Source: a virus
Lineage: Duplodnaviria > Caudoviricetes
DNA: 28,365 nt
Strand: one strand, 5' to 3'
IMG/VR virus record: IMGVR_UViG_3300027856_000279
Location: 1-28,365 of that record
In this document: positions 1 to 28,365 of the stretch, piece after piece
Numbering within the stretch: position 1 is the stretch's first letter
Layout: each line of letters starts with the position of its first letter
Made by a program: the position numbers and the translations under genes
The notes under the pieces: model-generated
What the model was told of the DNA's origin: nothing
Database searches by the model: none
What the model saw: only the letters and a program-made list of their open reading frames with translations

Positions 1-168
1 ACAGGATAAGAAAAATAGCACCCGAGAGATTATCGGAACTGACAGAAAGAACATCTCAAATCGAACACCAATCGTAAATAGAACAACTATGTAGATTGTC
101 TTGACCCTGACTTTACTTAAAAATAAGTTTGGGGTCTCTTGCGTAATCATCAACAGTAAGGAGGTAGA

Positions 169-1065
169 ATGGCATTTAGGGACCGAGCGTTAGACATGGG
201 GTTAACTGTTCACAGCGATGGAGTATACCAGTACATTGATCGTCACAGTTCAGTGATGTATCAAGAGCTCAAGACAAATACCGATCTCCGTGTGCCGTTG
301 CTAGGAGTTTTTACTCGCAGAACCCCACGCGAGAATGAAGAAGCAACGCAATGGGGATATGTTGGATATGTATCAGATGGGTATCAATTTGTTGGAAATG
401 ATGCTGTCCTCAGTCCAATTAGAGAATCAATTTCTGAGGTGGGATCACCAATCTTTACTGAGCACACATATATGAATGAATTCTATACGATGATGCTCAA
501 TGAGATGTTGATTCAGAATGTCACAAATTATCCACAAGTTGGAGACATATATCCAAACATCATCGTTACGAATAGCTACAATGGTTCAAGGGCTGTTCGA
601 ATCACATTTGGTATTTCTATCAGTGAGGATGAGCGTAACCCACGTGTCGGTTTCGGATTCCAAAGATTTGGCCAGATGAGGCAAGTACACTATCAACATG
701 CTAGGTCAAGAATGACAACTGCTGTTGGAGCATATATTGATATTTTTTCTCAGAACATTGTTAGCCTCATTGAGGAGAACTTTAGCCAAAGAGTCTCTGA
801 GGAAAATATGCTTGCTGTCCTCGACGTAATTGAAAACTCAGTTGGTAAGAGACGCAGGAATTCCCTTTCCATGTACCTAGAAGAGATTGGTGCAAACAAT
901 ATCACTTCCTGGAATCTGTTTCATTCCATCTGTAGGTTTAGCTCCATTGAGAAAAACCTGAACGCAAGGATATTGATGGAGGATGTGGCTGAAAGCGTTT
1001 TAACTATTCCTTCACAAATGTTTGATGCAGTTGCCACATTAGAAGCAGCTAGGCGAGCAGCATAG
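169..1065 (+). CDS. DUF932/DUF945-like phage protein (putative)
   Basis: 298-aa ORF with strong SD (AAGGAGG). Motifs 'GYVSDGYQFVGN' and 'TNSYNGSRA' resemble the VSxxY..N and NSxDGS motifs of DUF932-type proteins. Confidence 0.5.
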   Translation: MAFRDRALDMGLTVHSDGVYQYIDRHSSVMYQELKTNTDLRVPLLGVFTRRTPRENEEATQWGYVGYVSDGYQFVGNDAVLSPIRESISEVGSPIFTEHTYMNEFYTMMLNEMLIQNVTNYPQVGDIYPNIIVTNSYNGSRAVRITFGISISEDERNPRVGFGFQRFGQMRQVHYQHARSRMTTAVGAYIDIFSQNIVSLIEENFSQRVSEENMLAVLDVIENSVGKRRRNSLSMYLEEIGANNITSWNLFHSICRFSSIEKNLNARILMEDVAESVLTIPSQMFDAVATLEAARRAA

Positions 1066-1075
1066 TTACAAATCC

Positions 1076-1114
1076 AAAAAAAATGGGCCTGGTTTACGCT
1101 AGGTCTATTTTTTT
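1076..1114. terminator. Probable intrinsic terminator, possibly bidirectional
   Basis: A-tract, then ATGGGCCTGG-loop-CTAGGTCTAT (stem with G-U pairs), then T-tract, immediately after the 169..1065 stop. Confidence 0.7.
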
Positions 1115-1126
1115 GTCTTTCTACTG

Positions 1127-1134
1127 GAACAAAT
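1127..1134 (+). promoter_or_regulatory. Candidate late-promoter motif GAACAAAT
   Basis: The same 8-mer lies ~25-37 nt upstream of three structural transcription units (1127, 3122, minus strand 18660-18667). Confidence 0.5.
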
Positions 1135-1158
1135 TTAAAAATATCATGGAGATCGAGT

Positions 1159-2391
1159 ATGCCAGATAAACCAGGCCAAAGACCATTTGTTCCTTCAAGA
1201 AGTTATGATATTCAGATGAGGATAAGGGACAAAGATTACTCTATGGACTTGTCCAGAGTTCGTATTGTCAACTCTTTAAATCGACCATTTCAAACAATTA
1301 TCCTTGATTTGTTTATTGATCCGAGGGATATAATTTTAGATTACATTTATGGACAAGATCCAATTAAGTTGAGTGTACGTTATATTGGCGAGTCGCAACC
1401 CGAGGTCCCAAAAGAACAAATTGACTATACTCTTGTACATTTTAAGTCTGGTTTTACTCTCCCCATGCAACGATCAACTTCTCAAACTGATCAACCAGAT
1501 AGAACCAACATTAGTATACTAACTGTTCCAGAGAAAGAGTTGTTTTCACTATCAACTCTTGTGAATAAGGTTTACTATGCATCTACAGTAGAGGAGATAA
1601 TACGAGATTTAGTTGAAGATACATATGCGACTCTGGAAATTGACCAAGAGGATTTGAATACTGAACAACTTGATCAAGTAATTATTCCCCCGATATCTTT
1701 GAATAAAGCTATTACATATTTAGATAATATATTTGGATTTTATAGAGGAACAATGGGTTGGAATTTTCGTGGAGATAAGTTGCACATATACAATTTAACT
1801 AGGAGAATGAATAAAGCTACTGCCTTTACAATATACCAACTTGTTTCTGGAGATGATAATAGTGACACAATTGAGAAGTGTAACGACGGAAAAAACTTCT
1901 ATACTTATGAACTTATGCGAACTGATTATAGTGCTAATACTAGATTCATCTATGAATCTAAACGTGTAAACTTCATTGTGAAACCTAGAGATAATCTGTA
2001 TGATACTATTAATCTGGATTTGGAAGAAGTGTGTAAGAATTACGGTTTAATGTCTAAGAGGGGCGTTCAAATATTTCACAACCCTGTAGTAGATAGAACC
2101 AAATATCATATAGATCACACTGGTTATGACACTAATAATACATTTGCACTTGCGAGGACTACACCGTTAATTAGGAATCTCTCTACTCTTAAATTTTCTT
2201 TAGAGAGAAATCTTCGTATTCTAAATCTAGTAGATGTCGGTCAGCCCGCAAACTTGAACGTCAGAGTGTCGGAAAATATTAATGTAAGCGGAAAGTATAT
2301 AATTAGTTCTTCTGATTTGGTTTTTGTTAGAGATGGTGAATGGCAGGCTGTAGCAACTGTTAGATTAATGAGAACTAATCCGACGTTATAG
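1159..2391 (+). CDS. Putative baseplate hub/tail protein (gp27/gpD-like)
   Basis: 410 aa, beta-rich. The C-terminal 'SGKYIISSSDLVF..W' pattern is typical of hub proteins, and the gene sits in a structural context. Confidence 0.4.
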   Translation: MPDKPGQRPFVPSRSYDIQMRIRDKDYSMDLSRVRIVNSLNRPFQTIILDLFIDPRDIILDYIYGQDPIKLSVRYIGESQPEVPKEQIDYTLVHFKSGFTLPMQRSTSQTDQPDRTNISILTVPEKELFSLSTLVNKVYYASTVEEIIRDLVEDTYATLEIDQEDLNTEQLDQVIIPPISLNKAITYLDNIFGFYRGTMGWNFRGDKLHIYNLTRRMNKATAFTIYQLVSGDDNSDTIEKCNDGKNFYTYELMRTDYSANTRFIYESKRVNFIVKPRDNLYDTINLDLEEVCKNYGLMSKRGVQIFHNPVVDRTKYHIDHTGYDTNNTFALARTTPLIRNLSTLKFSLERNLRILNLVDVGQPANLNVRVSENINVSGKYIISSSDLVFVRDGEWQAVATVRLMRTNPTL

Positions 2392-2395
2392 ATAC

Positions 2396-2433
2396 AAAAA
2401 GAATGGTGTTAAGAGGCCTACAGCCTCTACACC
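2396..2433 (-). terminator. Possible terminator between convergent genes
   Basis: GGTGT-(TA)-AGAGGC/CTACA/GCCTCT-ACACC hairpin preceded by an A-tract (a U-tract on the minus strand). Confidence 0.45.
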
Positions 2434-2608
2434 CAAATGGGAAACATTAACTTTTATTTACAAAAAGTAAGATCCTCTCGTAAACACAAATCTAAATCAA
2501 AAGGCCAATCTTTTACCACCACCTTTCTATTAACTTTGTCTGAGTCTGTATCGAGCGATTTCTCGCTGTGTTTGCCTATACTGCTGAGTTCTCCTTTCAA
2601 TGATGTAC

Positions 2609-2881
2609 TCAACATTTCCACTTTCTCCTTTTTCGAATGTGGTTGACACTAGCGACCTCATACCTTTGGTCACACAGCATGCAGTATAGTCCCTCAAGGG
2701 GAAGAGTGTGTTTTTCCAGACTCGGCGGCATTACTATAATACCTTTGTCACAAACAGGGCAGGGTACTGATTCCTCGTAAATGAAGTGTTCGAGTTTCAG
2801 TACTGGATTATGTGCATTCTTTCCACTACTAATAACTTCTCTGTCAAAGGCAGACCCCAATTTGCTTGCCAAGTTACCCAA
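2609..2881 (-). CDS. Small zinc-ribbon protein
   Basis: TTG start with GAGAGG SD. Two CxxC pairs (CPVC, CMLC). Confidence 0.55.
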   Translation of the reverse strand: MGNLASKLGSAFDREVISSGKNAHNPVLKLEHFIYEESVPCPVCDKGIIVMPPSLEKHTLPLEGLYCMLCDQRYEVASVNHIRKRRKWKC

Positions 2882-3085
2882 TATTCTTTACCTCTCTCTT
2901 CTTGGTACAGGTTTTTTCAAACCCCCTTTCAGGTAACATCCTCTAATAAAAAATGACCTCTCTGCTCCTACATACACCACCTCCTTTTTTATTTTTCCCT
3001 TCGTCGAGAGAGGGCCTTGATTCAACGAAGAGAAATAAATTTAATTTCCTCAACTAAAAAAACACAACAATCCTCTACTAGTAAG

Positions 3086-3097
3086 TAATATATATAG
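3086..3097 (-). promoter_or_regulatory. Candidate promoter motif CTATATATATTA facing non-structural genes
   Basis: An identical 12-mer occurs on the + strand at 18717-18728. Both copies lie in divergent intergenic regions. Confidence 0.5.
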
Positions 3098-3121
3098 CAA
3101 GTTTTCTCATCCCAAAAATGA

Positions 3122-3129
3122 GAACAAAT
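3122..3129 (+). promoter_or_regulatory. Candidate late-promoter motif GAACAAAT
   Basis: Upstream of the terminase operon and followed by an A-rich run. The same motif precedes two other structural units. Confidence 0.5.
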
Positions 3130-3165
3130 AAAAAAGGTAGGATGCGACTACGTTAAGGAGAATGA

Positions 3166-4794
3166 ATGATAAATGCACAGAAACTCGAAGACCATGCTGA
3201 GAAGTATGTCTCCGAATATCTGAAGTGCAAACAATCTTTTCTCTATTTTTGCCGAAGGTACGTAAAAATTGAATTGCCTGGTGGGGATGTCCCTCTAATC
3301 CCTTATGGTGCACAAGAAAATTTAGTAATGGAAATTCTTAAAAAACATTTCGTTTTCGTTCTAAAATCTAGACAGATAGGAATCTCAACTATTATTCAAG
3401 CATTGGTTTGTTGGTTAGTAACATTTTATAAGAACGTAGTCATTGGAGTCATCTCAAAAGATGCACCTGAGGCAACCGATTTTGCTCGCCACATTATGAG
3501 TATGATTGATAAGTTGCCCAAATGGATGGCTCCCAAGTTTACTAAGAGAACAGAAAGGACATTCATATTAAGCAATGGTTGTAAATGTTTCGCCTCGCCG
3601 GTTGCCCCGAATGCTCCTGAGAAGACTTTACGTGGTAAATCCGTCACTTTCCTCGTTATTGATGAAGCGGCATTTATTAAGTTTATCGACGAAGCGTGGA
3701 CCGGAATGGTACCAGCTTTATCAACGAATCAGAAAAATGCGAGAGAAAAGAAAGTCCCATTTGGTACAATAATACTTTCTACTCCAAATAAGACTCAGGG
3801 AGTTGGTAAGTGGTTTTACGAAAGGTATCAAAGAGCGGTTAGTAAAGACGATATTTTTAAACCAGTACAAATTCACTGGGGAGATATACCGCAGTTGGCC
3901 AAGGATCCAGATTGGTATAAAACTCAGTGTGAACTTTGGGGCCACGATAAAAGAAAAATTCAACAGGAGCTGGAACTTAAGTTCATTGCGTCGACAGGTT
4001 CTTTCTTTGATGCTGAAATAATTGAGCATCTACAGGACATAAAGATTGAACCAATTAACGTTATGAAGTTATATAATGGAGAGATATGGAAGTTTTCAGA
4101 CCCAATTCCTGGAAGATTTTATATTGCAGGAGTTGATACTGCTCCTGAGTTTGGCAGTGATAAATCAGCTGTTGAAGTATTCGACTACGAAACTCTTGAA
4201 CAGGTTTGGGAATTTCAAGGAAAATGCTCAGTAACTGACTTTACAGAAGTTGTTAAGATGGCCGGTATTCAATATCCTGGTTGCTTAGTTATTGAGAATA
4301 ATTCATATGGAAATCAGGTTGCTGAAGCAATTAATAATACTGATCTCTCGATAATGATGTACAAAGAGAAAAAGGGGAAAGACCAAATTGTGCCTGGTTT
4401 GAATACAAACTCAAGGACAAGGCCTCTAATGATTGATTCTCTTTATTCTTATATAAGTGAATTTCCTGAGTGCATCAAATCGCAAAGACTAATCCTTGAG
4501 TTGATTGGATTGATAAGTAAACCAAGTGGTAGAGTCGAGGCTGATACTGGCTGTAATGATGACTTATCACTTGCTGCTGCGTGTGCATATTATGTTCGTA
4601 AATATGATCCACCATTGATGATTGATATGCCAGGAGTACAGGAAAGTTCCCTAGAAGCTATAATGGACCTCAATTATGGGGGTAGTAATGTTCCATTTGG
4701 AAATCAGAAAATTATAGATGATGTACGAAGAAAACTTGAAGATGGAGAACTTGATGATCCATTTGTTAATACAGTAGAAACATACATGAGTTAG
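3166..4794 (+). CDS. terL: Terminase large subunit (T4 gp17-like)
   Basis: Walker A 'LKSRQIGIST', Walker B 'FLVIDEAAF', coupling motif 'LSTP', RNase H-like nuclease motifs 'GVDTA', 'VIENN' and 'NDDL'. Confidence 0.95.
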   Translation: MINAQKLEDHAEKYVSEYLKCKQSFLYFCRRYVKIELPGGDVPLIPYGAQENLVMEILKKHFVFVLKSRQIGISTIIQALVCWLVTFYKNVVIGVISKDAPEATDFARHIMSMIDKLPKWMAPKFTKRTERTFILSNGCKCFASPVAPNAPEKTLRGKSVTFLVIDEAAFIKFIDEAWTGMVPALSTNQKNAREKKVPFGTIILSTPNKTQGVGKWFYERYQRAVSKDDIFKPVQIHWGDIPQLAKDPDWYKTQCELWGHDKRKIQQELELKFIASTGSFFDAEIIEHLQDIKIEPINVMKLYNGEIWKFSDPIPGRFYIAGVDTAPEFGSDKSAVEVFDYETLEQVWEFQGKCSVTDFTEVVKMAGIQYPGCLVIENNSYGNQVAEAINNTDLSIMMYKEKKGKDQIVPGLNTNSRTRPLMIDSLYSYISEFPECIKSQRLILELIGLISKPSGRVEADTGCNDDLSLAAACAYYVRKYDPPLMIDMPGVQESSLEAIMDLNYGGSNVPFGNQKIIDDVRRKLEDGELDDPFVNTVETYMS

Positions 4795-4804
4795 GAGCAA
4801 AAGT

Positions 4805-5689
4805 ATGAGCGATGTTATTCAACAGGAATTCTTTGCACTTCCAGTTGCGCCTAAAGTTGTAGCACGTATAGATGGTGAACCTCTGTATGGATCGAAGACT
4901 CTAAATTATATGTTTGTAAAGTCAATATCAAAAGTTGCAATGACTAAACCTGTTGCAGAGGACATAAGAAAACTTATTGATGAAAAAGCAATTATCCCTT
5001 GTTGGATGACAAAAGGGGTAAGAAAAATTAGAAAATTTGTAATTAATGAGAAGGGGGCAATAAGACATATAGCTGGTTTTTACGATCCTAATTCTAATAA
5101 GGTTATCATTTTAGTTGATAATCATATAAACAAATGGGGTTTTGCTTCTAATAAGGTCTTAGCTGAAATCACTATTCACGAATGTATGCATATGTTTGCA
5201 CACAAAAATCCGAGCAAATTTTACTCCACTTTTAAGAATGACTTGAAGAAGTTTTACTATGCATACTTCAATGAAATTTTTCAGTTCGGTGGAAAACCAG
5301 TTAAAGAAATGGAAAACATTGTAAGATTTATCGCATCCGTCGAGAAGAAAGTTGCTGGGGTAGGATTATCTAATTCTATTCTCAAGCGTTATTATAATTA
5401 CTTAGATAAGCATTTAAGAAAATACTCTGGTCTAAAAGACAAGGAATTTGATAAGAGGTTGATGGATTACATTGCTATTATGAAACTTTACTCAAAAAGT
5501 GTTCCTATGTTCTTGCGAGCGAGGAGTAAATACATACACATTCTCAACCCCATTCAAAAGGCGTATCAAGCTACATTTGGAGGGGTAAGTGACACTATAC
5601 CAATTCAAGAGTTATTTGTAGTTTCTGAAGTTATATCTGTATCTAGTGAGATAAAGATAAGGTCAAGTATATATAAAATGTTCAAATAA
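4805..5689 (+). CDS. HExxH-motif putative zinc metallopeptidase-like protein
   Basis: 'AGFYDP..KVIILV' strands followed by the 'ITIHECMHMF' zincin motif. SD AGGAG. Confidence 0.55.
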   Translation: MSDVIQQEFFALPVAPKVVARIDGEPLYGSKTLNYMFVKSISKVAMTKPVAEDIRKLIDEKAIIPCWMTKGVRKIRKFVINEKGAIRHIAGFYDPNSNKVIILVDNHINKWGFASNKVLAEITIHECMHMFAHKNPSKFYSTFKNDLKKFYYAYFNEIFQFGGKPVKEMENIVRFIASVEKKVAGVGLSNSILKRYYNYLDKHLRKYSGLKDKEFDKRLMDYIAIMKLYSKSVPMFLRARSKYIHILNPIQKAYQATFGGVSDTIPIQELFVVSEVISVSSEIKIRSSIYKMFK

Positions 5690-5700
5690 AGGAGATCTAA

Positions 5701-8364
5701 ATGCCGGATGATGAATTTGATTCCACTGAGGAATTAAAGAAAACCGCCGAGCAAGAGTATGAAGAGAGGTTAAAAAATATCGGTGGAGTTAACGCCGCTG
5801 CTGCAAAAATGCAAGCAGGCATTGAAGAAAGAATTGATGAGATAAAGGATATAGGAACACAAGAAGGAATTGAACAAGTATCTAAGGCAACCAGTTCTGT
5901 CCTTCGGAGTTTAAGTGCTGTCATTAAGGAAGTTGCAATGGGGACCAGGAAGATCACCGTTGGAACTGCCCTAGCAACAAAAGAAGCTATTGGACAATAT
6001 GGAAAAGCGATAAGTGAAGATATAAGTTTTAAGAAAGAAAACATAATGGCAATGGGTCTTGCAAGGGCCTCCCCAATATTTGGATATTTCGCATCCAAAT
6101 TCATGGAGACTGACGTCTTCAAATCTGCTGCAGATAGAATCAAGACTACATTTAGTGATGCCATCTCTTCGGTTGGTGGAAAATTTAAAGGTCTTTTCAC
6201 CACAGGTATGGAGAGAGTTAAGGGTTTATTCGCTAAAGGGAAGAGAGCGGAAGAGGGGGCAATACCTAAACTCCAAGCGGGTGGTGTAATTGGCAAGGGC
6301 GGTTTAGCGGAAGTTCACAAAGCTGAAGTTATAATGCCAATTGATGCCTTGATGAAAAAGATAGACGAGTTAAAAGCACCAGCTGAAGAAGCAGTCCAAG
6401 TTGTTGGTAAACCAGTAAAAATGTTTAATCGTCTTCTAGCCACTATGTCGAAACGTCAACACAGCATTGAAGCATACACTCTTCGACGTGGTCCACAAGA
6501 GAGAAGGGGATTGATAAAATCATTCCTAAGCGCTTATTCCGATACGTTTGAAGAATATCAATTACCTTGGCAACAGCAGATGATAAGACTTCAAAGAAGA
6601 CTTGTCTTCGGTCTTATTGGTATTGGTAATAGATTTAGAATTGCCTTATCAACTATGCTTTATGAGAATCCACTTTTGAGAAACTTCCTCTGGAGTGTGG
6701 GCGCGATCGGTAAGGTGTTCGCACTACCCGGTACTATTTTATTCAAAAAAAGGGGTGGATATGAGGCCGATCTTCCGAGAAGCGGAAAAAATCCATTTGA
6801 AAATTTAGTTGAAATTGCTGGAACAACCTATACTGGATTGATGTATCAGTCTGATAAAGTAATTTCTCATGCTAGAGCATCGTCTGAAGCTCTACAAGAT
6901 ATATCAGGTATAATAACCGGCAAAGATTATAAACAAATTGAAGAAATTGAAAGACAAAGATGGTCAATAGCAGGTAAGTCAATAAGAGCTATTGCTGCTC
7001 CTATTGAATGGGCAACTAAGAGAAGTGCATTACTTAGTGAAGAGACTAAGGAATTTTGGACTAAGAAGCGAGGGTTTACAGAGCTTCTAGCAGCCCCATT
7101 TAAAAAATTGTTTGAGACAAAAGAAGAAACCAAGGCACTTCCATTGACTACTATGCAAAAGATAGAGTATATTGTTGATCATCTTTATGGTGGATTAGAT
7201 AAGTGGGCAATGTGGAGAGAAAAGGGTATAGATATACAACAAGATCAATTTGAGATGATAGAAGATCAAAGACCTTGGTATAAGAAGATGCTTGGCAAAA
7301 CTGAGGATATAAAAGATGCATCTCAAAAGACTTCCCGAAGAATTAGAGGTTTTGGTAGAAGCGCATTAAGATGGGTTATGATGGCCTTCGGTTTTGTTAG
7401 GAGTTTTATTGGTAATATTGGAGGCATAGCAGCAAAGTTTCTTTCAGGAAGTTTGTTCCCTATGTTGGGAAGACTATTACCTTCTCTGCTAAGAACAATA
7501 TTTAGTGGGCCAGCCTTGGCGGTTGCACTTGCAGGGGCGGGTGGACTTGCTGTTGGAAGTTTGGTAAATAAATATATAGTTGATCCATTTATGGAAAGAC
7601 GCTCAAAAGAATTACAAAAGAAAATTTCAGAAGATTGGCAAGAAGTTGAAAAGGGTATGAGGGCCAGAAAAGAAGCTTCTGGCGGTCGTGGTAGAGGTAG
7701 AGTCGAAGCAGTACATGGGGCTAGAATTGCCACAAGCCTTGGTGGGACAGCAGAAGAGTTGAGACAGAGATATTATGTGGGCGGTGTGGGCGGAAGTGAA
7801 GGATACATGGCCATACAGGCTGCTCAGCAAGCATACATGGAACAACATATTGGTGACTATATTCCATATGGTTTTGATCAAGTTTCAAAGGCTAGAATTG
7901 AATTTGGTAAAGTGGCTGGAAAGAAAATACCGTTTGGTGATCCAGCAAAGTATGGTGCTGAAAGGGAAAAGCGTTTCTTGGGTTTTCTCAAGTCACAGTA
8001 TAAACCTGTTGGTCTTGAGGCTCTAGCCGGAACTGTTAAGAGTAAAGATGCATTAGACAAAGCAGTTAGAGCTGGTCAAGCTGCTATGGAGAAAGCTAGA
8101 GGAGTTACTACAGATAAAGTATCACTTGCTCGTGGTGCCGCAATGGACTTCATTCTGCAGACTGAACCTATAGTTGAGATGGGCAAGAAAACTATGAAAC
8201 AAATAAAAGAAGGTACTGAACAACAAACTACTGCCGTAGTGTCATCTGTCAGCACTATGGTTAATAGCAATCAGCAGAATATTGCCACAGGCGGTGGTGG
8301 TGGCCAGCAGCAAATGGGGGATCACGATCCCATTGTAGATAAAATAGTTGCAGATGGTACATAA
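5701..8364 (+). CDS. Tape-measure-like / large tail-associated helical protein
   Basis: 887 aa, helical, Ala/Gly/Lys rich, with hydrophobic Gly/Ala segments. The motif 'IPKLQAGGVIGKGGLAEVHKAEVIMP' is of a type common in tape-measure proteins. Confidence 0.6.
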   Translation: MPDDEFDSTEELKKTAEQEYEERLKNIGGVNAAAAKMQAGIEERIDEIKDIGTQEGIEQVSKATSSVLRSLSAVIKEVAMGTRKITVGTALATKEAIGQYGKAISEDISFKKENIMAMGLARASPIFGYFASKFMETDVFKSAADRIKTTFSDAISSVGGKFKGLFTTGMERVKGLFAKGKRAEEGAIPKLQAGGVIGKGGLAEVHKAEVIMPIDALMKKIDELKAPAEEAVQVVGKPVKMFNRLLATMSKRQHSIEAYTLRRGPQERRGLIKSFLSAYSDTFEEYQLPWQQQMIRLQRRLVFGLIGIGNRFRIALSTMLYENPLLRNFLWSVGAIGKVFALPGTILFKKRGGYEADLPRSGKNPFENLVEIAGTTYTGLMYQSDKVISHARASSEALQDISGIITGKDYKQIEEIERQRWSIAGKSIRAIAAPIEWATKRSALLSEETKEFWTKKRGFTELLAAPFKKLFETKEETKALPLTTMQKIEYIVDHLYGGLDKWAMWREKGIDIQQDQFEMIEDQRPWYKKMLGKTEDIKDASQKTSRRIRGFGRSALRWVMMAFGFVRSFIGNIGGIAAKFLSGSLFPMLGRLLPSLLRTIFSGPALAVALAGAGGLAVGSLVNKYIVDPFMERRSKELQKKISEDWQEVEKGMRARKEASGGRGRGRVEAVHGARIATSLGGTAEELRQRYYVGGVGGSEGYMAIQAAQQAYMEQHIGDYIPYGFDQVSKARIEFGKVAGKKIPFGDPAKYGAEREKRFLGFLKSQYKPVGLEALAGTVKSKDALDKAVRAGQAAMEKARGVTTDKVSLARGAAMDFILQTEPIVEMGKKTMKQIKEGTEQQTTAVVSSVSTMVNSNQQNIATGGGGGQQQMGDHDPIVDKIVADGT

Positions 8365-8375
8365 GGAGGATATAG

Positions 8376-9569
8376 ATGGGAGAAAAAGGTATAGTTACAC
8401 TAGATCCTATTTGGGGTCTTCCACCTGATACTTTTGTTAGCAACAACATGATTAAGAATACAATGCCCGTTGCTACCATAACTCCTCAGATTCCGGTGTT
8501 CTCCTTGGGGTTGTCTCTCTATAAGACCCAGATAGCGTGGACTCAGTATAATGAATTGTTAAATGCTCACGGTTTTAAACTTAATAGTAATTCTATTAAA
8601 GTAGCATTCTTAGCTGATAACTTTCCGACAGATACTTTTTCAAATGAGTATGGGGAAAGTTTTATAAATAAGATTACTGATATTGCTAGTCAGGGTGCAG
8701 GCGAACTAGCTCAAGTATTGGGTGCTCGTACAGCAACTGGAGCAGTCAGAGAAGCAGGTGATGTTTTAGCGAAAATTGGAAAAGAACTACCCGGAGGTGC
8801 TGGGGCGATTCTTGGTAAAGTTGGAACTGCTGCTGGCCAAGGTGCTAGATCAACTGAGGCAGCACTAGCCAAACTTGGTTCAGGTGCAGGTTTGGGTGCT
8901 GGAGGTGCTAGGGCCGTAGGACTTATTAACCGAATGTTAGCTGGTGCAAGGGTTGACTTTCCTCAAGTATGGAAGAATAGTGGTTTTACTCCATCATACC
9001 AATTAACAATACGACTTTACAATCCTGCACCGGGCAATGAATTTTCCACCAAGAAATATATTATAGGTCCAATAATTGCTCTCTTACTTCTTGCGACTCC
9101 TCAGACATCGGATGGTCAGACTTACACTTGGCCCTTCTTACAGTCTATTAAATGTCCTGGACTATTTGAAATATCTCCATCATTCATAGGAAGTACGGCA
9201 GTTATAAAAGGTGGGGATCAGCAATCAATTGCTTATAATCAGAGAATGGGTATTGTAGATGTAAGGTTAGATATTGGAAGTCTGTACAATAGTATGGTTG
9301 TAGGTAAGACGAAATCAATTGAGGGAGGAAGACCTACATTACAACAATATGCTAAAATTCTGACTGAAGAAGGACCCACAGCGGATGTATATGGAAGTCC
9401 AGAGGGTGGTTATGCACCTACTCCAATTGCCCCACCAACTCCATCTTCAGTACAACGAGCTCCCACCAGGTCAGAACCATCTACTACACCTACACGAAGG
9501 ATTTCACGACCGAACAAGAGTACCTTCGATGATTTAGTAGATAGGGCGAGGAGTTTTCTTGGACTCTAG
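8376..9569 (+). CDS. Putative baseplate/tail-tube initiator protein (gp48/gp54-like)
   Basis: Gly/Ala-rich insert followed by the tube-like strands 'PQVWKNSGFTPSYQLTIRLYNP'. Pro/Thr-rich tail. Follows the TMP-like gene. Confidence 0.4.
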   Translation: MGEKGIVTLDPIWGLPPDTFVSNNMIKNTMPVATITPQIPVFSLGLSLYKTQIAWTQYNELLNAHGFKLNSNSIKVAFLADNFPTDTFSNEYGESFINKITDIASQGAGELAQVLGARTATGAVREAGDVLAKIGKELPGGAGAILGKVGTAAGQGARSTEAALAKLGSGAGLGAGGARAVGLINRMLAGARVDFPQVWKNSGFTPSYQLTIRLYNPAPGNEFSTKKYIIGPIIALLLLATPQTSDGQTYTWPFLQSIKCPGLFEISPSFIGSTAVIKGGDQQSIAYNQRMGIVDVRLDIGSLYNSMVVGKTKSIEGGRPTLQQYAKILTEEGPTADVYGSPEGGYAPTPIAPPTPSSVQRAPTRSEPSTTPTRRISRPNKSTFDDLVDRARSFLGL

Positions 9570-10678
9570 CAGACGGAATTTCTTAGGACCATCGTGATGT
9601 AATAGGCGAGATATAAATTGATAACAAATTTGGTTTGAGTAGTGAATCTGTCATACCTATCAACATAGTTTAAGTCAACGGCTATCTTCATTAGAGTATC
9701 ACCAACCACCTGTTTGAAACTCACACGATTCCCAAGTCTTTTCACAGCCATTAACTTCTTTACGTAATTGTAATAATCCCTACCACAAATCTGTTTCACA
9801 CTTGTCACGTTCTTAAGATAGAGTTGTAATATCATCTTAATATCATCTGCGTATTTCAAATCAATCACTGTATTCGCAATTTGCTGGGCCAGTACGGCAC
9901 TTACTTTTGTTAGTTTCTTAGCTTCGTCAACTGCTTTCTTATCTACAGTTTTGTAAACTGTTATCTTTTTAACGATTTGATCAATTACTCTTCCAGCTTT
10001 TTCCATCTTCTGCAATTCAGCAGGATCTTCCATACCTTCTTCAGGTTCATAGGGTTTCTTTATTGCAACTCCCATTTTTGCAGCATGATAGTACAACGAT
10101 GCAAAACTTTTTATACTTTGGGATAATCTATGCCGATAGGCTAATATAAAGTCAGCTATTTTGTCAGGATTTGCTTCCTGAATAAATGGTGTGTGTTTCT
10201 TGACCATCTCTTTTGAAAGAAACATAATGGTGCTAGGAATAGTTTTCTCACGAGCAAAGAGATGAGTCTTTGTTAGATGCTCAAGGGCATACTTAAAGAG
10301 GTCGGGATTACAATACGGGATTTGTCTGTGCATTAAGTTTGAGTAATATCTAATCCCCATATAAGTTAATATTGTCTGAAACAATACTCTGTCTCTTTTC
10401 TTTAAGGCAGCATACATACTGAATATAAGTAAGTTCGTTTGAATCTCTTTGACTAATAGTCCAGCTTTTGGGCCTATCCCAACGTAGAATCTATTTCTGA
10501 AGTCTTTAATATCTCTCTCTTTCAATCCAACTGCAGCAAGTATTTCATAGAAATGTTTCTTAACTGCGGGGTAGTGACAAGGTTCAACCAACCTACCCAT
10601 CTCATCCCCGACGGTACGTAGCATGTACCTTTTAAGTTTTGGAATGTTAATTTTTGACTTTTCGTATAGTGTTTGCAT
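9566..10678 (-). CDS. Hypothetical basic helical protein, last gene of the minus-strand structural operon
   Basis: 370-aa ORF with SD AGGAGA and no recognised motif. Confidence 0.75.
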   Translation of the reverse strand: MQTLYEKSKINIPKLKRYMLRTVGDEMGRLVEPCHYPAVKKHFYEILAAVGLKERDIKDFRNRFYVGIGPKAGLLVKEIQTNLLIFSMYAALKKRDRVLFQTILTYMGIRYYSNLMHRQIPYCNPDLFKYALEHLTKTHLFAREKTIPSTIMFLSKEMVKKHTPFIQEANPDKIADFILAYRHRLSQSIKSFASLYYHAAKMGVAIKKPYEPEEGMEDPAELQKMEKAGRVIDQIVKKITVYKTVDKKAVDEAKKLTKVSAVLAQQIANTVIDLKYADDIKMILQLYLKNVTSVKQICGRDYYNYVKKLMAVKRLGNRVSFKQVVGDTLMKIAVDLNYVDRYDRFTTQTKFVINLYLAYYITMVLRNSVC

Positions 10679-10683
10679 ATCTC

Positions 10684-13284
10684 CTAACCATATATGGCAA
10701 TTGAAATATCATCGTCAGTAAAGAATATATACTCTGGCCCATACTCAAGTAGTTCTTGTTGTGTAAAGTCTTTATATGGATCAAACTCAAAAAAGATGTT
10801 TGATTCAGGCCGGAGGAGATGAACGTGACTTACTCCGTCAATTTCCTGAACTATATCTATAATTTCAGATCGGTAGATTGTCGCATTGACTCCAAATCTT
10901 TCAGTGAATCCTGCAATTAATGCTTCCTTAATATCATTTGATAGCTTCGTTGCTGAGTCTGGATAAAGTGGATCCTTATGTACTTCCATTTCAATCTGCA
11001 ATGGAATATCATATATTGGAACAACCCATCCACCAACGCCTGTATAAATATATTTCACACCCTTATTTGTTACATAAAGAATATCATCTGTAATAGGTTC
11101 TGTAAAAATCCAAGTCACTGATGTAGCATCTGAACATTCAGCTATATCGTCCTTGTGTCCCTCCCATGCTCCACCTTCATATCCAGTGACAATGTATCTA
11201 TCACCTAATGATGGTGCAACGGGTACGGACGTCAATCCAATGTCAATTACTGGAAATTTAGTGACTTCGTTTCGTTGCATACCACTCATGGTTCCAGTTG
11301 TGTGAGCAAATTTAAGGTTGGTAAAGTCTGTTAGCATCCTATAGTCTACAAAGTCCATTGTAGCTAACATATTTTGTAGGACTACTAATTCAAAGTTTGC
11401 TTGGTTGATTCCATCATAATACTCAGCTTGAATAACTGGGATATCGTATATTGTAATTTGAGTAGGCGAAGTAGCATCATTTGCTGTTAGATTAGATATC
11501 ATAAATTCATCTAGAGATTGCCTAAAGACCAATTCATTTTCATATCTTGCAAAGGCCTCAGTTACTGTACTTAGAGTAAATTGTATTGTTAAAAGATCCT
11601 CTGGCAGATCAGTATAGGGATCAATGATAACTTCGTAATATTTATTGACTGAATCATTAACCATTGCATACGTTGAAGAGTCCTGAAGAATTTTCATTTC
11701 GCAGGTTGTTGTAGCATAATCAATTTCAGTTGTGGAGTACAGGAGTCTGAATATTGCTTGGCTACCAGACTTTTGAACAGATAAAGTTGTTGCAACCAAA
11801 TTGTACTCGACTCCGTAACCAGTTACAAGAAGTGGATTTTGAGAAATTTGGTCCATAATATAGTGATAGTAAGCAGCTCTATTATAAATATTGTCAGTGG
11901 ATATATCGAATAGAGTATAGTAGTCTACTCCATCAATTGGTATGACGGTTCCCCTCTCTAGATAGACGGTAGTTATTGGAGAAGTAGAGTCGACTGTTAG
12001 CCACGCATTTCTCATTGGAACTAGTTGATCAACTACTGTTAGAGTATCATCCTCAGTTGTACCATTTTCGGTACCATATAGAAGGGTAGTAAATAACATT
12101 ATTTCATTGACTTTGATGTCTGATCTTTTTAGAATTGCTATTGAATTTGGTGCGATTGGAGAAACAAGATCCTCGTCTGTGCTTGTTAGTACAACATCAG
12201 TGTGGGCATAGTCATCATAAGTTACAAGTCGTCCAAGAGATGTTAGGTTGGCAATTGCATTACTTCTGATATCTTCAACATCTTCTTCGTCTTCTCCTCC
12301 TGTTGCTGGGACTGGATTTGTGACAGAATAATTAACTATCTGTTGTACACCAGCGGTAGTTACGTTATAAATTCTCTCTCCTGACCTTATTGAACCAGCT
12401 ATGACATTTCCGTCTGCACCTTCGGTTTCTAGTACAGAAACTTTTACAGTAGAACCAGGTATAGGTTGTACTCCCATCAAACCGTTACCAAAATACAGCC
12501 GTCTTCCGAATCCAGTTCTCCTTGAAACGTACCCCTTGTCTGTCGCACTCATCAAATATATACTTTCAAACTCGGTCCATAAGTCGAAACCAGCACTTCC
12601 TGGGTCTCTGACTTCTACAACCTGACCAGCAACTTTTCCTTCAATAGGTACATCAATTGTGGAAAACTGATAAGTTTTTAGATCTTCATCAACCTGAAAT
12701 TCTTGAATGGTTTCTTTGTACTGTCTGAGCGGAAGGACGAAGCTAAAGTTGAAATTAGCAGTTGTGTCAACATCAACTGGAAGGTTGTAAATATTAGTTC
12801 CCTCTGTTACTTTCACTCCAACAGCTTGATTATTTAATACTGTAATGTCGGTTCTATAGTAGGTAAGGAATTCTATATCTTGTGCTTTGAATATAAAGTT
12901 TTCTGGAATTGTAAATGTAGTATTAGCATCCGGAAAACCAAAAGGCATTGTTATTAAAATATTGACTGTGGAGAAAATAGCTTCTCTAGTATTGTAACCC
13001 AGAAATGCTGAGAGGTTAAAAATGGACTCATCTAATTGGGCAGTGGTTAAAAAGAACTCCCTGTATGCGGAAATCTGGTAAAACATCATATTACCAGTTA
13101 GGGTAGACATTACATTCACAATAAAAGAAAGGAAGGATGATTTGGTCAGATCAACATTTTCTAATTCTAAGTATGTCTTCAAGTGGTCTGCAATCTGCTC
13201 TCTTGTATTATCTCTTGACAGATATACCTGACTAGAAATTGTAGTTTCTGAAGCACCCGTAGAAGAAACTGTATCATTAGCCAT
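10684..13284 (-). CDS. Baseplate wedge protein (T4 gp6/gpJ-like) with DUF2793-like insert
   Basis: 'FLTTAQLDESIFNLSAFLGY', 'LYFGNGLMGVQP', 'TEGADGN' and 'ATGGEDEEDVEDIR..RLVTYDDY' match gp6/gpJ patterns. Confidence 0.85.
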   Translation of the reverse strand: MANDTVSSTGASETTISSQVYLSRDNTREQIADHLKTYLELENVDLTKSSFLSFIVNVMSTLTGNMMFYQISAYREFFLTTAQLDESIFNLSAFLGYNTREAIFSTVNILITMPFGFPDANTTFTIPENFIFKAQDIEFLTYYRTDITVLNNQAVGVKVTEGTNIYNLPVDVDTTANFNFSFVLPLRQYKETIQEFQVDEDLKTYQFSTIDVPIEGKVAGQVVEVRDPGSAGFDLWTEFESIYLMSATDKGYVSRRTGFGRRLYFGNGLMGVQPIPGSTVKVSVLETEGADGNVIAGSIRSGERIYNVTTAGVQQIVNYSVTNPVPATGGEDEEDVEDIRSNAIANLTSLGRLVTYDDYAHTDVVLTSTDEDLVSPIAPNSIAILKRSDIKVNEIMLFTTLLYGTENGTTEDDTLTVVDQLVPMRNAWLTVDSTSPITTVYLERGTVIPIDGVDYYTLFDISTDNIYNRAAYYHYIMDQISQNPLLVTGYGVEYNLVATTLSVQKSGSQAIFRLLYSTTEIDYATTTCEMKILQDSSTYAMVNDSVNKYYEVIIDPYTDLPEDLLTIQFTLSTVTEAFARYENELVFRQSLDEFMISNLTANDATSPTQITIYDIPVIQAEYYDGINQANFELVVLQNMLATMDFVDYRMLTDFTNLKFAHTTGTMSGMQRNEVTKFPVIDIGLTSVPVAPSLGDRYIVTGYEGGAWEGHKDDIAECSDATSVTWIFTEPITDDILYVTNKGVKYIYTGVGGWVVPIYDIPLQIEMEVHKDPLYPDSATKLSNDIKEALIAGFTERFGVNATIYRSEIIDIVQEIDGVSHVHLLRPESNIFFEFDPYKDFTQQELLEYGPEYIFFTDDDISIAIYG

Positions 13285-13299
13285 ATTTAATTTATCCCC

Positions 13300-13983
13300 T
13301 TAGCAGTCTCCTGGATTTGCTCCATCTCCGACGAAGTAGAAACCACTGTTTTCATCGAAGAGACTCTTTAATCTTTCTCTAAGTGTTTCGTTTTTGGTAA
13401 GCATTTTTGTAAGAAAAGCAGCATCAGAAACATCATAGATCTTCTTCGTGTATTCAAAGAATGCAAGGATTCTAGTGACTTGCTCATCGGCATTCGTAGT
13501 TGTCTCACTTTCCCTAACTTCAATTTTTAGTTTCCAATATCTTCTATCTGTGTTTGCTGATATTTCAGCGTTTGTGACTATGAAAAGCGGATAGACATCA
13601 TTGACTGGCCTTAGATATTCTTGTTCAAGTTTAATCAGATCACCAGGATAGGGTGTGATGTTGTAGGTATTCGGAAATGTAATATTTGTTTCTCCTTCCT
13701 TTATATAACCTGTATCTTCACCTGAAAATGCAGTCGCTACTTCATCAGTCCAGTATATTGGAAGAAGAAGATATTTGTCCCACCTCATTCCAGTTAAGTC
13801 ACCAATTCTTTCGTAAGATCCACCGAAGACATAATCATCTTCCCAAATTGTAGACTCTCTATTTATATTATAGTAAGTTACAAGAAATCTGGGAGCATGT
13901 TTACTATAAACATCATAGACGAGTTTTTGATACTCGTGAATGTACTCGTATAATCTTTCATAGTTTTGTAAGTAGTCTGTCAT
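13300..13983 (-). CDS. Putative neck/head-closure protein (gp14-like)
   Basis: 'TPYPGDLIKL...LFIVTNAE...YWKLKI' resembles head-closure beta-barrel proteins, and the context is structural. Confidence 0.4.
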   Translation of the reverse strand: MTDYLQNYERLYEYIHEYQKLVYDVYSKHAPRFLVTYYNINRESTIWEDDYVFGGSYERIGDLTGMRWDKYLLLPIYWTDEVATAFSGEDTGYIKEGETNITFPNTYNITPYPGDLIKLEQEYLRPVNDVYPLFIVTNAEISANTDRRYWKLKIEVRESETTTNADEQVTRILAFFEYTKKIYDVSDAAFLTKMLTKNETLRERLKSLFDENSGFYFVGDGANPGDC

Positions 13984-14507
13984 TATGCCCTCGGCATTCC
14001 AACTTTTGGTTGTCTAAGGAAAGCCATCTTTTTCATTGCGACCATGGCCATCTGAGTAGTTTTGACCTTATCGGTATAGAGATCAATAATACCCTTAATC
14101 AGAAATATTTTTCTCCCTAGCTTCTTAGTTGCATGGTCAGCATAGAAAATGTCAAGATCTGATTTAATATGTTCTCCCTTCTTTAGAACCTTCACTTGAT
14201 AATTCAGGTCATCTAAATCAGTTACCTTAACTGGAGTAACTTGAACTAGCTCGTAATTCTTTCCTAACTCCATTCCTAGTCCATCAACAAACTGTTTCAT
14301 TTTTGACATTTCGGCCATCGTTATAGTCATGAAAGTAAGAGAATCATCATACTCCTCACCCGGTGCGTTCATCCTTCCAATTATAACTCCATGAGTGAAA
14401 TATTGATTGGAAGGGATGTGGGGGATAGTAAACATTTGGGTATTACCCTTATGTTTCTTTCTGAATAATCCCTTGTAATTCTTATAAACATGATAATATA
14501 GTCTCAT
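13983..14507 (-). CDS. Hypothetical protein
   Basis: 174-aa ORF coupled by 1-nt TAATG overlaps to both neighbours. Confidence 0.7.
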   Translation of the reverse strand: MRLYYHVYKNYKGLFRKKHKGNTQMFTIPHIPSNQYFTHGVIIGRMNAPGEEYDDSLTFMTITMAEMSKMKQFVDGLGMELGKNYELVQVTPVKVTDLDDLNYQVKVLKKGEHIKSDLDIFYADHATKKLGRKIFLIKGIIDLYTDKVKTTQMAMVAMKKMAFLRQPKVGMPRA

Positions 14508-14941
14508 TATTCAATCCCAGTAATGTTGAAGTATAAAGACTCATCAATTTCAAATGATACTCCACCTCTTTCTCCTTGATATTCAACAACAATGCTAACT
14601 GTAAAACCTTTTGCACCTGTCAAATATTCAACATCTAAACTGACGATTTCTGCTCTATCATCGTAACGTCTTAGTTTATATATAATCTCGTCTCTGATCT
14701 CTTCCTGTGTATCATCATCCTGTGGGTTAAATACATATCTGTATAAATCACTACCGAACTCGGGGTCATATGTATATGTTCGAGTTGGAGTGAGTAGTAT
14801 GTTGTTCCAAGATGTTAGGATAGTCTGTAGGTCCTCAACGCGGTAGAAATCTCCAAATGGAGCAATCTTAGCTGTATAATCTGCTATCTTTCCGCTCGAA
14901 CCAATTACAGACTTTTGAAACTTTTCCATTAATGTGGACAT
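14507..14941 (-). CDS. Baseplate wedge subunit, gp25/GPW-like
   Basis: 'NILLTPTRTYTYDPEFGSDLYRYVFNP...LRRYDDR' matches the gp25 family pattern. 144 aa. Confidence 0.85.
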   Translation of the reverse strand: MSTLMEKFQKSVIGSSGKIADYTAKIAPFGDFYRVEDLQTILTSWNNILLTPTRTYTYDPEFGSDLYRYVFNPQDDDTQEEIRDEIIYKLRRYDDRAEIVSLDVEYLTGAKGFTVSIVVEYQGERGGVSFEIDESLYFNITGIE

Positions 14942-14951
14942 CTATTTTCCT

Positions 14952-15173
14952 CTACTTTAGTCTTTTGACCTCCTCTTTCATCAACTTTCTTTTCTCATCC
15001 TCAAGGTCTGACTTCCATTTGAGGTAGTCAAAAAGTTTCTTTACGGGCATGGCAGCGACTTCGGAGTATGACATTCCACTCATTTCCATACAAGCGTAGA
15101 TGTTCTCAGCTAGAGTTTTACGATAACTTGCGATTTGATCATGCTCCGAATACCATCCGAAAAAAGCTGTCAA
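14952..15173 (-). CDS. gp51-like / tail-chaperone extension ORF, probably reached by frameshift
   Basis: 'GMSYSEVAAMPVKKLFDYLKW' resembles gp51/GT-type segments. It overlaps the upstream ORF across CTTTTTTC and has no convincing SD. Confidence 0.55.
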   Translation of the reverse strand: MTAFFGWYSEHDQIASYRKTLAENIYACMEMSGMSYSEVAAMPVKKLFDYLKWKSDLEDEKRKLMKEEVKRLK

Positions 15174-15921
15174 CTAAATCGACGTCAACAATTTCATCTT
15201 GACCACAGAATGTACAGTTAGTTCTCATTTTCAAATCAAGACCATATTTGCCAAACTCCTCCAGATAACTATCATGGATAGCCCTTTTATCTTTTGCTGG
15301 AAGAGATAAATATGCATCTCTCATATCCTGTGGTTCACTGTAGACTTTAGGTTCTTTGCCCTCTGGAACGTCCTGTTCAAACTGGTCAAGAATTAGCATT
15401 TCAGTAATTACGTCAAGGCTAATTCCAGAAAGTTCCTTCATTAATCTTTCTTCGTCTTTCAGTGTTGGTTGTTTGATAATTGCTGAGACGCCTGTAGTCA
15501 CCGGAAGTGGAACTTTAACTCTTTTTGTCAATATGTCATTACCCGGGTACATATTAATACTAAATGTACTAGAAGCCTTAACCGTAACTGGAAACATCTT
15601 TCTACAAGCAAGACATCTAACATCGTAATTTCTTATTTCTTCATAGGTAATGTGATAGAGACCATATAAAATTGCATCTCTATCTTTCAATGTCACGTTT
15701 GCCAGAAATGACTTGAAATTAGTAACTGCTTCGGGCTTCTTGACAACTGAATCAAAAAGACATCTGTTTAAATGTTCTGTAACTTTTTGTGGTGTGACCA
15801 GACTTCCTTTAAGTCGTTCTTCTTCCGAGACATTCAGCGATCTCACATGAAATGACATTTTCGTCTGAGGTGTGATAACCTCGTATTCAGGATACGACAC
15901 ACCAAAACCCTTAAACGGCAT
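15139..15921 (-). CDS. Baseplate hub assembly / tail assembly chaperone (T4 gp26-like)
   Basis: 'PEYEVITP..FHVRSLNVSEEE', 'DRDAILYGL', two CxxC pairs (CLAC, CTFC) and C-terminal 'DSFF' follow the gp26-like layout. Confidence 0.7.
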   Translation of the reverse strand: MPFKGFGVSYPEYEVITPQTKMSFHVRSLNVSEEERLKGSLVTPQKVTEHLNRCLFDSVVKKPEAVTNFKSFLANVTLKDRDAILYGLYHITYEEIRNYDVRCLACRKMFPVTVKASSTFSINMYPGNDILTKRVKVPLPVTTGVSAIIKQPTLKDEERLMKELSGISLDVITEMLILDQFEQDVPEGKEPKVYSEPQDMRDAYLSLPAKDKRAIHDSYLEEFGKYGLDLKMRTNCTFCGQDEIVDVDLVDSFFRMVFGA

Positions 15922-15950
15922 CTTTGATCTCCTTTCTTAATCTCTATAGA

Positions 15951-17165
15951 CTACTTGATTTTTGCTAATCTTGCCTTCAACTTTCCAAGTTTTCCAGCAA
16001 CACCCTTAGAGCATTTCGCTGGATCTTTCGAGTCAGCACAACCTTTCAATGATGCCTGAAGGTCAGCAACTTGTGCCTGTATTGCTCTAGATCTAGCTTC
16101 CTTCATACAGGCAGTCTTTTCTTTTCCTGACTTTCCGGCGCACGCTTTTGCCCATTTGCCAAAGAGTCTCTTATAAGTCTTAACTGAAGCATAACCTAAT
16201 AAAGTAGCAAGAGCAGCACCACCAATTATAACAGCAGCACCACCACCAGCAGCAGCGGCAGCAGGTGTTAATGTATAACCACCAGCAGCAGCAACCTTTG
16301 TAGCCACAGCAGTAGCACCAGTCTTTGCTCCAACGGCCTGTAAGGCAGCCACAGTCTTCGCACCTGCAGTAGCAGCACTTGCAGCAGCACCCTTTTTAGC
16401 TTTCTGTAGAGCTAGACTTAGACTATGCTTAAGGCTACTTTGTTTGGCTAACAGATCCTTTTTTGATGCCAAAAGTTCACGATTTGTCTGATTAGCTTTC
16501 TGTAGAGCTGCTCGCGTTTTTGCTACCTGTGCTGGATCTGCAGCACCAGCTTTGGCTGATATAGCCTTTTTTATATTCTCTTTGCTCGCAAATATTTTTT
16601 CTCCGCTTTTCTTAAGTTCATCTTTTAGTGTGGCATATTGTGTACCAACAGCAGCAAGGGCTTTCTTAATCTTAACAGGGTCTATCTCTTTAGCCGCAGT
16701 GAATGGATCTTCTGCCTGCTCAGCTAGAATTGAGGTATAGTGTCCTTCGAGTCTCGTCCAAAATTTCGCCTCATCAAATGAAAACTGTGTCTTGGTTGTG
16801 TGTTCAATTATTGGAAGAGCAGTCGAGAGACCGTAAGGGGTAATTGTATCTACGGTGTGTAGAACCTCATTTAGAACATCCTCGTTTACCATATCACAAA
16901 CTTGTAAATAGTTCTCGAGAATTGAATTCTTAAACTCACTCATAAGAACCATTTCATCGAAAACATCGTGCTCAGCATCTGGTGAGGGAAATTCTTCATA
17001 CACAATAGCATGGAGAATCTCAAAGTCCGAAGCCTCGTTCATAATATGGTTCATCAGACTTTCTTTTCCCTCTAGCTCGGTCTGCTCAATCAAATTTGAA
17101 AGAGTTTCCCTTGCAGTACCGAGGAAAAGAATAGAATTCTGAACATTTGTTGTTTCGGTGAACAT
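15951..17165 (-). CDS. Probable virion protein: acidic N-domain, Ala/Lys coiled coil, hydrophobic segment and 4-Cys C-domain
   Basis: 404 aa with strong SD AGGAGG. Domain composition is visible in the translation. Confidence 0.6.
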   Translation of the reverse strand: MFTETTNVQNSILFLGTARETLSNLIEQTELEGKESLMNHIMNEASDFEILHAIVYEEFPSPDAEHDVFDEMVLMSEFKNSILENYLQVCDMVNEDVLNEVLHTVDTITPYGLSTALPIIEHTTKTQFSFDEAKFWTRLEGHYTSILAEQAEDPFTAAKEIDPVKIKKALAAVGTQYATLKDELKKSGEKIFASKENIKKAISAKAGAADPAQVAKTRAALQKANQTNRELLASKKDLLAKQSSLKHSLSLALQKAKKGAAASAATAGAKTVAALQAVGAKTGATAVATKVAAAGGYTLTPAAAAAGGGAAVIIGGAALATLLGYASVKTYKRLFGKWAKACAGKSGKEKTACMKEARSRAIQAQVADLQASLKGCADSKDPAKCSKGVAGKLGKLKARLAKIK

Positions 17166-17183
17166 AATTATCCTCCTAACTAT

Positions 17184-17909
17184 TTATCCGGATTCCTTTT
17201 CGCCATATCCTTGAACTGTTGATATACTCGACTCAATGGTTGGGACAAAGGTATTTACAATCTTATCCTTTACCCACGGTTCGTGCCACTGATAGTCAAC
17301 GTTAAACTCAATTTCAACTTCAAGTTTTCCAACAGTTTCAACATCACTGGTGTAAAGATCTTGTGGGTCTTTTGCTGGAAAACAACCATCAAAGCATGCA
17401 AAGTATTCAACTGTTTTTGCATCTGGAGCTGTGGTCCAGTAATAGATCAAAGAACCGTAAGTAGCTTTAGTGTAACCAGCACCATCATCTCCATCTTCCA
17501 GAGCGGTAACACCAGTTCTGTAGTCACGAATTAACTTTGTCCAACCGTGAAAAATATCTAAGATTGGAGTCTTGTTGAACTCAAGAAACTTAATTGAAAC
17601 TGTGTTTCCATAGTCAATGTTACCAGGAACTGCCCACTTGACTCCACCTAGACCGGTGAACTCCACCTTTGCCAAAGTCCCACCTGGAGGAGTAACTGAT
17701 AGACATGAGGCTGCCAGTACATACCTAATATCATTCAGATTCTCCAGTCCACTATTCATCTGAGCAGTGTAAGTTGGTAGAGTAGGCGGGAGCTTATCAA
17801 ACCAGACGAAATGATATCCGGTGACGTATGGATCAGCAACACCAACTGTCGTCCCGCCAAATCGTCTGGTGAGTATATTTTGACCTAACTCTGCAAACGA
17901 ATATTTCAT
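17184..17909 (-). CDS. Tail tube protein (T4 gp19-like)
   Basis: 'SVTPPGGTL..VEFTGLGGVKWAVPGNIDYGNTVSIKFLE...IFHGW...FDGCFP...VEIEFNVDY' follows the gp19 pattern. Confidence 0.75.
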   Translation of the reverse strand: MKYSFAELGQNILTRRFGGTTVGVADPYVTGYHFVWFDKLPPTLPTYTAQMNSGLENLNDIRYVLAASCLSVTPPGGTLAKVEFTGLGGVKWAVPGNIDYGNTVSIKFLEFNKTPILDIFHGWTKLIRDYRTGVTALEDGDDGAGYTKATYGSLIYYWTTAPDAKTVEYFACFDGCFPAKDPQDLYTSDVETVGKLEVEIEFNVDYQWHEPWVKDKIVNTFVPTIESSISTVQGYGEKESG

Positions 17910-17921
17910 TGAAAATCCTCC

Positions 17922-18626
17922 TTAGTCAATCTGTATCATTGATTCTAAGTGTTTTATTACCTGTAAAGTCTTATCCCAATTGCCTTCAAATCTGATTGCT
18001 CTATCATCAATATAAAATTCAGCTGCTAATTTTTCACTAGTTATCATATCGAATGGAATATCATATTTGACAAGCCACTCTTTCACCATTCGCTCTTGTT
18101 CTTTCCAGTCGGGTTTAGACTTTCCTGTCCTTACCGAAAAGATTACAACCTCATATCCCCTTTCTTTTAATTCATTCATTGCTTCTCGTGCCCCTTCAAT
18201 GGGCGGATCATAAACTGTTCCATCAGACCAACCCTTAGAATACTGGTGAAGAGTTTTATCTAAATCAACAAGAACTCTCTTCTTTCTCACAACAGTTTGC
18301 TCATTCGGATAAGGGACACGAAGGACTTTTCTCTTTTTCTTCTCATACGGCCAGTCCATAGGAAAAATAGATTCATACTCTTTAACTTTGGATATTATTT
18401 TATTTAAAATCCTTTGCTCATATTTACTTCCAACATCCTCAATATCTACCAGTGAGAGACCACAAGAGGTACACTTCATCACTGAACATGGTATATTTTC
18501 TTGCCGGGAAACTGGCTTCCCAAATAACTCGCACGTCTTGTTTTCACAAGTACAAGCATCTGTACTGCCGACCCCTGCTCTTGGGCCGCCAGCGGTTAGT
18601 TGCTCGATAACTCTTCTTAACATCAT
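17922..18626 (-). CDS. HAD-superfamily phosphatase/nucleotidase with N-terminal Cys-rich domain
   Basis: HAD motifs DLDKT, FSVR, K and YIDD. N-terminal CTC...C...PC....CTSC. Start moved from 18641 to 18626 because the SD GGAGA lies at 18639-18635. Confidence 0.8.
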   Translation of the reverse strand: MMLRRVIEQLTAGGPRAGVGSTDACTCENKTCELFGKPVSRQENIPCSVMKCTSCGLSLVDIEDVGSKYEQRILNKIISKVKEYESIFPMDWPYEKKKRKVLRVPYPNEQTVVRKKRVLVDLDKTLHQYSKGWSDGTVYDPPIEGAREAMNELKERGYEVVIFSVRTGKSKPDWKEQERMVKEWLVKYDIPFDMITSEKLAAEFYIDDRAIRFEGNWDKTLQVIKHLESMIQID

Positions 18627-18659
18627 TCGCGCTATCTCCATGGATAGTTGGCATTTATT

Positions 18660-18667
18660 ATTTGTTC
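18660..18667 (-). promoter_or_regulatory. Candidate late-promoter motif GAACAAAT
   Basis: Heads the ~9-kb minus-strand structural operon. Confidence 0.5.
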
Positions 18668-18716
18668 TTTGCTATGTAATAAATGGGATGGTCAGATTCA
18701 TTAATAAGTTGAATAA

Positions 18717-18728
18717 CTATATATATTA
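18717..18728 (+). promoter_or_regulatory. Candidate promoter motif CTATATATATTA
   Basis: Identical to the minus-strand copy at 3086-3097. Faces the accessory gene block. Confidence 0.5.
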
Positions 18729-18769
18729 ATTTTAAAGTGATATGGTTGTAGTTTTTAAAGAATATAAGT

Positions 18770-18874
18770 TTCCCGGCTCTTTGAGATTGGCCCTATCTCA
18801 AAAACAAATGAGGAATGTGCTGTAGACGGTACGAACCTCAATTAACCTCCTAATCAAGAGCCGGGAATTTTTTT
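18770..18874 (+). ncRNA. Candidate structured small RNA / leader
   Basis: Perfect 12-bp outer stem (18770-18781 with 18856-18867), two internal hairpins, then a U-tract. Confidence 0.45.
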
Positions 18875-18910
18875 AGAATTTTGGAACAAAAAACTGAATA
18901 GGAGAACTAA

Positions 18911-19129
18911 ATGAATGATATTAATAATGTTAACGAGGATATTTTTCCAGATGTTCCACACAAGGCAGTTGAGAAATTATGCGAAATACTAATTAGTAAA
19001 AATCTAAAAGATACGGAGGAATTAAGAGTTGTAGCGAAAAAACAGATTATTACAAGTGTTATGTTTCTCGAGGAATTGGGGGCCAAGGTAAGATGGAAAA
19101 CCAAGGAGGGAGGAGAATCGACACACTAG
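18911..19129 (+). CDS. Hypothetical protein
   Basis: 72 aa, SD AGGAGA. Confidence 0.65.
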   Translation: MNDINNVNEDIFPDVPHKAVEKLCEILISKNLKDTEELRVVAKKQIITSVMFLEELGAKVRWKTKEGGESTH

Positions 19130-19139
19130 GGAGGGAATC

Positions 19140-19337
19140 ATGTATGACTTTGATCTTGGACTTGTTGTGAGAAGTCTCCTCTTCCTAATAACAGTCTGTG
19201 GATTTTGGTTTGGCCTTTATCTAATAGTTAGGGCTTACAAGAAGACTCTTGAAAAGGCGGCCTACTTAATTGGTATCGTTTTTACTTTAGCATCGGGATT
19301 AATTTTGCTAGTATTGACCACAGATATATTTTATTAG
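19140..19337 (+). CDS. Small two-TM membrane protein
   Basis: Two hydrophobic stretches separated by a basic loop. SD GGAGG. Confidence 0.7.
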   Translation: MYDFDLGLVVRSLLFLITVCGFWFGLYLIVRAYKKTLEKAAYLIGIVFTLASGLILLVLTTDIFY

Positions 19338-19345
19338 GAGGGAAG

Positions 19346-20347
19346 ATGGTTGCACGAATAGCCGGAACGAAGAAAATTGTTGAGACGGGTCGATATGTAA
19401 TTATTTTTAATGTAGCAAATGGCAAAGAGATCATCTTTGGAAAACATGGTTTTCCTGATCCTTTCATGCTGGACTATCCGAATCTAATTGACATTGGGAT
19501 TATGGGTCATTGTCCAAACAAGTGTAAGTTTTGCTATCAAGGTGGGGAAGAGCAACCAAACATGAAACTTGAAGACTTCAAGAGAATAATAGATGAATCT
19601 AAAGTCTTCACAAATCAAGTTGCTTTAGGTGGAAGGGGGGACCCAAACCTGCATGAAAACTTTGGAGAGATTGTTGGGCATGCTCGGGAGTGTGTCGTCG
19701 TCCCCAACTACACGACGTCAGGTTTAGGTCTGACAAGCGAACACATCGAGATATCAAAGATGTGTGGGGCTGTCGCAGTATCAGATTACGGTCAGGATTT
19801 CACATTTGGCGCTTTACAAAGACTCATGGATTCTGATATAAAGACAAATCTACACTTCCTTTTGTCTAAAGAATCTCTAAGTAAAGCAGTAAATATCCTC
19901 AAAGGTGAGGATGTTTGGGATAGAAAGATTGATCTAGACAGATTAAATGCTGTCATTTTCCTATTGTTTAAACCTCAAGGAAGGGGTAAAAAACTAATAG
20001 ACTGGGCATTGACAAATGAAGATTTGAAAGAGTTCATTAGTCTGAGATTGGAAAATAACACAAACTTCAAGATTGGTATGGACTCTTGCCTAGTCAATCG
20101 AATTACACAAACCACAACTCTAACTAAGATGGAGGAGATGTTTCTTGATACTTGTGAGGCCGCTCGTATGTCATGTTACATAAGTCCAGACATGATGTTG
20201 ATGCCATGCTCATTTGCGGACAAGGATAAGTATGGAATATACCTTAAAGATATGTCAATTGAGGAGGCATGGAAATTAAGTCATTCATTTATGGAAACTA
20301 GACAAATGTTAGAGGAGAACAAAGAAAGGTGTCCATACGGTTTTTGA
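19346..20347 (+). CDS. Radical SAM enzyme with C-terminal SPASM/twitch-like domain
   Basis: CxxxCxxC 'CPNKCKFC', 'ALGGRGDP', 'NYTTSG'. C-terminal 'CEAARMSCYISPDMMLMPCSF...CP'. Confidence 0.92.
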   Translation: MVARIAGTKKIVETGRYVIIFNVANGKEIIFGKHGFPDPFMLDYPNLIDIGIMGHCPNKCKFCYQGGEEQPNMKLEDFKRIIDESKVFTNQVALGGRGDPNLHENFGEIVGHARECVVVPNYTTSGLGLTSEHIEISKMCGAVAVSDYGQDFTFGALQRLMDSDIKTNLHFLLSKESLSKAVNILKGEDVWDRKIDLDRLNAVIFLLFKPQGRGKKLIDWALTNEDLKEFISLRLENNTNFKIGMDSCLVNRITQTTTLTKMEEMFLDTCEAARMSCYISPDMMLMPCSFADKDKYGIYLKDMSIEEAWKLSHSFMETRQMLEENKERCPYGF

Positions 20348-20359
20348 GAGGAGTCAAGC

Positions 20360-20746
20360 ATGAAACCGGAGATAAAACACGAAAAAATTGACGACGAAGT
20401 TATTTGTCTAACGACTAATGAAATGGCAATTTGTGAACTTTCAGTGATTGGCATGGAGAAACACAAAGAGTTTTTGTTGGGACATAAAATAGAGTGTCCA
20501 TATCCCCTATTCTTCTTTCACAGAATAAAATCAAGAGTAGAAAGTAAGGGTCATGGAACAATCTTAATGAAACGCTTGATCGAGATTTGTGATGAAAGGG
20601 GTATTGCAATTATTAACCCAATAAACCCCTACGGAAGAATGAATTTAGAGGAGTTGAAAGTGTGGTTTGGGAAATACGGATTTTTTGAAGTAACAGATCA
20701 CGTAGTTGTCAGATTTCCGGAGGAGCGAAGTGAAAATAAAAGCTGA
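20360..20746 (+). CDS. GNAT-family acetyltransferase (putative)
   Basis: Motif A-like 'ESKGHGTILMKRLIEICDERG' and motif B-like 'LKVWFGKYGF'. Confidence 0.7.
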   Translation: MKPEIKHEKIDDEVICLTTNEMAICELSVIGMEKHKEFLLGHKIECPYPLFFFHRIKSRVESKGHGTILMKRLIEICDERGIAIINPINPYGRMNLEELKVWFGKYGFFEVTDHVVVRFPEERSENKS

Positions 20747-21146
20747 CTTTGTAACCAACAGTTCTTCTGCCTGCTATGTTGTTATGTTCCCACCAGAATT
20801 TAATATACAAGACCATCTGTCAATGCTGGAAAAGGGAGGAATTTTTAATAGATTCGAGCATTACACAATAGGTCAAGACCTTGAGTTAGATGTAGAAAAA
20901 ATAACACATTTCTTTGAAGTACTTCTTCAGAAGGGATGTATAATTGAACACTTGTGGGAAGAGGGTCGAATTTATATGTGGGTTGTGTTAGATATTTGTA
21001 CAGACCTTAAGTTTACAGTAGCAGAGTATGATATACCCCACGAAGGTAACAATATTGTAGTAAATATCGGAATGTCTAAAGTCCTTAATAAAGTGAAGGA
21101 GATCGGAGGGCTAGTTGAAAATAAAACAAGACTTCGTGACAAATAG
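20730..21146 (+). CDS. DFVTNSSS-leader protein 1
   Basis: GTG start at 20730 after GGAGGAG. N-terminus MKIKADFVTNSSSACYVV. Confidence 0.8.
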   Translation: MKIKADFVTNSSSACYVVMFPPEFNIQDHLSMLEKGGIFNRFEHYTIGQDLELDVEKITHFFEVLLQKGCIIEHLWEEGRIYMWVVLDICTDLKFTVAEYDIPHEGNNIVVNIGMSKVLNKVKEIGGLVENKTRLRDK

Positions 21147-21516
21147 CAGTTCAACTGCTTTTATCATCAACTGGAAGAAATATTACAAAGATCCAGATAC
21201 CATATACACAAAGGAGGAGGCCCAGGCATATCTGGAGTCCTATGGTAGAGAGTGGGACAGCACAGATCACATTAGGGCAGCAATACATACCTACATAGAT
21301 GCCATTGTGCATACTAAAGATCGGGTTGTGGAAGAAGATTATCAATCACAACTGTACTCACACGTTCTTCACTATGTTAAAGAAACAAAACATAAGTGGG
21401 TGGTGTGGGTACTAAGGGATGAATCCGTCTCTGATATGGATGACAAAATGTTTCCACATAGTTACAATGATGATAGCTACTACAAGGAGTGTGGACATGA
21501 GTTCCCTCACCTATAA
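21115..21516 (+). CDS. DFVTNSSS-leader protein 2
   Basis: TTG start after GGAGG. N-terminus MKIKQDFVTNSSSTAFII. Confidence 0.8.
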   Translation: MKIKQDFVTNSSSTAFIINWKKYYKDPDTIYTKEEAQAYLESYGREWDSTDHIRAAIHTYIDAIVHTKDRVVEEDYQSQLYSHVLHYVKETKHKWVVWVLRDESVSDMDDKMFPHSYNDDSYYKECGHEFPHL

Positions 21517-21814
21517 GATACCTCTTCCGATTGAATTGATATTACCTAATGGATTTCCGTGTCCTAAGTGCCTAGTTTATGCCAACTGTTCTAGTCCATG
21601 TGATAAACTTGTAATGGGGCACGATAAACTTACTTACCTACTAGCAGATTTGAGGCTGTGTCCTGATTGTGGACAAAAAGCTGTCGGGGAAATACTATAC
21701 TTAAATTTATCAACTTGTGTCAAGTGTTTTAATTGTACTCACATATTTACGAGAGTTTGGGATGAGGAGGGCCGCAATAGCGTATGGGTAAGAGATTATG
21801 AAAATAAAAGCTGA
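21497..21814 (+). CDS. Cys-rich metal-binding protein
   Basis: ATG at 21497 after AGGAG. CxxCx5CxxxC followed by CPDC and CFNC. Confidence 0.7.
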   Translation: MSSLTYKIPLPIELILPNGFPCPKCLVYANCSSPCDKLVMGHDKLTYLLADLRLCPDCGQKAVGEILYLNLSTCVKCFNCTHIFTRVWDEEGRNSVWVRDYENKS

Positions 21815-22166
21815 TTTTGTAACCAATAGTAGCTCTGCAAATTTCTATCTCTATCTTGAGATGGAAGAGGATTTTACCCTCGATAGTTTCTTCGATCTCT
21901 TTGGGGCGTACATGGAGAATCTGATGAGGGTTTACAGTTACCGAAACGATTTTAAGCATATGAGATTCTTTCAACCTACGATTATAATGCTCAGTGACAG
22001 AAACTTCAGGTTGGAGGATTCTACTTCAATGCTCAATGACTATGATAATGTTCCATATTATATGAAGCACATAGTTATGGAACATATTAATGTTAGACCA
22101 GACATGTCAGATCTCTTTTTAATGAGACTCAAGAGTGTTAAATTTGAATCAATATCCACACAATAG
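21798..22166 (+). CDS. DFVTNSSS-leader protein 3
   Basis: ATG start. N-terminus MKIKADFVTNSSSANFYL. Confidence 0.8.
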   Translation: MKIKADFVTNSSSANFYLYLEMEEDFTLDSFFDLFGAYMENLMRVYSYRNDFKHMRFFQPTIIMLSDRNFRLEDSTSMLNDYDNVPYYMKHIVMEHINVRPDMSDLFLMRLKSVKFESISTQ

Positions 22167-22177
22167 TGGAGGAAAAG

Positions 22178-22624
22178 TTGAAAATCAAATCTGATTTTGT
22201 GACAAATAGTTCATCCGTTAATTTTATAGTTATTCTACCAAGTGATTTTAAGATTGAAAATTACCTCAGTATACGTGAACATGCTAATATCCTCGATAGT
22301 TCAGAAGTTCACATAGATGATGTTATCGAGTCATTTGATACACTTATGATGGATGGGAGTATAAGTTCAGATATGTACGATGATTGTCCACGAGCATTTG
22401 ACTACACTCTAAGAATTCTTGGTGAGTTAGATGTAATCGTGCAGAAAGTTGATACTCCTTCTGGTGCTCCATTTGTAATCGTAAACATTGAAGCACACGT
22501 TGATAAGATCAGAGAAAGACTGGCCAAATTTAGCGAAAACCAAATGGAAAGGATTTCAGATGCAGTACGACCACTGGAAGAAAATAATGGAAAAACACTT
22601 CAGTCGGTGCAATCTGGAAATTGA
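22178..22624 (+). CDS. DFVTNSSS-leader protein 4
   Basis: TTG at 22178 after GGAGG (the ORF track starts at 22166). N-terminus MKIKSDFVTNSSSVNFIV. Confidence 0.8.
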   Translation: MKIKSDFVTNSSSVNFIVILPSDFKIENYLSIREHANILDSSEVHIDDVIESFDTLMMDGSISSDMYDDCPRAFDYTLRILGELDVIVQKVDTPSGAPFVIVNIEAHVDKIRERLAKFSENQMERISDAVRPLEENNGKTLQSVQSGN

Positions 22625-23351
22625 TGTTCGCAACGATAGATCTGAGGCTGAGAATGCCTGGGGTCGAAGAATAAGAAATATCAGAGGAGGCGGTCCAGAT
22701 CCAGATTTCGCTTTTGACATTATTCGCAATCCTCGAAAGAAGATTGAAAAGTTTATACTTTTCATTGACAATCACGAGCGTATAAAGATTCTCTCGTATC
22801 GACCTGAGACTCGTCATATTGTACTTGGAGTTGAAAACGAACCGGGTGTCATTGATCGTCTCCTCTGTGGTCATGATGAGAGGGAATACTTTATTGCAAG
22901 TCTACCAAGCGATGCTCAAATAACGACCGTTGAACAAGCTATTGAATGTTTGAAGAGAGAACCTGTTAGAGAAGCAGAAAGGAGAGATGAAAAAGTTATA
23001 AGACAGGGCGAATGGTATTTTGTTCCTCAACCAGACTTTGAAGAAGAAGGTCATCATATTCATAAGAGTGAACCTTTGGTTAGGATGATTGACGGCCGAA
23101 TGGGCGGTCGACCACACATGGCTTCAGAGGTCATAAGAACAGGTTCTGAAACAGTTCAAGTTGGAACAGGTCGTTTTGATAATGATGGAAATGAAATTAT
23201 GCGTGAGATGTCTGAAGTGTCAGAACTCTACGCAAGAGGTACAGTTAGTCATCCAGATCATAAAACTGTTAAACTCCGAGGTTGGCACCTCGTTATAATG
23301 AATCGAGAATTTGAAGGACGTTGGAATGCTGGCGTAACATTCCTCGACTAA
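22560..23351 (+). CDS. Hypothetical protein with His-rich motifs
   Basis: Likely ATG at 22560 after AAGGA. Motifs LLCGHDER, RQGEWYFVP, GGRPH and SHPDH. Confidence 0.75.
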   Translation: MQYDHWKKIMEKHFSRCNLEIDVRNDRSEAENAWGRRIRNIRGGGPDPDFAFDIIRNPRKKIEKFILFIDNHERIKILSYRPETRHIVLGVENEPGVIDRLLCGHDEREYFIASLPSDAQITTVEQAIECLKREPVREAERRDEKVIRQGEWYFVPQPDFEEEGHHIHKSEPLVRMIDGRMGGRPHMASEVIRTGSETVQVGTGRFDNDGNEIMREMSEVSELYARGTVSHPDHKTVKLRGWHLVIMNREFEGRWNAGVTFLD

Positions 23352-23579
23352 CAGTTTATTCCCCAGCGACCACCCTCACCTAGGTGGTTGGTACGAAGCT
23401 CCTCTAACCTGTCTGCAATCCTGCGGGAGAAGACTTGTCTGGTCGTACCGGAAAACCTTTGCAGATCAGTCTTAAAAAGTGCATGAATGGAGGATAGCTG
23501 TGGCCGGAGGTCCACACCTTTGTGGTCAAAAACAAGGATTGTAACCTCTTTTCTTCCCCCCCATCAGAGGAGACTAGGG

Positions 23580-24725
23580 ATGAAAAAAAAGATTCCAAAT
23601 TTAGAAGGCATTAGTTATGAGGGTGTGCCACTTGATCCAACCAACCTGCCCGTAATTTCCAATGAAGTAGTAGAATCAGTGGAAGAAGATTTGCGAATTA
23701 TGGGCAAGTGCAAAAAACGTGTAAAACCTAATTACATACCAGGAACAGGAAGGAGGGGAAAACGAAGTGCAGTTAGACTTTTAAGCCGAGAGGAAGTTAA
23801 CGATTACACATTTAAGAGGAAAATACAAATGGCTGAAAAGAAAAGATCAGAAAGAACAATGAGAGCTTTGGCTTTCCTCTTTGACGAAACCTATAAGACT
23901 GGAAAATGGATAGGTACTGAAGACTTCGCTAAGCATCTAGATATTCCTAATAGTTCAACATCCGGATTATTGACTAATATCAGCAGGAAGATGCATGAGT
24001 TTATCGAGCTGAAAGTCGACGGCAAGAAGATCTTGAGACAAATGAAAGACGACTGTCCATTCAATAGTGCAAGGGAATTCGTTGAAGAGTACTATCGTCG
24101 TAGCGGTAAGAAAACCAAGAGGAGAGTTAAAGTAAGACCGAAACCAATTGAACCAAAACCAGTCGAACCAAAATCAACCAAAACAAGAGATTCAATGCCG
24201 AGAGCTTTAAGGTTCATCTATGCAAAGGGTAAAGAAGGTGATGAGGGCTGGCTTGAGTCCAAAGATGTAGCAGAGGCTCTCGGCACCACTATTCGTTCAG
24301 CATCAGGTTTAGTTTCAAGAATCGACTCTCGGATGGGTGATCTATTGATCATTGAGAGCATTGGAGTGGGAAGACAAAAGAAGTACAGACGTAGAATTAA
24401 TACAAAAGTCTTCCACCAATTCAAGACTACTGAAAAATTCGTTGAAGAGTTCTACAAACGTGGTCCGAAATTCGATAAGAAAGTAGAACCAATTGTAGAG
24501 GCACCACTTGAGGTCGAACCTGAAGTGAAAACTGATGAAGTGGATGAAATTGATGAATCTCTGAAAAAATTGGAAAAAGAGGTTAGGGAGGGTGTTGAGG
24601 AAGTAGCTAAGGGAGCGGCTGATGCACTCGCTGAAATTCTCAACGCTGTGGGCAGAAGGGTTGATCTAAACCTTAAAGTCTCAGGAGAGGTGAAGTTCAG
24701 ATTCTTACTTGGAGAAGACAAGTAA
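23580..24725 (+). CDS. Putative DNA-binding protein with two tandem winged-helix-like repeats
   Basis: ATG at 23580 after GAGGAG. Internal duplication 'RAL.F...W....D.A..L......SGL...I...M...FVEE.Y.R'. Pro/Lys linker and acidic C-terminus. Confidence 0.65.
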   Translation: MKKKIPNLEGISYEGVPLDPTNLPVISNEVVESVEEDLRIMGKCKKRVKPNYIPGTGRRGKRSAVRLLSREEVNDYTFKRKIQMAEKKRSERTMRALAFLFDETYKTGKWIGTEDFAKHLDIPNSSTSGLLTNISRKMHEFIELKVDGKKILRQMKDDCPFNSAREFVEEYYRRSGKKTKRRVKVRPKPIEPKPVEPKSTKTRDSMPRALRFIYAKGKEGDEGWLESKDVAEALGTTIRSASGLVSRIDSRMGDLLIIESIGVGRQKKYRRRINTKVFHQFKTTEKFVEEFYKRGPKFDKKVEPIVEAPLEVEPEVKTDEVDEIDESLKKLEKEVREGVEEVAKGAADALAEILNAVGRRVDLNLKVSGEVKFRFLLGEDK

Positions 24726-24745
24726 TTGAAAGGAGGAACTAAGAC

Positions 24746-25453
24746 ATGGTGAGGAAATTATCATTGATTTTACTGGCACTTGTACTGGTTCTACCAGTGG
24801 CGTGTGCGCAGAAGGCAAAGGCCCCGGAACAACCGCTTCAGGTTTACTCAACGGAAATGGAAAACCAGGGTTTCACGAACGCTCTGGTTGAGGTTGAGGA
24901 AAAACTGAAAGAGTGTGAGGAGAATGGTCTGGCGAATTGTCCCGACACCTACAACGAGGCACAGAAGTTGAAGGGTGATGCTTACAACGCATGGACGGAA
25001 TGTCGCAGTGCAGAGGCGTTTGATATGCTTAAGCAAGCTCTCGCCAAAGCGGAAGAGGCATGCAATTGTACAAAAGCTGTTGAAGCGGCAGCACCTGTTG
25101 TGCTCAGTTGGGATCACGCTCTGTTTGACTTTGACAAGTCCAATATCAGACCGGATGCAGCAGAGGTTTTGGATAAAATAGCTGAGGACATGGTACTCCA
25201 TCCCGAAACCAAAGTTGTCATTCTTGGTAATACTGACTCGATTGGTACAGACGAGTATAACGACAGTCTCTCAAAGAGGCGTGCCGATTCGGCCGTAAGG
25301 TATCTCATTGAGAAGGGTGTAAATGATTCCCAGATTCACTCAATCAAGGCTCAGGGAAAACTCTTTCCCGTTGTGCCCAATAGAGTGGATGGAAGAGACA
25401 ACCCCTTCAATCGACAGAAAAATCGTCGAGTTGAAATAATTGTGTACGAGTAA
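24746..25453 (+). CDS. OmpA/Pal-family peptidoglycan-binding lipoprotein
   Basis: Signal peptide with lipobox (..LPVA-C). 'FDFDKSNI', 'GNTDSIGTDEYNDSLSKRRA' and 'NRRVEI'. Confidence 0.92.
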   Translation: MVRKLSLILLALVLVLPVACAQKAKAPEQPLQVYSTEMENQGFTNALVEVEEKLKECEENGLANCPDTYNEAQKLKGDAYNAWTECRSAEAFDMLKQALAKAEEACNCTKAVEAAAPVVLSWDHALFDFDKSNIRPDAAEVLDKIAEDMVLHPETKVVILGNTDSIGTDEYNDSLSKRRADSAVRYLIEKGVNDSQIHSIKAQGKLFPVVPNRVDGRDNPFNRQKNRRVEIIVYE

Positions 25454-25477
25454 AGACTACCAGGAGGTAGTTGACAG

Positions 25478-25565
25478 TGTGCCCGGAGTTGATTTGACCA
25501 GTCAGACCCCAACCTCTAAAAGAGGACGGAAAACTGGTTATTTCGCTTCGGGCACAATTTTTTTT
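25478..25565 (+). terminator. Long rod-like hairpin with U-tract (terminator or small RNA)
   Basis: TGTGCCCGGAG/CTTCGGGCACA 11-bp stem, inner TGACCAGT/ACTGGTTA and CCTCT/AGAGG stems, followed by a T-run. Confidence 0.5.
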
Positions 25566-25583
25566 CTAAAGGGAGGTGATGTA

Positions 25584-25979
25584 GTGACTCTTAAAAAATA
25601 CTGGTGGGACGAAATAGATCATCTAGATGTAGCAAAATCCTTTGTAAAAAATACGCCATTATACCTACTTAGCATCAGTGTACTTTTTCTTTATCCAATA
25701 GCATTCAACGGTCGATATGCATACTTTATGATTTGGTTTTTCTATTTTGCAACAGCAATTACAGTATTTCGACCACCTTACGAATCAACACACGTTAATC
25801 TTACAATCACAACAGTTACTTTGATTTCAATGTTAGCAGTTATTTCTGCGATGTTTGGTGATGTAATGGCTAATGTTGCTGCCCTCTGGATCTGTCTTAG
25901 GTTTAGAAAGGCACTGGTGTTTCTCATGGACTTGGGGGTAATGGAAATAAATGAAAGTGAAAGCAGATTTCGTGACTAA
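25584..25979 (+). CDS. Multi-pass membrane protein
   Basis: GTG at 25584 after GGGAGGTGA. Three to four hydrophobic segments. Confidence 0.7.
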   Translation: MTLKKYWWDEIDHLDVAKSFVKNTPLYLLSISVLFLYPIAFNGRYAYFMIWFFYFATAITVFRPPYESTHVNLTITTVTLISMLAVISAMFGDVMANVAALWICLRFRKALVFLMDLGVMEINESESRFRD

Positions 25980-26283
25980 TAGTTCATCGACGTCTTACAT
26001 TATTGATGTTCGCGTTGATATTTTGACCGCAGATGAATTTGTGAAACACTTATGGATGGGTGACTTATATGTCCAGATGATTAGTTACGACTTTAGATAC
26101 TCACAGCAACAGATAATTGATTCTCTGAATAGAAGTTATGGATTCCCTCTCGGTAAGGGAAGTCACAATCTCATTTTTGGAGATGAAAACTATGATGCTG
26201 CAGGTGAAGTTTTTGATTACTGTCTTAGAAAGGGGCACGACGGTCCTAAATTTCACATCTGGTTCCATGAATCCTTGAGGTAA
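25951..26283 (+). CDS. DFVTNSSS-leader protein 5
   Basis: N-terminus MKVKADFVTNSSSTSYII. Confidence 0.8.
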   Translation: MKVKADFVTNSSSTSYIIDVRVDILTADEFVKHLWMGDLYVQMISYDFRYSQQQIIDSLNRSYGFPLGKGSHNLIFGDENYDAAGEVFDYCLRKGHDGPKFHIWFHESLR

Positions 26284-26287
26284 AATT

Positions 26288-26578
26288 ATGGAATACAAAC
26301 ACGGAATTGTATGTCCTGCGTGCGGTAAGGGAAAGTTGATAATAACTTTTGATCTTTTAGAATTTAGTTATAGGGGTCATGATCAAATTTTTGAAGGATT
26401 TGACTCGTTTAAATGTGATCTCTGTCCTGAGTCCTTCTTGAATAAAAGACATAGTTCGGAGCTTGAGATAATACTTAAAGTACTCAGAGAGGTGATTGAT
26501 AAAAAATCAGAGGATGATCCAAAAGTTACATGGACCTTTACAAGGATGGAGGCGGACGAAAATGTCAAACCTAACTGA
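26288..26578 (+). CDS. YgiT-type (MqsA N-terminal-like) zinc finger protein
   Basis: 'CPACGKGKL......FSYRG....F......KCDLCPESF'. No C-terminal HTH. Confidence 0.7.
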   Translation: MEYKHGIVCPACGKGKLIITFDLLEFSYRGHDQIFEGFDSFKCDLCPESFLNKRHSSELEIILKVLREVIDKKSEDDPKVTWTFTRMEADENVKPN

Positions 26579-26774
26579 ATGTTATCAATGTAAGCATGAA
26601 TATGATCCGAGAGAGTGTAATACAGTTCTCCCCGATAATATGAACATATGGGGTGTAGACCCAGACGAAAAGCTACCTCAGTGTCCTGAATGTGACGCCG
26701 TAGACTTCAGGGACATTGCTGCAAAGCAACTCGCCAATGATCCAAGATTTAAGGAGGAGAAGAAAGATGATTGA
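26562..26774 (+). CDS. Small zinc-ribbon protein
   Basis: ATG at 26562 after GGAGG. CYQC and CPEC. Confidence 0.65.
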   Translation: MSNLTECYQCKHEYDPRECNTVLPDNMNIWGVDPDEKLPQCPECDAVDFRDIAAKQLANDPRFKEEKKDD

Positions 26775-27183
26775 TGCTGAAAGAGTAGAATTTATTATCA
26801 GAGATTGCCTATTCAGCCATGAAGAACTCGAAGGTGGGAAGCCTAAGAACCCTGAGGACATGATTGTAATTGAAGGTGTTATGAATAGTTATGGCCTTCA
26901 CGGGGGGAGAGTTGATAGTCACAAACCAGAGATTGTTAGTTTTCTTGAACAGCTTCCAGATATGTTTATGAAAGATTTAGGAGGAGGTTGGTCCTTCTTA
27001 AAGGCTAGCGATACAAATGAAGGTGAACAGTGGACTGGTTTACAACGAACAATGGAGGCACTCTTTGTTTTGGGCATGGCACTAGGTAAGGTTAAGTTTG
27101 CCAGTCCAAGAGAAAAGTGGAATGAACTTCCGGGGCGTATGCCTTATATGATTGTTGATTTGGAGGGAGAACGAGATGAGTGA
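26767..27183 (+). CDS. Hypothetical protein
   Basis: ATG at 26767 after AGGAGGAG. Motif-like GGGWSFL, QWTG and LPGRMPY. Confidence 0.7.
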   Translation: MIDAERVEFIIRDCLFSHEELEGGKPKNPEDMIVIEGVMNSYGLHGGRVDSHKPEIVSFLEQLPDMFMKDLGGGWSFLKASDTNEGEQWTGLQRTMEALFVLGMALGKVKFASPREKWNELPGRMPYMIVDLEGERDE

Positions 27184-27385
27184 AAGACTTCGTTGCTTTT
27201 TACTAACATCAGTACTATTTCCTCTAATATTTTTCTTCCTGTGTCTGGCACTATTTCTTGTTGGAGGAAAGACTCTAAGGATATGGTTTCCTTTGGCATT
27301 TGGTGCGCTGATACTTGTCAACTCTTTTGTAACCTTCAAACTAGTGTTAAAGGAGTTTACCGGACATGCAATTGAGAATCCTTAG
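27176..27385 (+). CDS. Small two-TM membrane protein
   Basis: ATG at 27176 after GGAGGGAG. Two hydrophobic helices. Confidence 0.6.
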   Translation: MSERLRCFLLTSVLFPLIFFFLCLALFLVGGKTLRIWFPLAFGALILVNSFVTFKLVLKEFTGHAIENP

Positions 27386-28124
27386 TGTCGACTGGGACTA
27401 CTTTTTTCCTGATATGTTCTGGTATGACTGGAGTCAAAAAGAAGAGAGTATGATGTTCTTAGAGTATCTCTGGTATATCAGATATGGTAATCAACACCTG
27501 AAAACTGGAGAGTTGGCTAAAGATACAGTCAAACCAGATAAATCTCGTCTGTGCGGTTTTTGGGAGAAAGTGTCTCCTAGAGAACCGTACATAAATTTAA
27601 CAATTACTGAGAGTCACAAAGACATTGTAACAACTCTTGACTTCTTTTTCTCAGACCCTCTTGATAGACCAAGTTTTAGAATATGGAATTTCGACCAACA
27701 TCACGATGCCGGTTATGGCATGGAGAAATTAAATTGTGATAATTGGGCATACTATCTACGGGAAAATGGTCGCCTAAGTGAATATCATGTTATCTATCCA
27801 CCTTGGAGAAAAGAGAAACCAGAAGAGAAACCAAAGTTTCCCTGTACCATGCATTATGAAATTCCAGATCTTCCAGACAGATTTGAGTTTGTATTCATAT
27901 GTAGATCGGGTGGATGGACTCCAAGTTGGTGTGACGATGAATGGATTAAGTTCATCGAGCACTGGAAGAAGTATGAACTTTTGTGGACAACTAAAAGTTC
28001 TGCTCCATATGCTCTTAAGAAAAGACCTTTTGATTACGAGAAGGCGGAGGATCAAGCAAGAAAGGAGCAAAAGATTCGAGACCAAATTAGGGAGGATAAT
28101 AAGAAGATTATGGAGAGGAGGTAA
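27366..28124 (+). CDS. Arginase/deacetylase-fold (UPF0489-like) metal-dependent hydrolase
   Basis: 'LSVDWDYF', 'ESH', 'NFDQHHD', 'CDNW' and 'ICRSGGWTP'. Confidence 0.6.
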   Translation: MQLRILSVDWDYFFPDMFWYDWSQKEESMMFLEYLWYIRYGNQHLKTGELAKDTVKPDKSRLCGFWEKVSPREPYINLTITESHKDIVTTLDFFFSDPLDRPSFRIWNFDQHHDAGYGMEKLNCDNWAYYLRENGRLSEYHVIYPPWRKEKPEEKPKFPCTMHYEIPDLPDRFEFVFICRSGGWTPSWCDDEWIKFIEHWKKYELLWTTKSSAPYALKKRPFDYEKAEDQARKEQKIRDQIREDNKKIMERR

Positions 28125-28125
28125 T

Positions 28126-28365
28126 GTGGCCAAACAATTTAAAGAACGTATATGTCGGCAGTGTTTAGGAAGATTTCAAACTTTTGAAAATGATAGACAT
28201 ACTTGTAAATCGTGTGAACTTAAAATCAAAAAAGCTAAAAAGATTAGACAATCTCCTAAGACCAAGATGGTCGAGTGTGATAAGTGTAGCAGGACACATA
28301 GAACAAAGATTTATTATCCTGATGGGTGGTGTAATCTTCTCTGCACAGATTGTAGAAAGGAGAGA
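28126..28365 (+). CDS. Double zinc-finger protein, truncated by the window end
   Basis: GTG after GAGGAGG. Open to the end of the window: MAKQFKERICRQC...CKSC...CDKC...CTDC. Not in the ORF track. Confidence 0.7.
   Translation, partial: MAKQFKERICRQCLGRFQTFENDRHTCKSCELKIKKAKKIRQSPKTKMVECDKCSRTHRTKIYYPDGWCNLLCTDCRKER

Follow-up and report, generated by a model that had tools for sequence, protein, structure and literature searches.

A radical SAM enzyme and the serine-rich N-terminal tag that it probably reads in phages and some bacteria

The window analysed here, a 28,365-nucleotide stretch of viral DNA (Caudoviricetes; IMG/VR record IMGVR_UViG_3300027856_000279), is part of a large phage in which a radical SAM gene adjoins small proteins that share a serine-rich N-terminal tag. 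Since the spelling of this tag, in many phages and in some bacteria, tracks the lineage of the enzyme and not the protein that carries it, recognition and chemical alteration of the tag by the enzyme are likely. In the reading that we prefer, to which we give a probability of about 60%, enzyme and tag form a co-evolving pair: the tag is likely bound by the enzyme, which is predicted to modify the Asn-Ser-Ser-Ser core of the tag on several small, otherwise different proteins.

The tagged proteins of the window

Translation of the open reading frames bore out the preliminary description of five plus-strand genes whose products each begin M-K-[IV]-K-x-D-F-V-T-N-S-S-S-x-x-[FY]-h-h. The strict motif MK[IV]KxDFVTNSSS occurs five times in the window and not once in 300 codon shuffles, in which a loose six-residue form occurs three times. 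The tag coding regions (residues 1-18 of tagged protein 1 at 20730..20783, + strand, with counterparts at 21115, 21798, 22178 and 25951) constitute a repeat family of five copies, 67-78% to the reference. As the codons of invariant tag residues differ in 52 of 100 pairwise comparisons among the five window tags, and the tag serines are encoded by AGY as well as TCN codons, the tag is kept by selection at the protein level; the codon divergence rules out a DNA repeat or recombination cassette.

The enzyme gene (19346..20347, +) and the first four tag genes make up one tight operon, as had been proposed: these four begin 383-1831 bp past the radical SAM stop, with neighbours overlapping or 11-12 bp apart, and the fifth (25951) begins 5604 bp past it. 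Promoter and terminator scans gave nothing above chance level. All five tag genes lie on the + strand, and most of their products were said to diverge completely after the tag; the five form four body families. Tagged proteins 1 (138 aa, GTG start, 20730-21146) and 4 (148 aa, TTG start, 22178-22624) are paralogues, homologous along their length with 31% identity over 113 aa. The body of protein 2 (133 aa, TTG start, 21115-21516) is confined to close relatives, that of protein 3 (122 aa, ATG start, 21798-22166) has about 20 members, and protein 5 (110 aa, ATG start, 25951-26283) has 901 relatives at 50% clustering. Two untagged genes, both found only in close relatives of the window, sit among them on the + strand: one of 128 aa (20360..20746; phrog_14082, of unknown function), with what we take to be a GNAT-like motif, and a Cys-rich one (21419..21814) with a weak CPxCG_zf match below the cut-off, whose true start is probably later, at one of the alternative starts at 21491-21536.

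No window carrier matched Pfam, NCBIfam or PADLOC, a search of PDB sequences with a carrier profile was empty, and the ESM Atlas returned only unnamed viral clusters. Across loci the tagged proteins have a median length of 135 aa; as many as 11 of their genes occur at one locus, and their bodies fall into dozens of unrelated types. Four tag matches had been removed by a start filter before the pattern clustering. Most body families do not align with one another, and several have in common FGD[EN]DG...D[YH] together with a fixed residue at the C-terminus (profile probabilities 77% and 52%). Gut Clostridia also have fusions of tagged domains to LRR repeats.

In the AlphaFold model of protein 5, residues 1-10 are predicted to be unstructured and to precede a beta-alpha-alpha-beta-alpha-beta domain. 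The leader is unstructured in both of our models, yet N-S-S-S is conserved. N10 and S12 are invariant among 133 relatives of protein 5 and T9 varies, while F7 occurs throughout the five window tags and in 124 of the 133 relatives; further conserved residues are FGD76-78, DY89-90, R93 and the C-terminal R110. We note that NSS was required by the pattern that collected tags, so that its invariance within that set is circular; the counts from the 133 relatives and from the 105 fusions described below are independent of that pattern, although the profiles used included the tag. A possibility raised earlier, that the tag is just the first strand of a single known fold, stands only insofar as residues 13-25, the second half of the tag, form strand 1 in the model: residues 1-10 are unstructured there and no known fold was matched. 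With protein 5, Foldseek searches of PDB and BFVD gave no E below 0.001, and the best VIA match had Z 4.0 and rmsd 4.7 with 83 residues aligned; such a lack of a clear match is not proof of a new fold.

These models also bear on autoprocessing, in which an N-to-O acyl shift at Asn-Ser or Ser-Ser would yield a pyruvoyl group or an N-terminal nucleophile in one very divergent enzyme fold, with the radical SAM gene as a lineage companion. The modelled carrier fold would begin directly past the serines, and the FGD[EN]DG...D[YH] signature and fixed C-terminal residue recur in several body families, which is in keeping with such a scheme. Ntn-hydrolase, pyruvoyl-enzyme and intein folds are, however, absent among the matches listed, which at a best Z of 4.0 counts against it without excluding it; the failure of most body families to align is a further difficulty, and both the tag-enzyme fusions and a tag spelling that tracks the enzyme are left unexplained. 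We regard autoprocessing as very improbable.

Linkage and co-variation of tag and enzyme

The association of tag genes with this radical SAM clade proved strong, resting on co-occurrence, adjacency, fusions and tagless control phages. After clustering 117 loci at 90% identity, a tag gene lies within 6 kb in 53 of the 70 enzyme clusters and is missing from that range in 17; all 212 tag matches near an enzyme share its strand. In the reverse direction, 43 of 73 tag-anchored viral loci, with flanks of up to 10 kb, carry this enzyme clade. The flanks of the other 30, many of them on short contigs, hold no enzyme; among the five long contigs of this group the enzyme lies elsewhere in three and is absent in two. 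Phage phi5 carries two tag genes about 20 kb away from its enzyme, in Lak-B7 four tag genes adjoin it, and in phiYS40 one divergent tag lies immediately upstream. The control phages T4, RB49, phiKZ, KVP40 and G lack both tags and a full-length enzyme. Every other neighbour family is limited to three or fewer of the 10 enzyme clades, and neither a protease nor a transporter is found among the conserved neighbours. A query with the Arash protein found no IMG/VR locus, and a 24-residue tblastn query retrieved only its own source.

Tag and enzyme can also be joined in one protein: among the long relatives of one tagged domain, PF04055 is present in 105 of 108, and Salmonella phage Arash gp146c is such a fusion. 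All 105 keep N-S-S-S, while L, H, R or P replaces the aromatic residue of the tag in 24, and the tagged domain has further invariant residues (GW, K51, Y54, DH and GGNDN). Given that many invariant residues, an enzyme subunit fits the tagged domain of the fusions as well as a substrate does.

The spelling of the tag was compared at positions 4, 6 and 9 in 249 tagged proteins from 83 loci, which comprised those with a full-length enzyme, one representative per 90% cluster (83 of 123). The three positions are identical in 4% of 773 pairs with the same body but enzymes of different clades, in 83% of 9590 pairs with different bodies and the same clade, and in 94% of 422 pairs with different bodies at the same locus, comparisons in which enzyme clade is confounded with phage lineage and the pairs are not independent. 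Tag spelling thus tracks the enzyme clade and not the carrier, a pattern in the sequences that supports recognition of the tag by the enzyme. The dialects are K-D-T, R-D-T, R-G-S, FATNSSSxH and FETNSSSxH, to which the Avap2 form discussed below may perhaps be added.

Recognition could nonetheless stop at docking. The tag would then be a docking strand, and the tagged proteins, themselves unmodified, would be interchangeable accessory subunits or adaptors, comparable to a split-off N-terminal domain, that steer the enzyme to another substrate, such as a small molecule, a nucleic acid or a host protein. Binding alone would suffice for the co-variation, the more than 100 fusions retain a tagged domain with its own invariant residues, and the LRR-fused domains of gut Clostridia are in keeping with this, as is the co-immunoprecipitation of the possibly related Avap2 with KpAvs2 (PMC11564622). 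On the other hand, a reacting site accounts better than a binding strand for loci with as many as 11 tagged genes, for the dozens of unrelated bodies among the carriers, and for a polar N-S-S-S that stays invariant in a predicted unstructured loop; the nearest solved enzymes are, moreover, peptide-modifying. We consider docking alone unlikely, and retain modification of the tag as the preferred reading.

The enzyme and its possible chemistry

The enzyme, of 333 aa, carries CPNKCKFC and matches PF04055 (31.2 bits against a cut-off of 29.5) and phrog_7293 (E 3e-30); C56, C60 and C63 of its CxxxCxxC motif are invariant, and an extension of about 45 residues precedes the barrel. It had been described as a SPASM enzyme with a C-terminal Cys cluster. 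The cluster is there, as four Cys (C248, C270, C288 and C329) invariant in 118 homologues, but its size is twitch-like and falls short of the seven or eight Cys with which a full SPASM domain binds two auxiliary clusters; PF13186 has no match in the window enzyme and does match some of its homologues, of which 3588 were counted. The four Cys align with the C-terminal regions of SkfB and BtrN, and may bind a single auxiliary cluster, as the shortened SPASM-like region of twitch enzymes does. The auxiliary Cys are absent from the fusion clade and from enzymes of the Ma-LMM01 type. A prokaryotic viperin was rejected, as the pVip profile covers only residues 51-137 at 24 bits and NF038283 scores 17.8 against a cut-off of 180.

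The nearest solved relatives, SkfB (6efn; twitch), SuiB (5v1q) and CteB, are the best sequence and fold matches, and all modify peptides. Unlike RiPP maturation systems, however, the pair has no RRE, short precursor or tag Cys, and the putative site lies at the extreme N-terminus before a folded domain; a RiPP biosynthetic cluster was rejected because the partners are folded proteins and no PqqD/RRE element was matched in the enzyme. CrpC (PMC13692751) is similar in being protein-modifying, with CrpA and CrpB sharing an N-terminal leader before divergent protein regions.

A maturase-like cross-link within the tag, from F7 to T9 or N10 as a cyclophane-like ring, or as a serine-serine ether, also deserves mention. 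Three-residue cyclophane (triceptide) synthases require an invariant aromatic two positions before the acceptor. The F-x-T/S spacing of the tag matches their aromatic-X-X, and the closest structures are cross-linking maturases. Yet this aromatic is replaced in 24 of the 105 fusions and T9 varies, the tag offers no Cys from which a thioether could form, and the enzyme has no RRE. We judge such a cross-link improbable; a serine-serine or Asn-based variant stays in consideration.

A precedent for the preferred reading may be the anaerobic sulfatase-maturating enzymes (anSME/AtsB), radical SAM enzymes that act on folded proteins at a Ser/Cys motif close to the N-terminus and oxidise Ser or Cys to formylglycine. 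These recognise C/S-x-P/A-x-R, hold two auxiliary clusters and serve one substrate family, whereas here the tag is N-S-S-S, the auxiliary Cys number four or none, and the carriers are dozens of unrelated proteins. The fusion model matches the anSME fold (4k39, E 5e-6), and the position that we take to correspond to the catalytic Asp after the anSME PC motif is an invariant Ser289. A sulfatase substrate of the kind that defines the anSME/formylglycine system was rejected: C/S-x-P/A-x-R is absent, and none of 79 tagged representatives matched a sulfatase.

It seems reasonable to suggest that tag residues 1-9 (K/R-x-D/G-F-x-T/S) would serve as the specificity handle, and that N10-S13, unstructured before carrier strand 1, would enter the active site, where the 5'-deoxyadenosyl radical would abstract a hydrogen from a tag serine. 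The preferred site would be the C-beta of S11 or S12, giving an aldehyde (formylglycine) while the four-Cys auxiliary cluster would take up the electrons, and the leader might be lost after serine oxidation. The altered residue would adjoin conserved carrier residues and so arm small acidic proteins, which would likely act as host-takeover or counter-defence effectors. We hold serine oxidation specifically only as a speculative assignment, and because neither the fusion clade nor enzymes of the Ma-LMM01 type have the auxiliary Cys, a cluster-dependent oxidation cannot be universal.

Relation to Avs2 defence and to known phages

On Rhodobacter and Agrobacterium (alphaproteobacterial) plasmids, an NSSS tag-enzyme pair sits after an Avs2-like defence gene. 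An Avs2 STAND neighbour was seen only for a related locus type (L156/L208/L209), and the window holds no such gene. The accessible part of PMC11564622 describes an accessory pair for KpAvs2, Avap1 (radical SAM) and Avap2 (DUF6375), in which Avap2 binds KpAvs2 by co-immunoprecipitation; neither that part nor 12 of its 18 supplementary files reports a modification or enzyme chemistry for the pair. The likeness is that a small radical SAM gene is linked to a second gene of about 135 aa, with an Avs2 STAND protein encoded next to them (PMC11564622). The KpAvs2 pair differs in having a single partner in place of a panel, and in that DUF6375 has GYGSEHSMN at the place of DFVTNSSS in the tag. An Avap1-type enzyme from a Deinococcus plasmid (L211) aligns to the present enzyme family over 140-185 columns (E 1e-10 and 4e-21), taking in the family's diagnostic N-terminal hairpin, as compared with 73 and 160 columns for a control enzyme. 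The DUF6375 partner of this enzyme aligns gap-free to the tag over residues 1-21, although the profile comparison (E 0.13) is not significant. PF19902 had no match in the window proteins, the 133 relatives or the 79 representatives, and none in 400 sampled gammaproteobacterial genomes, where the controls were equally silent.

The window enzyme and tagged proteins belong to the same families, in the same pairing, as phrog_7293 with phrog_7397, Arash gp146c, Ma-LMM01 gp128/gp130 and phiYS40 gp161/gp162. Phage members are annotated as hypothetical, Fe-S oxidoreductase or 'methyltransferase', with no function assigned, and in literature coverage that is thin on subscription titles we found no published description of an NSSS tag with a radical SAM enzyme.

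The pair is found in thousands of sequences, and is present in cultured phages (Pseudotevenvirus, Arash, Ma-LMM01, phiYS40 and Vibrio D479) as well as in Lak megaphages. Tentatively, it may constitute a portable modification tag of about 13 residues in orthogonal dialects, each with its own radical SAM enzyme that would place a reactive group, derived from serine, at the start of a folded domain, by which large phages would arm panels of up to 11 small effectors and which bacteria would recruit for Avs2 accessory proteins, placing it on both sides of the conflict. If the tag is modified, this would be a phage-encoded radical protein modification that reaches many folds through one short handle; it would also offer a natural set of mutually orthogonal pairs of enzyme and tag, of use in labelling proteins site-specifically, and a testable answer to the role of Avap1 and Avap2 in KpAvs2 defence.

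Tagged genes and their setting

As claimed in the preliminary description, the motif M-K-[IV]-K-x-D-F-V-T-N-S-S-S-x-x-[FY]-h-h (the tag) opens five genes on the + strand of the window (starts at 20730, 21115, 21798, 22178 and 25951; proteins 1 to 5), and it did not occur once in 300 shuffles. Of 100 codon comparisons at invariant tag residues, 52 show a difference, and serine codons switch between AGY and TCN, so the tag peptide itself is under selection. The tagged genes overlap or almost touch downstream of a radical SAM gene (19346-20347; the enzyme), with two untagged passenger genes interspersed, and all five products are acidic (pI 4.5-5.6). A 224-kb relative has all five in the same order and no further tags, with bodies (the portion after the tag) 60-86% identical to those of the window. 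The window is a complete virus record of 28,365 bases whose virion genes include those for terminase and baseplate. Since relatives with 82% enzyme identity sit on contigs of 224-277 kb, it is a fragment of a jumbo phage.

Several neighbouring features were also recorded. At the operon head lies an AT-rich divergent intergenic region (18641-18911) with an inverted repeat, seen by eye, at about 18770-18870. Overlapping tagged gene 4, positions 22587-23351 encode a protein with RQGEW, RPH and HPDH motifs and no family match above cut-off; a GC-richer, hairpin-like region (23351-23487) separates it from a basic 412-aa protein (23487-24725), possibly a regulator, which is internally duplicated, the repeats being spaced about 340-360 nt apart, and has a weak helix-turn-helix match. 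There follow an OmpA-family protein with a lipoprotein-like signal (24746-25453; PF00691, E 1e-19), also found in close relatives, and, directly 3' of tagged gene 5, an MqsA-antitoxin-like zinc-ribbon protein (26288-26578) slightly under the Pfam cut-off.

Association of tag and enzyme

The tag-enzyme system is real and widespread. Searches anchored on the enzyme gave 117 loci, or 70 clusters at 90% identity, and a tag gene lies within 6 kb in 53 of these (36 of 41 clusters at 70% identity); all 212 tag matches near the enzyme are on its strand. Conversely, the enzyme was found in the flanks of 43 of 73 viral tag loci and, for the remainder, farther off in three of five long contigs (28-74% complete). 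Lak-B7 has four tag genes adjoining the enzyme, phiYS40 a single divergent copy directly upstream of it, phage phi5 two about 20 kb from it, and Vibrio D479 has five tag genes, one D479 tag having been, with those of Arash and Ma-LMM01, among the inputs to the tag model. Tags are absent from T4, RB49, phiKZ, KVP40 and G, where the enzyme search returned one weak partial match, in KVP40 only. In four bacterial assemblies (1.4-2.8 Mb), nine of ten tag matches fall at the enzyme locus. Arash gp146c is a tagged domain fused to the enzyme, and PF04055 is present in 105 of 108 proteins of 261-833 aa resembling that domain. Together with the tagless control phages, these counts bear out the association anticipated earlier. 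No other neighbour family occurs in more than three of ten enzyme clades. The tag is missing near the enzyme in 17 of the 70 clusters, and from the whole of one 41-kb fragment; at L011:3235 the sole tag is a 15-codon remnant directly behind the enzyme, out of normal start, representing a decayed carrier gene. Tag-enzyme fusions were also seen on Deferribacter (L212:3341-4888) and Methylobacterium (L213:3557-4882) megaplasmids.

Among 249 tagged proteins (66 body families, 83 loci sharing the enzyme as their only common gene), the residues at tag positions 4, 6 and 9 form dialects that go with the enzyme clade. The window's clade mostly has K-D-T (115 of 131 tags), a second clade R-D-T (71 of 73) and a third R-G-S (26 of 26). 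The dialect is kept in 4% of 773 pairs from the same body family with different enzyme clades versus 83% of 9590 pairs of unrelated bodies with the same clade, the pairs being non-independent and clade confounded with phage lineage. All paralogues thus change tags in concert, which is what a single trans-acting reader of the tag would lead one to expect. That the tag is purely a docking site, with no modification, we consider rather unlikely; we predict, with a probability of about 0.6, that the enzyme modifies its N-S-S-S core.

Proposed enzyme chemistry and carrier fold

The enzyme, previously labelled SPASM, appears to be twitch-like instead: beyond the CxxxCxxC motif, four C-terminal cysteines (C248, C270, C288 and C329) are invariant in 118 homologues, and the auxiliary-cysteine part aligns with a region of BtrN. 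Neither an RRE nor a match to a named NCBIfam family at cut-off was found. Among solved structures, SkfB and SuiB come closest to it in sequence, and a fused homologue (model pLDDT 88) best matches SkfB, GDGT-MAS, SuiB and CteB. A four-cysteine auxiliary site is found in alcohol-oxidising twitch enzymes. Because the window's clade has such a site, and the tag has neither cysteine nor an obligatory aromatic residue, the first choice of chemistry would be oxidation of a serine C-beta in the N-S-S-S core; cross-linking of the tag by the enzyme is considered improbable. Some clades have no auxiliary cysteines, which points to two other options: a redox-neutral reaction (cleavage, epimerisation), or chemistry that varies from clade to clade. 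In the fusion clade these cysteines are largely lost and the tag has an invariant histidine (NSSSxH).

In the model of protein 5 (pLDDT 90), residues 1-10 are unstructured and strand 1 (13-25) precedes a helix-helix-strand-helix-strand arrangement; in the model of the fusion, confidence drops below 50 in one segment only, the TNSSSSH loop. Fold searches with the protein 5 model gave no outstanding match. The concern that the tag is merely the first strand of a known domain was partly justified, as it does contribute to a first strand, but the domain matched no known one and the fold does not include the invariant part of the tag. Across 133 relatives of protein 5, N10 and S12 never vary, and FGD76-78, DY89-90, R93 and terminal R110 are well conserved; these carrier residues would gather near the tag serines if the three strands are antiparallel. 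That the tag is an autoprocessing site seems very unlikely. The bodies diverge mostly, as had been described: proteins 1 and 4 are paralogues and some families are distantly related (profile probabilities 77% and 52%), but most have no detectable relation to one another. Only two of 79 tagged representatives pass the Pfam cut-off, a leucine-rich repeat (LRR) fusion and the Arash fusion. Tagged domains fused to or beside BspA-type LRR proteins occur at L034:7001-9646 and, near the enzyme gene, in L036, L038, L039 and L042, on contigs of gut Clostridia and Eggerthellaceae with WYL and BRCT genes close by; in L038, several proteasome-subunit-like paralogues follow one another upstream.

Avs2 operons and known systems

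Locus L156 encodes, in order, an Avs2-like SMEK-STAND protein, a small gene, a tagged gene and the enzyme. Its enzyme matches seven plasmid sequences, from Rhodobacter, Rhizobium and Agrobacterium, and the gene order recurs in both records examined among them. The resulting alphaproteobacterial plasmid loci (L156:6983-11435, L208:2596-7032 and L209:2607-7062), whose SMEK-STAND proteins (883-888 aa) are shorter than typical Avs2, are candidate defence operons parallel to KpAvs2-Avap1-Avap2. In the KpAvs2 operon, Avap2 (DUF6375) binds Avs2 and is required for defence, and the radical SAM protein Avap1 is required against T2 (PMC11564622); both types combine an Avs2-type STAND gene with a small partner gene and a radical SAM gene. 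A Deinococcus plasmid carries a radical SAM-DUF6375-Avs2 operon (L211:4468-9324) whose enzyme aligns to the window's enzyme family, including the N-terminal hairpin (E 1e-10 and 4e-21; control enzyme 5e-6 and 2e-16). The first 21 residues of its DUF6375 protein align ungapped to the tag and resemble a further dialect of it, with the residues at positions 9 and 12 retained and N10 and S11 replaced; the alignment is not significant (E 0.13), and the score against a tag-only profile lies within shuffles. By these comparisons, the L211 and Avap1-Avap2 type is likely a sister system rather than a member. If the DUF6375 N-terminus is homologous to the tag, S12 would be the best candidate reacting residue.

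As in anSME and CrpC (PMC13692751), a radical SAM enzyme would here use an N-terminal motif to act on folded proteins, yet judged by the features tested the tag system belongs to neither. Judged from search listings, literature searches from phage, motif, twitch/serine and DUF6375 angles found no description of a radical SAM and NSSS tag system. Judging by gene context, modification would arm small acidic effectors that help to take over the host or to counter its defences. The system would represent a readily testable variant of radical SAM action on folded proteins.
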